DNA from: a virus
Lineage: Duplodnaviria; Heunggongvirae; Uroviricota; Caudoviricetes
DNA length: 45,792 nt
IMG/VR virus record: IMGVR_UViG_3300037225_000328
Span: 1-45,792 of that record
Reading direction: 5' to 3' (one strand)
In this document: piece by piece, positions 1 to 45,792 of the stretch
How the letters are laid out: each line of letters starts with the position of its first letter
Numbering within the stretch: position 1 is the first letter of the stretch
Translations under genes and position numbers: made by a program
The notes under the pieces: generated by a model
Database searches by the model: none
Told to the model about the DNA's origin: nothing
What the model saw: the letters and a program-made list of their open reading frames with translations, nothing else

Positions 1-151
1 CAAGAAAGCGCGAAACGACTTACGAAGAGATTGTCCTTGACTTTGCCAAAGTCTCGAATTACGTGGCGTTCACTTTTGGAAACACAAAGGTGCCGATGTT
101 GCGTTCGTTGCACTCAACCGGCGCAGTCTGTTTCGGGCTTCCGCTTCGGTT

Positions 152-346
152 TCATCCTGCCACCATTTGATCGAATTGTTCCTCTAGTTTTGCTAGAGTC
201 TGCTCAATAACGTGCTGCAACCGAATCAATCGGCCGCGCAGTTCCTTGTCGATTGCGCTTGCTGCCCAACGGTCAACTTGACTCAAAAGCTTGCGATCTG
301 CTTCAATTGTGTCAATCAGATGGTTCACAGAAAACTCCCTCTTCAT
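152..346 (-). CDS. hypothetical protein
   Basis: ORF in co-oriented minus-strand run; no recognisable motif. Confidence 0.5.
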   Translation of the reverse strand: MKREFSVNHLIDTIEADRKLLSQVDRWAASAIDKELRGRLIRLQHVIEQTLAKLEEQFDQMVAG

Positions 347-554
347 TGATTAACCAGAAATACTTGAACCCTTGAGCGCGCAGCGCTTTGACTTCATGCG
401 CCAAATCATAATCATCGGGCATATTGATAAGAAAAATGTACCACGTTATCAATCGGGCTTGTTCGGTGGTTATATTGTTATCCAACATAAACCGCCAAAC
501 GGTCCAGATACAGGAATTCGCCCCTGGATGCTGAATTACTAATCTGTGAATCAT
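312..554 (-). CDS. hypothetical protein
   Basis: ORF in minus-strand run, purine-rich element upstream. Confidence 0.55.
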   Translation of the reverse strand: MIHRLVIQHPGANSCIWTVWRFMLDNNITTEQARLITWYIFLINMPDDYDLAHEVKALRAQGFKYFWLINEEGVFCEPSD

Positions 555-659
555 GATGCTCTTTTCAGTAAACGATCAAACTTCTTAGCAAGCTTCGTTT
601 CGCAAGCTTGGCAACGAAAAACAGTGCGAACCGGAAAACCTCCGAAAACCAGTGCGGGT

Positions 660-860
660 TCATCGTGTCCCCCGCTCTAGCTTGGCATCGACAATTGCTC
701 CCTGGATAAGGCGGCCGAAGTATTCAAGCGCTTCGATATCCACAAGCGTCATTGTTCCGTGTTCATTAACGCCGGCATAGGCGTCAAGAATATTGTCGAT
801 GGTAATCTCGCCACCATTGGCAGCGGCTACCGCATTCATAAATTGTTGCATTGGAGTCAT
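660..860 (-). CDS. hypothetical protein (leaderless)
   Basis: ATG 6 nt downstream of TTGACT-16-TAGTCT promoter. Confidence 0.75.
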   Translation of the reverse strand: MTPMQQFMNAVAAANGGEITIDNILDAYAGVNEHGTMTLVDIEALEYFGRLIQGAIVDAKLERGTR

Positions 861-866
861 ATTGAT

Positions 867-894
867 AGACTACCATCTCTCCGGTAAAAGTCAA
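867..894 (-). promoter_or_regulatory. sigma70-like promoter
   Basis: TTGACT-16nt-TAGTCT, TGn extended -10, ATG 6 nt downstream. Confidence 0.75.
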
Positions 895-987
895 GGAAAA
901 GGCCCACTTTTTGGTCCTTTATAGTGGGCGCGCTTGCAGCCGGATTAACCCAAGCGGCTTTGACGGTCCACCCATCGCTGCTATACT

Positions 988-1015
988 AGTATAGCTTATG
1001 AATGGCACTTGTCAA
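988..1015 (-). promoter_or_regulatory. sigma70-like promoter (no ATG at +1)
   Basis: TTGACA-16nt-TATACT. Confidence 0.65.
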
Positions 1016-1022
1016 GTAAAAT

Positions 1023-1418
1023 CTAAGTCGCAAACAAGTGAACTTGTGGTAATGATGCCGGATCATTCAAGAGGTTAGCATTGTACAAATGCTTCAATTG
1101 TCGTGCGACAACCTCACAAGGGGCTTCCGTTGCCGTCATAGTAGACTGCGCATTATAAGTATGCCCGCATTTGATGTTTAGAGTGTACTTTCCGTAGGAA
1201 TTAGCGACCCATACCTTAGCGATGGGGCCAGCAATTTCCTTCTTTCCAAACTCATTGCGGACACCTACGTAAACTTGAAAATCGAGAAAATCGTCAAGTA
1301 TCGAGTATCCAAGATGAATTGGATCCCGGCAAACATCCAATACCTTGCCCTTCTGCACAAGCAGAAAAACCTGGATTACCGGCAATTCAATCAAAGCGCG
1401 TTGTTCGCAATCGACCAT
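1023..1418 (-). CDS. hypothetical protein (leaderless)
   Basis: ATG 6 nt after TTGACT-16-TAGAAT. Confidence 0.75.
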   Translation of the reverse strand: MVDCEQRALIELPVIQVFLLVQKGKVLDVCRDPIHLGYSILDDFLDFQVYVGVRNEFGKKEIAGPIAKVWVANSYGKYTLNIKCGHTYNAQSTMTATEAPCEVVARQLKHLYNANLLNDPASLPQVHLFAT

Positions 1419-1424
1419 AACACA

Positions 1425-1452
1425 ATTCTACCATCAGGTAGCGGAAAGTCAA
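1425..1452 (-). promoter_or_regulatory. sigma70-like promoter
   Basis: TTGACT-16nt-TAGAAT-6nt-ATG. Confidence 0.8.
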
Positions 1453-1634
1453 GCCTTAACAGGGATTTCCGACCAGCAATAGCCACACCACGGCCCATCT
1501 GGCCCTTTGACGGCCGCATCCGTTGCACTATGATAATGCCGACTATTAAGCGCTACTCGAATAGCGCGATCAGCGGTATCATAGTCGGAAACGGAAAATC
1601 GACCCAATGGAGTGTTATACGTTATTGAGTACAC
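1449..1634 (-). CDS. hypothetical protein
   Basis: ORF coupled to upstream gene. Confidence 0.55.
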   Translation of the reverse strand: MYSITYNTPLGRFSVSDYDTADRAIRVALNSRHYHSATDAAVKGPDGPWCGYCWSEIPVKA

Positions 1635-1837
1635 TTATCAGCCTTGTGAAGATGAATCTCAGGAATGACAACCGTATCAAACGGATACACTTCGGATATG
1701 GGCCACTCGAACATGCGCACAATGTAGTGATGCCCAAGCACGGGCATCTCTACCGTGGCAAGCCCTCTCACTTCACCCACGCCTTGCACCGGGCCATAGT
1801 CAACTGCCACAACCTCACGGAAAGCAAATTTACTCAT
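1622..1837 (-). CDS. hypothetical protein (leaderless)
   Basis: ATG 6 nt after TTGACA-16-TATACT. Confidence 0.75.
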   Translation of the reverse strand: MSKFAFREVVAVDYGPVQGVGEVRGLATVEMPVLGHHYIVRMFEWPISEVYPFDTVVIPEIHLHKADKCTQ

Positions 1838-1843
1838 ACCACA

Positions 1844-1871
1844 AGTATACCATCATATCGGTTCCTGTCAA
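1844..1871 (-). promoter_or_regulatory. sigma70-like promoter
   Basis: TTGACA-16nt-TATACT-6nt-ATG. Confidence 0.85.
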
Positions 1872-1910
1872 GTCAAAATGGCCGACCCCGACAATCATTA
1901 CACTATGTCT

Positions 1911-1950
1911 AAAAGAAAAGACCCCGGTAGGTGGGTCCGGGGCCTTTTCC
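1911..1950 (-). terminator. intrinsic terminator
   Basis: GGCCCCGG/CCGGGGTC stem followed by TTTTCTTTT on minus strand. Confidence 0.75.
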
Positions 1951-2162
1951 TTGTTGCCAGTGTTAATTATAATTTTTTATAAATCTAATTAGCACCTAAC
2001 CGTTTTATGCCTCCCCACTAGTATGGGCGGCAGGTTCCTTATTTTCTCTCAAACCCTTACCTTATCGTATCCTTTGACCTACAACGTAGGTGGGATTCCA
2101 ATGGAGCGAGTTGTTTCATACATTCCATAGCTCTACAGGCAACTAGGAACCAAGTACGCTTA

Positions 2163-2184
2163 GGCGGGGCACCGTTGCCCCGCC
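2163..2184 (-). terminator. GC-rich hairpin after amidoligase 1
   Basis: GGCGGGGC/GCCCCGCC 8-bp stem; weak U-tract. Confidence 0.45.
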
Positions 2185-2204
2185 CGAAAGGGGCCTAACT
2201 CCCT

Positions 2205-3215
2205 TTAGTCATCTTCATATCCGTTGCGAGATCGTCCGTGAACTCGAAAACGACGGCGGTAAAACTCGCTAATCCGTTGCCCGCCGGCATTGTCCCAAAC
2301 GAAGCACAAACTCTCAAATTGGGACTGTGCATCTCCATTAAACATTTCGTCAATCTGGTCATAAGTCATATCCTTGACCGCATCCACAAATCGCGTATGC
2401 GCGATAATCCAGTACATGATGGTTTTTGCATGAAGCGTTCCATCATGCAAGCGAACCTCAAAAGTCTTGTGCTTGCTGTATGCTTGCAGATTGAGGTAGT
2501 TGTACCGATCCGAGTCACTGAAAAAGCTGGCAATTGACCCGCGACAGTCACGAATCGCGCTTGCTGAATACCGAGGGGCATGGCAATAGAAACTATCGCA
2601 AGCCCGATACTCAGAGACTAGACCGCGCCAAGCAACATAACTCTTAGCATACGCATAAGCGACATGCCGCAATTGAACGGTAGTCTCATCACGCATGTCA
2701 AGGTGCAAATGATAGCCACAGTCATCATTTACAGTATAACCATGCTCATCGGCCCAACGACAGAAATTTTCAACTTCTGTCAAACCCTCATCACCGTACA
2801 GGATCGGGGTAAAAAACTCCATCCCCCGAACACTGCAATCATACTTAGCGCCAAAAAGGGTTTTACCCTTCAATTGACGGTAATCATCGCAAGAGTGAGT
2901 TTCCAACTCAATCCCAAACTTTCGCTTGCTTGCGATGTTCCCATAATGGGCGATGGAAACCGGGCTAGGAGTCGGCTCCCACGTATCTCCTGCGCGGTAG
3001 CATTCCTCACAAATTCGGACATTATCGCGGGTTCGTCGGCTACAGTCAAGCCACCGGACTTCATTGCACTCCGGGCAAATGAAGCAATAGGCCGTCCAAC
3101 AGCGGGAGCAAAACAAACTCCCATCCGGAGCCCGTTGCATCAAATCATCATAATGCTCTTCCCGGCAGTGACAGCAAAGGCTCCGAGTACGAGTAATGGT
3201 AGCAGTGTTAGGCAC
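2205..3215 (-). CDS. putative amidoligase (COOH-NH2 ligase, PF12224-like) with 2 N-terminal Zn-ribbon repeats
   Basis: FGIELET, KYDCS..GMEF..PIL, CGYHLHLD, RYNYLN..A, TFEVRLHDGTL motifs; CxxC...CxxC repeats; GTG start with AAAGGG SD. Confidence 0.85.
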   Translation of the reverse strand: MPNTATITRTRSLCCHCREEHYDDLMQRAPDGSLFCSRCWTAYCFICPECNEVRWLDCSRRTRDNVRICEECYRAGDTWEPTPSPVSIAHYGNIASKRKFGIELETHSCDDYRQLKGKTLFGAKYDCSVRGMEFFTPILYGDEGLTEVENFCRWADEHGYTVNDDCGYHLHLDMRDETTVQLRHVAYAYAKSYVAWRGLVSEYRACDSFYCHAPRYSASAIRDCRGSIASFFSDSDRYNYLNLQAYSKHKTFEVRLHDGTLHAKTIMYWIIAHTRFVDAVKDMTYDQIDEMFNGDAQSQFESLCFVWDNAGGQRISEFYRRRFRVHGRSRNGYEDD

Positions 3216-3252
3216 TTGTTTCCCTTTCGTTAAGCGTGTTGAACTCTACTTA

Positions 3253-3280
3253 ACTATACCTCATTTTTACAGGTTGTCAA
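3253..3280 (-). promoter_or_regulatory. sigma70-like promoter (leadered)
   Basis: TTGACA-16nt-TATAGT upstream of amidoligase 1. Confidence 0.75.
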
Positions 3281-3762
3281 GTAGTTTTCCAGGTTCGACC
3301 GTGTTTAATACCTGCAATAGCCCCGGAACTAACATTAAATTCTCTGGCAACTGTCGCACGACTTTTACCAGTTTTAAGTTGTTCACGAATTAAAATGACT
3401 TTTTCTTTTGTAAGGATTGCGCGGGGATTTTGTTCACCACTATTCGTTTTTCGCCCACGACGGTATGCTTGGAGCAGATTTTCGCGTTGTGTATCTTGCA
3501 TCAAATGTTTAGGATTTACACAAACAGGATTATCACAACTATGTAAAACTCCTAACGTATTATCAATTTTTCCATAATATAGAAAATATATAATACGTGG
3601 AGCATACCGTACTTGACCACGATGTCCGCATGAAAATACACCCCGGCCCTCCCAATTTACATTGCCAGACCATTGCCAACAACCATCGCTTTTAGTAACA
3701 TTGCGCCAAAAGCGAGCAAGCTGATTTTCTGTTAAGATTGGTATTGGTTTGTATTCAGGCAT
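3277..3762 (-). CDS. HNH homing endonuclease with C-terminal HTH
   Basis: CWQW.G, VLHSCDNPVCVNPKHL, GEQNPRAILT motifs. Confidence 0.9.
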   Translation of the reverse strand: MPEYKPIPILTENQLARFWRNVTKSDGCWQWSGNVNWEGRGVFSCGHRGQVRYAPRIIYFLYYGKIDNTLGVLHSCDNPVCVNPKHLMQDTQRENLLQAYRRGRKTNSGEQNPRAILTKEKVILIREQLKTGKSRATVAREFNVSSGAIAGIKHGRTWKTT

Positions 3763-3769
3763 AAACGGT

Positions 3770-3799
3770 AGGCCCGCTAACCCGATTGTTAGCGGGCCT
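3770..3799 (-). terminator. hairpin between GATase and HNH
   Basis: AGGCCCGCTAA/TTAGCGGGCCT 11-bp inverted repeat. Confidence 0.6.
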
Positions 3800-3848
3800 T
3801 TCCTTCTGACAGGGTTGCAAAGATCCTACCGACGATCTCAAAACCCCA

Positions 3849-4721
3849 TTAACTCTTTTGCCCATCATCGGTTTCATCCATGCTTCCGCTGTATTGAGCC
3901 CAAGCTTCCCTCCAATCTTGGTCATAGTCCTTCACATTGGCACCCGCGCCCACATACTCATCATCCTCCCACCGCGAAGTGCTAGCGCCCTTACCGCTGG
4001 TGTAAACCACCCGACCCTGACGCTTGCCCTCATACCACTCCGTAGTATTGCTGCATCCGTACTTACGCCCCCAGTATTCCGGGGCTTGCGACACAAACGG
4101 GGCAACCACTTCAACCTTACCATCCTGAGAGAAGCGGATAGTCTCACCCTCACCTACGGCCTTGATTGTATCACTATGACCGATACACTGCGCTAGATGT
4201 TTGGCGCTAGAAGAGTAGTACCAAACCCCTCGATACTGGCCGTAATGAAGTTCCCCATTGTGAACTTGGAGATAGAAGTATTCCCCGTCAAACCAGGAAA
4301 CCCCCCAATATCCGCAAACCGTCCCCCAAGCGCTGTTATAGTCGCCCTTGTGCTTAGCAAGGGAATCAAACAGGAATTGGGAATCCACGGCATAACCATC
4401 CGGGGCGTCAACAATACCATTGTGCGCTCCGATGATTCGGCCGTAGCGGAAGGGGTGAGAGTTGCGGCGGTTTACTGCGCCCCGCGTAGCGAGTCGCGTA
4501 TGCCCTGCCACAAACCACGTATCACACTCAGACCGCTCTAACCAAGCGGAGATGTTCTTTTGCTGTAGACCCTCAGACGGAGTAACGGCCGCCTTGATCA
4601 TCTTGCCGGTTGAATCGAAGAAACCAAGGCTATCGGTTCCCCGATTTTCATTGGCAAGCACAAGAGCGCGGAGGATTCCGAGATTCCAGCCTTTACCAAT
4701 AGCTCCGTATATGCCGCACAA
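3849..4721 (-). CDS. class II glutamine amidotransferase (Ntn), start revised to TTG-Cys
   Basis: (M)CGIYG N-terminus after AGAGGA SD; RGTDS.G, HTRLAT.G, N.HPF, HNG, DS motifs. Confidence 0.85.
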   Translation of the reverse strand: MCGIYGAIGKGWNLGILRALVLANENRGTDSLGFFDSTGKMIKAAVTPSEGLQQKNISAWLERSECDTWFVAGHTRLATRGAVNRRNSHPFRYGRIIGAHNGIVDAPDGYAVDSQFLFDSLAKHKGDYNSAWGTVCGYWGVSWFDGEYFYLQVHNGELHYGQYRGVWYYSSSAKHLAQCIGHSDTIKAVGEGETIRFSQDGKVEVVAPFVSQAPEYWGRKYGCSNTTEWYEGKRQGRVVYTSGKGASTSRWEDDEYVGAGANVKDYDQDWREAWAQYSGSMDETDDGQKS

Positions 4722-4824
4722 AGTAACTATCCTCTTATTAAACCACGTAGACCGGAAACCTATAGTGTCAAGGTTAATCACCGGGGCGGAAGGGGCTTAA
4801 TTGTTCCTTGCCGCTCTATAATGA

Positions 4825-4852
4825 AGTATACCTGATTCAAGGCAAAAGTCAA
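4825..4852 (-). promoter_or_regulatory. sigma70-like promoter (leadered)
   Basis: TTGACT-16nt-TATACT; -35 overlaps HNH stop codon. Confidence 0.7.
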
Positions 4853-5364
4853 GCAGGTTTTTTCGGAATCCCTGTTAGCCAGGACCAGCTAGAACCGTGC
4901 AAAACATGTTCTATGGCACGACCCCGACAACCAATAATTCGTGCAAGTCGAGTTGCACCTAGCGGTTTTCCATTGACAATTTGCTTATGTAGCTTTACAA
5001 TCTGTAAGACCTGCTTTCGAGTCAAAACTGCTTTATGCTGCTTTTCTCCTCGGATAGGATTACCGTTTCGATCTCGATCTGCGGAGTTTCTTGCGCCATT
5101 TCCTGGATAAAGATGCTTGGGATTAACACAATCAGGGTTATCACAAGTATGACACGTCATGTTACCGGCATCACCATATTTAATCCAACAAGCAACACGA
5201 TGCGCTTTATACCAATCCCTTACTCCAAGATGAGGATGATAAATGCCATAACCATCTTTATCGTGAGCACCTAACCAATTCCAACATTCATTAGGAGTCC
5301 GTTTTTCAACAAAATCCCAAAAATGCTCTATATCCTCAGAAGTTAGGATAATGGGCTTGGGCAA
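4849..5364 (-). CDS. HNH homing endonuclease with C-terminal HTH
   Basis: CWNWLG, AHRVA, CHTCDNPDCVNPKHL, GEKQHKAVLT. Confidence 0.9.
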   Translation of the reverse strand: MPKPIILTSEDIEHFWDFVEKRTPNECWNWLGAHDKDGYGIYHPHLGVRDWYKAHRVACWIKYGDAGNMTCHTCDNPDCVNPKHLYPGNGARNSADRDRNGNPIRGEKQHKAVLTRKQVLQIVKLHKQIVNGKPLGATRLARIIGCRGRAIEHVLHGSSWSWLTGIPKKPA

Positions 5365-6348
5365 CTATAGTCCCCTCCCCGCCATTGATACATCCGCTAG
5401 TGTCCGTCGATTATGAGGTACTCGCCAGAATTGGGCATAATACCGGGCAAGCCGGGGGCCTAGAATCTGGCGCATGGTGCGCTTTGCGCGCCGCTCATCT
5501 CTGAACATATTGCGGATCCGTGCAAATGTCTTATCCTTGACAAAATCGACAAATCGCAAATGCGCAACAATCCAGTTACAAATCTCCGGACCCCGAAGAG
5601 TCCCCTGATACCCCCGAATCTCAACAGTCTTATGACTCCCCCAAGCCCGCCAATTGATAAACTCGTAGCGGGTCAAATGTCGGGCAAATGTGTCAAAACT
5701 GGCCGCATTAAGCACGGTTTCGGCTTCATAGTCCGGAGGGCGACAAAAGCAATTTCTCAATCGATCAGGATCCACCAGCTTTTGCCACAATTCGATGGTT
5801 AATCGGTAGGCATAAGCAAGATGCCGACGTTGCAAACTAGTAGATTCGCGCAGATCAATGTGAACGTGAAAACCGCACTCATCATCAACCTCAAAGTGGT
5901 TTTGATGGGCAAGTCGGCAGAACTTGCGAATCTCCGCTAATCCCTTGTCCCCTTGGAGAATAGGAGAAATAAACTCTAGCCCGCTAATACTTCCATCCTC
6001 TTTAGCGCCAAAACAAGTGTGCCCGCGTAACCGAATATGATTAGGACAATCGGCAGTTTCTAATTCAACCCCAAAACAGCGCTCACTATGCGTTTTGATG
6101 AACGTATTAGCGGATGAATGAAACTCTGTTTCCCGCCAACGGGAAATAGCAGACCAACAATCATAACAGATAGGTTGCCCGCGATCATTGCGCTGAGTAT
6201 CATCCCGAGAAGCAACGTTCCCGCAATCAGCACAAAGGAAATAGCGGGAACTAAAGCAGCGCTGACAATACACATACCCGCAGGCCCTTTGGCTTGATTC
6301 GGCCGTAACGGGGCACCCACATTGATCGCAATGGCTTCTAGCTGGCAT
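5365..6348 (-). CDS. putative amidoligase with 2 Zn-ribbon repeats (leaderless)
   Basis: FGVELET, KEDGSISGLEFISPIL, CGFHVHID, RYEFIN, TVEIRGYQGTL. Confidence 0.85.
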   Translation of the reverse strand: MPARSHCDQCGCPVTAESSQRACGYVYCQRCFSSRYFLCADCGNVASRDDTQRNDRGQPICYDCWSAISRWRETEFHSSANTFIKTHSERCFGVELETADCPNHIRLRGHTCFGAKEDGSISGLEFISPILQGDKGLAEIRKFCRLAHQNHFEVDDECGFHVHIDLRESTSLQRRHLAYAYRLTIELWQKLVDPDRLRNCFCRPPDYEAETVLNAASFDTFARHLTRYEFINWRAWGSHKTVEIRGYQGTLRGPEICNWIVAHLRFVDFVKDKTFARIRNMFRDERRAKRTMRQILGPRLARYYAQFWRVPHNRRTLADVSMAGRGL

Positions 6349-6354
6349 GATTCA

Positions 6355-6382
6355 AGTATACCCTACACTCGCAAAAAGTCAA
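6355..6382 (-). promoter_or_regulatory. sigma70-like promoter
   Basis: TTGACT-16nt-TATACT-6nt-ATG. Confidence 0.8.
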
Positions 6383-6591
6383 ATGGAATTTTCGACCGTA
6401 TAAAAGGCCAATCGAATAATTCCCCTCGCTGGGTCAAATCCGATAAGTTCAATCCATCTCATACCGGCGTCACCGCCATTAACATATATTTCTCTCTTCC
6501 GTAAGAAAAACTTGGTAGCAGAATCAAGAGTATCAAAATCGGTAAATTGAGCGTAAACAGAATAACCCCGAACAACCGAGTATCTATACAT
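6379..6591 (-). CDS. hypothetical protein
   Basis: ORF in operon-like run. Confidence 0.6.
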   Translation of the reverse strand: MYRYSVVRGYSVYAQFTDFDTLDSATKFFLRKREIYVNGGDAGMRWIELIGFDPARGIIRLAFYTVENSI

Positions 6592-6592
6592 C

Positions 6593-7030
6593 TTATATCC
6601 CCTGTCCTACAAACTGTGCCACCGGAATAAACGGCTTGATGCGAATTTGAGCGACAGTGTTATATTGCCGGAATTCGCCAAGTCCATACATTCTGTTAAG
6701 ATACATACGCACCGCCGACTTTACATTTTTAGCCTCAATCTTGAATTCGCGCTCACTTTGACTGTATTTGACATAGATCGCGGCCTTATCAGAACGCGGT
6801 AATTGTTGCACAATTGCAATCGGATAGAAAACTGTTTTCATTCCGATCGCATTGATACCGGCCGCGTATACTGTCCAGTCACTAAAATCATTGGGATCTA
6901 GCTTGTCATAGTCTAACACCATAGGCGTAGCACGTGCGCATATTAAGTGCCCGCCGCAATGTTTACCATGCAACGGTTTTCCACCTTGCACAAGGATAAA
7001 CGTCGTTATTTGTGGTTTGTGTAATTGCAT
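6593..7030 (-). CDS. hypothetical protein
   Basis: 145-aa ORF with GAGG SD. Confidence 0.7.
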   Translation of the reverse strand: MQLHKPQITTFILVQGGKPLHGKHCGGHLICARATPMVLDYDKLDPNDFSDWTVYAAGINAIGMKTVFYPIAIVQQLPRSDKAAIYVKYSQSEREFKIEAKNVKSAVRMYLNRMYGLGEFRQYNTVAQIRIKPFIPVAQFVGQGI

Positions 7031-7041
7031 AGTAAACCTCG

Positions 7042-7072
7042 AAAGAAACCGGCGGGCGGTTAAACCCGCCGG
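7042..7072 (-). terminator. intrinsic terminator
   Basis: CCGGCGGG/CCCGCCGG stem then TTTCTTT. Confidence 0.75.
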
Positions 7073-7085
7073 CTTACCATATTCA

Positions 7086-7292
7086 TCACTTCTTACAACG
7101 CGCCAGCGCTGCTAAAACATCTACCACGGCCCTTTGCACCATTACCAGTATCAGCCCTTGACCGTTTCTCAGACCGGCTACGAAAACTGATAGAATAGCG
7201 CCAACAGCGGTGCCCGCTAAATAAACGGGAACCGTTGCGACAAGACCAGTATAGACAATAACCCTGCCCAGTACCTTTAGTACCTTACGCAT
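7086..7292 (-). CDS. small hydrophobic/membrane protein
   Basis: long hydrophobic stretch VIVYTGLVATVPVYLAGTAVGAILSVFVAGL; AAAGG SD. Confidence 0.65.
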   Translation of the reverse strand: MRKVLKVLGRVIVYTGLVATVPVYLAGTAVGAILSVFVAGLRNGQGLILVMVQRAVVDVLAALARCKK

Positions 7293-7348
7293 GATTAAAC
7301 CTTTCTATCGGAATTATACGGCCTTGATGCATCATTCATCTTATCCGC

Positions 7349-8743
7349 TTAATGGGGAGCTTCATCCAAATCGTAATAAAACGCTTCTCGTCTAGGCGCA
7401 TCGACCACCCACGCAAATGGACGTTGCGGAGCCCGCCGCGCTGGTTGGGGCCTAAGCGATTTATGCCATTCTTCGGATTTTCTGATCCAATACTCCGCTA
7501 ACTCAGGACCAATAATCTCCGCAATAGCGACAAAATCCTCGCGGGGAGTGTTATGGAAAAGACTGTCAAGTTCCGAAAAACTCTTATCCTTGACAAAATC
7601 AATAAATCGGGCGTGAAGGATAAGCCAGTTACAAATCTCCTCAGCGTCAAGACTGCCTTGATACAATCTAACCTCAACACTGCCATGAACCAAATAAGCC
7701 CGCCAGTTGACAAACTCGAATCGGTCACGCTTTCCGACAAAGTAGTCAAAATCCTCATGGGTAATGTCGCTACTCTCATAATCAGGAGAACCGCAATAAC
7801 GGTTATCACTGCGAGAATTAGGCACTAAGGAACACCAGACCTCATAAGTCCTACGATACGCATAAGCTATTGCTTTCAGCGAATCGGTAGACTCAGTGCT
7901 TACATCAAAGTGAGCATGATAGCCACATTGCCTACTTACCTCAAAATGCAACTCTTCGGCCCGCTGGCAGAATCGTTCAATTTCTTCTAATCCTTCATCT
8001 CCATACAAAATGGGCGAAACGAACTCCATACCCTCAATAGAACAATCATGCTTACACTCCCAAATGGTGTGACCATTAAGAACATTATGATCAGGGCATC
8101 GGTAAGTTTCCAATTCTACCCCAAACCGCCGCCTTGAACCGATACGATCATAATGAGAATCGGAAACGGTAAAACTGCCCATTTCCCACTCACTCGACGG
8201 GCGGTAACAATCACGGCAATAAGGGCGATCATCCGACCATTGGGCCGAATCGTTCCATAACGGGTTTCCACAACCGCTGCAATTTACGCACAAATCATGG
8301 AAACATTCATCACAGTAATAGCTATCGCCAGGGGTGCGAAAACGTTCCCGTTGATGGAATGTTTCCTCGCAATTGTCACAAACGAAAAATCGACGATCAA
8401 AGCATCGGGCGCAATAGTGTTCATTATCTGGCCCGACAGTCGCCCGCCCCCGATTTACTTCCCGACCGCAACCGTAGCATTGCGTAAACATACTATCATA
8501 ACAGTAGTCACAATAGAAAGTTCCGTTACTAGAGATTCGCCCATCTTCGCGGACAATATACTCTTGACAATGACAACATTGTCGAAAAAGCATCTCAAAG
8601 CAAGCCGGGCAGTAGGAAAATCCATCCGGCCCTTCGTGGGCTTCTGTTAATGGCTTATTGCAATGGCTACAAAACTCTGCCACTTGGCGCACCGGGGGCG
8701 TAGACTCAATACGCGTACCGGGAAATGGGCGCTGGGTTGGCAT
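7349..8743 (-). CDS. putative amidoligase with 5 Zn-ribbon repeats (leaderless)
   Basis: five CxxC-x(13-15)-YCxxC repeats then FGVELET, KHDCSIEGMEFVSPIL, CGYHAHFD, RFEFVN, SVEVRLYQGSL. Confidence 0.87.
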   Translation of the reverse strand: MPTQRPFPGTRIESTPPVRQVAEFCSHCNKPLTEAHEGPDGFSYCPACFEMLFRQCCHCQEYIVREDGRISSNGTFYCDYCYDSMFTQCYGCGREVNRGRATVGPDNEHYCARCFDRRFFVCDNCEETFHQRERFRTPGDSYYCDECFHDLCVNCSGCGNPLWNDSAQWSDDRPYCRDCYRPSSEWEMGSFTVSDSHYDRIGSRRRFGVELETYRCPDHNVLNGHTIWECKHDCSIEGMEFVSPILYGDEGLEEIERFCQRAEELHFEVSRQCGYHAHFDVSTESTDSLKAIAYAYRRTYEVWCSLVPNSRSDNRYCGSPDYESSDITHEDFDYFVGKRDRFEFVNWRAYLVHGSVEVRLYQGSLDAEEICNWLILHARFIDFVKDKSFSELDSLFHNTPREDFVAIAEIIGPELAEYWIRKSEEWHKSLRPQPARRAPQRPFAWVVDAPRREAFYYDLDEAPH

Positions 8744-8749
8744 ACTAAT

Positions 8750-8777
8750 ATTATACCTGATAGATGCGGTTTGTCAA
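8750..8777 (-). promoter_or_regulatory. sigma70-like promoter
   Basis: perfect TTGACA-16nt-TATAAT-6nt-ATG. Confidence 0.9.
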
Positions 8778-8778
8778 G

Positions 8779-8804
8779 TAAAAAGCGGGGGCCACGGCCC
8801 CCGC
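8779..8804 (-). terminator. intrinsic terminator
   Basis: GCGGGGGC/GCCCCCGC stem followed by TTTTT. Confidence 0.85.
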
Positions 8805-8832
8805 CCAACGCCGAACGGCTCTTGCCGTTGAT

Positions 8833-9243
8833 CTAGTTATCTTCGGGTAAAACGATAATAGTAGTATTATCGTTAGGATTGTCAAATTTCTTCTCGTAGT
8901 ACCAAATGGTTAAAGCGCCCCGAATAATAGGGGTAAGGTGCGAATGGCAAGTTATTCGATCAACTGGAGAATTATGATAATTATTGAGTCGTATTGAATA
9001 ACTGCTGGCGGCGCGCCAATCTACTCCCGCAATAATTCGTTGTTGTTCATCGGGATAAACGGCAACAACGAACCATTGATGCCGTTGATGCAATTTGCTA
9101 AAATCCAAGTTTTGAGGGCGATCCGCGACAGCTAAAACTTGGCGGTTAATCGTTTGGATCTGGAATACCGGATGCATCACTTTATCGGCTCCCCGGCCAG
9201 TGAGAACCGTTGCCCGCTGAATCGTGAATGTGATGCTTTGCAT
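8833..9243 (-). CDS. hypothetical protein (leaderless)
   Basis: ATG 6 nt after TTGACA-17-TAGAAT. Confidence 0.75.
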   Translation of the reverse strand: MQSITFTIQRATVLTGRGADKVMHPVFQIQTINRQVLAVADRPQNLDFSKLHQRHQWFVVAVYPDEQQRIIAGVDWRAASSYSIRLNNYHNSPVDRITCHSHLTPIIRGALTIWYYEKKFDNPNDNTTIIVLPEDN

Positions 9244-9249
9244 ACTTCG

Positions 9250-9278
9250 ATTCTACCTTACTTTTGGCCGCGTGTCAA
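9250..9278 (-). promoter_or_regulatory. sigma70-like promoter
   Basis: TTGACA-17nt-TAGAAT-6nt-ATG. Confidence 0.8.
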
Positions 9279-9473
9279 CTGGGCTTTCATCAAATTGATA
9301 ATTTCGGATATGCCTACTTGACTTTTTAGATAGTCAGCTAAAGCCCGACCCTCGACAATGGACATTCCATCTGCTAGGAGTTGCTTAAACAGCTTATCCG
9401 TAAGCTTAGCAATCTTATCCCCAACCGCAAAGGCGGCGTCATTCGTCAAATTTCCGTTGCGATCATATACCAT
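9258..9473 (-). CDS. hypothetical protein (leaderless)
   Basis: ATG 6 nt after TTGACA-16-TAGAGT. Confidence 0.75.
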   Translation of the reverse strand: MVYDRNGNLTNDAAFAVGDKIAKLTDKLFKQLLADGMSIVEGRALADYLKSQVGISEIINLMKAQLTRGQK

Positions 9474-9479
9474 GTTTCA

Positions 9480-9507
9480 ACTCTACCATCTTCTCGCAGT
9501 TTGTCAA
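9480..9507 (-). promoter_or_regulatory. sigma70-like promoter
   Basis: TTGACA-16nt-TAGAGT-6nt-ATG. Confidence 0.8.
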
Positions 9508-9702
9508 GCGGAAATGTACGACCCCGATAATTGATATCACAAACCGCGTGCCAATTGGCCCGTAATCGTTAAATTTGGAATAATCGAAAAAATACAAATT
9601 GGCACAGTAATTTTCTGTTATAATCATTACAGTCTGAACTGAACAATCGCTATATCCTGAATTCTGACCCCGATAATCCTTATAGACCTTACAAGAATTT
9701 TC

Positions 9703-9730
9703 TTGACATTTTACTTTTTCGTGGTAGGAT
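9703..9730 (+). promoter_or_regulatory. sigma70-like promoter, the only plus-strand one found
   Basis: TTGACA-16nt-TAGGAT with TGG extended -10. Confidence 0.7.
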
Positions 9731-9736
9731 TGTATC

Positions 9737-9849
9737 GTGGCGGCAAAGTCGCTACGGCCGGTCAAGCCGGTGGATTGTATACAACTGAACACTTATGTTC
9801 AGTAATAAAATTCGCTAAAAGCAAAAGGACTGGCATTGCCAGTCCTTTT
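9737..9849 (+). ncRNA. candidate small RNA (or 22-aa peptide)
   Basis: promoter, three short hairpins, then terminator. Confidence 0.45.
9823..9849. terminator. bidirectional intrinsic terminator
   Basis: AAAAGGACTGGC-ATT-GCCAGTCCTTTT. Confidence 0.85.
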
Positions 9850-9969
9850 CGTTTAATCGGTAATCTCGCTACCGGCCGCTGAATCCCCAAGAAGAGGGAA
9901 AAGAGGCATCTAGGGTGGTCTCCATCGGGGCTCAAAAATGGTCCGAGATGGATTTTTTCTGGTTTCCCT

Positions 9970-9993
9970 TTTTGAGATTTTCAAATCTCAAAA
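9970..9993 (-). terminator. hairpin ending the long minus-strand gene run
   Basis: TTTTGAGATT/AATCTCAAAA inverted repeat directly after small ORF. Confidence 0.5.
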
Positions 9994-9994
9994 T

Positions 9995-10114
9995 TTAGGG
10001 ATGCCCGGCTAAGCAAACTGACATCATGTAAATTGCGCAAACTATGATTCCGGTCAGCAGGCTACATACCACAATCAGATCAAATAGACTGGCACGAATT
10101 CCAGGAGTTGCCAT
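9995..10114 (-). CDS. 39-aa single-TM peptide (not in ORF track)
   Basis: GGAGG SD; MATPGIRASLFDLIVVCSLLTGIIVCAIYMMSVCLAGHP. Confidence 0.55.
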   Translation of the reverse strand: MATPGIRASLFDLIVVCSLLTGIIVCAIYMMSVCLAGHP

Positions 10115-10165
10115 TATATTCTACCTCCGTTTTCTTGCTAAAAAAGTTGACAAATTCATTCGACT

Positions 10166-10540
10166 TTAGCCCACAAAATACGCATGTAATGGCATAGCCG
10201 GTTCCGATATCTCAATATCTCGAATCGGTAAAACAGGGCTCACTTCGGCTGCTCTGGCAACTACCTTTGTTTCATCAACACAAAAATCTGAAATATCGGT
10301 TAGAGCAATATAAAGGGGTGTTTCTAAAACCACAGGTTTTAGACACTCCGAGTAAACCCAACCATATCGCTGGTTAGGTTTAAGCCGGGCAATATATCGG
10401 CAACCTATAAGACTAATTGCTTTTACTTCTCGAAACTTGTTATTGACTTCCAAGAAAACTTTCGTACCTTTTGGAAGTGGCTCTCGAAGATATCGCTTAA
10501 CCGTAATCATTCCTACACGCTCACAAATCATTAAATTCAT
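10166..10540 (-). CDS. hypothetical protein
   Basis: ORF with AAAGG SD. Confidence 0.65.
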   Translation of the reverse strand: MNLMICERVGMITVKRYLREPLPKGTKVFLEVNNKFREVKAISLIGCRYIARLKPNQRYGWVYSECLKPVVLETPLYIALTDISDFCVDETKVVARAAEVSPVLPIRDIEISEPAMPLHAYFVG

Positions 10541-10631
10541 TACCTTTCATTTATAAAACTACACTAATAAACTTTGTATTCGCGCCTCCGAAACCCCTCT
10601 TAGGCGATCTGAAAAATTTGGATCCGAATTC

Positions 10632-10982
10632 TTAGGAATTAGGAGGGCCATAAAGCCGCTGTGCTTCTTCTGTTACTTTTTCAAGTTGCCGCATAATTTC
10701 CTTTAGTGTAGATTCATCTTCAGGGTGAAGAGACTCTAATTCCTTTAACCTATTCACCATATAAACAATATTAAAAACATGTTTAAGCGGTAAGGTAACA
10801 GACAGAGTTAGATTCTTACCTTGATCAAACCCAATAGTCATAAAACTCTCCTTTACTGATTTAATCAGATGAATTACTGTTTTACACTCCCAATAAGAAT
10901 CTATGAATCCTATTCCTTGAATCCAATCGCCGAGTTTTATATCATCGGGTGTTTCTAAAGCTTGTTTGGTTGTCCAGTTCAT
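10632..10982 (-). CDS. hypothetical protein
   Basis: ATGA-coupled ORF. Confidence 0.65.
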   Translation of the reverse strand: MNWTTKQALETPDDIKLGDWIQGIGFIDSYWECKTVIHLIKSVKESFMTIGFDQGKNLTLSVTLPLKHVFNIVYMVNRLKELESLHPEDESTLKEIMRQLEKVTEEAQRLYGPPNS

Positions 10983-11464
10983 ACATGTTCTTCGGGGTTT
11001 TGATTGGGTAGTATTGAATCATCGTGAGAGAAATCCACTTGCCCCGTGCTGATATTTGGCGGAAATTTTTTAACAGTCCCCTTGAATAATGCGGCGTCCG
11101 CATTATTTAACTGGGCATCTTCACGTCCCGACTGAACCGCCCCGTCTCCAATAGGTGCTACTCTCTGATATGGCGGGGTAGTCGGCTGAAAGACTAATGT
11201 GTCAAAATTGCTCTTACAATTAGGGCAAGCATGAGTCTTAGGATTTACCGTGGTGGTTGGCTGATAGCCGGGTCCAATTAACTGTTTGCCTGGCCCATAC
11301 GTCCAACTCACCGCCCCATAATCATTAGTAATAGGTTGATTGAAATGAACTGCCAACATCAATTCATCTAGGGTATCATAGAACGATGTCTCTTTGGTAC
11401 AGACATCGCAAATCATTTTGACTTGCCCCTCTTGATTATAAGCAAGCGTCACGACATTCCCCAT
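10979..11464 (-). CDS. hypothetical CxxC protein (paralog of 12062-12340)
   Basis: ICDVC...H...W..GP...CPNC. Confidence 0.65.
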   Translation of the reverse strand: MGNVVTLAYNQEGQVKMICDVCTKETSFYDTLDELMLAVHFNQPITNDYGAVSWTYGPGKQLIGPGYQPTTTVNPKTHACPNCKSNFDTLVFQPTTPPYQRVAPIGDGAVQSGREDAQLNNADAALFKGTVKKFPPNISTGQVDFSHDDSILPNQNPEEHV

Positions 11465-11526
11465 TTAGCAATAAGACAGATTGCAATTATACCAGCCAAA
11501 ACAATAAGCCCTTCAATAATGTTCAT
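11449..11526 (-). CDS. 25-aa hydrophobic peptide (not in ORF track)
   Basis: MNIIEGLIVLAGIIAICLIAKWGMS, ATGA overlap with HNH stop. Confidence 0.45.
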   Translation of the reverse strand: MNIIEGLIVLAGIIAICLIAKWGMS

Positions 11527-12020
11527 GATTTCTTTATTCCTGTAATATGATTCCAACGGCGACCATTAATAATATACTGAATAATTGTATATCCACAATG
11601 AAAATGATTTGCAATTTCTTGATAAGTTTTACCGTGTTTTCGGAAAGATAAAATTAACTTAATATCTTTATCGGTAAATTTTGAGCGAGAATTTTGTTCT
11701 CCCTTTGGATTGTTACTTCGATGCCTTTTCACAGCATCCCATCTATTAGTTTTTCTACTTCCATTGTATAAATGAGAGGGATTACAACAAATCGGATTAT
11801 CACAGTGATGACAGGTACAGGAACTTAATACTTTATATTTAAGAAAACAGGAAATTCGATGCGCTTTTATGGGTTTCCACAGTCCAAGTTGTTTTACTGT
11901 AAATTGACCATATCCTCTCCCATCTTGACTGGCAAGCCACGGCCAGCAAGCATCTTCGCCACCAGATTTATCTACTTTAGTCCAGAATCGGGCAATATCT
12001 TTTTTACTTAATTTTAACAT
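11523..12020 (-). CDS. HNH homing endonuclease with C-terminal HTH
   Basis: CWPW, AHRIS, CHHCDNPICCNPSHL, GEQNSRSK; GGAGG SD. Confidence 0.9.
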   Translation of the reverse strand: MLKLSKKDIARFWTKVDKSGGEDACWPWLASQDGRGYGQFTVKQLGLWKPIKAHRISCFLKYKVLSSCTCHHCDNPICCNPSHLYNGSRKTNRWDAVKRHRSNNPKGEQNSRSKFTDKDIKLILSFRKHGKTYQEIANHFHCGYTIIQYIINGRRWNHITGIKKS

Positions 12021-12061
12021 AAAAGAACCTCCATGTATTTATACAGCAAATTTTATGCCAC

Positions 12062-12340
12062 TTATCCGTAGTAACGATTTGCTAAACCTCGGCATTCTGG
12101 ACCGAGATGTGTTCCTATTGAAATTATACCTTGTTGAAAAGTAAACTGATCACTTGTTACCCCCTCATCACCTGTAATTTGTTCAGGTGGACGACCGTTT
12201 ACCCATCCAGGTGGTTCGTCCCAAAGACTATTTCCCAGATGTGTCGCCACCACCAGGGCTTCATAAGAGGGGTAACTAGCGCTTATAGTGCCACACATAT
12301 CGCAGACAAAATGATATAATCCATCTTCAATTATGAGCAT
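12062..12340 (-). CDS. hypothetical CxxC protein (paralog of 10979-11464)
   Basis: VCDMC...H...W..G...GPEC; start revised to MLIIEDG. Confidence 0.6.
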   Translation of the reverse strand: MLIIEDGLYHFVCDMCGTISASYPSYEALVVATHLGNSLWDEPPGWVNGRPPEQITGDEGVTSDQFTFQQGIISIGTHLGPECRGLANRYYG

Positions 12341-12957
12341 CGAAAGACTCCGGTAAAAGCTTCCACTGTACAAAGTAGTTCAGGGTCGCTAAGCAGTTTC
12401 GTTTCGACCCGTTCGGCTTTGCATCCTGGCAACCATTGAAGCAAAGCTTCAGCGGTTAGCATGTGCGGGTGGCCTGGGTGTGGGGGTATATTGACCCACT
12501 CGATTATCCGCAACTTAGCCGCACTGGCAATTGCATTCTGTAAAACTTTCTGGGGATCAACAACATGCTGTAGCACATTATAGATCCAGACCTCATCAAA
12601 ATATCCAAAACAAGCTTGCTGCTCTGGGGGTGGAATTTGTTCACCAGGCAGATTGAGAAATTCGATTCCATAATTCCTATATCGACGGACTACAGAAGGA
12701 GGATACTGCAATGGATCAACACCAACAAGTCTCCCGGCATTATAGCAACGCAATAACATTGACCACGGCCCACAACCAATATCTAAGATTGATTTGCCGA
12801 GTACATTAAACTCGCCCCACTGATCGGCATAGGTTTCCGTGATGCCCATTTCTCGGGCGTAGACATTATGCTTTTGGATTTCGCCGAATGCGGCAGGCCC
12901 CCAACAATTGCCCCAATATCCAGCTTCATGCACTTGGGCATCAGTCCACTCATTCAT
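12331..12957 (-). CDS. class I SAM-dependent methyltransferase (type 11-like)
   Basis: ILDIGCGP, VGVDP, FDEVWIYNVLQHV.DP. Confidence 0.85.
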   Translation of the reverse strand: MNEWTDAQVHEAGYWGNCWGPAAFGEIQKHNVYAREMGITETYADQWGEFNVLGKSILDIGCGPWSMLLRCYNAGRLVGVDPLQYPPSVVRRYRNYGIEFLNLPGEQIPPPEQQACFGYFDEVWIYNVLQHVVDPQKVLQNAIASAAKLRIIEWVNIPPHPGHPHMLTAEALLQWLPGCKAERVETKLLSDPELLCTVEAFTGVFRCS

Positions 12958-13256
12958 TTCTTTTCCTCCAACAGATGATTAATTTCACTAAGATGATAAT
13001 AAGCTTGGAGAAGATGATTTCGGATAGCTGGGTTTTTTGTATCTTTCAAATAAGGCACAGGAATTTTATCAGTGAAATGTGGTTCCGTAGCTTCTTGGAT
13101 ACTGACATGCACATTGCTTGGATAGCAAAAGCTAATTGGATCTTCTGATGCAATCAATCGCTGTGCTGCTAAGACTCCTGCCTCAGTCTTATTAAAATAG
13201 TCGCCAGGAATCTCGTCAAATTCATGGACACCCCAAATCAATGCTCTGAGTTTCAT
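12954..13256 (-). CDS. hypothetical protein
   Basis: ORF abutting upstream TAG. Confidence 0.65.
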   Translation of the reverse strand: MKLRALIWGVHEFDEIPGDYFNKTEAGVLAAQRLIASEDPISFCYPSNVHVSIQEATEPHFTDKIPVPYLKDTKNPAIRNHLLQAYYHLSEINHLLEEKK

Positions 13257-13484
13257 CTAATTATTCCTGTGGTTAAAGACTTTTTCCATCCGATTATAAC
13301 AAGCTTGTATCCCGCCCCAATGCTCTGTATTACTAATACGATATCGAAGCGGTTGAAGTTGCCACTTCGCTTCATAAGCTGCACGTAAATATGCCGCATC
13401 GGAAGGCTGGAGTATAATAGCCCACGGTTCCCAATGATTATGGGCAAATACTTCAAGTACCGGAAATACTAAATCTGCGGGCAT
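13257..13484 (-). CDS. hypothetical protein
   Basis: its TAG abuts next ATG, favouring it over 13253-13456. Confidence 0.55.
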   Translation of the reverse strand: MPADLVFPVLEVFAHNHWEPWAIILQPSDAAYLRAAYEAKWQLQPLRYRISNTEHWGGIQACYNRMEKVFNHRNN

Positions 13485-13738
13485 AGTTTGTCTAGTTCAC
13501 TTGTTAAGTATTTTCCAAACTCCATCTCCCGCATGAACTCTTCTCGCAAATCCTGTACCTCTTCTACAGTTGGATACTTTTTTGCATGGCGAACCCGCCT
13601 AACTATATCCATAAGTACGGCGTGCTGACGCTCTGCTATACTGGTAAGTTGATTAATTTCGGTATTAACGTCCATAAGTTTTAACTTCCTGTAGTCGTTT
13701 ATCAACATACTGTTTCCACTCTTCAACAACACGCTCAA
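13469..13738 (-). CDS. hypothetical coiled-coil protein
   Basis: ORF in run; start uncertain. Confidence 0.55.
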   Translation of the reverse strand: MSVLLKSGNSMLINDYRKLKLMDVNTEINQLTSIAERQHAVLMDIVRRVRHAKKYPTVEEVQDLREEFMREMEFGKYLTSELDKLCPQI

Positions 13739-13931
13739 ATAGTGGCTTCTTCTCCTTTGGCAATGTGTTTACAAGACAATGAAATTCCCAAGATTCAGGG
13801 TAATAGCTGGGTTCATGTACAGTAACAAACCACTCGGCGACCCGGCCACCTAGCAGCTCAAAAATCATCAAACGATCCATCAATGGCAAATAAGCCCACT
13901 TATCCCAATAATTCAAAGCATCAAATTTCAT
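13665..13931 (-). CDS. hypothetical protein (leaderless)
   Basis: ATG 6 nt after TTGACA-16-TATAAT. Confidence 0.75.
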   Translation of the reverse strand: MKFDALNYWDKWAYLPLMDRLMIFELLGGRVAEWFVTVHEPSYYPESWEFHCLVNTLPKEKKPLFERVVEEWKQYVDKRLQEVKTYGR

Positions 13932-13937
13932 ATTACA

Positions 13938-13965
13938 ATTATACCTTATTTCGAGTAAATGTCAA
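13938..13965 (-). promoter_or_regulatory. sigma70-like promoter
   Basis: TTGACA-16nt-TATAAT-6nt-ATG. Confidence 0.88.
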
Positions 13966-14474
13966 ATTTTATTCAATACGGCAAAGGGACCACGACATTT
14001 TATTGCGGCTTCATTATAGGCTCTTGCGGCATCTTTCTTATTAGTAAAAATCCCCAAAAAACTTTGTTTACCTTTAACTCGAATATTAGCTACCCATTTA
14101 TTTCTTCGTTTATCCTCAGTAACACCCGTGTATCCCGATGTATTATTTTTACGCTTACCTTGATTCGAGTTACTTTGTGAATCTGTTGCAATTCGCAAAT
14201 TACTTCGTTGATTATTTAATCCATTTCGATCTTTATGATCTACTTTTTTATCTTTAATATTAAGATGCATTCTTTCAGCAATAGCTTGATGCATTCGTAA
14301 TGTTACAAATTTTCGACAACCACACAGTCTACAGGGCTTTGTTTTTGAAAGATTTCTTTCGGCATAAAAAGTTATTCTATTTTTATGCGCGAACCACTTC
14401 CATTGCATTAAGTAAGTATAATCTTTATTAGAGACTAATACAAACTTGCCTTGTGTGAGCGGAATTCGTTTCAT
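13962..14474 (-). CDS. HNH-AP2 homing endonuclease
   Basis: IPLTQGKF, VDHKDRNGLNNQRSNLR, NTSGYTGV, AARAYNEAA. Confidence 0.92.
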   Translation of the reverse strand: MKRIPLTQGKFVLVSNKDYTYLMQWKWFAHKNRITFYAERNLSKTKPCRLCGCRKFVTLRMHQAIAERMHLNIKDKKVDHKDRNGLNNQRSNLRIATDSQSNSNQGKRKNNTSGYTGVTEDKRRNKWVANIRVKGKQSFLGIFTNKKDAARAYNEAAIKCRGPFAVLNKI

Positions 14475-14476
14475 AG

Positions 14477-14773
14477 TGGAGATGCCGAGAGTCGCACTCG
14501 GGTCTTAATTGCTTCTAGTGGTATATCTACATACATAGTTATTCGTTATTCAACAGCCCAAATAACTCGGCTGATCTATAAATGTACATCAACTGTCAAT
14601 TACTAACGACTTCTGCTACATTGACACTTACAGTTGTCTTGGCAGCTTTACGCAGCCAGTGCTAATTGCGGTTTGGCAATTAAATAATTTAGTCAGCTTT
14701 TAACGTGGCCAACTGACTAACCACGGTATGCAACACTTCCTGTTCACAATTAATCGAAACCTACTTCATCCCC
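14477..14773 (-). ncRNA. ssrA: tmRNA
   Basis: 5' GGGGATG pairs with 3' CATCTCC-A (G3:U70); T-arm CCGAG-TGCGACT-CTCGG; tag ORF 14648-14677 AKPQLALAA-stop. Confidence 0.92.
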
Positions 14774-14783
14774 ATCGTACCTT

Positions 14784-14951
14784 TTACGGTACAACTCGCC
14801 TCAATTCACGAGCCACATACTCATAAACACGCCGGACTTCTGTACCAAGTAGCGTTACCGCAGGTATCGCTACAATCGTAATTAGTGCCAATAGCACTGC
14901 ATACTCGACGGCTGCCGGCCCATCCTCAGAAACAAGAAACTTACGAATCAT
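14784..14951 (-). CDS. flp: Flp/Tad (type IVb/c) pilin, 55 aa (not in ORF track)
   Basis: MIRKFLVSEDG/PAAVEYAVLLALITIVAIPAVTLLG: G-cleavage, E+5 Y+6, hydrophobic helix; AAAGG SD. Confidence 0.85.
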   Translation of the reverse strand: MIRKFLVSEDGPAAVEYAVLLALITIVAIPAVTLLGTEVRRVYEYVARELRRVVP

Positions 14952-14954
14952 TGA

Positions 14955-15182
14955 CTAACCTTTCAAAAAAGAGGAACAAGAAACAATAAATGATCCATTG
15001 CGCCAATCAGGCGGCGACTGCGGTATACACGGATAAACCGGATACGGAGGCATGGGTGGATCCATTGGAATAACTGGTCCCCACGGACGAGTTGCCTTGG
15101 CATGACAACGCTTACATCGCCCAACACCTTCCATATCTGTTTCAACCGGCCCGCCACAAATTGAACAAGTTCCAATGATCAT
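14955..15182 (-). CDS. small Zn-finger, Pro-rich protein
   Basis: CSIC...CKRC; GGAGG SD supports start MIIGTC. Confidence 0.65.
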   Translation of the reverse strand: MIIGTCSICGGPVETDMEGVGRCKRCHAKATRPWGPVIPMDPPMPPYPVYPCIPQSPPDWRNGSFIVSCSSFLKG

Positions 15183-15197
15183 ATTTAATACCTCCAG

Positions 15198-15264
15198 CGA
15201 TTTTGGTTGGACTCGAACCAACATTCACACTTCGACTTAATGTAAACCCCAACCTGGCAAACTC
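15198..15264 (-). pseudogene. degenerate tRNA-like element (GTC at anticodon position)
   Basis: T-arm GTTGG-TTCGAGT-CCAAC, stem ACATT/AGTGT with 7-nt loop, 6/7 acceptor pairs; poor D-arm. Confidence 0.35.
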
Positions 15265-15335
15265 TGTTGGATCGGACTATGACCCCGATCCAAGGTTGTC
15301 CCGAATTCAACACCCGAATACAACCATGCCGAGCA

Positions 15336-15821
15336 TTAGACCTTATTTAATACTGCAAATTTGCCAAAATATTTTAATGCTGCTTTATTATAGGCTTTAG
15401 CAGCTTCTTTTTTACTGGTAAAATAACCTAAATGAATATCTTTTCCATTTATTTGAATCTTAGCTTGCCATTTATGGCTATCTTTTCGCCAATGTACACC
15501 TTTATAACCAGATGTATTATTCCGTTGTTTAGGTCGATTTATTCCATTCTGAGATACTGTTGCGAGTCTTAAATTTAAGCGTTGATTATTTAATCCATTC
15601 TGATCAATATGATCTAATGTGTCACTCGCTAAAAGACCCATTCTTATAGCAATGATTTGATGCATTTTTATTGCAGTTTGTTTTAACTTGCTCTGAACAC
15701 ATCGAACAGCATAAAACATACCACGATGTTTAGAGGCACACCATTTCCACTGTATTAAGAATTCATAATCTTGATCATCAACCAAAGCAAACTTATCTTG
15801 CGTAAGTTTTATCTTTTTCAT
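15336..15821 (-). CDS. HNH-AP2 homing endonuclease
   Basis: LTQDKFALVDD, DHIDQNGLNNQRLNLR, NTSGYKGV, AAKAYNKAA. Confidence 0.92.
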   Translation of the reverse strand: MKKIKLTQDKFALVDDQDYEFLIQWKWCASKHRGMFYAVRCVQSKLKQTAIKMHQIIAIRMGLLASDTLDHIDQNGLNNQRLNLRLATVSQNGINRPKQRNNTSGYKGVHWRKDSHKWQAKIQINGKDIHLGYFTSKKEAAKAYNKAALKYFGKFAVLNKV

Positions 15822-15834
15822 AAAAGAAGCTCCA

Positions 15835-16023
15835 TTACGATTCGGACGTAATTACAATGCTGGCAACGGGGCGCGGATTGCAGAGCCTTCGCTGGAGAGC
15901 TTGTACCGAGATAGTGTGGATCACAAGAGGCGTTACTAAAAGATAGTCATCAATTGCACCACGGAAGTCTACTTGCCTGTCGTCGTAAATGCCAACTTCA
16001 AACATCCGACCAAGGTATTTCAA
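15835..16023 (-). CDS. hypothetical protein
   Basis: short coupled ORF. Confidence 0.45.
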   Translation of the reverse strand: MKYLGRMFEVGIYDDRQVDFRGAIDDYLLVTPLVIHTISVQALQRRLCNPRPVASIVITSES

Positions 16024-16379
16024 ATCCTATAAACGGGCACTGGGATAGCAGCGATTGTACCAACCGGCTGACCACCCAGCATCACGGTGACATTGTAAGG
16101 AAGAGACTTGGGCTCTTCGAGAGTAGAGAGATTGAAAAAGCTAATCAGTCGTGTCAACTCTTCCACTCGATTCCAAGTTCGACCAATCCGATAATTCGTA
16201 TCCGGATTGCTCTCTTGGTTCATTAGAATATGAGCGTCCTTCTTTAGGCCATCAACTTCATATTCGAGAATATGCTTAATATCAGAAAAGGCCGGTGGAC
16301 ATTCGACTACAGTACAAATATACTCTTCACCATTGCGGCCGTGAATACATACGTTATACGCGACTACTTGGGTCATCAT
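16020..16379 (-). CDS. hypothetical protein
   Basis: start revised to MMTQVV with GAAGGG SD inside tatA. Confidence 0.65.
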   Translation of the reverse strand: MMTQVVAYNVCIHGRNGEEYICTVVECPPAFSDIKHILEYEVDGLKKDAHILMNQESNPDTNYRIGRTWNRVEELTRLISFFNLSTLEEPKSLPYNVTVMLGGQPVGTIAAIPVPVYRI

Positions 16380-16497
16380 CAATTCCCTTCTTGAATTCAC
16401 GGATTCCTTGCCCTAGACTTCGCATCATATTTGGCAGTCTATTACCGAATAGGAGCAAAGCGACGAAGGCCAGGATAAGAATTTCCGCAAGCTTCAT
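16354..16497 (-). CDS. tatA: twin-arginine translocase subunit TatA/E, 47 aa (not in ORF track)
   Basis: MKLAEILILAFVALLLFGNRLPNMMRSLGQGIREFKKGIDD: TM-FG hinge-amphipathic helix-EFK; own leaderless promoter. Confidence 0.88.
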   Translation of the reverse strand: MKLAEILILAFVALLLFGNRLPNMMRSLGQGIREFKKGIDDDPSSRV

Positions 16498-16503
16498 ATT
16501 ATA

Positions 16504-16531
16504 ACTATACCATGAAAAAAGCCTTTGTCAA
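16504..16531 (-). promoter_or_regulatory. sigma70-like promoter for tatA unit
   Basis: TTGACA-16nt-TATAGT-6nt-ATG. Confidence 0.82.
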
Positions 16532-16888
16532 GGCAACAATTAAAACTATTGTCAGACAGGCAGCATTAAACCAAAAATAATTCGGTTCTTCGGGTTGTAC
16601 TATTATCGGTTCCCACGCCACAGGAGGCACTGGCACCGACGAAGCGGGTGGTGGGAGCGCTGGAGGCATCACGACTGGCGCTAAACCCAGTGCCTCCTGC
16701 CATTCTATCGGGACTAGTTCAGGTCTAATCGCGCCCGATAACCGTCTTATTTCAAATAAAGTTTCTCCAATTGAAGCAATATCGCCGGGAATCTTTGGAC
16801 CCCGACCAAAAACGAAACATTTAGTTTGATCTTTTTGAGAAAAATCTACAGCAATATAATCATTGCCAGACTTGTAATAGTTAGCCAT
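16505..16888 (-). CDS. tail-anchored membrane protein with Pro-rich linker
   Basis: PPALPPPASSVPVPP then C-terminal hydrophobic helix. Confidence 0.65.
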   Translation of the reverse strand: MANYYKSGNDYIAVDFSQKDQTKCFVFGRGPKIPGDIASIGETLFEIRRLSGAIRPELVPIEWQEALGLAPVVMPPALPPPASSVPVPPVAWEPIIVQPEEPNYFWFNAACLTIVLIVALTKAFFMV

Positions 16889-17318
16889 TATAATTACCGC
16901 GTTCGTCAACTACTCCCATTTTTAGATGTCGTCCAAATGCGGGAAGTGTCCGAAACTCTTCTTTTGGAATAGTGATAACTGTAGACCCCTCATGATGGCC
17001 CCGTACATAATCGGCGACCCCGTGAGAAGGATATATCGCTACAGTGGGATGTGACAACGACACCCAACCTTCGGATTCCCCGTCATCATAACCAAGATAC
17101 TCAAACTGTCCATCAACCTTCCGACGAACCGCATAGACATTGGGCTCTAAGACGCGAAGTTGTTGTTTACGTAAGATAAGGGCTTGCTGTAAAGCTGTAA
17201 CCTCATCCCAACTCATCTTACCGATTGCTTTTATCCAATTCACGTATTCGCTCCTTGTATTTGGCGTATAGATTATGTAAATCTTGTTTAGCAGTCGAAA
17301 CTTGAAGTTTGGCATCAT
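16881..17318 (-). CDS. hypothetical protein
   Basis: ORF; true start likely downstream. Confidence 0.55.
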   Translation of the reverse strand: MMPNFKFRLLNKIYIIYTPNTRSEYVNWIKAIGKMSWDEVTALQQALILRKQQLRVLEPNVYAVRRKVDGQFEYLGYDDGESEGWVSLSHPTVAIYPSHGVADYVRGHHEGSTVITIPKEEFRTLPAFGRHLKMGVVDERGNYNG

Positions 17319-17523
17319 GAAGTTTTCGTCGAAGATACTTTCTCATCCAGGTATAAGCTTCTTTCAAATCTGTAAAGATATTTTCTTCATAAACCTTAAA
17401 TTCAATTTGAAACTTATCTTTAACCCATAGACTTTGGTTATCAATGCGTTTAATTACTCGAAGTTTTTCAAGCCCATATTTCGTTGCCATGTATACAATT
17501 GGTTCATTCATCTTTAATCTCAT
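17218..17523 (-). CDS. hypothetical protein
   Basis: ORF in run. Confidence 0.6.
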   Translation of the reverse strand: MRLKMNEPIVYMATKYGLEKLRVIKRIDNQSLWVKDKFQIEFKVYEENIFTDLKEAYTWMRKYLRRKLHDAKLQVSTAKQDLHNLYAKYKERIRELDKSNR

Positions 17524-17995
17524 TTAAAGTGGCAAACTCGCCAAAATATTTTAAAGCCGCTTCATTATATGCTTTTGCTGCATCTATTTTAGTATCAAAG
17601 AATCCTAAAGAAATAAATTTATTATCAACTTGAATTTGAGCCCGCCATTTAGATCCATGTTTAAATTGGGAAACACCTTTATAGCCAGATGTATTATTTT
17701 TATATTTTCTTCGATGAGCAGAATTTTGAGAATCTGTTGCTAACCGTAAATTATCTCTTTGATTATTTAGTCCATTTCTATCTATATGATCTACCTCCCC
17801 TAGAATTCCCATTCTTTCAGCAATAGTTTGATGCATACAAATAGTTTTTCGTGGGGGATTTTTTCTGCTTGTTTTTCGTCTTGCGTAGAATGTAAATCCT
17901 ATTTTAGCAGCATACCACTTCCATTTCATCAAGATATCATAATCTTGGTCATCTAATAGAGCAAACTTGTCTTGTGAGAGTAGTATCTGTTTCAT
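17504..17995 (-). CDS. HNH-AP2 homing endonuclease
   Basis: VDHIDRNGLNNQRDNLR, NTSGYKGV, AAKAYNEAA. Confidence 0.92.
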   Translation of the reverse strand: MKQILLSQDKFALLDDQDYDILMKWKWYAAKIGFTFYARRKTSRKNPPRKTICMHQTIAERMGILGEVDHIDRNGLNNQRDNLRLATDSQNSAHRRKYKNNTSGYKGVSQFKHGSKWRAQIQVDNKFISLGFFDTKIDAAKAYNEAALKYFGEFATLNEIKDE

Positions 17996-18429
17996 CCTGC
18001 ATACCTTTCAGCAGCAGCAAGATCGTTCCATTCGTCAGATTTCTCTTCTTCGTAACTTTTATTCTTCCAATCGACAATATCATTTAATTTAGTTTTAACA
18101 AATTTAAGTCCGTGTTTAGAAACTTCTCGGAGTACCCGGTCTACTATAAAAGTTGCTACAGTTCCTTTATATCGCGCAATTTCCGTTGGACCCCCATCAA
18201 AGATTATATTAATTTCAGTCAACGGGCGAAAACAATCTGCGCTCTTCAACATACTACTAACCGAAGTCTGAAAGGCAGTGCCTCTTAATGTAAAAAAATC
18301 CTGCTCGTATCCACCTAGATTTTTAAGGAGAATACACGCCTGAACAGTATCGAATGTATTAACAAGGGCCATAATTGCAGTAATTAGTGATCGTCGCTTA
18401 TTCTCGGTTTCAATCTCTTGGTGCATCAT
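17992..18429 (-). CDS. hypothetical protein
   Basis: coupled ORF. Confidence 0.65.
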   Translation of the reverse strand: MMHQEIETENKRRSLITAIMALVNTFDTVQACILLKNLGGYEQDFFTLRGTAFQTSVSSMLKSADCFRPLTEINIIFDGGPTEIARYKGTVATFIVDRVLREVSKHGLKFVKTKLNDIVDWKNKSYEEEKSDEWNDLAAAERYAG

Positions 18430-18592
18430 TTAACAATACTTTCTGGTCGGGTTTCATCCATCGAAGAAGATTAGTAAATGACTGACCAATGAATACTCGT
18501 ACTATAGGTGCTGCCTCGACTATTAGACCATTTGATACTTTAACTCCGACCGTCATTCGAGGACTTGATAACCACCACTTATCCATTTGCAT
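18410..18592 (-). CDS. hypothetical protein
   Basis: WWLSSPRMTVGV..NG.I..AAPIVR.FIGQ resembles a recurrent small phage family. Confidence 0.6.
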   Translation of the reverse strand: MQMDKWWLSSPRMTVGVKVSNGLIVEAAPIVRVFIGQSFTNLLRWMKPDQKVLLNDAPRD

Positions 18593-18887
18593 TAGCCACT
18601 AAATTATACCATAATTTTGTATCTGGATCAAGATTTTCTAGTTTTTTTAGTAAAATATTTTTCGCAGATTTCATCCAACCATTATCCGCTAACCATTTAG
18701 CTGCAATTACTATGCCAGATTGTGTAATAATTTGATGAATTTTTACATCGTAAACATTTACTTCTGGTGGGGTTGGCGGGCAGCCGCTCCCATCAGGGTA
18801 ATAAGGCACGCCTGGATCTCCGGGTGTAAAGAAATAAAGGATCTCGGCGTCAAAAACATCATCAATTAAATGATAGATACATTTCAT
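18579..18887 (-). CDS. hypothetical protein
   Basis: ATGA-coupled ORF. Confidence 0.65.
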   Translation of the reverse strand: MKCIYHLIDDVFDAEILYFFTPGDPGVPYYPDGSGCPPTPPEVNVYDVKIHQIITQSGIVIAAKWLADNGWMKSAKNILLKKLENLDPDTKLWYNLVANANG

Positions 18888-19174
18888 ACTTGTTGCTCAT
18901 TCCACGCCATAATTTCGCTACAAAGTTCATTAAACTTCTTTATCGCGGATCCACGTCCCTTGAAAACATAGACAATTCTGGTGTTGAATTTATGCAATCT
19001 CTTGTTGCTATAATGCCCCGCTTCTCTAAGAACTATACGGGCATACATTTCCGGGCCGACAACCCACTTATTATTTTTTGCATGAAAAATGGCCGTTCGC
19101 ATCCCTGTGTTATGGCAACCAAAAAACTCCGGGCCTAGAAATCCTTTTCCAAGGTCCAATTTTGGGATCTTCAT
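18884..19174 (-). CDS. hypothetical protein
   Basis: ATGA-coupled ORF. Confidence 0.6.
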   Translation of the reverse strand: MKIPKLDLGKGFLGPEFFGCHNTGMRTAIFHAKNNKWVVGPEMYARIVLREAGHYSNKRLHKFNTRIVYVFKGRGSAIKKFNELCSEIMAWNEQQV

Positions 19175-19470
19175 GGTGTCACCGGATGGATAATCTCAAT
19201 CTCTTCATATTCATAGCCTTGGTCGCTACGTATATTTAGAAGATTAATAATCGCCCTTATGTCTCCACCCTTTGCCTTGTAGTAAAACATTTCTTGGTCG
19301 CTATCAAGATCGTCAGGATTACCATAATAGCCCCACTCATCCATCACACGAAACAAATGAAGATATGCCTTATCTCGCTCAGCTTCATTACGGGCATAAA
19401 CGGGGTAATCCCCATGCTTTGCTTTAAGAATTAGTACCATCGGCACTCCTGTATAATTCGCGTTCGGCAA
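19171..19470 (-). CDS. hypothetical protein
   Basis: ORF in run. Confidence 0.6.
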   Translation of the reverse strand: MPNANYTGVPMVLILKAKHGDYPVYARNEAERDKAYLHLFRVMDEWGYYGNPDDLDSDQEMFYYKAKGGDIRAIINLLNIRSDQGYEYEEIEIIHPVTP

Positions 19471-19723
19471 TTAGTTGCTTTAATTCAGCCAAATTAGTTA
19501 TTGAAGTTTGAATACTCTGCGAGAGAGTAACACAATCTCTACGCAATTTATCCATGCGCTTCTTCCACTGCTCTAATTGAAATTCCCCATGCTCCAAAGC
19601 AGCAGTGGCTTCCAGCCGCATTTGTTTCATTTCAGGAATTCTAGCCTCATAGGCATCCCGAAGAATACAATATCGAGAGTAATCATCAGGAGCCTTATTG
19701 AGTAATTCTTGCCAGTTGTCCAT
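19424..19723 (-). CDS. hypothetical coiled-coil protein (leaderless)
   Basis: ATG 6 nt after TTGACA-16-TAGGAT. Confidence 0.75.
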   Translation of the reverse strand: MDNWQELLNKAPDDYSRYCILRDAYEARIPEMKQMRLEATAALEHGEFQLEQWKKRMDKLRRDCVTLSQSIQTSITNLAELKQLIAERELYRSADGTNS

Positions 19724-19729
19724 ACTATA

Positions 19730-19757
19730 ATCCTACCATCAAGTTTCAAGTTGTCAA
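19730..19757 (-). promoter_or_regulatory. sigma70-like promoter
   Basis: TTGACA-16nt-TAGGAT-6nt-ATG. Confidence 0.8.
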
Positions 19758-20105
19758 GTTAAAAATACCCCATTCCGAGTCGGAAATTGAATAGTAGCAG
19801 CGTTTCACACCCCGGAGCCGCATCGCCCCTTGACACCGCCTGCAAGGCCGGGCGAGGGCCAAGGTGCCATCCGAATGTATTCTGACAACATAGACCGTGC
19901 TTCCCCAATCAAGCTTCTTAGTGACCCGTGCTTCGGCATGGGCGAGAGGATTAGGCGTCCTAGAAACAATGTTGCTTGCGGTAACAACTGCCCCATCGGT
20001 GCGGATACCGACCGCCCCCACACGATAATGACGATTAGCCTCCTTGCAATCACCTTTAAGGGCTACTTGACGTGCTATACGAAAATACTTATCAATTTGA
20101 GCCAT
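19746..20105 (-). CDS. Zn-dependent cytidine/dCMP-deaminase-fold protein
   Basis: VGAV, HAEAR, PCRRC, GVKRCYYS. Confidence 0.85.
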   Translation of the reverse strand: MAQIDKYFRIARQVALKGDCKEANRHYRVGAVGIRTDGAVVTASNIVSRTPNPLAHAEARVTKKLDWGSTVYVVRIHSDGTLALARPCRRCQGAMRLRGVKRCYYSISDSEWGIFNLTT

Positions 20106-20107
20106 AG

Positions 20108-20179
20108 TCGGAATGGGTGGAATCGAACCACCATCTGGGCCTTATAAGAGTCCGGTCCTAACCATTGAACGACATTCCG
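20108..20179 (-). tRNA. tRNA-Ile(UAU)
   Basis: cloverleaf CGGAATG/CATTCCG-A, loop CT-TAT-AA, TTCGATT; no CCA. Confidence 0.88.
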
Positions 20180-20182
20180 CAA

Positions 20183-20256
20183 TAGTGGGCGAAGGACTCG
20201 AACCTTCACTGTTCACGTTCTAAGCGTGATGCCTCCTTCCATTGGGCTAGCCCACC
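20183..20256 (-). tRNA. tRNA-Leu(UAG), short variable loop
   Basis: TCACG-CT-TAG-AA-CGTGA; 5-nt V-loop; G1:U72, A73. Confidence 0.85.
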
Positions 20257-20262
20257 ATTAAG

Positions 20263-20335
20263 TAGCAGGGATCGGACTCGAACCGATACTACCGACATTT
20301 TGAGTGTCGTGACTCTTCCATTGGTCTACCCTGCC
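20263..20335 (-). tRNA. tRNA-Leu(CAA), short variable loop
   Basis: CGACA-CT-CAA-AA-TGTCG; 5-nt V-loop; G1:U72, A73. Confidence 0.87.
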
Positions 20336-20768
20336 AAGTTTTATTTTGTCTAATATTTCTAATTGATTTTCGATCAACATCAAACTGTCGAGCTAAACTT
20401 GAAACACTATTATTTGATAGTCTAATTGCTAATACTTGACTCCAATTTAATTTAGCCCGACCATTGTTAATATCTTTTGCACTTCGTTTTCGTTGAACCC
20501 GATCATAAACATTATCACTATGAGTTCCCGATTTTAAATGATTTGGATTAACACAATTAGGAACATCACAAGTATGACGAATTACTTCTGTTAGTATAAG
20601 TCCCTCCAAAAATGCTGCAATGCGATGGGCTCGATAATGCTTATTATTTATACAAAAATAACCGTAACCTTCGCTGTCTATACCGCCGCCCCACAACCAA
20701 CAAGAATCAGATGAACCTTTCTTGTAGCAACCATAAAAGCGTTTAATTTGTTCTTCAGTCAAATTCAT
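20289..20768 (-). CDS. HNH homing endonuclease inside tRNA array
   Basis: CWLWGG, RAHRIA, RHTCDVPNCVNPNHL; C-terminus overlaps tRNA-Leu(CAA). Confidence 0.9.
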   Translation of the reverse strand: MNLTEEQIKRFYGCYKKGSSDSCWLWGGGIDSEGYGYFCINNKHYRAHRIAAFLEGLILTEVIRHTCDVPNCVNPNHLKSGTHSDNVYDRVQRKRSAKDINNGRAKLNWSQVLAIRLSNNSVSSLARQFDVDRKSIRNIRQNKTWQGRPMEESRHSKCR

Positions 20769-20770
20769 AG

Positions 20771-20843
20771 TGAGCCCGGCAGGGATCGAACCTGCGACCT
20801 AGCGGTTAAAAGCCGCTTGCTCTACCAATTGAGCTACGAGCCC
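20771..20843 (-). tRNA. tRNA-Lys(UUU)
   Basis: canonical cloverleaf, AGCGG-CT-TTT-AA-CCGCT. Confidence 0.95.
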
Positions 20844-20847
20844 CAAG

Positions 20848-20935
20848 TGGGTAATGAAGGAATCGAACCCTTTCGGCAGCCACCTTGCATCTTTTACGCC
20901 AAGCGGTTTACAGCCGCACGCAAGGAACATCACCC
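20848..20935 (-). tRNA. atypical tRNA-Tyr(GUA)-like RNA lacking a normal D-arm
   Basis: GGGTGAT/ATTACCC-A acceptor, GCGG-CTGTAAA-CCGC, TTCGATT loop; about 28-nt extra region. Confidence 0.6.
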
Positions 20936-20946
20936 ATATTTATAAA

Positions 20947-21014
20947 TCGGGCCTGTGGGACTCAAACCCACAACCTCCCGGTTCCTCCCGGTGCTCCTAT
21001 TAAGCTAAGGCCCG
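20947..21014 (-). pseudogene. degenerate tRNA (Pro-like; 6-nt anticodon loop GAGGAA)
   Basis: CGGGCCT/AGGCCCG-A acceptor, GTGGG-TTTGAGT-CCCAC T-arm. Confidence 0.55.
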
Positions 21015-21033
21015 CCAAATTCCTATAGAAACT

Positions 21034-21255
21034 TTAATCATAATCATGGATTGCATAATAATCGCGGGCTTCATCCCAACCAGCCTCATGCGCACGATCC
21101 CACACACCGCTCACAAGAGGCATAGCAGCATTGGCACAAGTCTCATAGCCATTATGCCACGCCAGGCGTGCTAATTCCTTGATTGTATCAAGACGATTAC
21201 TTTCCATGTGAGAAATGTCAAGTGCCCGCCACCACTTGTCAAAGTAAGTTGTCAT
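21034..21255 (-). CDS. hypothetical protein (leaderless; start revised to MTTYF)
   Basis: ATG 6 nt after TTGACA-16-TATGAT. Confidence 0.7.
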   Translation of the reverse strand: MTTYFDKWWRALDISHMESNRLDTIKELARLAWHNGYETCANAAMPLVSGVWDRAHEAGWDEARDYYAIHDYD

Positions 21256-21261
21256 ACTACA

Positions 21262-21289
21262 ATCATAGCACAATTTTTCAGATTGTCAA
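21262..21289 (-). promoter_or_regulatory. sigma70-like promoter, probably driving the tRNA array
   Basis: TTGACA-16nt-TATGAT-6nt-ATG. Confidence 0.8.
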
Positions 21290-21561
21290 GCCGGGGTACT
21301 GATTATTTTCAAGAAGCGCCTACTCAGGCGGCGAAGAGTCTTTACCCGCTTAGTATTCTGTAGAATCTGAAATTCTGTCCGTTCAAAGTCAATATCCGGA
21401 ATACGTGTTACAATCAATTTATCCGTAAATCCCATCCGGCGGGCGGCACGTCGGCATTTTAGAAACGCAGCTTTTACAACACTACGTTTTTCGTGGTAGA
21501 AAAGAAAAAACGGATAAAACTTATCAACCTGTGGTTGTTTCACTAAGATCGCATAGTTCAT
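21286..21561 (-). CDS. hypothetical basic protein
   Basis: start revised to MNYAIL (GGGAG SD). Confidence 0.55.
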   Translation of the reverse strand: MNYAILVKQPQVDKFYPFFLFYHEKRSVVKAAFLKCRRAARRMGFTDKLIVTRIPDIDFERTEFQILQNTKRVKTLRRLSRRFLKIISTPA

Positions 21562-22279
21562 TTGCTGACTCCCATAGTTCCTTGATATCATTGTAATGTG
21601 GCTCAATATTTGATAGCATTCTCCACGGCACATCTGCTATGTGTGATTTAACAATAAACGTGCCATTTTTTTCTTCATATGATAAATCTTTAGTCCAACA
21701 TTGTCCTATTCCAGCAAGCATTTCGTGCATTGCAGTACGATTCTTTCCTTGCAAATCACAATGCGAAAAGAATTGACGTGTATAAAGACTTAAAGAGTTT
21801 CGTTGCCAATCAGTAGCTCGCCAGAGAAAATAGTTTACTACTTCCTGTTCAGGAATATTAAAGGCTCTAGCATCAAATGCAGCGGGGGATCGACTATAAA
21901 AACCAAAGGCATTTAACATCTTGTTAAAGTGGCCACCAAAAACGGACGCTGATACTGATTCCACTTTTGATTGATTATATCCAAACCAAGCATCAGTTGT
22001 CAAAGTATCATAATCTGTTAGCACAAAGCTTGCTTCGTCACTTTGAATATAGGCCAGCTTGCAACCCTGCATATCATCCGCAAGCGCCCTGGCAGCCATC
22101 ACCATAGACCGCATGATACCGTGGTCAAACGGACTATTACATTGACGAGTGAAAGTGGAAAAGGCACGACCATCAACTCTTATAATTACAGGTATCCGGC
22201 GTGTTAAATAATGTCGTGCCGGATTTTCATAGTTTAACTTTATTCTTTTTGCTAGTTCAGAATGGTCAGGCATCAACAT
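21524..22279 (-). CDS. thg1: tRNA(His) guanylyltransferase / Thg1-like 3'-5' polymerase
   Basis: RVDGRAFSTFT, PFD, YIQSDEASF, FDAR, WRATDWQRNS. Confidence 0.92.
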   Translation of the reverse strand: MLMPDHSELAKRIKLNYENPARHYLTRRIPVIIRVDGRAFSTFTRQCNSPFDHGIMRSMVMAARALADDMQGCKLAYIQSDEASFVLTDYDTLTTDAWFGYNQSKVESVSASVFGGHFNKMLNAFGFYSRSPAAFDARAFNIPEQEVVNYFLWRATDWQRNSLSLYTRQFFSHCDLQGKNRTAMHEMLAGIGQCWTKDLSYEEKNGTFIVKSHIADVPWRMLSNIEPHYNDIKELWESANELCDLSETTTG

Positions 22280-22800
22280 TTACTCCTAATTTGGTCGGCT
22301 GGTACATAGTTAAGGGCTGCTTGTTTTGCGGCTTCAAATGTTGAGTGTTTATCAGGTACAAAAATATGACCTTTATTGCTACATAGATAATAATGCCGAC
22401 CTTCCGGCCACTTAGCAATTGTAATAATTTCATCCTCTAACTTATCTGGCCACGCCAACCTCTCTGACTCAACTGTTGAAAGAATTCTAGTCTCATGGTA
22501 TGGAATAAATCCACCGTTTCTATTAACTAAAATTGTATCGCTGCTTAAATACCTCTGAACACTTAACACCCACTGTTCAGCTAAATAGCGTGGATTATAG
22601 TATGGGTGCCCATTAAAGTGGGGATCAGTACCAAATTTACTATAATACATTGCTGTTACACCCAAATGGAGATCCATTAGGGTTGCAAAATCGCCTGGGC
22701 GTAATTCTAAATACCAACCCGTAAGATTAGGCAATTTAAGATGAGGCTGACAGCGATGAAATCGGTAAATCATTTCAGATGTAGCTTTCGTAGAATCCAA
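22273..22800 (-). CDS. hypothetical protein
   Basis: 175-aa ORF. Confidence 0.7.
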   Translation of the reverse strand: MDSTKATSEMIYRFHRCQPHLKLPNLTGWYLELRPGDFATLMDLHLGVTAMYYSKFGTDPHFNGHPYYNPRYLAEQWVLSVQRYLSSDTILVNRNGGFIPYHETRILSTVESERLAWPDKLEDEIITIAKWPEGRHYYLCSNKGHIFVPDKHSTFEAAKQAALNYVPADQIRSKC

Positions 22801-23138
22801 TCCTTAGTAGATCGGAGAAAACTTTCAATCCGAATCAGCCAAAGAATGCCGGGGCCACCAATTCCCTCGGGTGTATCATCAATCCATATCGTGACATTGT
22901 ATCCAGCCGCTTTGCAAGCTGGCCTCTTGAATTTATTTCCACAGAATACTATCTTTACCCCAATTGGCAAATTTTCCTTTAGGTGGCATTCTTCCCAATG
23001 AGAAAACTTCCGTGATGTTGCGCAAATAATGGTATAACCATGTAACTGAAGAAGCCTAATTATATTTGACCAAACTTCGGGATCTGCGGTAAATGTATCA
23101 TCAAAATCAATAGCAATTGCATCTTTATGTTTCCACAT
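22770..23138 (-). CDS. HAD-superfamily phosphatase-like
   Basis: IAIDFDDT, ATSR, K, WIDD. Confidence 0.75.
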   Translation of the reverse strand: MWKHKDAIAIDFDDTFTADPEVWSNIIRLLQLHGYTIICATSRKFSHWEECHLKENLPIGVKIVFCGNKFKRPACKAAGYNVTIWIDDTPEGIGGPGILWLIRIESFLRSTKDWILRKLHLK

Positions 23139-23343
23139 GTTTTATTCCCCAGAGTCTTGTAATTTCAATCTTAGCTTCGGCAATCTGAACATCCTGGGAT
23201 AATCGTTTTATGCGGGCTTCACCTTTAATATCTTTTACTAAATCCGGCAGTCGATTAAGTGCATCATGAATTGATGGGGAACGAGTTAATATCTTATATG
23301 GCACCCATTTATCAAGAAGGCACACTTCAATAAGAAATTTCAT
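23125..23343 (-). CDS. hypothetical protein
   Basis: AGGAG SD. Confidence 0.65.
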   Translation of the reverse strand: MKFLIEVCLLDKWVPYKILTRSPSIHDALNRLPDLVKDIKGEARIKRLSQDVQIAEAKIEITRLWGIKHVET

Positions 23344-23564
23344 ATAAAATACTCTCCTTGTGGTAAACTATTCCATTTAATTCCTACACGATTTAATGTA
23401 TGATAACCCCGGTATATTTGCAAAGCCTCACATACTGACACGGCGGCTATTTCTCCGTGGGAATCCCGAAGTTTTTCCTTTAATCATAATTTATTTCCCT
23501 CTCTATATCTTTGATGAAAATTTGACAAAATTTTATTTCTGTTGTTTCTTAACATTAAGTTTCA

Positions 23565-24098
23565 TTAGACTTCATTACCCCAACAATCCCAACCTGAAAC
23601 TTTTTCTCGGGCAAACAATTCAATTCGTGGTAAATCTCCGCATAATTCAACAATTCTACCCCGTACCACAGCAGGTTTTTGACTATGCCTTTCAATTGGG
23701 GTGTCAATTACTGAACTAACAGCCGCCGAAAGTCTTTTAGGATGTCCACGAGTAGCAAGCAAACACAACTCAGCGTTTGCACGAGTCCAACGACCCATAC
23801 CCCAGAACCATGAAGGAGTTTTCTTATTACGCTTAACCCAAGTGAAGGCGCAAGTTTTATATTCAAATCCCCACTTCTTGATTAGTTCCCAACATTCATT
23901 AAGCTTTGGCATCGTAACCCAAAGAAATAAACAACAATCATCGTCGGCAATATCAACAACTGGTAAATCTTCAATCCATTGCATACTCTGGGTTGGGTAT
24001 TTACAACATGCGCCCCTATTACCGGCCAGGGCCTTATCTCGATAAGACCACGGTGGGTCCGCATATATAATTTGATACTTTTTATCTGGCAGGTGCAT
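23565..24098 (-). CDS. MT-A70 family adenine methyltransferase
   Basis: IIYADPPWSY, LFLWVT, WGFEYKT..FTWVK, HSQKP, RIELFARE. Confidence 0.92.
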   Translation of the reverse strand: MHLPDKKYQIIYADPPWSYRDKALAGNRGACCKYPTQSMQWIEDLPVVDIADDDCCLFLWVTMPKLNECWELIKKWGFEYKTCAFTWVKRNKKTPSWFWGMGRWTRANAELCLLATRGHPKRLSAAVSSVIDTPIERHSQKPAVVRGRIVELCGDLPRIELFAREKVSGWDCWGNEV

Positions 24099-25014
24099 AT
24101 AGAAGATGCTCCACAGGCTTTAAGGCTTCCCGCTTCAACTCATCGTATCCTCGAATAGTTTCAATAAACCAGCGGACACGCAAGCAATGACTACCGTGGG
24201 CTCCGAGAGAGTCACTTCCAAATAGAACGGCTCCTAACGTACCATCAGGCTTAAATAGTGGTCCACCGGAATCCCCACTTCGGGCCGCAGCATCCATTGC
24301 TACAATATCATTAGGCTCGCGTCCACCGGGACTAAAGAAATGTTGAATAGTTCCAGTAACTTCTCGGTAGTCTCCAGAACCAAAACCGCAAACAGTTAGC
24401 CTATCTCCAATTCTCGGGGCTACATCACTGAGTTGTGAAACTGAAAATCGCTGATCAATAACCAATACGGCTAAATCCCAAGTCTTATTAGTAGCAATTA
24501 CCTTTGCTGGCAGCCCATTAACCTTAAACTCGTATCCATCCCGAACAACATGCCAGGCCGTAATAATTAAAGACTGGTTTGTAGTGGCAATGCAAGTACC
24601 ACTCCCAAGAGAACTCATTCTATGCTCAACTGCTTCCACTCTAACTACCGAGGGGCGGGCGACATACGGATTAGGAATAATAAGTGGATTCGGAGTAGGA
24701 GCCGGTACAGGGTAAGGAACCGGATAAGGCTCAGGCACCGGCACTGGATAAGGCTCAGGCACCGGCACTGGATACGGTGCTGGGGGATAAATAGGATAGG
24801 GGCAAGGAATTGGAATAGGCACTGGCACTGGGCGCGGAGGCGTCGGAGGGACTGGCCGGGGCGGTACTGGCCGGGGCGGTACTGGCCGGGGCGGCGTCGG
24901 TGGCTTAGGGGGCACTGGTTTAGTTGCCACAGCACTATTAACATGAATTGTGACCGTGGGCGCAGCCATTGCCATAGAACCACAGAGTAGAATAATCAGT
25001 AAAAGTTTCTTCAT
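24082..25014 (-). CDS. secreted trypsin-like serine protease with Pro-rich N-terminal region
   Basis: signal peptide MKKLLLIILLCGSMAMAA; TAWHV, DLAVL, GDSGGP triad; TAATG-coupled start. Confidence 0.88.
   Translation of the reverse strand: MKKLLLIILLCGSMAMAAPTVTIHVNSAVATKPVPPKPPTPPRPVPPRPVPPRPVPPTPPRPVPVPIPIPCPYPIYPPAPYPVPVPEPYPVPVPEPYPVPYPVPAPTPNPLIIPNPYVARPSVVRVEAVEHRMSSLGSGTCIATTNQSLIITAWHVVRDGYEFKVNGLPAKVIATNKTWDLAVLVIDQRFSVSQLSDVAPRIGDRLTVCGFGSGDYREVTGTIQHFFSPGGREPNDIVAMDAAARSGDSGGPLFKPDGTLGAVLFGSDSLGAHGSHCLRVRWFIETIRGYDELKREALKPVEHLLYAPAR
24722..24894. repeat. coding tandem repeats (24-bp x2, 15-bp x3)
   Basis: GGATAAGGCTCAGGCACCGGCACT at 24722 and 24746; ACTGGCCGGGGCGGT at 24851, 24866, 24881; encode PVPVPEPY and PPRPV. 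Confidence 0.85.
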
Positions 25015-25706
25015 TATGGCCTCCAATTCCAGACTGCATTTTGATTAGAAATATCTGGCAAATACTTACCAGCTTCATAGTCTGGTCTAACCCATTTTGC
25101 TAAGAAATCAACTCCATAACGTGTTTCAACTCGCCACACCCATCCTTCAACTTGTGCGGCTCCACACCCGCTAATCGGAAAGTGATCCATAACCCATTCA
25201 GGAGTATGAGGAGGTCCATAAGAAATCAATGGTACGGTTTCAAATTTACCTGCCACCCTAGTCATGAAATCTTCATATCGAAGACGCTTATCTTCAGTCA
25301 TTAAATCAAACGCACGAAAAACTTCTTCATTTGAGAGAATGGTATAATTAGTTCCATGCGCCTGGGCAATCCATTCTCCAACAAGTCGCTCCCCCTCCTG
25401 TAATAGTTTGTCAAAGCGCTCTATTCGTTCCATCACCCAACGATAGAATAAGTGGTGATTTATAAAACGAGATGTGCAAGCTAAATTACCCGCGCGAGTA
25501 ATTGGGAGGATAGCACCATTAACCTTGCATACTGCAACACAGGAACCATCAACCTTCTCTTGAATAACTATGTTATCATATTTATCACGAGTTTGTTGGG
25601 TCGCAATAATAGCTTGTCCTGGCGTAATATAACGATCAGTCTTTCCAACCCGCGAGCCAGGAAGATGTCCTATATGTCCGTATGCTTTTCTATTAAGAGG
25701 TTTCAT
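25014..25706 (-). CDS. ATP-dependent RNA ligase family protein
   Basis: QEKVDGS (KxDG), GEW, FDL, EGWVWR, AKWV. Confidence 0.8.
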   Translation of the reverse strand: MKPLNRKAYGHIGHLPGSRVGKTDRYITPGQAIIATQQTRDKYDNIVIQEKVDGSCVAVCKVNGAILPITRAGNLACTSRFINHHLFYRWVMERIERFDKLLQEGERLVGEWIAQAHGTNYTILSNEEVFRAFDLMTEDKRLRYEDFMTRVAGKFETVPLISYGPPHTPEWVMDHFPISGCGAAQVEGWVWRVETRYGVDFLAKWVRPDYEAGKYLPDISNQNAVWNWRP

Positions 25707-26353
25707 ATTGCACCACCACCTAAAACAAATTGCAAATTAGCTAATTCGTGACCTAATGGAACCCTCCATAAAATAGGCCGGGTTCCTTTCATCATTTCAG
25801 CCGCCGTCTTTCGACACCATAAAATATCAAAGCATAGTACCGATTGTCCCTCATCGTATCCAATAGCCGTTGTATGTCGCTGGCCTGCCACCACCTTCCA
25901 ATTCAAATGTGGAGCTACTTTAAGACCAAGAGCACAATTAAAGGCTCCTAGAGAATCCGATGCTCCAATGCAACGATACCAGTCGGGAGTTTCTGGCTGC
26001 GGGTAAAATTCTGCCATAAGTTCTTTATAACGAACCAAAATAAATTGGGCCACTTCTGAATCATACCATCTTTCCAGTTCCAACTCACTGAGATATTTAG
26101 GTTCTTGTTCCTCACTCCAACGTAGCCATTCTTTATAGGCATCAGAAGTTTCAAAACGTTGATAAGCAATATAATCCCAGGCATCATCCTCAGAGTACAT
26201 CCAAGGGGCTTTTACTAAATCCCACGGCCCCGGAATAGTTGGCATATTTTCAGCATAGACTTTCATACCTAAATCCAGCGCTAGTTGGACAGTAGGATCA
26301 CTAAGATGCCGTTTTACTTCCGGCCAGCATTTATCAACGTCATATATTTTCAT
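25703..26353 (-). CDS. hypothetical protein
   Basis: 216-aa coupled ORF. Confidence 0.7.
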   Translation of the reverse strand: MKIYDVDKCWPEVKRHLSDPTVQLALDLGMKVYAENMPTIPGPWDLVKAPWMYSEDDAWDYIAYQRFETSDAYKEWLRWSEEQEPKYLSELELERWYDSEVAQFILVRYKELMAEFYPQPETPDWYRCIGASDSLGAFNCALGLKVAPHLNWKVVAGQRHTTAIGYDEGQSVLCFDILWCRKTAAEMMKGTRPILWRVPLGHELANLQFVLGGGAI

Positions 26354-26576
26354 GTTTTTTGGGAACTAAAGTAACTTCAGTCTCGCCATTTTCTATTGCT
26401 TTGAGAATTGCATAAGTGAACAAACTAGCGGGATCCGTAGTGTAACCACACACTTTTCGGATGAACAAAGAATTCCATAATTCTTGAACATGTTTTGAAT
26501 CAACATTAAGTGTAATTGTTTTAAGTTCAGTAGCCACGGCCAATTTCCAAAGTAACAATATCGACAGAATTAACAA
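26340..26576 (-). CDS. hypothetical protein
   Basis: ORF; start uncertain. Confidence 0.5.
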   Translation of the reverse strand: MLILSILLLWKLAVATELKTITLNVDSKHVQELWNSLFIRKVCGYTTDPASLFTYAILKAIENGETEVTLVPKKHENI

Positions 26577-27039
26577 CCGACATACCTTGTTTCAAAGCCA
26601 TCTGAATAAAGGCTTCTTTTTGTTTCTCGGCTTGTTCTCGGGTATACCATAATTTTTCAGAAAAAATAACAGTTTCTTCTCTTCGCACAATCCCACTATC
26701 TAAACCTATCGCTCTTAATTGATAAAGTTTCTGAATACTGCCAAACCAATTATGATATCGTCCATACGCTCCAGCAATATCAAGTGCTTCACCGGGGTCA
26801 ATACCTTTTAGGTATAAAATTATAAAAAGAGCCGCCATCCTTTTAGCATTATCTTTAGATAACCAATCAACGCGCCCCAATTGCATTGAACCATGCTTCC
26901 ATGAGATATTCCAATCTGGCCCATCAGGAGCTAAGTATTTATGTCCGCTCGCGTCTACTCTGCAATAATTTAATTCAACTCTCGCATTATTGACATCAAG
27001 AATAGCATCAGGATTATCAAAATATTGACAATAATTCAT
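26527..27039 (-). CDS. hypothetical protein
   Basis: GGAG SD. Confidence 0.7.
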   Translation of the reverse strand: MNYCQYFDNPDAILDVNNARVELNYCRVDASGHKYLAPDGPDWNISWKHGSMQLGRVDWLSKDNAKRMAALFIILYLKGIDPGEALDIAGAYGRYHNWFGSIQKLYQLRAIGLDSGIVRREETVIFSEKLWYTREQAEKQKEAFIQMALKQGMSVVNSVDIVTLEIGRGY

Positions 27040-27043
27040 TTAA

Positions 27044-27232
27044 TCACTCCGGTAATTGAATTGCCTTATCTGCCCGTTTTAATGTACGACGGATTGATTT
27101 CTTATTGCGGCAATATGGGCGACAGTCGCCAGACTTTTTGGATAATCGACCAACTCCACTTCGCCGCCCTTCATTTTGAATATCAGCAATATCGGGGCCT
27201 TCTGTTAATCTCTTATGTTGATAGGGATGCAT
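27044..27232 (-). CDS. small basic hypothetical protein
   Basis: TAATG-coupled. Confidence 0.6.
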   Translation of the reverse strand: MHPYQHKRLTEGPDIADIQNEGRRSGVGRLSKKSGDCRPYCRNKKSIRRTLKRADKAIQLPE

Positions 27233-27615
27233 TAGTCATTCCACAAAGTTTCTCGATTGCCTTTCAAGAATTGTTCCGCAACCCGTGAAATTAAAGCATC
27301 TCGTTGGATCGGGTCAAAATTATCCGAAACCGTAATAATTGGATCAACTAATGCAGTAGCTTTTTGCTCGGCTCTCGCTTTAATTCCGGCCTCAATCATA
27401 GGCGTCGTACTTTCAACTAAACCCTTTAAGTGAGTCGTTAAATTATTATTAAGTCTCTTAAAGACTATTGACAACATTTCAAAATATTTAACTGCCTGAG
27501 TATTTCCCACCTTCGTCATCTTTTTTGCCAATTCAAGACAATAGCATTCAGCTTCATGAAGCGATTGGGCTCCTTGTTCATTAGCATACAGAAGCATTGA
27601 TAAATCAACGTCCAT
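27232..27615 (-). CDS. hypothetical protein
   Basis: ORF in run. Confidence 0.65.
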   Translation of the reverse strand: MDVDLSMLLYANEQGAQSLHEAECYCLELAKKMTKVGNTQAVKYFEMLSIVFKRLNNNLTTHLKGLVESTTPMIEAGIKARAEQKATALVDPIITVSDNFDPIQRDALISRVAEQFLKGNRETLWND

Positions 27616-27958
27616 TTATAATCTCCCAAATCTCACTAAGAAACTGTTGAATAAAAGTAATTCGGGCACGAATTCGTTCATCAGCTACTTGCTCAGGAGT
27701 CAACCAATTACACATAACTTCAGTAAAACCACGGGCCGCAACCAACTGACGCAAATGATCAACCGTAAATTGCTTTGGACTCTCAGGAAGAAATTCCAAG
27801 AGATTTAGTAATTCGCGTGAAGAAAACCCATCTTGTGGATTAGCCTCCAAATGTTTTATATCTAAGTCAAGAATATCCTGTGGAGGCGCATACTGATAAT
27901 CGGCGGGTTCAGGTATATACTCTCGGTATGCCCATGCTAGGTGTCGAATTTTGTTCAT
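27605..27958 (-). CDS. hypothetical protein (probably leaderless)
   Basis: ATG 5 nt after TTGACA-16-TAGAAT. Confidence 0.7.
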   Translation of the reverse strand: MNKIRHLAWAYREYIPEPADYQYAPPQDILDLDIKHLEANPQDGFSSRELLNLLEFLPESPKQFTVDHLRQLVAARGFTEVMCNWLTPEQVADERIRARITFIQQFLSEIWEIINGR

Positions 27959-27963
27959 ATTCT

Positions 27964-27991
27964 ATTCTACCATCTTTTTAGGCGTTGTCAA
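27964..27991 (-). promoter_or_regulatory. sigma70-like promoter
   Basis: TTGACA-16nt-TAGAAT-5nt-ATG. Confidence 0.78.
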
Positions 27992-28304
27992 TATCATATT
28001 CATCCCAATAGAAATTATCGGTTAGATTACCATCCCTGTCGTATACCCGTAAACCAATGAAACTAACCGGACCACTTGACCAGGGTTGTGCTTGTAAATA
28101 CTCATCTGCATAACGTCCATCTTTAAGCTGATGCCGAAATAACGTATACTCTTCATCAAACATTCCATGAAATATATCGCCTGTTGGCTCCATAACTGGT
28201 GGAAAAGGTCGATTACAATGAGGGCAGGGTGGGGGCGTTACTTCATTATCACGAAGAAAACAAACCGCAGCATCAGGTAAACCTAGTGTCTGATCACAAC
28301 GCAT
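27978..28304 (-). CDS. hypothetical CxxC protein
   Basis: CPHC; abuts upstream stop. Confidence 0.65.
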   Translation of the reverse strand: MRCDQTLGLPDAAVCFLRDNEVTPPPCPHCNRPFPPVMEPTGDIFHGMFDEEYTLFRHQLKDGRYADEYLQAQPWSSGPVSFIGLRVYDRDGNLTDNFYWDEYDIDNA

Positions 28305-28811
28305 TTAATTCCCCTTTCGATGAAATAGACGCCATAACCAACCATGATTAGGTTCAGGTGTCGGAGTTGGTATTAATGGTGTCGGATTTACTGTTGTCAC
28401 ACCGTCACAAAAATGACCACATGAATACCAAATACCAGTCCTTCGACTTTGTACCATTGCATAGCCATAATAGCTGTGTGGTGCATTGCATTCTTTCCAG
28501 TGGCCGGGCGATTGACGCCAACACTTATAAGCATCATCAGCCGATTCGGCTGCGGATTGACCTTCCCATGACTCTGCACATATTTCAGAAACAGAGCAGC
28601 CTGGAAACTGCTTCATTGTTTCTGCCGACCTACAATCAAAATGCTGGTGCCCAAGAATATCAGTATCCGCTTGATAAGTCGCTTGCTTCAATGCTTGCTC
28701 CATCATAAAAGGATGGGGCGGCGTTTGTGTAATACTAGGAACGCCAATCTTTCGGCCTGCCTCTATGAGCAGATCAGAGGGAGTGGGCTGACCAATTAAA
28801 TCGTAATCCAT
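28305..28811 (-). CDS. CAP/SCP-domain protein
   Basis: GHQ.F, EICAESW, WRQSPGH, YYG...WY.C. Confidence 0.75.
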   Translation of the reverse strand: MDYDLIGQPTPSDLLIEAGRKIGVPSITQTPPHPFMMEQALKQATYQADTDILGHQHFDCRSAETMKQFPGCSVSEICAESWEGQSAAESADDAYKCWRQSPGHWKECNAPHSYYGYAMVQSRRTGIWYSCGHFCDGVTTVNPTPLIPTPTPEPNHGWLWRLFHRKGN

Positions 28812-29083
28812 TAGCGTAGTACCTGCTTGCGAGTTAGCTCAAATGTTACTGTGCCTAACTTACGACCCGTCTTATCTCGAACTACCGCCACGCGAGAAAC
28901 TGGTAGATTCTTAGGCCATAGACGTACATTGTCTACAACATTCTTCAAGCTAGTCTTCCCATCCAATGGAAGTGTCTGCTTATCAATGTCTACCTTCACA
29001 TCGTCACGGGTGGGCATTGAATTATACAAGCCCGTGAATCCATAATTGCCACCAACAATCTTGATACTGTAAAAAAGTGTCAT
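28811..29083 (-). CDS. hypothetical protein
   Basis: TAATG-coupled. Confidence 0.6.
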   Translation of the reverse strand: MTLFYSIKIVGGNYGFTGLYNSMPTRDDVKVDIDKQTLPLDGKTSLKNVVDNVRLWPKNLPVSRVAVVRDKTGRKLGTVTFELTRKQVLR

Positions 29084-29514
29084 ATCAAACTCCTCGAAAT
29101 ATGTGGCTTTAGTGCCTGTAAAGCCCGCAAGCCCATCGACATACAGTAGTGTCGTTCATTTGGCACAACGACGGCTACTAAATCTCTAAGATCATCTTTA
29201 CTAAAGTTTTGAAGTTCGGCCACAGTTCTACCAACCATAGCCTCCGCAATAATCGCACAACACGCATCACAAACACAGCACCCTCTTGGAAAGATCCCAA
29301 TTTCTGATAAGATGCTATTTTTAATATTAGCCTCGACATAGACATTATCTCCACAAATTGGACTCTGAACTTCCGCGCTATGAGTAATTACGGATGGATG
29401 AATTGGCTTTTGGGCTTTTTCCCAATAATTTAGCATACGCTCAGTGTATAATTCATAACTACTCATTGCACCGCCTTTTATAGCAGCAAGTCTAGTCCCA
29501 AGTGGTTTATTCAT
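29080..29514 (-). CDS. IscU/SufU-like Fe-S scaffold
   Basis: SPICGD, GC, R..CM..G..AL. Confidence 0.8.
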   Translation of the reverse strand: MNKPLGTRLAAIKGGAMSSYELYTERMLNYWEKAQKPIHPSVITHSAEVQSPICGDNVYVEANIKNSILSEIGIFPRGCCVCDACCAIIAEAMVGRTVAELQNFSKDDLRDLVAVVVPNERHYCMSMGLRALQALKPHISRSLI

Positions 29515-29896
29515 CGTTTACTTGTCTACATTTACCACGTTCTTTTGTATCCCAATTAAAACACCCTTCAACTGCCGCTTTTACAACTTTTAAGCAAGTT
29601 GTTCTTTTATATTCTTCAAAAGGAAGTAATGCTTCGGTAGCGATAGTATCTACTGAAACCAATTGACAGCCTTCTAAAGCATCAGCTACAACAGAAGCGG
29701 CTGATAAAACAATAGGACAGCCAGTGCCTTGCCAACGAATTTCTTCGATATGACCCCGATAAACTTTTGCTTGAAAGGCAATAAAATCCTCATGCTCAGG
29801 ACCACGCGCTGCCCCCGAGTGTGTGAATCTAACAACCCTACCAAAATTAATCGGTTCGCTTATATGTCTCGAAATCAAATCCATCAAATCCATCAT
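29507..29896 (-). CDS. second IscU/SufU-like protein lacking the first Cys
   Basis: H...P.NFG, PEHED replaces PxCGD, GTGCPI..SAAS, R..C. Confidence 0.72.
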   Translation of the reverse strand: MMDLMDLISRHISEPINFGRVVRFTHSGAARGPEHEDFIAFQAKVYRGHIEEIRWQGTGCPIVLSAASVVADALEGCQLVSVDTIATEALLPFEEYKRTTCLKVVKAAVEGCFNWDTKERGKCRQVNDE

Positions 29897-30047
29897 CTTC
29901 CCCTAATTCTCCTCTCTGGCGCTTTCGTTTTAATTGTTTTTCAGCGCGCTTTAGTTTCTTTTTCAAATCTCTAGCCCGCCTTGCATCACCCATCTCTTCG
30001 TTGAATCTCCATGTTCGGCCCATGTTAACAGCCAACTCTCCTTTCAA
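29847..30047 (-). CDS. small charged hypothetical protein
   Basis: MGRTWR...KKKLKRAEKQLKRKR; start uncertain. Confidence 0.55.
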   Translation of the reverse strand: MKGELAVNMGRTWRFNEEMGDARRARDLKKKLKRAEKQLKRKRQRGELGEDDGFDGFDFETYKRTD

Positions 30048-30339
30048 TTTGAGTCACGTTGTAAAGCATCTTATCTAGGATCATTGTTAATAAACTTCCA
30101 GCCAACCATCTTACATGGCCAGGTGGACCACCGCAAAATAAGATTGGACCTGCGCCAGCAGCCGGATAATCTCCTGGAAATACATCAAGTAACTCTATAG
30201 GTGTTATGGTTTTATTACCTGTTTTAGTGGGTCTAATGATTGGTTCATTAAGACTGTTATGGAATAATAAATATTCACCTGCTTCATTTACACTCATTGA
30301 ACCATGCCGGGTAATAAATTCCTCTATATCTATTTGCAT
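30025..30339 (-). CDS. GGPP-family unknown protein 1
   Basis: AAGAGPILFCGGPP..WLAGSLLTMILDK. Confidence 0.75.
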   Translation of the reverse strand: MQIDIEEFITRHGSMSVNEAGEYLLFHNSLNEPIIRPTKTGNKTITPIELLDVFPGDYPAAGAGPILFCGGPPGHVRWLAGSLLTMILDKMLYNVTQIERRVGC

Positions 30340-30683
30340 GTTGCTTTTACTTTACTCAATGCTTGCCCTACAACATGAAACTTGCCTTTTGCTAATTGAA
30401 AAGCGGCATGATCAAGTAACATGGTTAAAAGTGTTCCATTAAAATGCCGCCCTTTCCCCGGTGGGCCACCATAAAATTGTATTTCTAATTCATCGGCAGC
30501 AATATTGGCCCAATACTTCGGAAGAGTTAAAAGTTCTTTTAGAGAAAAATAAAGGCCATCCACAAATACCCGCGAATTAGGGGCTTCAAAAATATTACAG
30601 AGAATCTCTAAAGCTTCCAACGCCGTCACATGCTGGAAAAATTCCTGTAAACGAGTTAAGTCAATTTTATGATGCATGTCCAC
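30330..30683 (-). CDS. GGPP-family unknown protein 2
   Basis: AADELEIQFYGGPP..FNGTLLTMLLDH. Confidence 0.75.
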   Translation of the reverse strand: MDMHHKIDLTRLQEFFQHVTALEALEILCNIFEAPNSRVFVDGLYFSLKELLTLPKYWANIAADELEIQFYGGPPGKGRHFNGTLLTMLLDHAAFQLAKGKFHVVGQALSKVKATCK

Positions 30684-31083
30684 TTATTAAATCCGCATAT
30701 CCACCTTGAAGAAAATGGATATAAAGAATACGATCACACAGCACAGTTAATAATGTACCTTGAAATTGTCGGGCAGCATTATTTGGAGGGCCGCCCCAAA
30801 AAAATAATGGACCCACTTCAGATGCCGCAATGGTATGATCTTTACATAACTCCCAAATTTGTGAAATAGTTGTTTCACGCCCACTAGGGAATCTCACATG
30901 TCCATTGGCTAAATTAAATTCATCAATTAAAGTTCTAGCCGCATCCGAGGCTGAAATTTTCCCCAGTGTCCGATTTAGATTTGAAATCATTGGACACCGT
31001 TTTTGCAACAACTTTTGATTCCGTCGTTGTTTCTTTAAGGCTGCTTGCCGGGATCGATCAAAGGCAAATTTATTCTGCTTCAT
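30667..31083 (-). CDS. GGPP-family unknown protein 3 (leaderless)
   Basis: AASEVGPLFFWGGPP..FQGTLLTVLCDR. Confidence 0.78.
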   Translation of the reverse strand: MKQNKFAFDRSRQAALKKQRRNQKLLQKRCPMISNLNRTLGKISASDAARTLIDEFNLANGHVRFPSGRETTISQIWELCKDHTIAASEVGPLFFWGGPPNNAARQFQGTLLTVLCDRILYIHFLQGGYADLISGHAS

Positions 31084-31089
31084 ATATAA

Positions 31090-31117
31090 AGTATATCATA
31101 AAACTTAGACTTGTCAA
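31090..31117 (-). promoter_or_regulatory. sigma70-like promoter
   Basis: TTGACA-16nt-TATACT-6nt-ATG. Confidence 0.85.
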
Positions 31118-31677
31118 GTCTGGTGGGGACATTTTCCAAAATGTGCCTTAGCCTCATTGCAATTCCAGCATAGACATTGAAAATCCCTTTTAGGGTAGTT
31201 ATGTTGCTTTAGCCAAGTATAAAACAAGGCTGTTGTTACACCGTCTCGGCGATGTTTAGCTCCATCATTATGTATATGATCAATGGTTAAAAATTCATAC
31301 ATTGATTCACCACAACATTGACACTCCCCACCATAGGCAATAATAACTTGTTGTTTTAACTTCTTACGGGCTTTCTGGCGTGATAATCTGCATTCATCTG
31401 GGTGCTGTTGTTGATATTCTCGATGTTTCTTTTTAAGTCGCTCTTTATTTTTTTGCTGATATTTCTTTTTATAATCTTTAATTTTCTCTTTATTTTTTTC
31501 CTCATATTTTCTTCGAGTAGCTTTAACCTTATTCTTATTTTCTTGTCGATATTTTTTAGCAATATCTGCGTGACACTTTTTACAATGTGGATATGGTTTT
31601 CCATTTGACCACATATAAAAGTCGTTAATATTTTTTCGTTTAGCACATTTTGTACAGATTTTAGTTTTCATTAGCAT
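31114..31677 (-). CDS. HNH (Zn-binding) endonuclease with Lys-rich helical N-region
   Basis: CTKC..CKKC; CQCCGE..LTIDHIHNDG..LCWNCN; start revised. Confidence 0.8.
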   Translation of the reverse strand: MLMKTKICTKCAKRKNINDFYMWSNGKPYPHCKKCHADIAKKYRQENKNKVKATRRKYEEKNKEKIKDYKKKYQQKNKERLKKKHREYQQQHPDECRLSRQKARKKLKQQVIIAYGGECQCCGESMYEFLTIDHIHNDGAKHRRDGVTTALFYTWLKQHNYPKRDFQCLCWNCNEAKAHFGKCPHQT

Positions 31678-32047
31678 ACTCTTGTGGAAACAGGGGTTTT
31701 GCAGCGAGCATTCCATCTGCTAGAGCAGCCATCATAACTCGATCGATCAATAGGGTTAATAAGGAACCTCTATATATCTTCTTATAGCCCGGTGGACCAC
31801 CATAGAACTTCACTGAAATGGATTTTGCAAGACAACCTGCCACATCGGTTCCAATTAGTTCCCAAACTTGACCTCTATCTCGATTTCCCCAAATACCATC
31901 AACATACAAAGAATCTTTCTCACAACCATATTCACGCATTGATTCAACAAACTGAGAAACTCGCATAAACTGAAATTCAGTAAATATACGCCCGCATAAC
32001 AGCATTGCTATGGCTCGATTAAAATGCCGTGTATTTCGTATTACCAT
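31661..32047 (-). CDS. GGPP-family unknown protein 4
   Basis: LAKSISVKFYGGPP..YRGSLLTLLIDR; start revised to MVIRN to remove overlap. Confidence 0.72.
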   Translation of the reverse strand: MVIRNTRHFNRAIAMLLCGRIFTEFQFMRVSQFVESMREYGCEKDSLYVDGIWGNRDRGQVWELIGTDVAGCLAKSISVKFYGGPPGYKKIYRGSLLTLLIDRVMMAALADGMLAAKPLFPQEYANEN

Positions 32048-32051
32048 TATC

Positions 32052-32393
32052 CTATCCTTTGGCGGCACGAATACCGACTCGCAATGCTCGCTTGGCACAG
32101 TCAAATCCGTATTCAGCAACAATTCGGGCAATCCTGTCGAGGAGGTAAGCGTAGAAACTGGCTTGCACCCATCTACCAAACTTAGGTGGACCGCCCCAGA
32201 AGCTAATGTGTACGCATCTTGGATGGCAGCCGGAATACATTTGGTTGAGGAGTTTATCAGGTGTCGTAGCTCTATTCTTGAATATGATGTCATCATTTTG
32301 TTCGCCAAGATAATAAATAATATCTAAGGTATCACTAAGATGTAAAGGTTCAAACTTCTTTAGTAGTGACTCAGCTTGTTGTACAGGGTTCAT
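32052..32393 (-). CDS. GGPP-family unknown protein 5
   Basis: VHISFWGGPP..VQASFYAYLLDR. Confidence 0.72.
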   Translation of the reverse strand: MNPVQQAESLLKKFEPLHLSDTLDIIYYLGEQNDDIIFKNRATTPDKLLNQMYSGCHPRCVHISFWGGPPKFGRWVQASFYAYLLDRIARIVAEYGFDCAKRALRVGIRAAKG

Positions 32394-32785
32394 ATCTTAC
32401 ACTGTAAAAATCGTTTTAGCAAATCGTTTCGCTTGTGTGCTACTGCATCCATTATTCGGTCAGAAAGAAATGTAAATAAAGTCCCATTAAACCAATTATA
32501 TTGCCCTGGTGGTCCCCCAAAAAATCTAATATAAATATGGGCTGCGGGAATATTTTCTAAGTAAGACTTCTCAGCCAACATTTCTAAGGGCGATGTATCT
32601 TCCCCACAAAATCGAATCTCAGCATGACCTGCATTAAAACAATAATGAAGGATATTAACTGCCTGTCGAACAGTTATATCTCTAGTTAGGCGTTCACTAA
32701 CTTCTGCTGTATAATTAGGTTTAGAAGTAAACCCGGCATCTGCGGAAATTACAACCATACATGAACCTTCTTGGGTGCAATACAA
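32390..32785 (-). CDS. GGPP-family unknown protein 6
   Basis: AAHIYIRFFGGPP..FNGTLFTFLSDR. Confidence 0.75.
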   Translation of the reverse strand: MYCTQEGSCMVVISADAGFTSKPNYTAEVSERLTRDITVRQAVNILHYCFNAGHAEIRFCGEDTSPLEMLAEKSYLENIPAAHIYIRFFGGPPGQYNWFNGTLFTFLSDRIMDAVAHKRNDLLKRFLQCKI

Positions 32786-33093
32786 ATAACTTCTCTAGCT
32801 GCTTGAACCCCATGAGCCTGAATCTTATCAAGTAATCTGTCACAAAGCAACGTATATAAAGTTCCACGATAATATTTTAAGTGTTTAGGCGGCCCGCCCC
32901 AAAAAAGAAATGGTCCTACATTTCGAGCTATTTGATGTTTAACCGTATCTTCAAGAATAACATCTCTAATATCAAAAAGTTGTCCCTTAGAAAATACCGA
33001 GATACTAGGTTCCCCCAGTGCCTTAATAATAGTATAGGCTTGGGGGGCCGTAATATCCTGAATCAAACTCAAAATCTCTACTGGTAACTTCAT
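32749..33093 (-). CDS. GGPP-family unknown protein 7 (leaderless)
   Basis: ARNVGPFLFWGGPP..YRGTLYTLLCDR. Confidence 0.78.
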   Translation of the reverse strand: MKLPVEILSLIQDITAPQAYTIIKALGEPSISVFSKGQLFDIRDVILEDTVKHQIARNVGPFLFWGGPPKHLKYYRGTLYTLLCDRLLDKIQAHGVQAAREVICIAPKKVHVWL

Positions 33094-33099
33094 ATTACA

Positions 33100-33127
33100 A
33101 CTATAGCATTTTTTATGCCGAAGTCAA
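33100..33127 (-). promoter_or_regulatory. sigma70-like promoter
   Basis: TTGACT-16nt-TATAGT-6nt-ATG. Confidence 0.8.
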
Positions 33128-33499
33128 ATTATTCTTTCCAATATTAACTAACTCCCTAATCATTGTCACCCGTAAAGCATTTTGTTCAGGAGTAATCGGT
33201 CGCCAATGTTCATCAGATTCCTCATGTAACTTAAATTTATCAGCATTCATCCACCGTTGACAAAATTCATATAATCTTGTCGGTTTAATATCTAAATCTT
33301 CTGGAATCCCTGAATCCGTTAATTTACAATCCCGAAAAAATCTATATTGTTCTCTCTCTACCCATTGCTTATAAATCTCGGGTTGTGCGTCTCGAAGCTT
33401 CAAGCCAAGCATTGTCGCAATCTGACGGGCGAACAGGGTTCGCGCCGCTTCTGGGACGCGCCCTTGAAGGCCGGTGATTATTTCTACGAACTCTTTCAT
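33113..33499 (-). CDS. hypothetical protein
   Basis: ORF overlapping end of upstream gene. Confidence 0.6.
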   Translation of the reverse strand: MKEFVEIITGLQGRVPEAARTLFARQIATMLGLKLRDAQPEIYKQWVEREQYRFFRDCKLTDSGIPEDLDIKPTRLYEFCQRWMNADKFKLHEESDEHWRPITPEQNALRVTMIRELVNIGKNNLTSA

Positions 33500-34145
33500 C
33501 TATTGGTTCCTCATAATACTGATACGGCCACGCAAGCGGCAGATTTGCATTTTCCGTAAAATTTTGTTGTGTTACATAGTAATTTTGACGACAAGAAATA
33601 TGCCTCTCTAAAAATATGTGTTTTAGATTTTCCATCATGGAATAATCCATTTGACTCAAATGCGCACCAAACTCGTAATTAAGCCACGATTCAACAGATA
33701 CAGGTGTGCTAGCATCTCTTAATACTTCTCGGACTGTTCTTTGACGCCGTGGCTGTCGATGCAACGTGCTTCTAATAGCAGTACAAACAAGTCGCTTTTC
33801 ATCCGCAAATCTTAATGCAGCCCGGTGAGATTTATGAAGTGGTTCCCATCCTAACCATTGCGGGTGTTGATAAGGGATTTGATATTGAGCTAAATGAAAT
33901 AGAAATGTATCATTGTAACCTCGATTTAATGATTCCTGAGCTAAAATCTTTCCATATCGAACCAATGCCCCTTGATGCTCTCGCCACATCCCCGCAAGGC
34001 ATGGATTATCAGCGTCATTAGGAACACTACCAAAATGTCGAAAGTGACTAAGAAGCCTTATAATTTCAATACATTGTTTTCTCAATGTGTATGAATCAAA
34101 GCAACTAGCACACTGTTGATAGTCAGCAAAAGGTAAATAAATCAT
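33369..34145 (-). CDS. divergent pyrimidine-dimer DNA glycosylase-like (MSMEG_6728-type) protein
   Basis: YLPFADY, LRKQ.IE, GMW, YG...E...RG, P.WLG...H.SHR. Confidence 0.65.
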   Translation of the reverse strand: MIYLPFADYQQCASCFDSYTLRKQCIEIIRLLSHFRHFGSVPNDADNPCLAGMWREHQGALVRYGKILAQESLNRGYNDTFLFHLAQYQIPYQHPQWLGWEPLHKSHRAALRFADEKRLVCTAIRSTLHRQPRRQRTVREVLRDASTPVSVESWLNYEFGAHLSQMDYSMMENLKHIFLERHISCRQNYYVTQQNFTENANLPLAWPYQYYEEPIDERVRRNNHRPSRARPRSGANPVRPSDCDNAWLEASRRTTRDL

Positions 34146-34507
34146 AGTTTAACTCGACATCTCAATGGAAACTTATTATCTCGACCATAACTTCGCATAC
34201 TATGATGAGTCCCTCCATTACGCCATCTCCCGATTAACGTAAAAGTTTTACGGTCATTCTTATTACTAAATAAAGTTTCAGTAAGTGTTATTCCTTCTTC
34301 ATCAGTAAATGTGGTTTGTACAATTACACCATATGTTAGTTCAACAATTAACATAGTGCGTGTTACATCAATCATGAAACAATTAGTTTTGATAACACTA
34401 TCAGGCTCGATAGACAAAATATCCTCGGCTGACATCATATTAATAGGTAATCGTTTATGTTTTCGCAGCGAAACAGGCAGCGAATCCTCTAAGTTGTCGC
34501 AATTCAT
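34142..34507 (-). CDS. hypothetical protein
   Basis: coupled ORF. Confidence 0.6.
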   Translation of the reverse strand: MNCDNLEDSLPVSLRKHKRLPINMMSAEDILSIEPDSVIKTNCFMIDVTRTMLIVELTYGVIVQTTFTDEEGITLTETLFSNKNDRKTFTLIGRWRNGGTHHSMRSYGRDNKFPLRCRVKL

Positions 34508-34982
34508 AACCTTGCGGCTCCAATATATCTTTTAATCGAACTAATTTACCCGCATTCAAACCCCACCCCACTGCAATATATTTAAATCGCCGTAATTCCT
34601 CGGGCAGGGTACTCGAATAATAGGAATCCAAAAGTGCAAGTTCAGCGCCATTTATTAACACTAATAAATCAATTGGATTCGGTGTATAGGTTAAAATTGT
34701 CGCCAGTGGTAGTGTTCCATTTGATTGACAGACAGTACAGGTTGGACGATTTTGTACTAGCTGTTTATTTAATTGCTCATCAGGTTCGACCAAAATCCCT
34801 GTCCAACCCAATTTATCAAGAGTTAATGTATTGCTATCGTGAATCCCGTTTCCGGCAGTTATTTCGACAAAAAATCCTCGGAACAATCTACCCTTTAATT
34901 CTTCAATAATCCACTCATCAATCCGAACTAGTGGATTAGAAAAAAATGTATAAGTAATACCATTAACTTCTTTTGTGTACAT
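34455..34982 (-). CDS. divergent FkbM-like methyltransferase
   Basis: GFFVEI.A.NG..DSNT..L...GWTGILVEP; TAATG-coupled start MYTKE. Confidence 0.65.
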   Translation of the reverse strand: MYTKEVNGITYTFFSNPLVRIDEWIIEELKGRLFRGFFVEITAGNGIHDSNTLTLDKLGWTGILVEPDEQLNKQLVQNRPTCTVCQSNGTLPLATILTYTPNPIDLLVLINGAELALLDSYYSSTLPEELRRFKYIAVGWGLNAGKLVRLKDILEPQGYELRQLRGFAACFAAKT

Positions 34983-35512
34983 TAAATTTCTCTTCGATCT
35001 AATATTCGTCGGCCACCAGCTTCCCGACGCCGTTGTTGACATGAATCACAATTGCAATCTGGAAATGTTCCTTCTACTTCAATATTAGTAAATTCTTCAT
35101 CTTCTGAAACCCCCGCAGATTGAGGGATCGGAGAATTATCAATTATGGTATTGTGGATTGAAAGCAAACGAATAATCCAGGCTTCTGTACAATTATGTAC
35201 AGTACCACACCGACAACGCCCTTGAAGGGTATCACAGGAATCATGAAAACGCGGCTTTCGCCAATAACGAGGCATCAAGACTCGACCATCAAACTCCCAG
35301 TGAAGAATAAATGGAGCCAATGTATGGTTGTAATCATGGAGCAAATCTTGTACCCATTCATCATCTTCTTGATGAACAGCCCCACAAGCACATGGCCCGA
35401 CTAAAACATCACATTTAGTTCGATAACGTGCTGAACCATCAACAATCCGCTTATCAGCATCTTTAGGGTAAAGAATGAAGCCGCTTTTCGGCCTACGGGA
35501 CAATGTTGCCAT
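34982..35512 (-). CDS. hypothetical protein with duplicated Cys/His domain
   Basis: CD.L.G.C.CG.VH....W...LL...N occurs twice. Confidence 0.7.
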   Translation of the reverse strand: MATLSRRPKSGFILYPKDADKRIVDGSARYRTKCDVLVGPCACGAVHQEDDEWVQDLLHDYNHTLAPFILHWEFDGRVLMPRYWRKPRFHDSCDTLQGRCRCGTVHNCTEAWIIRLLSIHNTIIDNSPIPQSAGVSEDEEFTNIEVEGTFPDCNCDSCQQRRREAGGRRILDRREI

Positions 35513-35554
35513 TTCTCAACATCCAAAAAAGTGTGGTTGAATCATGTACCTACT

Positions 35555-36145
35555 CTACTCTACCACACATTCCAGGTTTGTCAAGCCATCATGCAAAAAA
35601 TGAGCCCGCATAAGACGAATAACATCCATAGCATCAGCCAGGGCTTCATGTGAAGAACTATGGGGGATGCTTGCCCGCTCTAAACAGGCTTCAGTGCCAG
35701 GTGGGGTTTCATCAAAAGCTTCAAGATACAACATTCCAGGATCAAGAATACGATGGTGAAATTTTACCTCACGATTAAAGGCAGGTAATCGTGTTAAAAA
35801 TTGTAAATCAAACTTTGCAAAATTCTTACCTGCTGCAACAATATTCATTGGATCAATCTCATGCCTAATACAAAATCTATTAAGCCAGCAGCCTACTTCA
35901 TTTGGTAAAGCCACTTTCTCTTCTTGCATAAGATCGGGATTTGCTAATCGCCACCATATTGAGCGATGTAAACCTGCGGCAAAAGGTTCGCATACATATC
36001 GCTCATGCTTTACTAAGAAATTAATTGCTGGGCGCTTGATATCATTGGACCAACTAAGATCATCTATAATTGCTGCAAATTCAATAACTTGACAGTAATC
36101 ATAATCTAAGCCGGTCGTTTCAATATCAATACTAATGTACTTCAT
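35555..36145 (-). CDS. DEDDh 3'-5' exonuclease (leaderless)
   Basis: SIDIETTGLD, N..FD, H.ALAD. Confidence 0.88.
   Translation of the reverse strand: MKYISIDIETTGLDYDYCQVIEFAAIIDDLSWSNDIKRPAINFLVKHERYVCEPFAAGLHRSIWWRLANPDLMQEEKVALPNEVGCWLNRFCIRHEIDPMNIVAAGKNFAKFDLQFLTRLPAFNREVKFHHRILDPGMLYLEAFDETPPGTEACLERASIPHSSSHEALADAMDVIRLMRAHFLHDGLTNLECVVE
35557..35584 (-). promoter_or_regulatory. sigma70-like promoter (leadered)
   Basis: TTGACA-16nt-TAGAGT with TGG extended -10. Confidence 0.6.
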
Positions 36146-36151
36146 GCTATA

Positions 36152-36180
36152 ATTCTACCTTACTTTTCGGTACTTGTCAA
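36152..36180 (-). promoter_or_regulatory. sigma70-like promoter
   Basis: TTGACA-17nt-TAGAAT-6nt-ATG. Confidence 0.82.
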
Positions 36181-36379
36181 ATAAATATTGAATTCCCTTT
36201 CCGACCACAACAACCGGAATACCTACTATAGCTAAACCATATACTAATGCTACCAAACTATACCAAATAACTGTTATTATACCTGTAGTTATTAAGATAC
36301 ACCCAACTGAAATCACATAAATGATATAAACAATTGCCCAAATTACCGCGGCTAAACTATCTTCAAACAATTCTCTCAT
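36155..36379 (-). CDS. small membrane protein (2 TM)
   Basis: about 55 hydrophobic residues. Confidence 0.7.
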   Translation of the reverse strand: MRELFEDSLAAVIWAIVYIIYVISVGCILITTGIITVIWYSLVALVYGLAIVGIPVVVVGKGIQYLFDKYRKVR

Positions 36380-36741
36380 GGTCGTAATGTCCCTTCTGTT
36401 CCAATACCAGACTTATTTTTCTGTTCAATACCGCCCACGGGTCCAGCATCTAGGGGTCGGCCACATCGGCGACAACGATAAATATTAGAGGCTTGTTCAC
36501 CAGCAACAAACGGCATTGCATTCTGTGCCCGATTCTGAGTGAATGGTGGGCCGCTAACCCAACCTTTGCATCCTTCGGGGCAATGAGTAAAGCGCCGCCC
36601 ATCAGAGCCACTTGCTTGCCGTGGCACACTATACTTTATCTCACTAATACCTTCTGGTAGTTTCTTGAAAACTGGCACGCCTTGATCAACAATATTTTTT
36701 TCAGCCAGCGGAAAATTTTCCATCGTATCGCGGTGCATCAT
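36376..36741 (-). CDS. Zn-finger triplet protein A
   Basis: LPEGISE..HCPEGC..WVSGPP..CRRC. Confidence 0.7.
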   Translation of the reverse strand: MMHRDTMENFPLAEKNIVDQGVPVFKKLPEGISEIKYSVPRQASGSDGRRFTHCPEGCKGWVSGPPFTQNRAQNAMPFVAGEQASNIYRCRRCGRPLDAGPVGGIEQKNKSGIGTEGTLRP

Positions 36742-37113
36742 TTACTCCCGGGACGTTACTCGCCCCTTGTTAGAACTTGACTGGGCACTCTGTCCAATGC
36801 CAGTATTATAAGTAGAATTTCCCACAGTTGCTAGAATCTTCTTGCAACTGGGGCAAGCATAAGTGGTAGCCCCGTCTTTATTTGTAATTCTAGGGCCTTC
36901 GGGAGGGTCTACAATGGGATCACCGGGCACCCATCGGCCTTCAAAAGGGCAATGAACAAGATGTTGTCCATCGGCTATTGCCTGTTTTACACCGCTGGTT
37001 GGATATTCTTGTATTCCTTTAGGAATTTGAGACCCTAATGGCAATTGACTTCCTTGTAAAGTTTGAATGTCTCCCGGTAAAACCGGAGACTGTGGACGAT
37101 ATTGTTTACTCAT
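36742..37113 (-). CDS. Zn-finger triplet protein B
   Basis: IPKGIQEYP..HCP...WVPGDP..CPSCKKIL. Confidence 0.7.
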   Translation of the reverse strand: MSKQYRPQSPVLPGDIQTLQGSQLPLGSQIPKGIQEYPTSGVKQAIADGQHLVHCPFEGRWVPGDPIVDPPEGPRITNKDGATTYACPSCKKILATVGNSTYNTGIGQSAQSSSNKGRVTSRE

Positions 37114-37388
37114 TGTATTCTCCCACCCATAGCATCGCCAGTCTTAGCAAGAATCTTATTGCATTTTCGGCATCGATGCAAAGTCATTGGTTGTCGATTT
37201 CCATCATTCGGCCACGGAACATTCTGTGGCTCTAAAACGGGTGAGCCTTCGACCCACCCGCAACTAGAACACTTATGTAATACTTTTCCTTTACCAACTG
37301 CTGTTGGGGGAAGGGATTGAGGAAACTCCTCAAAACCATCCGGCAACTCAGAATAAGTTTTAATTGTATTCTTATTTAGCTTTGTCAT
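37110..37388 (-). CDS. Zn-finger triplet protein C
   Basis: LPDGFEEFP..CSSCGWVEGSP..CRKCNKIL; start revised to MTKLN. Confidence 0.7.
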   Translation of the reverse strand: MTKLNKNTIKTYSELPDGFEEFPQSLPPTAVGKGKVLHKCSSCGWVEGSPVLEPQNVPWPNDGNRQPMTLHRCRKCNKILAKTGDAMGGRIQ

Positions 37389-37971
37389 ACTGTTTTTTCC
37401 CGTGTTTTCGCTTCTTTTGAAAAGAATAAGCAAAATCAAAAAAGTACCATCGTTTAAAATTTTCAACAACAGGATCATGAGCCACATGCCGTAAATAATT
37501 ATGAACTTCCGCCCAAGTTGAAAAAATCATTTCATGTGGTAATACCCCTATTAACCAATCAGGTGAATTTTCTTTCCCTTGTTCAACATGAACAATAACT
37601 GGTTTCATTTCCCGATTCGCAAGATAAATTTCTTCATAGGAGCCGCAAGCATGAACATCCAAATCTAAATTAGCAACCATAAAATCGGAAATATCTACCA
37701 TGCGTAAATCAACCCTACGAATGATCTTCATATCATTGCGAACAGCATCATAATTATTTGCTAATTTCCATAGATGCCGTTGCTGCCGATTCTCCATATC
37801 TTCAATACCAATATCAATTGGCTTATTTGTTGGATCTAACCAGCAAACATTCAAATCTCGTAAATCATGTTGAATCTGTTGTCGCCAACCAAGGCCACCA
37901 TCTTTAACACGATCCATTGCACCACATAAATAACCTCGATTAAGAAATAATCGGTTCAGTTTTCGTGGCAT
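37372..37971 (-). CDS. nucleoside 2-deoxyribosyltransferase / dNMP N-glycosidase-like
   Basis: YLCGAM..WR..LDP, D...SD, GSYEE..A..KP. Confidence 0.75.
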   Translation of the reverse strand: MPRKLNRLFLNRGYLCGAMDRVKDGGLGWRQQIQHDLRDLNVCWLDPTNKPIDIGIEDMENRQQRHLWKLANNYDAVRNDMKIIRRVDLRMVDISDFMVANLDLDVHACGSYEEIYLANREMKPVIVHVEQGKENSPDWLIGVLPHEMIFSTWAEVHNYLRHVAHDPVVENFKRWYFFDFAYSFQKKRKHGKKQYDKAK

Positions 37972-37972
37972 A

Positions 37973-38707
37973 TTATTCTCCCCGCAACCGTTTCATTGTT
38001 TGAATATAATAAGTCTCACAGTTAAGACATTCTCGACAATAACTACACTCTAAACTGCTACACATTGATACTAACCTATTATCTCGGTATCGACGTAATA
38101 CAGCTTCCATAAATAATGGCGTTGCACACCAGTATTCATTAATATGCCGTGTTTTCCAAACATAACAGAGATTAGCTGGAATATCAATATCATCGGTACA
38201 GACACTTACATCTTTGTCATAGTATGCCATGAAGGTCAATACCACAGGAACCTTAGTCGCTGTCCACGCGGCTACTGCTTCATCAATTAGTGCAAGATTT
38301 GTGCCAGATACTCTTAGTCGAACAAACATTAAATTAATTGGAATATGCTTTGGTGGTGGAAAGTATTCTTTTTCTTCTTTTGGATTAGCGGTTAATACAA
38401 CTGGACCGGGGAAATCAAACTTTGGAATCGAGGTATTAAAAAAGTATCGTTGATACTGGATAGCTGTTTTAATAACCAATTCTCGTTGATTGTTTGAATC
38501 ATTTCCACAATTCATTCTAACTATTCCATTCCCAACTTCATCGGGATCGGGTATATTGGGAACATCAATTGGAGCATAATAGGCTCCTGGTCTATTGTAA
38601 AAACACTGAGAGCAGCCAATAGGGCACGGTCCAACTTGTGGAACACAATCCCAGAATTTAGTATTTACCAGCTTCGGGTTTCGCACACTCATTGAGAATT
38701 CCTTCAT
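37973..38707 (-). CDS. radical SAM-like protein
   Basis: CPIGCSQCFY (CxxxCxxC); extra C-terminal Cys cluster. Confidence 0.65.
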   Translation of the reverse strand: MKEFSMSVRNPKLVNTKFWDCVPQVGPCPIGCSQCFYNRPGAYYAPIDVPNIPDPDEVGNGIVRMNCGNDSNNQRELVIKTAIQYQRYFFNTSIPKFDFPGPVVLTANPKEEKEYFPPPKHIPINLMFVRLRVSGTNLALIDEAVAAWTATKVPVVLTFMAYYDKDVSVCTDDIDIPANLCYVWKTRHINEYWCATPLFMEAVLRRYRDNRLVSMCSSLECSYCRECLNCETYYIQTMKRLRGE

Positions 38708-39395
38708 AAGATCCTACACCAAGTCGTTTACAACCTTGGAGCAAATATGATACCGCAGTCGCTCGGGTTTTAATTCCGCCACTGGCTTTAACCCCTACTT
38801 TAGGGCCAACTGTATCTAACATAATCTGAACAGCTTCTCGGGTGGCTCCTCCATCACCAAACCCAGTTGAAGTCTTAACAAAATCAGCCCCATTATCGGC
38901 TGCTATTTGACTGGCTAATTTAATCTCCTTGGGAGATAAATAACAAGTTTCTAAAATTACTTTTAGAAGCCCCCTTTCTTTATGACAAACCTCTGCCATG
39001 CACTTAATTTCAGCGCCAACATGAGTATATTTGCCATCCGCAAACCACCCAAGATTCATAACCATATCAATCTCAGAGGCCCCAGCTTGAATAGCATAAT
39101 AGGCCGCCCGTAATTTAACTTCTAGTGGCCCGTATCCCAATGGAAATCCAATCACTGTACACACGGGGACATACGGCTTTTTATTCACCAATTCTCTAAA
39201 AGCATGAAATACATAATCAGGTCGTACACAGACTGAAGCCATATTATACTGTCTTGCAGCCATACAAGCAGCTATCACATCGCTGACAGTTGCTCTTGGT
39301 TTCAAGACGGCTAAATCAAGCGTCTGAGCTATTTGGGCTGTTTCGAGATCCACGTTTCTTTCCTTTATCGGATCGTTGTTTACGTTTCTTACCAA
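38658..39395 (-). CDS. deoC: deoxyribose-phosphate aldolase
   Basis: VCTVIGFPLG, EIDMVMN, LKVILET, ADFVKTSTGF, VKASGGI. Confidence 0.96.
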   Translation of the reverse strand: MVRNVNNDPIKERNVDLETAQIAQTLDLAVLKPRATVSDVIAACMAARQYNMASVCVRPDYVFHAFRELVNKKPYVPVCTVIGFPLGYGPLEVKLRAAYYAIQAGASEIDMVMNLGWFADGKYTHVGAEIKCMAEVCHKERGLLKVILETCYLSPKEIKLASQIAADNGADFVKTSTGFGDGGATREAVQIMLDTVGPKVGVKASGGIKTRATAVSYLLQGCKRLGVGSYEGILNECAKPEAGKY

Positions 39396-39906
39396 TTTCG
39401 ATAGGAGGTTGATTTATCAATATCTCAACATTCTTAGATGCTTCTTCAAATTTCCGAAGATTCTCTAAAGTTTCTTTTAATTTTCTAGGTTTACCTTTAT
39501 CACTTCTGGGTTTTCGTTGTTTCTTTTCTGGGGCGAGCGGTAATGTTGGATCAAGCACTGCGGGTGCTAATTTTACTTTCTTTGATTTTCGTCTTCGCTT
39601 TAGTTTTCTTTCTAACTTACGAAGCTTAAATTCTTTGGCCGGATTTAATCCATTTGCCCGATCTTCGCAAGCAGCAAATGCTGCTTTCCGAGTATTAAAG
39701 ACTTTGTATCGCCACACCAAATCTAGTATTACTCTTCCATCGGGGAGTCGTATTTGATATAATGCTTGATAGCCCGCTGGGACATTAACATCTAAAAAAT
39801 TATCTCGCCAGCGCACAACATATTTACCTCTTTCAGCGTGCCAGGCTTTTTGATGTTGGGGATCAACATTTTGAAGTCTAGTTCGATACCAATTAAGAGA
39901 CATCAT
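39316..39906 (-). CDS. hypothetical basic protein with two RSDKG motifs
   Basis: KPRSDKGKPRK and KQRSDKGKKRG. Confidence 0.65.
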   Translation of the reverse strand: MMSLNWYRTRLQNVDPQHQKAWHAERGKYVVRWRDNFLDVNVPAGYQALYQIRLPDGRVILDLVWRYKVFNTRKAAFAACEDRANGLNPAKEFKLRKLERKLKRRRKSKKVKLAPAVLDPTLPLAPEKKQRKPRSDKGKPRKLKETLENLRKFEEASKNVEILINQPPIEIGKKRKQRSDKGKKRGSRNSPNSSDA

Positions 39907-40363
39907 TTAATCTCGCAAACTTTCCAAAATATTCTAAAGCAGCTTTATTATAGGCTTTAGCGGCTTCTTCTAGTGTGCTATAATATCCTAAATGTATACT
40001 TTTTTGATTAAGCATAATTCCGGCTCTAAATCGTTGTCTAACTTTCCAAACGCCTTTATAGCCGGTCGTATTAGTTTTATTTATACCGTGATTTGCTCCG
40101 TTTTGAGATTTAGTGGCCACCCGTAAGTTAATTCTTTGATTATTTAATCCATCGGTATCTTTATGATCTATATTTCCTTTAAGTCCCATTCTTTTAGCAA
40201 TAATTTGATGCATTAGTATAGTTTTTGAATTTTTCCATACGCATCTCACAGCATAAAATACTTTATTAGGCATTAAAGCATACCATTTCCACTGCATCAA
40301 GAATCCATAATCTTGGTCATCAACTAATGCAAATTTATCTTGTGTAAGTGAAATTTGTTTCAT
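39893..40363 (-). CDS. HNH-AP2 homing endonuclease
   Basis: IDHKDTDGLNNQRINLR, NTTGYKGV, AAKAYNKAA. Confidence 0.92.
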   Translation of the reverse strand: MKQISLTQDKFALVDDQDYGFLMQWKWYALMPNKVFYAVRCVWKNSKTILMHQIIAKRMGLKGNIDHKDTDGLNNQRINLRVATKSQNGANHGINKTNTTGYKGVWKVRQRFRAGIMLNQKSIHLGYYSTLEEAAKAYNKAALEYFGKFARLNDVS

Positions 40364-40563
40364 TTTCTTGTTACTCTCCCTCGATTATACCGGGGGTGCA
40401 TCGGTGAATAAAAAATATGGGCAGCGGGGCAAGTAAACAGTCTAATTATCTTTTTACTGCCACACTTTGGGCAAACTTTACAATTGTAAATTTCTTCAGG
40501 CCCATCCTGAGTATAGGACCATTTATGCCCGCATTTGCATTCATAGTCATATGTTTTCATCAT
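40360..40563 (-). CDS. FmdB-type Zn-ribbon protein
   Basis: TYDYECKCG..CPKCGS...RL. Confidence 0.75.
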   Translation of the reverse strand: MMKTYDYECKCGHKWSYTQDGPEEIYNCKVCPKCGSKKIIRLFTCPAAHIFYSPMHPRYNRGRVTRK

Positions 40564-40802
40564 GTTACTACAATCGTCCTTTCCGAGCGTTCCACAATAA
40601 CTTGCCGACCACCTTGATTAACCCCTACTAACTTAAATTTAGGCGGACCAACTGTTAGTGTCTTCTTGATCGCTAAAATTTGCATTTTGCGAAGATATAA
40701 TTCTGAACCCCGACGAACGGGGTATACAACCATATCGCCCTCTTCAATAGGGCAACCTAAGAAATCTACTGGACCATCTAACATATTAATTTCTCCCATC
40801 AA
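40560..40802 (-). CDS. hypothetical protein
   Basis: DFLG.PI..GD.VVY, SH3-like small phage protein. Confidence 0.65.
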   Translation of the reverse strand: MMGEINMLDGPVDFLGCPIEEGDMVVYPVRRGSELYLRKMQILAIKKTLTVGPPKFKLVGVNQGGRQVIVERSERTIVVT

Positions 40803-41145
40803 CTCGAAGCCCTGTATTTGAAATTACTTGAACTGCCTTATCATCCCAAAGTTCGTCCATCCACGGATCCTTTTCACTGGTTATAACTAATTCAGTTCCT
40901 AAATATGTTTTTAACCAAGCCTGAATTAGTTTCTTATTTTGGATTGCATTTGGATTTGTAGTTGCCACACGCGCCGTTACAATACGAACATCTTCGCCTT
41001 GCGCCAACCATCGTTGTACTCTATTTAACATTAAACTTATTGGCCGTCCAATACGATAACTAGAGTAGTCTCCATCGTACTCCGCAAGAGTTCCATCAAA
41101 ATCTACACCCTTCCAATGTTTATTCATTACAAGGCTTTCTTCCAT
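40786..41145 (-). CDS. HAD-superfamily phosphatase-like
   Basis: GVDFDGTLA, IVTAR, K, WDD. Confidence 0.8.
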   Translation of the reverse strand: MEESLVMNKHWKGVDFDGTLAEYDGDYSSYRIGRPISLMLNRVQRWLAQGEDVRIVTARVATTNPNAIQNKKLIQAWLKTYLGTELVITSEKDPWMDELWDDKAVQVISNTGLRVDGRN

Positions 41146-41743
41146 TATTCATAGGATGCGCCCCGGTTATTAAAATTTCTCCTAAATTTTGAAATTCCTC
41201 TAACGTTAAGAAATGGGTGCTTTGCTTCTTTAGTAGCAAAGCCGCCACATGTTCCTTATCTGACTTAGAATCAAAATAGTTAAGAAGCGCGTAGCCACAA
41301 GCCTCAGCTAACTTCGGTAAAAATTCATGGGTATAGACATATCCACAGCCACAGTGATATCCATTCTCGGATGGAAGAATATGAATAAAGGCTCCATAAG
41401 GTACTGCCAATTCATGAATTGACTTAAATGCTTGCCACTGGTCTGTGAAGTCATTTGCAGTGACCACATGTTCTGTTGTTCCCGCATTAGTTACTAAATC
41501 AAAATATCCTAACATTGAATCTGGCAATGGTTTTGATAGATCAAATTTTAAAGCACCATCTAATCCATTCAAATCAATACTTATATGTTTAGCTCCAAGC
41601 CATTCCATAATCTTCTTGACAGGCACTCGTAAATTCCAACCTGATTCTTGATTGCCTAATTCACAAACACGCAAGCTGCGCATTGGCAAATTTAATTGTC
41701 GGCAAGCTTCAACTAGTAACCACGCAACATCGTTAGTTATCAT
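41120..41743 (-). CDS. class I SAM-dependent methyltransferase-like
   Basis: VCELGNQ, SIDLNG, FDLVTN.GTTEHV. Confidence 0.72.
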   Translation of the reverse strand: MITNDVAWLLVEACRQLNLPMRSLRVCELGNQESGWNLRVPVKKIMEWLGAKHISIDLNGLDGALKFDLSKPLPDSMLGYFDLVTNAGTTEHVVTANDFTDQWQAFKSIHELAVPYGAFIHILPSENGYHCGCGYVYTHEFLPKLAEACGYALLNYFDSKSDKEHVAALLLKKQSTHFLTLEEFQNLGEILITGAHPMNNGRKPCNE

Positions 41744-42239
41744 AATTATTTAACCTTGCAAATTCACCAAAATACTTTAAAGCAGCTTTATTATATGCTT
41801 TAGCAGCATCTTTCTTATTAGTGAAATATCCTAAAGAAATATCGTTCCCATTAACTTGAATTCGAGCGTGCCAATTATTTCGGCATTTATGCTCACTAAC
41901 ACCGATGTAACCTGATATATTATTTTTTCGTTTGTTTCTATTTGCTTGGCTTTGTGAATTAGTTGCAATTCTTAAATTACCTCGACAATTATTTAATCCA
42001 TTTCTATCAATATGATCTACTTTTTTATCTTTAATATCAAGCCCCATTCTTTTAGCAATAACTCGATGCATTTGAACTGTAATTTGTTTTAAACAATTCC
42101 AAAAACCCCTGACACCATAGAATGTTTTATGATTTTTATTCGCACACCATTTCCATTGCATCAAGAATTCATAATCTTGATCATCAACTAAAGCAAACTT
42201 GCCTTGTGTAAGTGGAATTTGTTTCATATTAATAACCAA
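41733..42239 (-). CDS. HNH-AP2 homing endonuclease
   Basis: IPLTQGKFALVDD, VDHIDRNGLNN, NISGYIGV, AAKAYNKAA. Confidence 0.92.
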   Translation of the reverse strand: MVINMKQIPLTQGKFALVDDQDYEFLMQWKWCANKNHKTFYGVRGFWNCLKQITVQMHRVIAKRMGLDIKDKKVDHIDRNGLNNCRGNLRIATNSQSQANRNKRKNNISGYIGVSEHKCRNNWHARIQVNGNDISLGYFTNKKDAAKAYNKAALKYFGEFARLNNYDN

Positions 42240-43002
42240 ACCATGATGCTTGCCACGGAAATGGATTAGGATTCTTTTCTAATCCACTATCAGCCGCAAT
42301 ATTTTCACAGTACAAGGCATCTAATTCTATAGCAATTACAGGTAAATCCAACTGGCGACATACCCTAAGAGTTGTTCCTGTTCCGCTAAATAAATCTATA
42401 ACTACGTCATCTGCTTTACAACAAAATTTTAAACAACGTTCAACTAATCCTTCATTTAACTGTGTAGGATGCCATTTGCGCCTTTGTTTACTGTTCCCAG
42501 TGACGCGAGGGAAATCAAATACATCTGTTGCAACCTTTCCGCGTTCATCGGCTCTTTTATCTCCGTGTTCTTGTCTCCAAGAAGGAATACGAATCTTATC
42601 AGGATACAGCGGCGCGCTTATTTTCTTTAAACGTAAAAGGGGCCGATAACAGTTTGTTAAATCTGTTTGTCGGTTCTGACCAAAGGTAAACACCTGAACA
42701 CATAATTTTGCCTCCCATATAGGTCTATATTGTAGCAAATCCTGTACCAACTTTCCCATTTGAAGTGCCCACTTTGCATTGTATGAAACCCATATAATAT
42801 TGGCCTTATCTAATGATAATTTAACTATTCGATGTAAAAAAGCAAGATAATTACTATCCGATAAGGTATCTTTGTAACTATTATACTCTAAGCCAATATT
42901 ATCCGGGACATCGGCAAAAATTAAATGCACCGGCTCTAGCACTGGTAGCACATCTTCAACATCACCTTGAATCAATGTAGTAAAACTCATACACTTTTCC
43001 AA
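42229..43002 (-). CDS. beta-class N4/N6 DNA methyltransferase-like
   Basis: FADVPDN (motif IV variant), HPTQ, VIDLFSGTGTT. Confidence 0.8.
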   Translation of the reverse strand: MEKCMSFTTLIQGDVEDVLPVLEPVHLIFADVPDNIGLEYNSYKDTLSDSNYLAFLHRIVKLSLDKANIIWVSYNAKWALQMGKLVQDLLQYRPIWEAKLCVQVFTFGQNRQTDLTNCYRPLLRLKKISAPLYPDKIRIPSWRQEHGDKRADERGKVATDVFDFPRVTGNSKQRRKWHPTQLNEGLVERCLKFCCKADDVVIDLFSGTGTTLRVCRQLDLPVIAIELDALYCENIAADSGLEKNPNPFPWQASWFGY

Positions 43003-44258
43003 TTCTTAACCGCATCTTGCACATTATCTCGATATTTTAATAAGTGCCCCTGTATTTCCGCCATACTAATAGGCGTTTGAATTAGCCGACCAAATACCTC
43101 AGATTCAACATCATTATTTGGAAAGAACCGTGAAAACAATTGTCGGGCTTGATCAGGAGTTGCGGGGCCAATGTCTAAATGAACATCACAACGCCCCGGT
43201 CTAATTAAAGCTGGATCCAACTTATCAATATGATTAGTTGTCATAAATAATAACCGACCTTCATTTGACATTACGCCATCAATAGCATTTAATAATCCTG
43301 AAAATGTCACCGTTTCTCTGTCGTCCTTTTTCTCTCGGTGTTGAAAAACACAATCAATATCCTCAATTAAAAGAATTGCACCTTCAGGAAGATTTAGCAT
43401 TAGCTCTATTAATCGGTCATCAGACAAACCCGAAGCACTTAAATTAAGCACACAAATATCCAAATGAAGTTCAGAAGCCAAAGCCATTACAAGTGAACTT
43501 TTACCATTGCCTGGTGGCCCACAGAGTAAATAACCTCGACGATAAGGAATACCTAAAGTATTATACCATTTTTCAGAATTTCTAAAAGTCTGAACATCAT
43601 TTAATGTTGTTTCGACTAAATTATTTGCCAAAATTACAGAGGTAATTGGCCTCGGAAGTTTACGTGTAACTCGCACCCAATCACCATACATAGGAACAAA
43701 TACGGATATTCTATCGTCAGTTTTTGGATGTGCTAATTCACGAGCCTCTTCTAGTAAATCCATTACAAGTTGTCGATTCCGACTAAAAATTTTGAAATTA
43801 AACGTTTCACGAAATCCTAAAAGCATTGAACCTTGTTTTTCACTGCCATCTTTACGTTCCCGGCGTAAAATGACAAATCGACCCCGATAAAAGAAATAGT
43901 GAGTACCAGGGGCAGGAGATAATCTAATTGTTGGCCGGGCTCGATAGTCAACATCATTTTCAACGGGGCAATTATCAATCCGATCCCGCCGTTTTCGTGA
44001 AGTATAAATTGTCAACAATCGACATCGTTTTTGATAGTTCTGGTATGAAAGCCACTCATCAAGCCATTTGAATGCTTCATCTTTATCAGGAATGTCTAAT
44101 TCAATAACACACCGTCGTTTACACCAATTCCAGATACCACCTGGCAAGTGTCGAAGATAAGCAATTAAAAATCCAACCGCTCCAATAACAGCCCCACCTG
44201 TTAAGAATTGATTGGTTGAAATTTGACTAGAAATAAAATGCCAAGTAGCATTAAACAT
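42987..44258 (-). CDS. BCS1-like AAA ATPase
   Basis: N-terminal TM, PAPG.H, GIPYRRGYLLCGPPGNGKSS, LLIEDID, TTNH..LDPALIRPGRCD. Confidence 0.9.
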   Translation of the reverse strand: MFNATWHFISSQISTNQFLTGGAVIGAVGFLIAYLRHLPGGIWNWCKRRCVIELDIPDKDEAFKWLDEWLSYQNYQKRCRLLTIYTSRKRRDRIDNCPVENDVDYRARPTIRLSPAPGTHYFFYRGRFVILRRERKDGSEKQGSMLLGFRETFNFKIFSRNRQLVMDLLEEARELAHPKTDDRISVFVPMYGDWVRVTRKLPRPITSVILANNLVETTLNDVQTFRNSEKWYNTLGIPYRRGYLLCGPPGNGKSSLVMALASELHLDICVLNLSASGLSDDRLIELMLNLPEGAILLIEDIDCVFQHREKKDDRETVTFSGLLNAIDGVMSNEGRLLFMTTNHIDKLDPALIRPGRCDVHLDIGPATPDQARQLFSRFFPNNDVESEVFGRLIQTPISMAEIQGHLLKYRDNVQDAVKNWKSV

Positions 44259-44469
44259 TCTCGGATACTCTCTTCACAACTAAATGAATCTCGGCTGTAA
44301 ATTCGCCCGGCTGTACATTATCCGTTGGATCTGAATAGTCCATCATTATAGAGACTTCTGGAAAATTAGTTTGTTTAGCACTTAAAGCTAATGAATCCAT
44401 TAAATCAATAAGTTCAGGACCGAGAAGATTGACTTTTTTAATTCTCTCACGAATATTTGCATTAATCAT
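44251..44469 (-). CDS. hypothetical protein
   Basis: coupled ORF. Confidence 0.6.
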   Translation of the reverse strand: MINANIRERIKKVNLLGPELIDLMDSLALSAKQTNFPEVSIMMDYSDPTDNVQPGEFTAEIHLVVKRVSENV

Positions 44470-44951
44470 CTAATTCCCCCAACTGGAGCATTAAAAGCAA
44501 ACGCATCTTCAGCCCGACCACAATATGTGACAAGATCCCGCATAATAGGAGGCTGCGCACGAAAGCCACGATTATTTAGCCAGCGACTTGCATCTTGCGG
44601 TTGGCCAGGGCAACATAAGCTTTCTGGAACCATTATCCGAAGTGTTTTATAATGGGCTTGTAATGCTGCTAATTCAACTGCTTTTAATAGTTGTGTTCCC
44701 GTCCCTTCATTTCGATGCTTAGGTTTTACTGCCAGTCGATAAATTGTAACAGCATCCGAGTCCGTTAAAAGCTGCCAAAACACAAAACTCATTGGGGTTC
44801 CATAATAGGTTCCCACCAACTTATTGATATTTGTATCGGTACACAACCCCCGCCACAAATTAACATCCCACGGGTCTTCAAAACACTTCAAATCAATGTC
44901 TAACAGATAATTTACATCTGTTAATGTTGGCTTTCGTATATTAGTGAGCAT
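44466..44951 (-). CDS. GNAT (RimI-like) acetyltransferase
   Basis: ID..CF..PW, RLAVKP.HRNEGTGTQLL, GF...Y....EDA. Confidence 0.82.
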   Translation of the reverse strand: MLTNIRKPTLTDVNYLLDIDLKCFEDPWDVNLWRGLCTDTNINKLVGTYYGTPMSFVFWQLLTDSDAVTIYRLAVKPKHRNEGTGTQLLKAVELAALQAHYKTLRIMVPESLCCPGQPQDASRWLNNRGFRAQPPIMRDLVTYCGRAEDAFAFNAPVGGIR

Positions 44952-45792
44952 TAGAATAATACCCTCGGAGACATTCGCAAAATATCATCATCTAAAGAAT
45001 AATTAGTTAATGCTTGTTGATCTAAAACAGCACATCGAGCATCACTCTCTTCTCTGGATAGTTCCTTGAAAATATGCCCGCTGTTAATACGATTCCAAGC
45101 ATCATGAATTCGACCCATCAAAATTTGCTGATACATTCGAGAAATTCGAGCCCGATGATTTGCTACTCGGAGTAACGGTTTATTAAGCCCTGGTTTGGGT
45201 TTACCACAAATCTGGTCAATACAAAAAATCACACTTTCATCGCCTACTGGCTCTTTCAAAATCCAACCATAGATACTTAATTGATCACTCCAATCGGTGT
45301 TTGCATCTTCTAAATATCCATAATGAATCTCTACTCCTTTAAACATCACTGGTCTATAATTTTTATGTGGGGCCCCGGCTCCTATAGTTGCTTTAGCGAT
45401 TTCAGGGAGCCAACCATCTCGACATAACCTAAAATTCTTAGCTGGAGAAGTAGCAGATTTGGAACAGAATCCATTACACTTCCAATCCAATATTATGTGA
45501 GCCCCACTTTTATGAATAAATCGGAGGTCAGGTTTACCTAACATAGGCACGCCTTCAATTGTTCCATTGATTGTTGTTTCAAATTGCGACGCTACTTCGC
45601 TCTCCTGGAGCATTATGAGTAGATCATCATAAGCACCTGAGATTTTATATGCCTCAAAAGCATATTTACCATTTTCTAAAGCCCAATCTCTATTATGAGA
45701 TTCAACTTGCGCTTCAAAAAGTGTAGTAAATTCAAATTTAGGATCTGATCCTTTACCAAAAAGAACTTCATGCATTGCTGATTTAATGTATG
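44951..45792 (-). CDS. PD-(D/E)XK (Cas4/RecB-like) nuclease, probably N-terminally truncated by window
   Basis: GKPDL..ILDWK..QL..Y; frame stays open to window end. Confidence 0.7.
   Translation of the reverse strand, partial: YIKSAMHEVLFGKGSDPKFEFTTLFEAQVESHNRDWALENGKYAFEAYKISGAYDDLLIMLQESEVASQFETTINGTIEGVPMLGKPDLRFIHKSGAHIILDWKCNGFCSKSATSPAKNFRLCRDGWLPEIAKATIGAGAPHKNYRPVMFKGVEIHYGYLEDANTDWSDQLSIYGWILKEPVGDESVIFCIDQICGKPKPGLNKPLLRVANHRARISRMYQQILMGRIHDAWNRINSGHIFKELSREESDARCAVLDQQALTNYSLDDDILRMSPRVLF

Follow-up and report, generated by a model that had tools for sequence, protein, structure and literature searches.

Ojala, Montoya and Attardi are said to have described, in 1981, the punctuation of animal mitochondrial transcripts by tRNAs. 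The thrU-tyrU-glyT-thrT-tufB unit of Escherichia coli is a tRNA-mRNA co-transcript in which tufB retains a normal leader with a Shine-Dalgarno (SD) sequence. Free-standing homing endonuclease genes are found in phage tRNA regions, as with T4 segB and the T5 tRNA region; we know of no report that the start codon of such a gene occupies position 76 of the tRNA before it. Primary leaderless mRNAs have been described for lambda cI and in Actinobacteria, Deinococcus and Caulobacter (PMC4633059, PMC3160421, PMC8459731). In the phage genome analyzed here, protein-coding genes begin at position 76 of a tRNA or tmRNA, and we found no paper describing such junctions in phages or bacteria.

Junctions between RNAs and genes in the window

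The window is the whole stretch of DNA analyzed, 45,792 nucleotides from the IMG/VR record of an uncultured Caudoviricetes phage. Its relevant features, all on the minus strand, are listed in the direction of reading.

21256..21290, minus: predicted promoter P21255, TTGACA-N16-TATGAT-N6 directly before ATG 21255 (sequence reading; motif pattern)
20947..21014, minus: opening RNA of the cluster, an atypical tRNA whose anticodon loop has 6 nt, trailer TTT (Rfam, 41.4 bits; fold; Aragorn)
20848..20936, minus: long-armed tRNA-like element, anticodon resembling GUA, trailer CTT (sub-threshold in Rfam; match to tRNA-Sec weak at 23.7 bits; fold)
20771..20843, minus: tRNA-Lys(TTT) without CCA (Aragorn; Rfam/Infernal, 71 bits)
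20766..20770, minus: tRNA-Lys junction, C-T-ATG after discriminator A20771 (sequence)
20289..20768, minus: HNH endonuclease gene, 159 aa (Pfam HNH_3; PHROG HNH families to about residues 143-147; ORF list)
20263..20335, minus: tRNA-Leu(CAA), trailer CTT, followed by a tRNA (Aragorn; Infernal; sequence)
20183..20256, minus: tRNA-Leu(TAG), trailer TTG, followed by tRNA-Ile (Aragorn; Infernal)
20108..20179, minus: tRNA-Ile(TAT) without CCA (Aragorn; Rfam/Infernal, 54.9 bits)
20103..20107, minus: tRNA-Ile junction, C-T-ATG after discriminator A20108 (sequence)
19746..20105, minus: cytidine/dCMP-deaminase-fold gene, 119 aa, the last before P19723 (Pfam PF00383, residues 3-106 on profile positions 3-101)
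19724..19757, minus: predicted promoter P19723, TTGACA-N16-TAGGAT-N6 before ATG 19723, overlapping the 3' end of the deaminase gene (sequence reading)
16498..16532, minus: predicted promoter P16497, TTGACA-N16-TATAGT-N6 before ATG 16497 (sequence reading)
14477..14773, minus: tmRNA with tag AKPQLALAA (Aragorn; Rfam RF00023, 107 bits)
14472..14476, minus: tmRNA junction, C74-T75-ATG after discriminator A14477 (sequence)
13962..14474, minus: HNH_3 + AP2 homing-endonuclease-like gene, 170 aa, starting at tmRNA position 76 (Pfam; paralog alignment from M1)
13932..13965, minus: predicted promoter P13931, TTGACA-N16-TATAAT-N6 before ATG 13931, immediately past the HNH gene linked to the tmRNA (sequence reading)

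Infernal places the discriminator bases of the tmRNA, tRNA-Ile(TAT) and tRNA-Lys(TTT) at 14477, 20108 and 20771, and the sequence reads A/C-T-A-T-G at all three junctions (here and below, a slash follows the discriminator). The initial annotation had each of these RNAs followed by the C-T-ATG of a gene, and RNA ends and sequence agree with it: the ATGs lie at 14474, 20105 and 20768, the spacing from N73 is 2 nt in each case, and the A of the ATG occupies position 76 of the preceding RNA. The genes encode an HNH-AP2 nuclease behind the tmRNA, the deaminase behind tRNA-Ile and an HNH nuclease behind tRNA-Lys. The wider claim that every tRNA or tmRNA preceding a gene ends in this way holds for the recognisable RNAs but not for the element at 15186-15335, which is unclassified, contains a T-arm-like hairpin and is followed by G/CT-GGAGG-N8-ATG, where the start, near 15181, is SD-led.

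Every abutted gene starts with ATG, and the 5' coding regions behind these codons are unstructured (folding 0 to -1.2 kcal/mol). The three ATGs of the window are genuine starts. For the deaminase gene (ATG 20105), the Pfam alignment begins at residue 3 and profile position 3, and the 120 homologs listed are 91-140 aa long (mostly 111-123), most of them spanning 94-100% of the query. The window's two paralogs of the tmRNA-linked HNH protein align with it from M1 onward, the three HNH-AP2 genes lying within 4 kb. The 25 nt upstream of the three ATGs are tRNA T-arm and acceptor sequence and contain neither an SD core nor a TAnnnT box at the proper distance, in line with the earlier remark that no convincing SD precedes these genes. 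Since SD calls came from a crude classifier that requires a strict core, and many genes of this genome have no such core, the lack of an SD is by itself weak evidence.

None of the tRNAs or the tmRNA in the window encodes CCA; the tmRNA ends in CCA-C-U-A in place of CCACCA. No PF01743 nucleotidyltransferase was found in the phage record. A genome bin of Anaerolinea contains a contig related to the phage; 23 of its 29 tRNA genes are without CCA, and it has a full-length match to RNase Z (291 bits). Anaerolinea is a tentative host lead, resting on this one binned contig.

C-T trails tRNAs generally and is no signature of the junctions. In related phages 33 of 43 tRNAs carry a CT trailer, as do 12 of 29 in the Anaerolinea bin, and CTA is the most frequent trailer among 445 tRNAs of diverse phages. 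It had been claimed that junction trailers differ from those between tRNAs; this contrast is weak, two of the window's four tRNA-to-tRNA trailers also starting with CT (both CTT). As CT is generic, it is uninformative about downstream genes. In contrast to the trailer, the placement of ATG at position 76 is specific to the junctions with genes.

Recurrence and leaderless promoters in the phage group

Among relatives, the deaminase gene follows tRNA-Ile as A/TT-ATG in G001, and tRNA-Leu(CAA) as A/CT-ATG in L284 and L285, whose deaminases are 77% and 74% identical to that of the window; the tRNA is a different one from the window's and the spacing is the same. The deaminase gene thus keeps its junction geometry behind two different tRNAs in four lineages. 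G001 also carries tRNA-Tyr A/CT-ATG before a PD-(D/E)XK nuclease gene, the PDDEXK_5 alignment starting at residue 7, and in G005 tRNA-Ser G/CT-ATG precedes a 104-aa ORF of unassigned function. Five junctions of relatives have 2 nt between N73 and ATG; G002 has tRNA-Leu C/T-ATG. Exact abutment is not obligatory, since in L292 tRNA-Ile A/CT is followed by 11 further nucleotides, without a clear SD, before the deaminase ATG.

The distances from tRNA end to ATG had been proposed earlier as a check. An offset of 3 was found at 6 of 32 junctions in the phage group compared to 2 of 159 in a background of unselected tRNAs from diverse phages (Fisher p = 3e-4; p = 0.027 with the window left out), the numbers behind this comparison being small. 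Offsets in the group are bimodal, either 3 (n=6) or 14-20 and more with a GGAG-type SD or a full promoter; the 32 junctions include no case at 4-7 or 9-13. The ATG was never seen on the discriminator (A/TG) or at offset 1 in the group, despite the commonness of A73. Across IMG/VR, 23 of the 80 occurrences of the tRNA pattern T-loop-N11-CTATG led into an open frame of 60 codons or more, compared to a baseline of 23/383 (p = 5.5e-8).

Promoters of the form TTGACA-N16-TAnnnT-N6-ATG are in wide use across the phage genome, in line with the leaderless bias noted earlier. Judging from sequence motifs, such promoters lie upstream of the two units (P21255 and P16497) and right after them (P19723 and P13931); a motif scan of the window found none between a tRNA or tmRNA and its abutted gene. 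P21255 is placed at the head of a unit consisting of an open reading frame, tRNAs, the HNH gene, further tRNAs and the deaminase gene, and P16497 is likely the head of a unit running through the tmRNA and its HNH gene. Deaminase orthologs that have no tRNA upstream mostly lie 3-6 nt behind a TGnTAnnnT box (L014, L016, L018, L302), and this position right behind a -10 box indicates that they are leaderless there. In L129 and L291 the deaminase gene is stop-start coupled, and in L288 a tRNA-Leu 3' remnant is retained upstream while the start has switched to coupling.

Possible origins of the translatable 5' ends

We lean towards the view that the window's junction genes are tRNA-punctuated, with tRNA 3' processing freeing near-leaderless mRNAs. 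The initial annotation had proposed as much; the proposal keeps the recurrence and enrichment of the position-76 ATG and the leaderless deaminase genes elsewhere, and loses the CT signature and the trailer contrast. Polycistronic transcription would begin at promoters of the leaderless type, at P21255 for the unit with the tRNA cluster and probably at P16497 for the one with the tmRNA. The CCA-less tRNAs and the tmRNA would then be excised by host RNase P together with a 3' endonuclease, likely RNase Z. Because the abutment recurs in relatives, this excision probably makes the translatable end of the message. The predicted leader length follows from where the 3' cut falls: 2 nt before the AUG if behind N73, 1 nt if behind C74. 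The AUG would be used by SD-independent, 5'-end-dependent initiation of the leaderless type, a route that many other genes of the phage appear to share, and C74-U75 may be kept as a tRNA processing signal with the AUG placed as near as possible. A 3' cut after C74, inside CCA, occurs in Streptomyces coelicolor (PMC4681348). In Caulobacter crescentus a 2-nt leader cuts leaderless translation about four-fold, to about a quarter, and a single additional nucleotide is reportedly already inhibitory in E. coli (PMC8459731).

Another possibility, which we consider the less likely one, is packing combined with mobile-element history. Homing and small accessory genes would be wedged into the minimal spacers of tRNA clusters, the ATG following CT for lack of room; they would be translated weakly by ordinary SD-independent initiation or hardly at all, and tRNA processing would be unproductive and might destroy the message. 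Three of five independent junction genes are homing-endonuclease-like (HNH in two of the window's three, PD-(D/E)XK in one from relatives); genes of this kind have a reason of their own to lie beside tRNAs. The two HNH ORFs occupy their gaps to the full: the stop TGA of the tmRNA-linked gene (13964-13962) sits within the -35 box of the next promoter, and the final 15 codons and stop of the tRNA-Lys-linked gene fall within tRNA-Leu(CAA). The nuclease is absent at the site in G013, which reads Lys-CTAT-Ile with no gene between, and in G002 a promoter-like box and an SD-led gene, with no HNH gene, come directly after the tmRNA. Genes overlap or abut throughout the phage genome, and the generic CT trailer fits packing as well. 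However, packing leaves unexplained the constant 2-nt spacer, never 0 or 1, the non-mobile deaminase gene with the same junction behind two tRNAs in four lineages, and the emptiness of short offsets above 3 where longer ones come with an SD or promoter. That the ATG is never on the discriminator or at offset 1 argues for a conserved 2-nt element with pressure for a minimal leader, and against simple packing. Moreover, on the uncut precursor a folded acceptor stem 2 nt away leaves an SD-less start poorly accessible, and such a start is hard to use unless the tRNA is cut away.

A stronger form of punctuation, at both ends of the genes as in mitochondria, seems improbable to us. Excision would be obligatory for the downstream starts, and RNase P would remove the stop of the upstream gene, leaving a non-stop message to be A-tailed (U to UAA) or cleared by the phage tmRNA. 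The HNH ORF at 20289-20768 has no stop ahead of tRNA-Leu, and RNase P cleavage would leave it ending in ...ACU-U; in L286 the last base of the deaminase stop TAG is at once G1 of tRNA-Glu. If this form were true, output of the downstream gene would be tied to tRNA maturation, and clearing the non-stop message would give the phage tmRNA a purpose.

Promoters hidden in the 3' halves of the tRNAs and tmRNA could start transcription at or next to the ATG, giving primary leaderless mRNAs independent of processing. Many genes of the phage do have a -10 box 6 nt before the ATG, and deaminase orthologs of relatives have such boxes, but in the 12 nt that precede the three ATGs (CATCTCCACT, CATTCCGACT and GGGCTCACT) no TAnnnT hexamer occurs at -12 to -7, and no TTGACA lies about 16 nt further upstream; L006, L284 and L285 likewise have neither element, and we regard such promoters as very improbable. 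That the position-76 ATGs are an annotation illusion, with downstream initiation or decaying pseudogenes, is hardly credible: short ORFs of uncultured phages are often mis-started, and the JGI gene call for the L284 deaminase begins at a TTG within the tRNA, but Pfam and homolog alignments extend to residues 1-3, the three HNH-AP2 paralogs align from M1 and PDDEXK_5 from residue 7, and the HNH gene has no further in-frame ATG until codon 23, which lacks an SD.

Should tRNA punctuation be true, tRNA genes would serve phages and bacteria as expression signals as well as adaptors, and leaderless-competent hosts would have a third way to start a gene, beside promoters and Shine-Dalgarno sequences. 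Phage annotation would change, gene callers misplacing such starts as in L284, and the small genes and homing nucleases inside tRNA clusters would have a new account. Such punctuation would also link tRNA supply to accessory-gene output during infection.

Comparison with known systems

As in the thrU-tyrU-glyT-thrT-tufB unit, a protein gene lies downstream of tRNAs on one (predicted) transcript that tRNA processing would split; unlike tufB, the phage start codons abut the tRNA. The resemblance to T4 segB and the T5 region lies in HNH-type genes situated between or beside phage tRNA genes and missing from the same site in relatives, and the nuclease domains belong to homing families (HNH_3 + AP2 and HNH_3 in Pfam; HNH families in PHROG). 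Here a non-mobile deaminase gene has the position-76 junction as well.

Primary leaderless mRNAs share with these genes an AUG at or next to the (predicted) 5' end, no SD, an unstructured start and a strong preference for AUG, and the phage has many promoter-N6-ATG genes of its own. In contrast to primary leaderless mRNAs, the 5' end would come from RNA processing rather than transcription initiation, and would bear a monophosphate; 1-2 additional nucleotides would probably precede the AUG, and these lower efficiency where measured.

Mitochondrial punctuation differs in several respects. The phage acts in a bacterial cytoplasm, and its punctuation is predicted from sequence; only some of its genes would be punctuated, most having their own promoter or SD; its tRNAs are mostly clustered, unlike the one tRNA per gene of mitochondria; and it keeps a conserved 2-nt C-U between tRNA and AUG. 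The likeness lies in coding sequences that butt against tRNA genes within predicted polycistronic units, and on the 3' side in the tRNA-Lys-linked HNH ORF, stopless before the next tRNA. As in mitochondria, RNase P and RNase Z would excise the tRNAs and free leaderless or near-leaderless mRNAs for SD-independent translation.

Start codons flush with a tmRNA and two tRNAs

Three genes in the window begin directly downstream of a structured RNA:

13962-14474, minus strand, ORF for an HNH_3 + AP2 nuclease, downstream of the tmRNA
19746-20105, minus strand, ORF with a cytidine/dCMP-deaminase fold, downstream of tRNA-Ile(TAT)
20289-20768, minus strand, ORF for an HNH_3 nuclease, downstream of tRNA-Lys(TTT)

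Infernal places the discriminators (N73) of these RNAs at 14477, 20108 and 20771, respectively, and the bases that come next on the minus strand are C, T, A, T, G in each case, confirming the N73-C-T-ATG arrangement described in the initial annotation. The start codons are supported by alignment. Residue 3 of the deaminase corresponds to Pfam profile position 3, where the alignment starts, and the 120 homologs listed are 91-140 aa long (mostly 111-123), with 94-100% query coverage in most. The alignment of the tmRNA-linked HNH protein with its paralogs (15336-15821 and 17504-17995), whose own starts use an SD site or an overlap, begins at M1. Judged from these alignments, the junction ATGs are real starts. 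The initial annotation also saw no convincing SD, and indeed neither an SD core nor a -10 hexamer is present in the 25 nt before each ATG, all of which is T-arm and acceptor sequence. Since a crude SD/-10 classifier left 43 non-overlapping genes unclassified, lack of an SD alone is not distinctive and is kept out of our main argument. The first 30 coding nucleotides of the three genes are unstructured (0 to -1.2 kcal/mol).

The uncultured viral record is 109.8 kb long, and the window makes up its first 45.8 kb; the window has 41% G+C, and nearly all genes are on the minus strand. When 14000-21900 was searched by blastn against 50,697 phage records, no close cultured phage emerged, the hits being generic tRNA and HNH pieces only. 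Within 14.4-21.0 kb, the record encodes one tmRNA, five tRNAs over the Rfam threshold and a weaker element resembling a tRNA; the whole 109.8 kb holds no further tRNAs and hence no additional junctions. A phage CCA-adding enzyme (PF01743) was not found. The tRNA heading the cluster (20947-21014, minus strand) scores 41 bits in Rfam; its anticodon loop has 6 nt (CCGG-GAGGAA-CCGG), and Aragorn, reading a 2-base anticodon, labels it tRNA-?(Pro|Ser). The weaker element (20848-20936, minus strand) combines a long arm, a good acceptor stem and a T arm with an aberrant D region; its CUGUAAA loop resembles a Tyr GUA anticodon, and its single database match is a weak tRNA-Sec (23.7 bits).

Recurrence and spacing among related phages

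Queried one at a time against IMG/VR, the Thg1-like protein, deaminase and primase-helicase gave no matches, and relatives were reached by the deaminase alignment A1, the sole query that worked there.

Junctions in related IMG/VR records and loci (G and L handles): upstream tRNA; discriminator, then trailer and start codon; downstream gene
G001 (deaminase 68% identical); tRNA-Ile(TAT); A, TT-ATG; deaminase
L290 (G001-type junction); tRNA-Ile(TAT); A, TT-ATG; deaminase
L284 (77% identical); tRNA-Leu(CAA); A, CT-ATG; deaminase
L285 (74% identical); tRNA-Leu(CAA); A, CT-ATG; deaminase
G001; tRNA-Tyr; A, CT-ATG; 131-aa PDDEXK_5 nuclease
G005; tRNA-Ser; G, CT-ATG; 104-aa ORF
G002; tRNA-Leu (Aragorn only); C, T-ATG; 67-aa ORF

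The spacing in L284 and L285 is identical to that in the window despite the different upstream tRNA. The scan of tRNA-to-start distances suggested in the initial annotation was run on the group formed by this phage and its relatives, taking the first start within 100 nt that is followed by an open frame of 50 codons or more. Offset 3, at which the ATG begins at tRNA position 76, accounts for 6/32 junctions in the group versus 2/159 for unselected tRNAs of diverse phages (Fisher p = 3e-4; p = 1.4e-3 with the Ile-deaminase pair counted once, and 0.027 when relatives alone are counted). The group has no junction at offsets 4-7 or 9-13. Genes starting at other distances from a tRNA carry their own signal, either a complete TTGACA-N17-TATAAT-N5/6-ATG promoter or, at offsets 14-20 and 27-28, a GGAG-type SD.

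The main competing explanation is that dense gene packing and a history of homing nucleases account for the junctions, which we consider possible and rather doubtful. Packing does account for nucleases at these sites and for ORFs that fill gaps to the last base, but it leaves unexplained the fixed 2-nt spacer, the vacant offsets and the retention of the deaminase junction behind two different tRNAs. Pure packing would also permit an ATG on the discriminator A or at offset 1, and neither is seen in the group.

The deaminase orthologs provide a natural experiment. Start contexts in about 35 orthologs with upstream sequence read fall into four classes: starts at tRNA position 76 (five loci), starts preceded at 3-6 nt by a TGnTAnnnT -10 box (e.g., L014, L016 and L018; in L302 a full TTGACA-N17-TATAAT-N6-ATG is present), stop-start coupled genes (L129, L291 and L306), and the remainder with no clear context. 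At L288 (1230-1340), only the 3' part of a tRNA-Leu(CAA), its T arm and acceptor strand, is kept before the deaminase, followed by CT-AAAC-ATG; this remnant is a fossil of a tRNA-deaminase junction. The upstream ORF reads through it and ends 2 nt before the deaminase ATG, indicating that the gene switched to coupling after loss of the tRNA. L292 is a counter-example, in which tRNA-Ile with discriminator A and CT is followed by TGGTAATAACT and then the ATG, with no clear SD site.

A 150-nt structured element in the window (15186-15335, minus strand) lies between genes for an HNH-AP2 protein and a zinc-ribbon protein. At its end is a T arm resembling that of a tRNA (GTTGG-TTCGAGT-CCAAC), with G, CT and GGAGG-N8-ATG following in that order. 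The idea of an intron-split tRNA gained no support, as neither Aragorn with introns allowed nor Rfam gave a match; the unclassified element may be a tRNA remnant like that of L288. In L286 the TAG stop of the deaminase shares its G with tRNA-Glu. A Thg1-like gene (21524-22279, minus strand; PF04446, E = 3e-25), of the tRNA 5'-end 3'-5' polymerase family, immediately precedes the tRNA cluster and deaminase, as it does in L285 (2517-3248). Thg1, tRNAs and deaminase may belong to a single module concerned with tRNA, and the substrate of the small deaminase might be tRNA instead of nucleotides.

The C-T trailer and wider occurrence

The initial annotation contrasted the CTA trailers at the junctions with those of tRNAs followed by tRNAs (CTT, TTG, CTT and TTT). 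Two of these four also start with CT, and CT occupies positions 74-75 in 33/43 tRNAs of deaminase-linked records (G001, G002, G003, G005, G008, G009, G010 and G013) regardless of what comes next, so the only junction-specific feature is the ATG beginning at position 76. C74-U75 is part of the tRNA gene, presumably serving its 3' processing. Conservation of A76 as a pseudo-CCA in this group was rejected, the third base among CT trailers (T 14, A 11, G 6, C 2) being near base composition. Among 445 tRNAs from 80 diverse IMG/VR loci (L158-L237), position 74 is nearly always C, and the most frequent trailers are CTA (124, of which 56 were selected for CTA), CAA (69), CTT (37) and CCA (36); a C-N-A pseudo-CCA seems to be a general trait of phage tRNA genes. 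An Anaerolinea genome bin that holds a related 63-kb contig points tentatively to the host. Of its 29 tRNA genes, 23 lack CCA and 12 have CT trailers, and it includes a full-length match to RNase Z.

In IMG/VR, more than 116 sites match the pattern GGTTCGANTCC-N11-CTATG. An open frame of at least 60 codons begins at the ATG in 23/80 loci read, versus 23/383 for that frame behind unselected tRNAs (p = 5.5e-8), showing that flush-started genes exist in many uncultured phages. After unselected CTA trailers this frame is open for at least 60 codons in 4/67.

Transcription context and a proposed route from RNA processing to leaderless-type initiation

Phage promoters of the form TTGACA-N16-TAnnnT-N6-ATG are numerous and were verified before the ATGs at 21255, 19723, 16497 and 13931. 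One predicted unit runs from the promoter at 21255 through an ORF, tRNAs, HNH, tRNAs and deaminase up to the promoter at 19723; a second probably runs from that at 16497 through a flp-like gene, tmRNA and HNH up to that at 13931. There is no promoter-like box between tRNA and abutted gene at any junction. A promoter hidden within the tRNA 3' half is very improbable and has no sequence support. Least probable of all, wrong start codons are ruled out by the alignments.

The tmRNA-linked HNH gene has its TGA stop within the next promoter's TTGACA -35 box (13960-13965, minus strand), and G002 has a promoter-like box directly after its tmRNA, so this HNH gene looks like an insertion exactly filling the tmRNA-promoter gap. 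The flp-like ORF (55 aa, 14784-14951, minus strand; Flp/Fap pilin family, E = 2.4e-5, under the Pfam cut-off) stops 10 nt before the tmRNA 5' end, with a small hairpin across its stop codon.

The Lys-linked HNH ORF, whose conserved part finishes at about residues 143-147, has no stop ahead of tRNA-Leu(CAA), and its last 15 codons and stop lie within that tRNA (20289-20335, minus strand). RNase P cleavage between 20336 and 20335 would leave a stopless message ending ACU-U, possibly either a non-stop mRNA and client of the phage tmRNA or one whose U is turned into UAA by A-tailing. In relatives (G002, G003, G009, G010 and G013) and in diverse phages (L158-L237), upstream ORFs frequently extend into tRNA genes, ending at the conserved U8-A9-G10 (TAG) or with a TAG whose G doubles as tRNA G1. 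Such entry is not special to this group, being found for 10/49 of its tRNAs versus 63/428 in the diverse phages, and the peak, 15 cases, falls at tRNA position 8.

On sequence grounds, we lean towards the junctions being a phage variant of tRNA punctuation that feeds leaderless-type translation. Recurrence and the offset-3 excess support the geometry of the proposal in the initial annotation that tRNA processing yields near-leaderless mRNAs; the cut, the leader and translation are steps that we infer. An ATG 2 nt from the stacked acceptor/T-arm helix, with no SD, is poorly accessible on the uncut precursor. In the simplest model, RNase P and a 3' endonuclease would excise the tRNA or tmRNA, leaving downstream RNA with a 5' end 1-2 nt before the AUG, which would then be used by 5'-end-dependent, leaderless-type initiation.

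Our full-text literature search, thin on subscription journals, found no account, for phages or bacteria, of start codons abutted to tRNAs or of leaderless mRNAs made by processing. Cleavage by RNase Z is usually after N73. CCA-encoding precursors in S. coelicolor are cut between C74 and C75 (PMC4681348). A cut of this type here would agree with the near-universal C74, and just one U would then precede the AUG. Leaderless translation in C. crescentus is approximately halved per extra 5' nucleotide (PMC8459731), so expression from these junctions would be expected to be modest, as suits homing nucleases.

Follow-up and report, generated by a model that had tools for sequence, protein, structure and literature searches.

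An orphan Flp/Tad prepilin gene of Planctomycetota type retained in an apparently virulent tailed phage

The window analysed here, a stretch of 45,792 nucleotides, comprises the first 45.8 kb of the 109,792-bp IMG/VR record IMGVR_UViG_3300037225_000328 (G000 in what follows), which is estimated to be 84% complete and has an overall GC content of 41%. Nearly all long open reading frames (ORFs) are located on the (-) strand, both in the window and in the whole record, and the phage genes include those for the major head (capsid) protein, a scaffold protein, a 1307-aa tape-measure protein, DNA polymerase, helicase, primase and exonuclease. The phage further encodes three amidoligases and a glutamine amidotransferase, several tRNAs and a tmRNA. 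Judged by its gene content, the record is that of a genuine tailed phage. Its capsid protein and polymerase exhibit only remote matches among cultured phages, none of which is a close relative, and megablast and tblastn searches with the region and with the Flp protein described below against 50,697 phage records yielded no match. Neither a tyrosine nor a serine recombinase (integrase, resolvase) was found in this 84% complete record, and the phage thus far looks virulent, the record being incomplete. The three amidoligase genes are paralogous and are arranged around the glutamine amidotransferase-like gene at 2205-8743 (-), as identified by PHROG matches; an Amidoligase_2 gene is kept also in a related metagenomic contig (L006, see below).

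The gene of interest, flp, encodes a small Flp/Tad prepilin and is embedded between a zinc-ribbon ORF and the tmRNA gene. The features of the locus, together with the capsid gene of the same record, are:

14784..14951 (-), flp, 55-aa Flp/Tad prepilin gene, assigned by family, homology and model evidence and under purifying selection when compared with the L006 copy
14919-14951 (-), flp leader, codons 1-11, the last being Gly11
14787-14918 (-), predicted mature 44-aa pilin, codons 12-55
14784-14786 (-), flp stop codon TAA
14959..14964 (-), Shine-Dalgarno-like GAAAGG, 7 nt 5' of the flp ATG, read directly from the letters
14955..15182 (-), proline-rich 75-aa ORF with a zinc ribbon (CxxC-x14-CxxC), listed as 14955..15224
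14474..14773 (-), tmRNA gene with tag AKPQLALAA (ARAGORN; Rfam 107 bits)
16504..16531 (-), promoter-like TTGACA-16-TATAGT (11/12, with TG) ahead of tatA, a consensus match only
13938..13965 (-), promoter-like TTGACA-16-TATAAT (12/12), a consensus match only
97132-98586 of the record (equal to L004:14133-15587) (-), capsid protein gene, which defines a large uncultured phage clade (loci L180-L259)

The translation of flp, as given in the ORF listing for 14784..14951(-), is MIRKFLVSEDGPAAVEYAVLLALITIVAIPAVTLLGTEVRRVYEYVARELRRVVP. The stop codon TAG of the zinc-ribbon ORF is located one codon ahead of the flp ATG in a shared frame, the tmRNA gene begins 10 nt past the flp stop, and two HNH-AP2 homing-endonuclease genes lie on either side of this zinc-ribbon-flp-tmRNA block. 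The opposite strand holds ORFs of only 32-34 aa at flp. Both promoter-like sites are strong matches to the sigma-70 type of consensus. Judged by this match, the site at 16504..16531 is a candidate start of a unit tatA ... HNH ... zinc ribbon-flp-tmRNA-HNH, of which the site at 13938..13965 is likely the downstream limit. The gene behind the former, near-consensus promoter, at 16354-16497 (-), encodes a TatA homologue of 47 aa (PF02416, E=3.6e-11) that is unmatched in PHROGs and NCBIfam. Upstream of the zinc-ribbon gene, the 161-aa HNH-AP2 gene at 15336-15821 (-) is missing from an otherwise matching metagenomic contig (compare L264:378-1142), and variation in presence of this sort is typical of a mobile homing endonuclease. 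The zinc-ribbon ORF itself has no match in Pfam, PHROG or NCBIfam. At 15197-15264 (-), a perfect T-arm (GTTGG-TTCGAGT-CCAAC) is part of a weak 68-nt tRNA-Asp(gtc)-like call obtained only at a relaxed ARAGORN threshold, and a search of 15150-15400 against Rfam gave neither a tRNA nor any other match. Since this call overlaps the first 14 codons of the zinc-ribbon ORF as listed, the start of that ORF is probably at 15182.

A preliminary description of this DNA had noticed a 55-aa ORF with a prepilin signature and a hydrophobic helix between a zinc-finger gene and the tmRNA, and the database searches confirm it far beyond chance (Flp_Fap E=2.4e-5; 1190 phmmer relatives). The Pfam model Flp_Fap (PF04964) aligns with residues 5-46 at 24.5 bits, and a six-frame search places a Flp_Fap match of 23.6 bits at flp; a Flp_Fap hit, the lack of which would have spoken against the original idea, is therefore present, albeit with a score under the Pfam gathering cut-off of 32.2. 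The same model is matched by 12 of the 13 nearest relatives in our alignment A1 (best 9.3e-12), while PHROGs and NCBIfam leave flp unmatched. An exhaustive phmmer search of 1.84 billion representative proteins yielded 1190 relatives at E<=1e-3, the best ranging from 1e-14 to 4e-17, whereas a word-index homology search had found just one. The ORF at 14784..14951(-) is a real gene and encodes a full-length Flp/Tad prepilin. The view that it had been missed by ORF calling is not true of public gene calls: these already contain the exact 55-aa product, identical on at least nine contigs from several samples and with unchanged neighbours.

The sequence comprises a short charged leader followed by the cleavage motif (MIRKFLVSEDG/PAAVEY, that is, G/XXXXEY), and residues G11, E16, Y17, A22, L23, I24 and G36 are invariant in alignment A1. 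The profile derived from A1 matches solved Tad pilins, namely 8u1k (2.5e-9), deposited as PilA, and 8u2b (2.7e-8), deposited as a Flp family type IVb pilin. Since the match starts at chain residue 2, opposite profile position 19, the mature N-terminus is expected at or beside Pro12. The AlphaFold2 model (pLDDT 87) exhibits a short leader helix (residues 2-8) and then a single long helix (residues 11-53), and the protein thus has the architecture of a small pilin in which one hydrophobic helix runs into an amphipathic tail, without a globular domain. A Foldseek comparison of the model with the PDB gave no match and is uninformative, because the model is nearly a bare helix.

When compared with 143 close relatives, the phage protein is in part entirely regular and in part unusual. 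Its mature length of 44 aa is close to the median (43), and the proline at position +1 is the rule of the clade (137/143). In contrast, proline at mature position 19 is shared by only 2 of the 143 and the leader, at 11 aa, is shorter than that of the relatives (about 17), so that recognition by a prepilin peptidase is not guaranteed. The C-terminus had initially been described as unusually basic. This stands for the arginine count, since the tail contains 5 Arg as against a mean of 1.26 K/R and at least five basic residues are reached in just 2.8% of the relatives; it does not stand for the net charge, which is only +2, a value reached by 16% of them.

The closest bacterial relative (P0006, 65% identity) is located in a tad locus with the gene order flp-Peptidase_A24-TadE-RcpC/CpaB. 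More generally, an A24 peptidase gene is present within 8 kb in 64 of 80 bacterial flp loci, and any tad gene in 66. By title, 78 of the best 80 genomic relatives belong to Planctomycetota (Pirellulales, Planctomycetales, Gemmataceae, Phycisphaerae). The genome collection was scanned with the pattern GP[TA][AT][VT]EYAV, which is the signature of the Planctomycetota clade itself, so that the motif can be called planctomycetal but the census is not unbiased. The earlier statement that the N-terminus is of the Planctomycetota type is thereby borne out, with the reservation that the search pattern was built on that same motif. In a metagenome scan with the phage-type Flp, no relative exceeded about 67% partial identity. 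The two exceptions among the 80 both behave as Planctomycetota: a metagenome-assembled genome (MAG) labelled 'Actinomycetes' (L069; JAUXAG010000015.1) shares its GTDB phylum sample with a Gemmataceae genome, and a bin labelled 'Candidatus Nealsonbacteria' (L035; JABMRB010001191.1) comprises 9.1 Mb with a planctomycete-like tmRNA; probably, these labels are wrong or the bins are mixed.

No such assembly genes accompany flp in the phage. Their absence from the window had been pointed out previously; it holds, and extends to the entire 109,792-bp record (84% complete), in which neither PF01478 (A24 peptidase), PF00437 (T2SSE), PF00482 (T2SSF) and PF07811 (TadE) nor, by tblastn, any match to tad genes was found. 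A pilin homologue is therefore present in a bona fide virus genome without assembly machinery. Taken together, homology and gene content uphold the identity put forward at the outset, that is, an orphan Flp prepilin which is encoded by a phage, is of Planctomycetota type and would rely on the TadV/CpaA peptidase and the Tad machinery of its host.

The next question is whether the phage lineage keeps the gene. The best match overall is a protein of 54 aa (P0004; 69% identity over 51 residues) encoded on the 9.8-kb metagenomic contig L006, which runs colinear with the window from position 18.6 kb to 2.5 kb, the encoded proteins being 35-65% identical; L006 is a related phage that has flp at the corresponding position. 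Comparison of the two copies yields dN=0.30, dS=1.90 and a dN/dS of about 0.16, values that derive from one close phage homologue and 53 codons with dS being near-saturated. Codon positions 1, 2 and 3 are identical at 38, 42 and 21 of the 53 codons. Most differences fall in the C-terminal tail and the distal part of the leader, and the cleavage site and the helix core are kept. Hence, the phage lineage maintains flp under purifying selection. Moreover, the GC3 values of four phage flp copies (0.38, 0.43, 0.67 and 0.76) climb with the GC content of the respective phage (0.41, 0.48, 0.51 and 0.63), which indicates that the copies have adjusted in composition to their respective genomes and are long-term residents, not assembly chimeras.

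These data bear directly on the possibility that there is no meaningful phage gene at all, the ORF being due to chance, to an assembly chimera with host DNA, or to a decaying passenger. The gene is short, its score lies under the Pfam cut-off, and the record is a metagenomic contig, all of which one might raise in favour of such a view. It is nonetheless barely credible given (i) that the identical product recurs on those nine or more contigs from several samples next to the same phage genes, (ii) the syntenic homologue under purifying selection, and (iii) an intact frame with a Shine-Dalgarno site and a GC3 that fits the phage.

Three IMG/VR contigs carry a Planctomycetota-type flp, two of which share one sequence. 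By comparison of whole records, the flp-bearing phages G408 (66.7 kb, GC 48%) and G409 (55.8 kb, GC 62.5%) are distant relatives of the present one: G408 has colinear replication genes in common with it, and G409 colinear structural genes. Identities are 30-69% in both, and the capsid protein aligns at 55%. The Flp of G409 exhibits 69-74% full-length identity to Pirellulales-type pilins as compared with 45-49% to the other phage copies, and the Flp of G408 scores 55-58 bits against bacterial pilins as compared with 34-48 bits against phage copies; the copies of G000 and L006 alone are reciprocal best matches. A capsid-based scan of IMG/VR identified 295 members of the clade, with 51-62% identity among those listed; its records reach up to 175 kb and include two proviruses. 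When 12 long members (67-175 kb, six of them at least 90% complete) were searched with the Pfam model and with a clade-specific profile that detected three positive controls, flp was absent. Since flp is sporadic and the Flps of G408 and G409 resemble bacterial pilins more closely than one another, it appears to be a repeatedly captured accessory gene, and the pattern is explained most simply if flp was captured at least three times in one phage clade and was then retained.

The surroundings of the phage copies offer several additional observations. In G409, flp (L089:7980-8156 (+)) is located between the opposite-strand ORFs L089:6896-7639 (-) and L089:8776-9567 (-), the N-termini of which look serine-recombinase-like by eye, and the region may represent an invertible or mobile cassette. 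In two distantly related phages flp adjoins the tmRNA gene, at 10 nt in G000 and with one 79-aa ORF between the genes in G408 (tmRNA L091:7391-7708 (+); flp L091:7980-8174), and in L006 flp is found about 290 nt from a tRNA-Ile(tat) gene (L006:3716-3789). The tRNA/tmRNA islands of flp-bearing phages thus seem to gather accessory genes. Joint capture of flp and tmRNA from one host locus was also considered and was rejected, as a tmRNA gene is present within 8 kb in 0 of 80 bacterial flp loci.

The tmRNA is informative for the host as well. Its tag (AKPQLALAA) is one residue off AEPQLALAA from a Gemmataceae MAG, and all tags recovered from Planctomycetota (AEPQLALAA, ANKQFSMAA, ANKQYALAA, AEKQYALAA and ANDNFALAA) likewise comprise 9 aa; the tag of the G408 phage is AEANYALAA. 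Of 401 Planctomycetota genomes sampled, 27 contain a match to the phage tmRNA, mostly over nucleotides 37-134 at 73-90% identity, and neither E. coli genomes nor the 50,697 phage records, which form a weak out-group, gave a blastn match; an out-group through the above-mentioned 'Actinomycetes' MAG L069 is void because it falls into the same GTDB phylum sample as Planctomycetota. Against a planctomycete host speaks the GC content of the phage, which at 41% is low for most Planctomycetota. On balance, the tmRNA and the pilin point with good probability to a planctomycete as the host.

The arrangement of the zinc-ribbon ORF and flp, which share a frame and are parted only by TAG-TCA, raises the question whether occasional read-through of the TAG might yield a prepilin of 132 aa whose leader would include a large cytoplasmic domain, to be freed by cleavage. 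Public gene callers indeed report a 132-aa fused product on two short contigs. They do so, however, only when TAG is read as Q, and the TAG is retained in the DNA of all contigs seen. Although TAG is used least often as a stop (14 of 116 long ORFs), we found neither a sign of global TAG recoding nor a suppressor tRNA in the present phage. Furthermore, flp owns a Shine-Dalgarno site and an ATG, a shared frame has a one-in-three chance of occurring, and in 135 other loci scanned no zinc-finger was present upstream of flp; N-terminal extensions of bacterial Flp proteins turned out to be mis-called starts. Read-through is accordingly very improbable. A genuine zinc-finger-Flp fusion was rejected on the same evidence, that is, a product seen under TAG=Q only, no second locus with an upstream zinc-finger, and no recoding.

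An orphan prepilin can act only through host proteins. The prepilin peptidase and the Tad platform recognise the leader-proximal residues E9, D10 and G11, E5/Y6 of the mature part and the assembly helix; since these are intact and have been preserved by selection, cleavage by host TadV/CpaA and entry into the Tad pathway are to be expected. Our favoured reading, to which we give somewhat better than even chances, is that flp is functional, derives from a host and encodes a major Flp pilin of Tad (type IVc) pili. A large, apparently virulent tailed phage, whose host is probably a planctomycete, would carry it as an orphan accessory gene that acts through the host Tad system. During infection, the prepilin would insert in the inner membrane, where the host prepilin peptidase (TadV/CpaA) would cut it after Gly11. 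The cleaved phage pilin could then enter the host Tad assembly pathway and co-polymerise with the host pilin, replace it, or jam assembly. Tad pili occur widely as organelles of adhesion and are known to serve phages as receptors, and in Tad filaments the tail of the pilin constitutes the exposed surface. The parts in which the phage subunit differs from host pilins are the proline in the helix and the arginine-rich tail. Most likely, the pay-off would be a pilus surface that is changed or lost, such that neither the progeny of the phage itself nor other phages that bind pili could adsorb to a cell already infected. We slightly favour exclusion or remodelling, given that the phage looks virulent and its subunit is atypical. 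The original suggestion of a decoy or variant pilin that confers superinfection exclusion or altered adhesion would hence fit the anatomy of the protein, as well as precedents in other pili. In its most specific form, namely that a clade of large, apparently virulent Planctomycetota phages repeatedly captures a major Tad pilin and that the altered subunit is built into pili or poisons their assembly, the proposal is a tentative one.

Two other functions have to be weighed. The protein might be a repurposed, flp-derived single-pass membrane peptide, either holin-like or an inhibitor that titrates the peptidase or the platform, and never be part of a pilus. A single transmembrane helix followed by a highly charged C-terminus (5 Arg, 3 Glu), the short leader, the proline within the helix and the lack of pilus genes in the phage would all suit such a peptide. 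A plain membrane anchor, however, would not need a cleavage motif, and yet this motif, E5/Y6 and E9/D10/G11 are kept or replaced conservatively (P0004 has S in place of D10) despite 31% divergence; in addition, related phages captured host-like flp independently, which argues for selection on the pilin nature as such. We therefore regard this possibility as improbable.

Alternatively, flp might be an auxiliary gene for an assembly-competent subunit that sustains or boosts Tad pili, either in the course of infection or in a carrier state, and keeps the host attached or in a biofilm, rather than serving as an anti-phage defence. The mature length is normal, as are all residues critical for assembly, and the N-terminal assembly helix is the most conserved part of the protein. 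Viral precedents can be cited as well: the archaeal pleolipovirus SNJ2 encodes pilins that come to form the dominant pili, with promotion of biofilm formation and motility (PMC12426801), and the Flp of Vibrio harveyi prophages was interpreted as an adhesion factor (PMC12482185). With no integrase found in the 84% complete record, on the other hand, a lasting benefit to a lysogen is unlikely, and a lytic phage would gain little from adhesion of its host. The rarity of Pro19 and of the Arg-rich tail likewise suggests a changed subunit rather than an equivalent one. All in all, a purely auxiliary role seems rather unlikely to us.

Returning to the favoured reading of a functional pilin that acts through the host Tad system, the phage protein corresponds to the Flp/Fap pilins of Tad systems in its size, in its Gly-ended leader, in the G/XXXXEY motif with E5/Y6, and in the single long helix, first hydrophobic and then amphipathic, of a mature peptide of about 44 aa, and its closest bacterial relatives reside in canonical tad loci. 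It differs from them in that tadV/cpaA, cpaF, tadB/C, tadE and rcpC are all missing from its genome, and by its 11-aa leader, the proline at mature position 19 (2/143 relatives), the Arg-rich tail and the Pfam score below the gathering threshold.

The notion that a phage-borne pilin gene is very unusual has lost ground in view of pilins published for phages, prophages and other viruses. The P-FimU protein of a Pseudomonas prophage is built into the type IVa pilus and blocks the adsorption of tip-binding phages (Sztanko et al., Cell Rep 2026, PMC12952977). The same study describes PilA-like (P-PilA) proteins in Pseudomonas and Xylella phages, non-temperate ones included, for which early superinfection exclusion was suggested; Flp and Tad go unmentioned there. 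As in the present case, a copy of a host pilus subunit is carried by a phage without the machinery. P-FimU and P-PilA, however, belong to type IVa pili (a minor tip pilin or PilA), whereas the present Flp is a major Tad (type IVc) subunit, and the function of P-FimU was demonstrated (PMC12952977), whereas that of Flp is deduced from its sequence.

For SNJ2, the pilins PilA1 and PilA2 are assembled by host PilB/PilC and dominate the cell surface (Xiang et al., Cell Rep 2025, PMC12426801), the resulting pili serve as the receptor for a second virus, and related viruses captured pilins from their hosts several independent times. Orphan viral pilins and repeated capture are common to both cases, and the hijacking of host machinery, known for SNJ2, is proposed here; in contrast to the archaeal type IV pilin of a temperate provirus, the present pilin is a bacterial Flp, and its carrier is a tailed phage that appears to be virulent. 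Finally, Flp pilin genes have been annotated in the V. harveyi prophages phi345 and phiGANI1709 (mSphere 2025, PMC12482185). These are likewise phage-borne Flp-family pilins recognised by sequence, but they belong to temperate Vibrio prophages of another host phylum and are read in terms of adhesion and virulence; the available text contains no conservation or selection analysis of them.

Hence, virus-encoded orphan pilins are already established, Flp in prophages has already been annotated, and the present gene does not represent a new kind of system. New are the purifying selection, the repeated capture within one clade, and the probable Planctomycetota host. The literature searched contained neither a report of phage-borne Flp in Planctomycetota phages nor phage-receptor studies for Planctomycetota.

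If our reading holds true, the principle of slipping a pilin into the pili of the host, which acts as an anti-phage defence in type IVa pili and as a biofilm and receptor factor in Archaea, would extend to type IVc pili. Should the altered-subunit proposal prove correct, this would be the first phage-driven pilin replacement for Tad (type IVc) pili, and it would indicate that Tad pili are a main phage receptor in Planctomycetota. With its natural variants, a gene of just 55 aa may thus provide a cheap and concrete handle on the interplay of phages and hosts in this phylum.

Follow-up and report, generated by a model that had tools for sequence, protein, structure and literature searches.

We found that the window, meaning the whole 45,792-nucleotide stretch of tailed-phage DNA analysed here and the first 45.8 kb of a 109,792-bp IMG/VR record (G000) rated 84% complete, encodes a 47-aa TatA/E-family protein that stops just past the acidic patch and is kept, equally tail-less, in five related phages. 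On balance, comparison of these sequences leads us to favour a host-derived, core-only TatA that would be expressed early and would supplement the Tat translocase of the host. The gene, its promoter and its neighbours are located as follows.

16354–16497, minus strand: tatA, 47-aa TatA/E-family ORF (Pfam, NCBIfam, PDB alignment and AlphaFold2)
16526–16531, minus strand: −35-like hexamer of the tatA promoter (TTGACA), lying within the final codons of the ORF upstream
16504–16512, minus strand: extended −10-like TGgTATAGT of the tatA promoter, with TATAGT at 16509–16504 and 6 nt to the ATG
16505–16909, minus strand: upstream ORF with a hydrophobic C-terminal segment and a homologue upstream of tatA in the related phage L002
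16020–16379, minus strand: downstream ORF, likely ATG at 16379 or 16376 overlapping the 3′ codons of tatA, maybe co-transcribed
14784–14951, minus strand: Flp/Fap-like pilin ORF (PF04964, 24.5 bits, under the 32.2 cut-off)
14476–14773, minus strand: tmRNA gene with the tag AKPQLALAA (ARAGORN)

The initial annotation, made from the letters alone, had claimed a full TatA core for this ORF and had named a profile search as one check, and the search bore the claim out. The ORF begins with the ATG at 16497, with no earlier in-frame start since the preceding stop. PF02416 (TatA_B_E) matched residues 4–41 with 42.6 bits (E = 3.6e-11), twice the gathering score of 21, and the NCBIfam tatAE model TIGR01411 gave 52.5 bits, 1.4 under its cut-off of 53.9; the TatB model TIGR01410 reached only 22.4 bits, far under the tatAE score. 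HMMER aligned the protein to residues 7–47 of E. coli TatA (PDB 2LZS, 2LZR, 2MN7 and 2MN6) and also to chloroplast TatA (7B7O), the best match being the TatA chain 9E07_F. AlphaFold2, supplied with 12 sequences, predicted a helix at residues 3–17, a break at G18-N19 and a second helix at residues 20–40 (pLDDT 85). The anchor consists of 12 hydrophobic residues in a row (I6–F17) and runs into the FG hinge (F17-G18), beyond which residues 22–39 are amphipathic, with a hydrophobic moment of 2.0 per residue and a mean hydropathy of −0.64 (KD scale). The acidic patch D40-D41-D42, aligned with S44-D45-D46 of E. coli TatA, follows the amphipathic helix directly, and only 5 more residues precede the C-terminus. 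A negative patch right behind the amphipathic helix is what tells TatA from TatB. By its sequence, the 47-aa ORF is a genuine TatA/E-family protein. From archaea to plastids, the 12-residue hydrophobic length is strictly conserved in the TatA/TatB layout, and the N-terminal anchor helix of TatA spans 13–15 residues including the 12 consecutive hydrophobic ones (PMC9424591). The window protein has 5 residues ahead of the anchor, an N-terminus shorter than in its relatives and in cellular TatAs.

The same HMMER alignment placed E5, F17-G18, G29, F35, K37 and D41-D42 of the phage protein opposite Q8, F20-G21, G33, F39, K41 and D45-D46 of E. coli TatA, respectively. We take these positions, from the mutagenesis literature, to be functionally critical in E. 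coli TatA, and all are kept in the phage copy; substitution of E. coli F39 presumably yields a dominant-negative TatA, and the equivalent F35 is intact. The C-tail of TatA is reported to be dispensable (PMC13673990 section 5; PMC9424591), and E. coli TatA truncated at the end of the acidic patch was sufficient (Lee et al. 2002; Warren et al. 2009, cited in PMC13673990 and PMC9424591).

Two IMG/VR scans recovered five contigs that share other genes with the window phage and carry a tail-less tatA.

L001: 175-kb record, rated complete, tail-less tatA
L002: 147-kb record, rated complete, tail-less tatA
L003: 56-kb fragment, tail-less tatA
L125: 68-kb record, tail-less tatA
L126: 105-kb record, tail-less tatA

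Their TatAs are 43–49 aa long and all end a few residues past the acidic patch, with DE, DD or D-x at the end; the tail is missing to the same degree from relatives whose N-terminus is normal. The surroundings of tatA are collinear between the window and L001 and L002, with L001 matching the window order of deaminase, ORF 19171–19470, tatA and amidoligases, and L002 matching the order of ORFs 22273–22800 and 16505–16909 followed by tatA. From the hinge Phe to their last residue, the six viral copies measured 25–31 residues and the 80 closest cellular TatAs 35–96 (median 59), so the claim that almost no C-tail is left held up for the window copy, at 31 residues, and the viral range does not overlap the cellular one. 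A rank test of viral against cellular tail length gave p = 2e-5, which overstates the evidence because the six viral copies are not independent events. Judged from these sequences, the tail-less form is a trait of the phage lineage and the truncation is systematic. Across four copies (window and L001–L003), second codon positions were 78–86% identical and third positions 25–44%, near saturation, so tatA appears to have been kept as a protein over long divergence; the codon pattern indicates purifying selection throughout. A tree of 96 TatA cores over 37 alignable columns was mostly without resolution, with support for a group of L002, L125 and L126 and for a clade of other phage TatAs (L005–L017, described below), and is compatible with either a single capture or several captures of the six phage copies.

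Among 5.8 billion proteins, the closest to the phage protein were TatAs of 53–74 aa with 63–88% identity, and the sole organism-named match came from a Pirellulales MAG. In a GTDB scan of one genome per species, nearly all of the 80 best loci belonged to Planctomycetota (Pirellulales, Planctomycetaceae, Thermoguttaceae and Phycisphaerales), an affinity to be read with the fact that the search patterns were built on the LLFGNR motif itself. Both results agree with the earlier remark that LLFGNRLP is a planctomycete-like form. tatC was present in 5/5 of the Planctomycetota genomes with the closest TatAs, unlinked to tatA, and the same genomes carry 1–3 tatA paralogues, mostly in tandem. The closest TatAs together with TatC in 5/5 genomes make a Planctomycetota host the likely setting, and the sequences point to a phage host that is likely a planctomycete with a TatC-based translocase.

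Upstream of tatA, the −35-like and −10-like elements are separated by a 16-nt spacer ending in TGg, and no Shine-Dalgarno-like sequence was found ahead of the window tatA ATG. The pattern TTGACW-N16-TANNNT-N6-ATG occurs at 12 sites in the window, all on the minus (coding) strand, compared with 0.02 expected, and 0/100 shuffles reached 12. The tatA promoter therefore belongs to a real, repeated phage design, and the leaderless-type arrangement TTGACA-16-TATAGT-6-ATG described in the initial annotation was confirmed in the sequence. With 6 nt from the −10 to the ATG, a usual σ70-type start would fall on the A of the ATG, so that a leaderless tatA mRNA is the natural reading of this promoter. The tatA genes of L001 and L002 have an ordinary Shine-Dalgarno site rather than a leaderless promoter, which makes the leaderless arrangement specific to the window phage.

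Between tatA and the next canonical promoter (13965), neither a strong promoter nor a minus-strand terminator was predicted, so that a unit running on through flp and tmRNA, as proposed earlier, could exist. On the sequence, a single unit of tatA, the overlapping ORF (whose likely ATG is preceded by a AAGAAGGGA stretch), an HNH gene, a zinc-ribbon ORF, the Flp-like ORF and tmRNA is possible but unproven. The tatA region as a whole holds many genes for HNH endonucleases and tRNAs along with further host-like genes, and no endolysin or lysis family match was found among the tatA neighbours within about 3 kb.

The statement that no tatC lies in the window extended to the whole 109,792-bp record, where none was found with PF00902, and TatC was likewise found in 0/6 of the viral records G000–G005, three of which are rated 100% complete. 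A complete Tat translocase (TatAC or TatABC) is not encoded by the phage itself. Since the viral records lack TatC, the phage TatA must work either with host TatC or alone.

Both complete relatives (G001 and G002) encode a homologous protein that starts with M-D-R-R-[DE]-F-L-K and continues with a hydrophobic stretch. This twin-arginine (RR) cargo family has more than 380 homologues at more than 320 IMG/VR loci, and in an alignment of 25 diverse homologues R3, R4, C102, H261 and N281-S282-W283 were invariant, the Cys lying in a Q-x-x-G-D-C block. An AlphaFold2 model of the cargo (pLDDT 87.7) matched xylellain, cathepsins B/L/S and papain at probability 1.00, and the RR cargo of G001 and G002 is accordingly modelled as a Tat-signal, papain-like cysteine peptidase, a predicted assignment. 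In G002, the peptidase gene is followed by a small membrane-anchored ORF, two thioredoxin-like genes (PF00085), a small ORF with a C-terminal hydrophobic segment, a 160-aa ORF, TerL (PF05876) and a 616-aa gene that has no Pfam match and is a putative portal by its place adjoining TerL. G001 shows the same peptidase-to-portal order, with its peptidase interrupted at the catalytic Cys by an intein that carries a homing endonuclease. The distance from tatA to the cargo gene is about 60–75 kb in G001 and G002, and the two do not form one operon.

No convincing twin-arginine cargo was found in the 110 kb on record for the window phage, either with a strict filter that allows no charge in the h-region and misses the G001/G002 cargo, where a Lys follows RRxFL, or with a looser filter that recovers it. 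KRRSLITAIMALV, at the N-terminus of ORF 17992–18429, was considered as an RR signal and rejected as unconvincing, preceded as it is by an acidic stretch. Gene order in the structural module of G001 and G002 matches that of G000 at 90.7–100 kb, and the putative portal gene matches G000 109247–109789, at the very end of the record, where the gene is cut. Neither TerL nor the peptidase was found in the G000 record, and the peptidase genes of G001 and G002 are located about 3 kb past the point equivalent to the cut. Tailed phages need a terminase, so the missing ~16% of G000 must hold at least that block; and since the record is cut just before the cargo block of the relatives, the lack of cargo on it is uninformative. 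By extrapolation from synteny, the RR peptidase would lie in the missing part of the genome. The initial annotation had noted that the window lacks tatC and had suggested a search of the rest of the genome for tatC and twin-arginine substrates; that search, too, found neither on the record, with the weak point, as regards the substrates, that the record ends before the cargo block. Metagenome contigs were screened for the missing end with exact 44-mers and with a protein-guided scan, and none was found to come from the same phage.

In the partial records of L125 and L126, tatA is present and the peptidase was not found, and among 19 other peptidase-bearing viral records TatA occurs in 1/19, and in 0/7 of those rated at least 90% complete. 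As peptidase phages mostly do without TatA, the cargo can use host Tat unaided, and the phage TatA would be an optional extra.

A different TatA, of 58–72 aa from the likely start and with a conserved Cys-containing acidic helix, is encoded by thirteen further IMG/VR contigs (L005–L017), of which one record is rated complete. Most of these contigs have a canonical RR-signal ORF whose end lies no more than about 100 bp upstream of tatA, and RR-signal ORFs number up to three or four per 12 kb; one begins 13 bp past tatA in L008, and in L003 an RR-signal ORF begins 230 bp past tatA. This recurrent adjacency of phage tatA and RR-signal genes implies recognition by TatC. Pfam assigned no family to ten tatA-flanking RR proteins (L003 and L005–L016) and the G002 peptidase, with one sub-threshold exception, and PHROGs searched with the L003 RR protein and two peptidases gave only an unknown-function match, to the G001 copy.

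Because relatives pair tatA with an RR-signal protease, the phage probably tops up the host export machine. The gene would have been taken from the host, being closest to Planctomycetota TatA, and trimmed by the phage lineage to its functional core. Host RNA polymerase would transcribe it early from the stereotyped σ70-like phage promoter, probably as a leaderless mRNA translated as such. We infer that the product inserts in the cytoplasmic membrane, pairs with host TatC by joining the TatC-based receptor complex as extra TatA, and through this dosage keeps or raises Tat export capacity in infection; early timing would load the membrane with TatA before the late cargo appears. The likeliest beneficiary would be a phage-encoded RR cargo, presumably here too the papain-like peptidase that the complete relatives encode with thioredoxins adjoining the terminase gene; otherwise, host Tat substrates would profit. 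TatA has to outnumber TatC roughly 20-fold and is proposed to make the membrane permeable for the folded substrate (PMC13673990 section 8), and this excess, together with the 1–3 tatA paralogues of the host clade, fits a limiting dosage. The initial annotation had offered a boost to Tat export as one of two readings; this half gained comparative support from the five related phages, the purifying selection, the RR cargo in both complete relatives and the tatA genes of independent phage lineages, which adjoin RR-signal genes.

A more far-reaching version, which we hold only tentatively and consider rather unlikely, is a Tat-based exit or envelope-attack pathway that replaces or accompanies holin-endolysin lysis, in which the folded papain-like peptidase would be exported via host TatC, with the phage TatA setting capacity or timing. 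The peptidase would then fold in the cytoplasm and be kept reduced by the phage thioredoxins, and one relative would first have to splice out the intein at the catalytic cysteine.

Of the alternatives to a supplementary TatA, the one that survives best, though unlikely, is a TatC-independent weakening of the membrane, in which oligomers thin or leak it and the protein serves as a holin or pinholin, a depolariser or a superinfection block. The 12-residue anchor has been proposed to thin and destabilise membranes and to leak protons (PMC9424591; PMC13673990 section 9), and an anchor that itself destabilises membranes makes a holin-like or depolarising role without TatC conceivable. The ORF is also small and membrane-active in a holin-like manner, and TatC was found in none of the six viral records tested. 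The location of the gene argues the other way, since a holin is expected in a lysis cassette adjoining an endolysin and expressed late, whereas tatA sits behind an early-type σ70-like promoter among accessory genes, with no neighbour matching an endolysin or other lysis family. Furthermore, the residues that we take to serve Tat transport, not just the hydrophobic ones, are kept across the phage copies, and the recurrent place of phage tatA beside RR-signal genes implies TatC recognition rather than independence from it.

Distinctly unlikely is a working TatA that would serve only host cargo, such as respiratory enzymes and cell-wall amidases, in a phage that itself encodes no Tat cargo. A record of 110 kb in which no RR protein was found, and the putative unit that joins tatA with other host-derived genes (flp and tmRNA), would fit this reading; it is opposed by the conserved RR cargo in both complete relatives and by the cut of the window record before the syntenic block.

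The second reading of the initial annotation, a dominant-negative or competitive subunit that would mix with host TatA or fill TatC sites and so block host Tat export, found no support and we consider it highly unlikely. It could draw on the N-terminus of the window TatA, shorter than in every relative, on the absent C-tail and on the expected coexistence with 1–3 host paralogues. However, no inactivating change is present, F35 (E. coli F39) and the other positions taken as critical being kept; the lost tail reportedly is not essential; relatives whose N-terminus is normal have no tail either; and the relatives encode RR cargo that needs a working Tat system. The intact key residues, the dispensable tail and the RR cargo of the relatives rule it out as the lead explanation. 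That tatA is a neutral passenger, a recently captured fragment of a host gene with no phage role, is scarcely credible despite a region rich in HNH endonucleases, tRNAs and host-like genes, given its retention in six related phages, the saturated third and conserved second codon positions (window and L001–L003), the always intact ORF ending at the same place past the acidic patch, and the promoter that the window copy has of its own.

As a supplement to host TatA, the phage protein resembles E. coli TatE and B. subtilis TatAc, likewise small monocistronic TatA-family proteins with no adjacent tatC and the layout of anchor, hinge and amphipathic helix. It differs from both in being virus-encoded, so that its TatC partner would sit in another genome, in having only 47 aa and essentially no tail past the acidic patch, and in its leaderless-type promoter; characterised cellular TatA/E proteins have 57–89 aa. 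Like the engineered E. coli truncations, it ends just past the acidic patch and retains the essential segment; unlike them, it is natural, kept in six phages, also short at the N-terminus in the window copy, and known from sequence. The B. subtilis phoD-tatAd-tatCd operon offers a parallel in that both related and unrelated phages encode tatA with a dedicated twin-arginine cargo, with the difference that the phage tatA comes without tatC and that the cargo is about 60–75 kb away in G001 and G002, with none on the window record. The cyanophage psbA gene for D1 is a phage auxiliary gene that supplies one subunit of a host machine. As with psbA/D1 and the Flp pilin 1.4 kb downstream, tatA would provide a single high-demand subunit of a host complex without the remaining machinery, and like other single-subunit auxiliary genes it has a host-like sequence and falls short of the host version in length; unlike them, it targets a protein-export machine.

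TatA itself is a textbook family, of which the window ORF is a member; what is new is a viral TatA carrier without tatC, its systematic trimming, across six related phages, down to the core that experiments had defined, and the association of this lineage with a conserved viral Tat cargo. To our knowledge, no general route other than Tat exports folded proteins, and of the parts of Tat the least understood is TatA. A virus-encoded TatA of 43–49 residues, kept by selection in six phages, would mark a natural minimal working unit, agrees with the E. coli truncation results and would make a compact structural and mechanistic reagent. It also suggests that phages can tune the host export machine via a dosage-limited subunit, and that some may send their own folded enzymes to the envelope by Tat, a holin-free route to the periplasm. 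We know of almost nothing on phages of Planctomycetota, and the phage TatA provides a concrete host-takeover lead for their biology.

No account of a phage-encoded TatA emerged from a full-text search, of partial coverage and so leaving an earlier description possible; a single related result came up, a TatC Pfam match for a marine virus given as a figure label (PMC10564846). Against 50,697 deposited phage records, tblastn of the phage TatA gave no match at E ≤ 0.01, a negative that is weak evidence of absence because the low-complexity filter masks the anchor; matches at E ≤ 10 were due to chance, for example on the antisense strand of mycobacteriophage terminase genes, apart from one marginal 6.8-kb faecal contig. 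PHROGs likewise had no match to the window TatA at E ≤ 0.01, and the sole, weak hit was phrog_29532, of unknown function (E = 0.047 for the window copy and 2.9e-4 for the L002 TatA). Among 1.84 billion representative proteins, the best 150 of 2,946 matches included only six of 50 aa or less, two of which resemble the L001 and L002 copies. Further short metagenomic TatAs were P0026, P0033, P0084, P0105 and P0129.

A second clade of phage TatA proteins, well supported and different from the TatA of the window, was recovered from 13 further IMG/VR contigs of 13-72 kb (loci L005-L017):

near position 6000 of each locus L005-L017, tatA gene of the second clade

These proteins are 58-72 aa long and share a conserved, Cys-containing acidic helix that follows the amphipathic helix. 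Several families of small proteins with twin-arginine signals, none of which matched Pfam, flank tatA in these loci, and in six of the loci a member of one such family ends directly upstream of tatA. Among cellular genomes, the five Planctomycetota genomes with the closest TatAs (G006-G010) each have between one and three tatA paralogues, most of which are arranged in tandem, as illustrated by G008:

G008:C1:1751273-1751907, tatA paralogues

In all five genomes tatA lies far from tatC (1.75 Mb versus 4.57 Mb in G008).

The PHROGs v4 family phrog_29532, annotated as 'unknown function', gave weak matches extending over the whole TatA length, with an E value of 2.9e-4 for the TatA of the related phage G002 (locus L002) and of 0.01-0.05 for the TatAs of the window, of locus L004 and of a member of the Pirellulales. 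This family may represent an unrecognised TatA-like family of reference phages. Among the top matches in the search of representative proteins were P0012 (135 aa) and P0013 (150 aa), two metagenomic proteins that are each a tandem fusion of two complete TatA units.

A twin-arginine signal was invariant in a phage family of papain-like cysteine peptidases, which is represented in both complete related genomes:

L119:5583-6587, minus strand, papain-like cysteine peptidase of G002
L108:1788-3944, minus strand, papain-like cysteine peptidase of G001

The family is widespread in phages (>380 protein homologues, >320 IMG/VR loci), and its members are encoded together with a pair of thioredoxin-like genes and some small membrane ORFs, in a block located just upstream of the terminase large subunit gene. 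In G001, the catalytic Cys is the site of an intein with a LAGLIDADG endonuclease. The peptidase is a candidate lysis or envelope enzyme exported by Tat.

The virus record of the studied phage (G000) contains no terminase large subunit and ends inside a putative portal gene, indicating that the missing ~16% includes the packaging block:

G000 109247-109789 (L211:8860-9792), minus strand, putative portal gene cut by the record end

A 145-aa ORF of the window (17992-18429, minus strand) has the N-terminus KRRSLITAIMALV, preceded by an acidic stretch; its weak twin-arginine-like motif and short hydrophobic region were judged not credible as a Tat signal. In G002, a lipoprotein-like ORF resembling SPFH/band-7 proteins by eye lies ~2 kb upstream of tatA (L002:3344-4643) and is followed by two small membrane ORFs.

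Twelve identically designed promoters (TTGACW, 16 nt, usually G-G or T-G ahead of TAnnnT, 6 nt, ATG) were found on the minus strand between 858 and 33127 of the window, all on the coding strand, compared to 0.02 expected. These sites suggest that leaderless early transcripts are widespread in this phage. The −35 hexamer and the final codons of the ORF upstream of tatA coincide in part with a short hairpin, GCCTT-GACA-AAGGC, which precedes a TTTTTT run (16521-16534, minus strand). This hairpin could be either a weak terminator just ahead of the tatA promoter or a chance occurrence.
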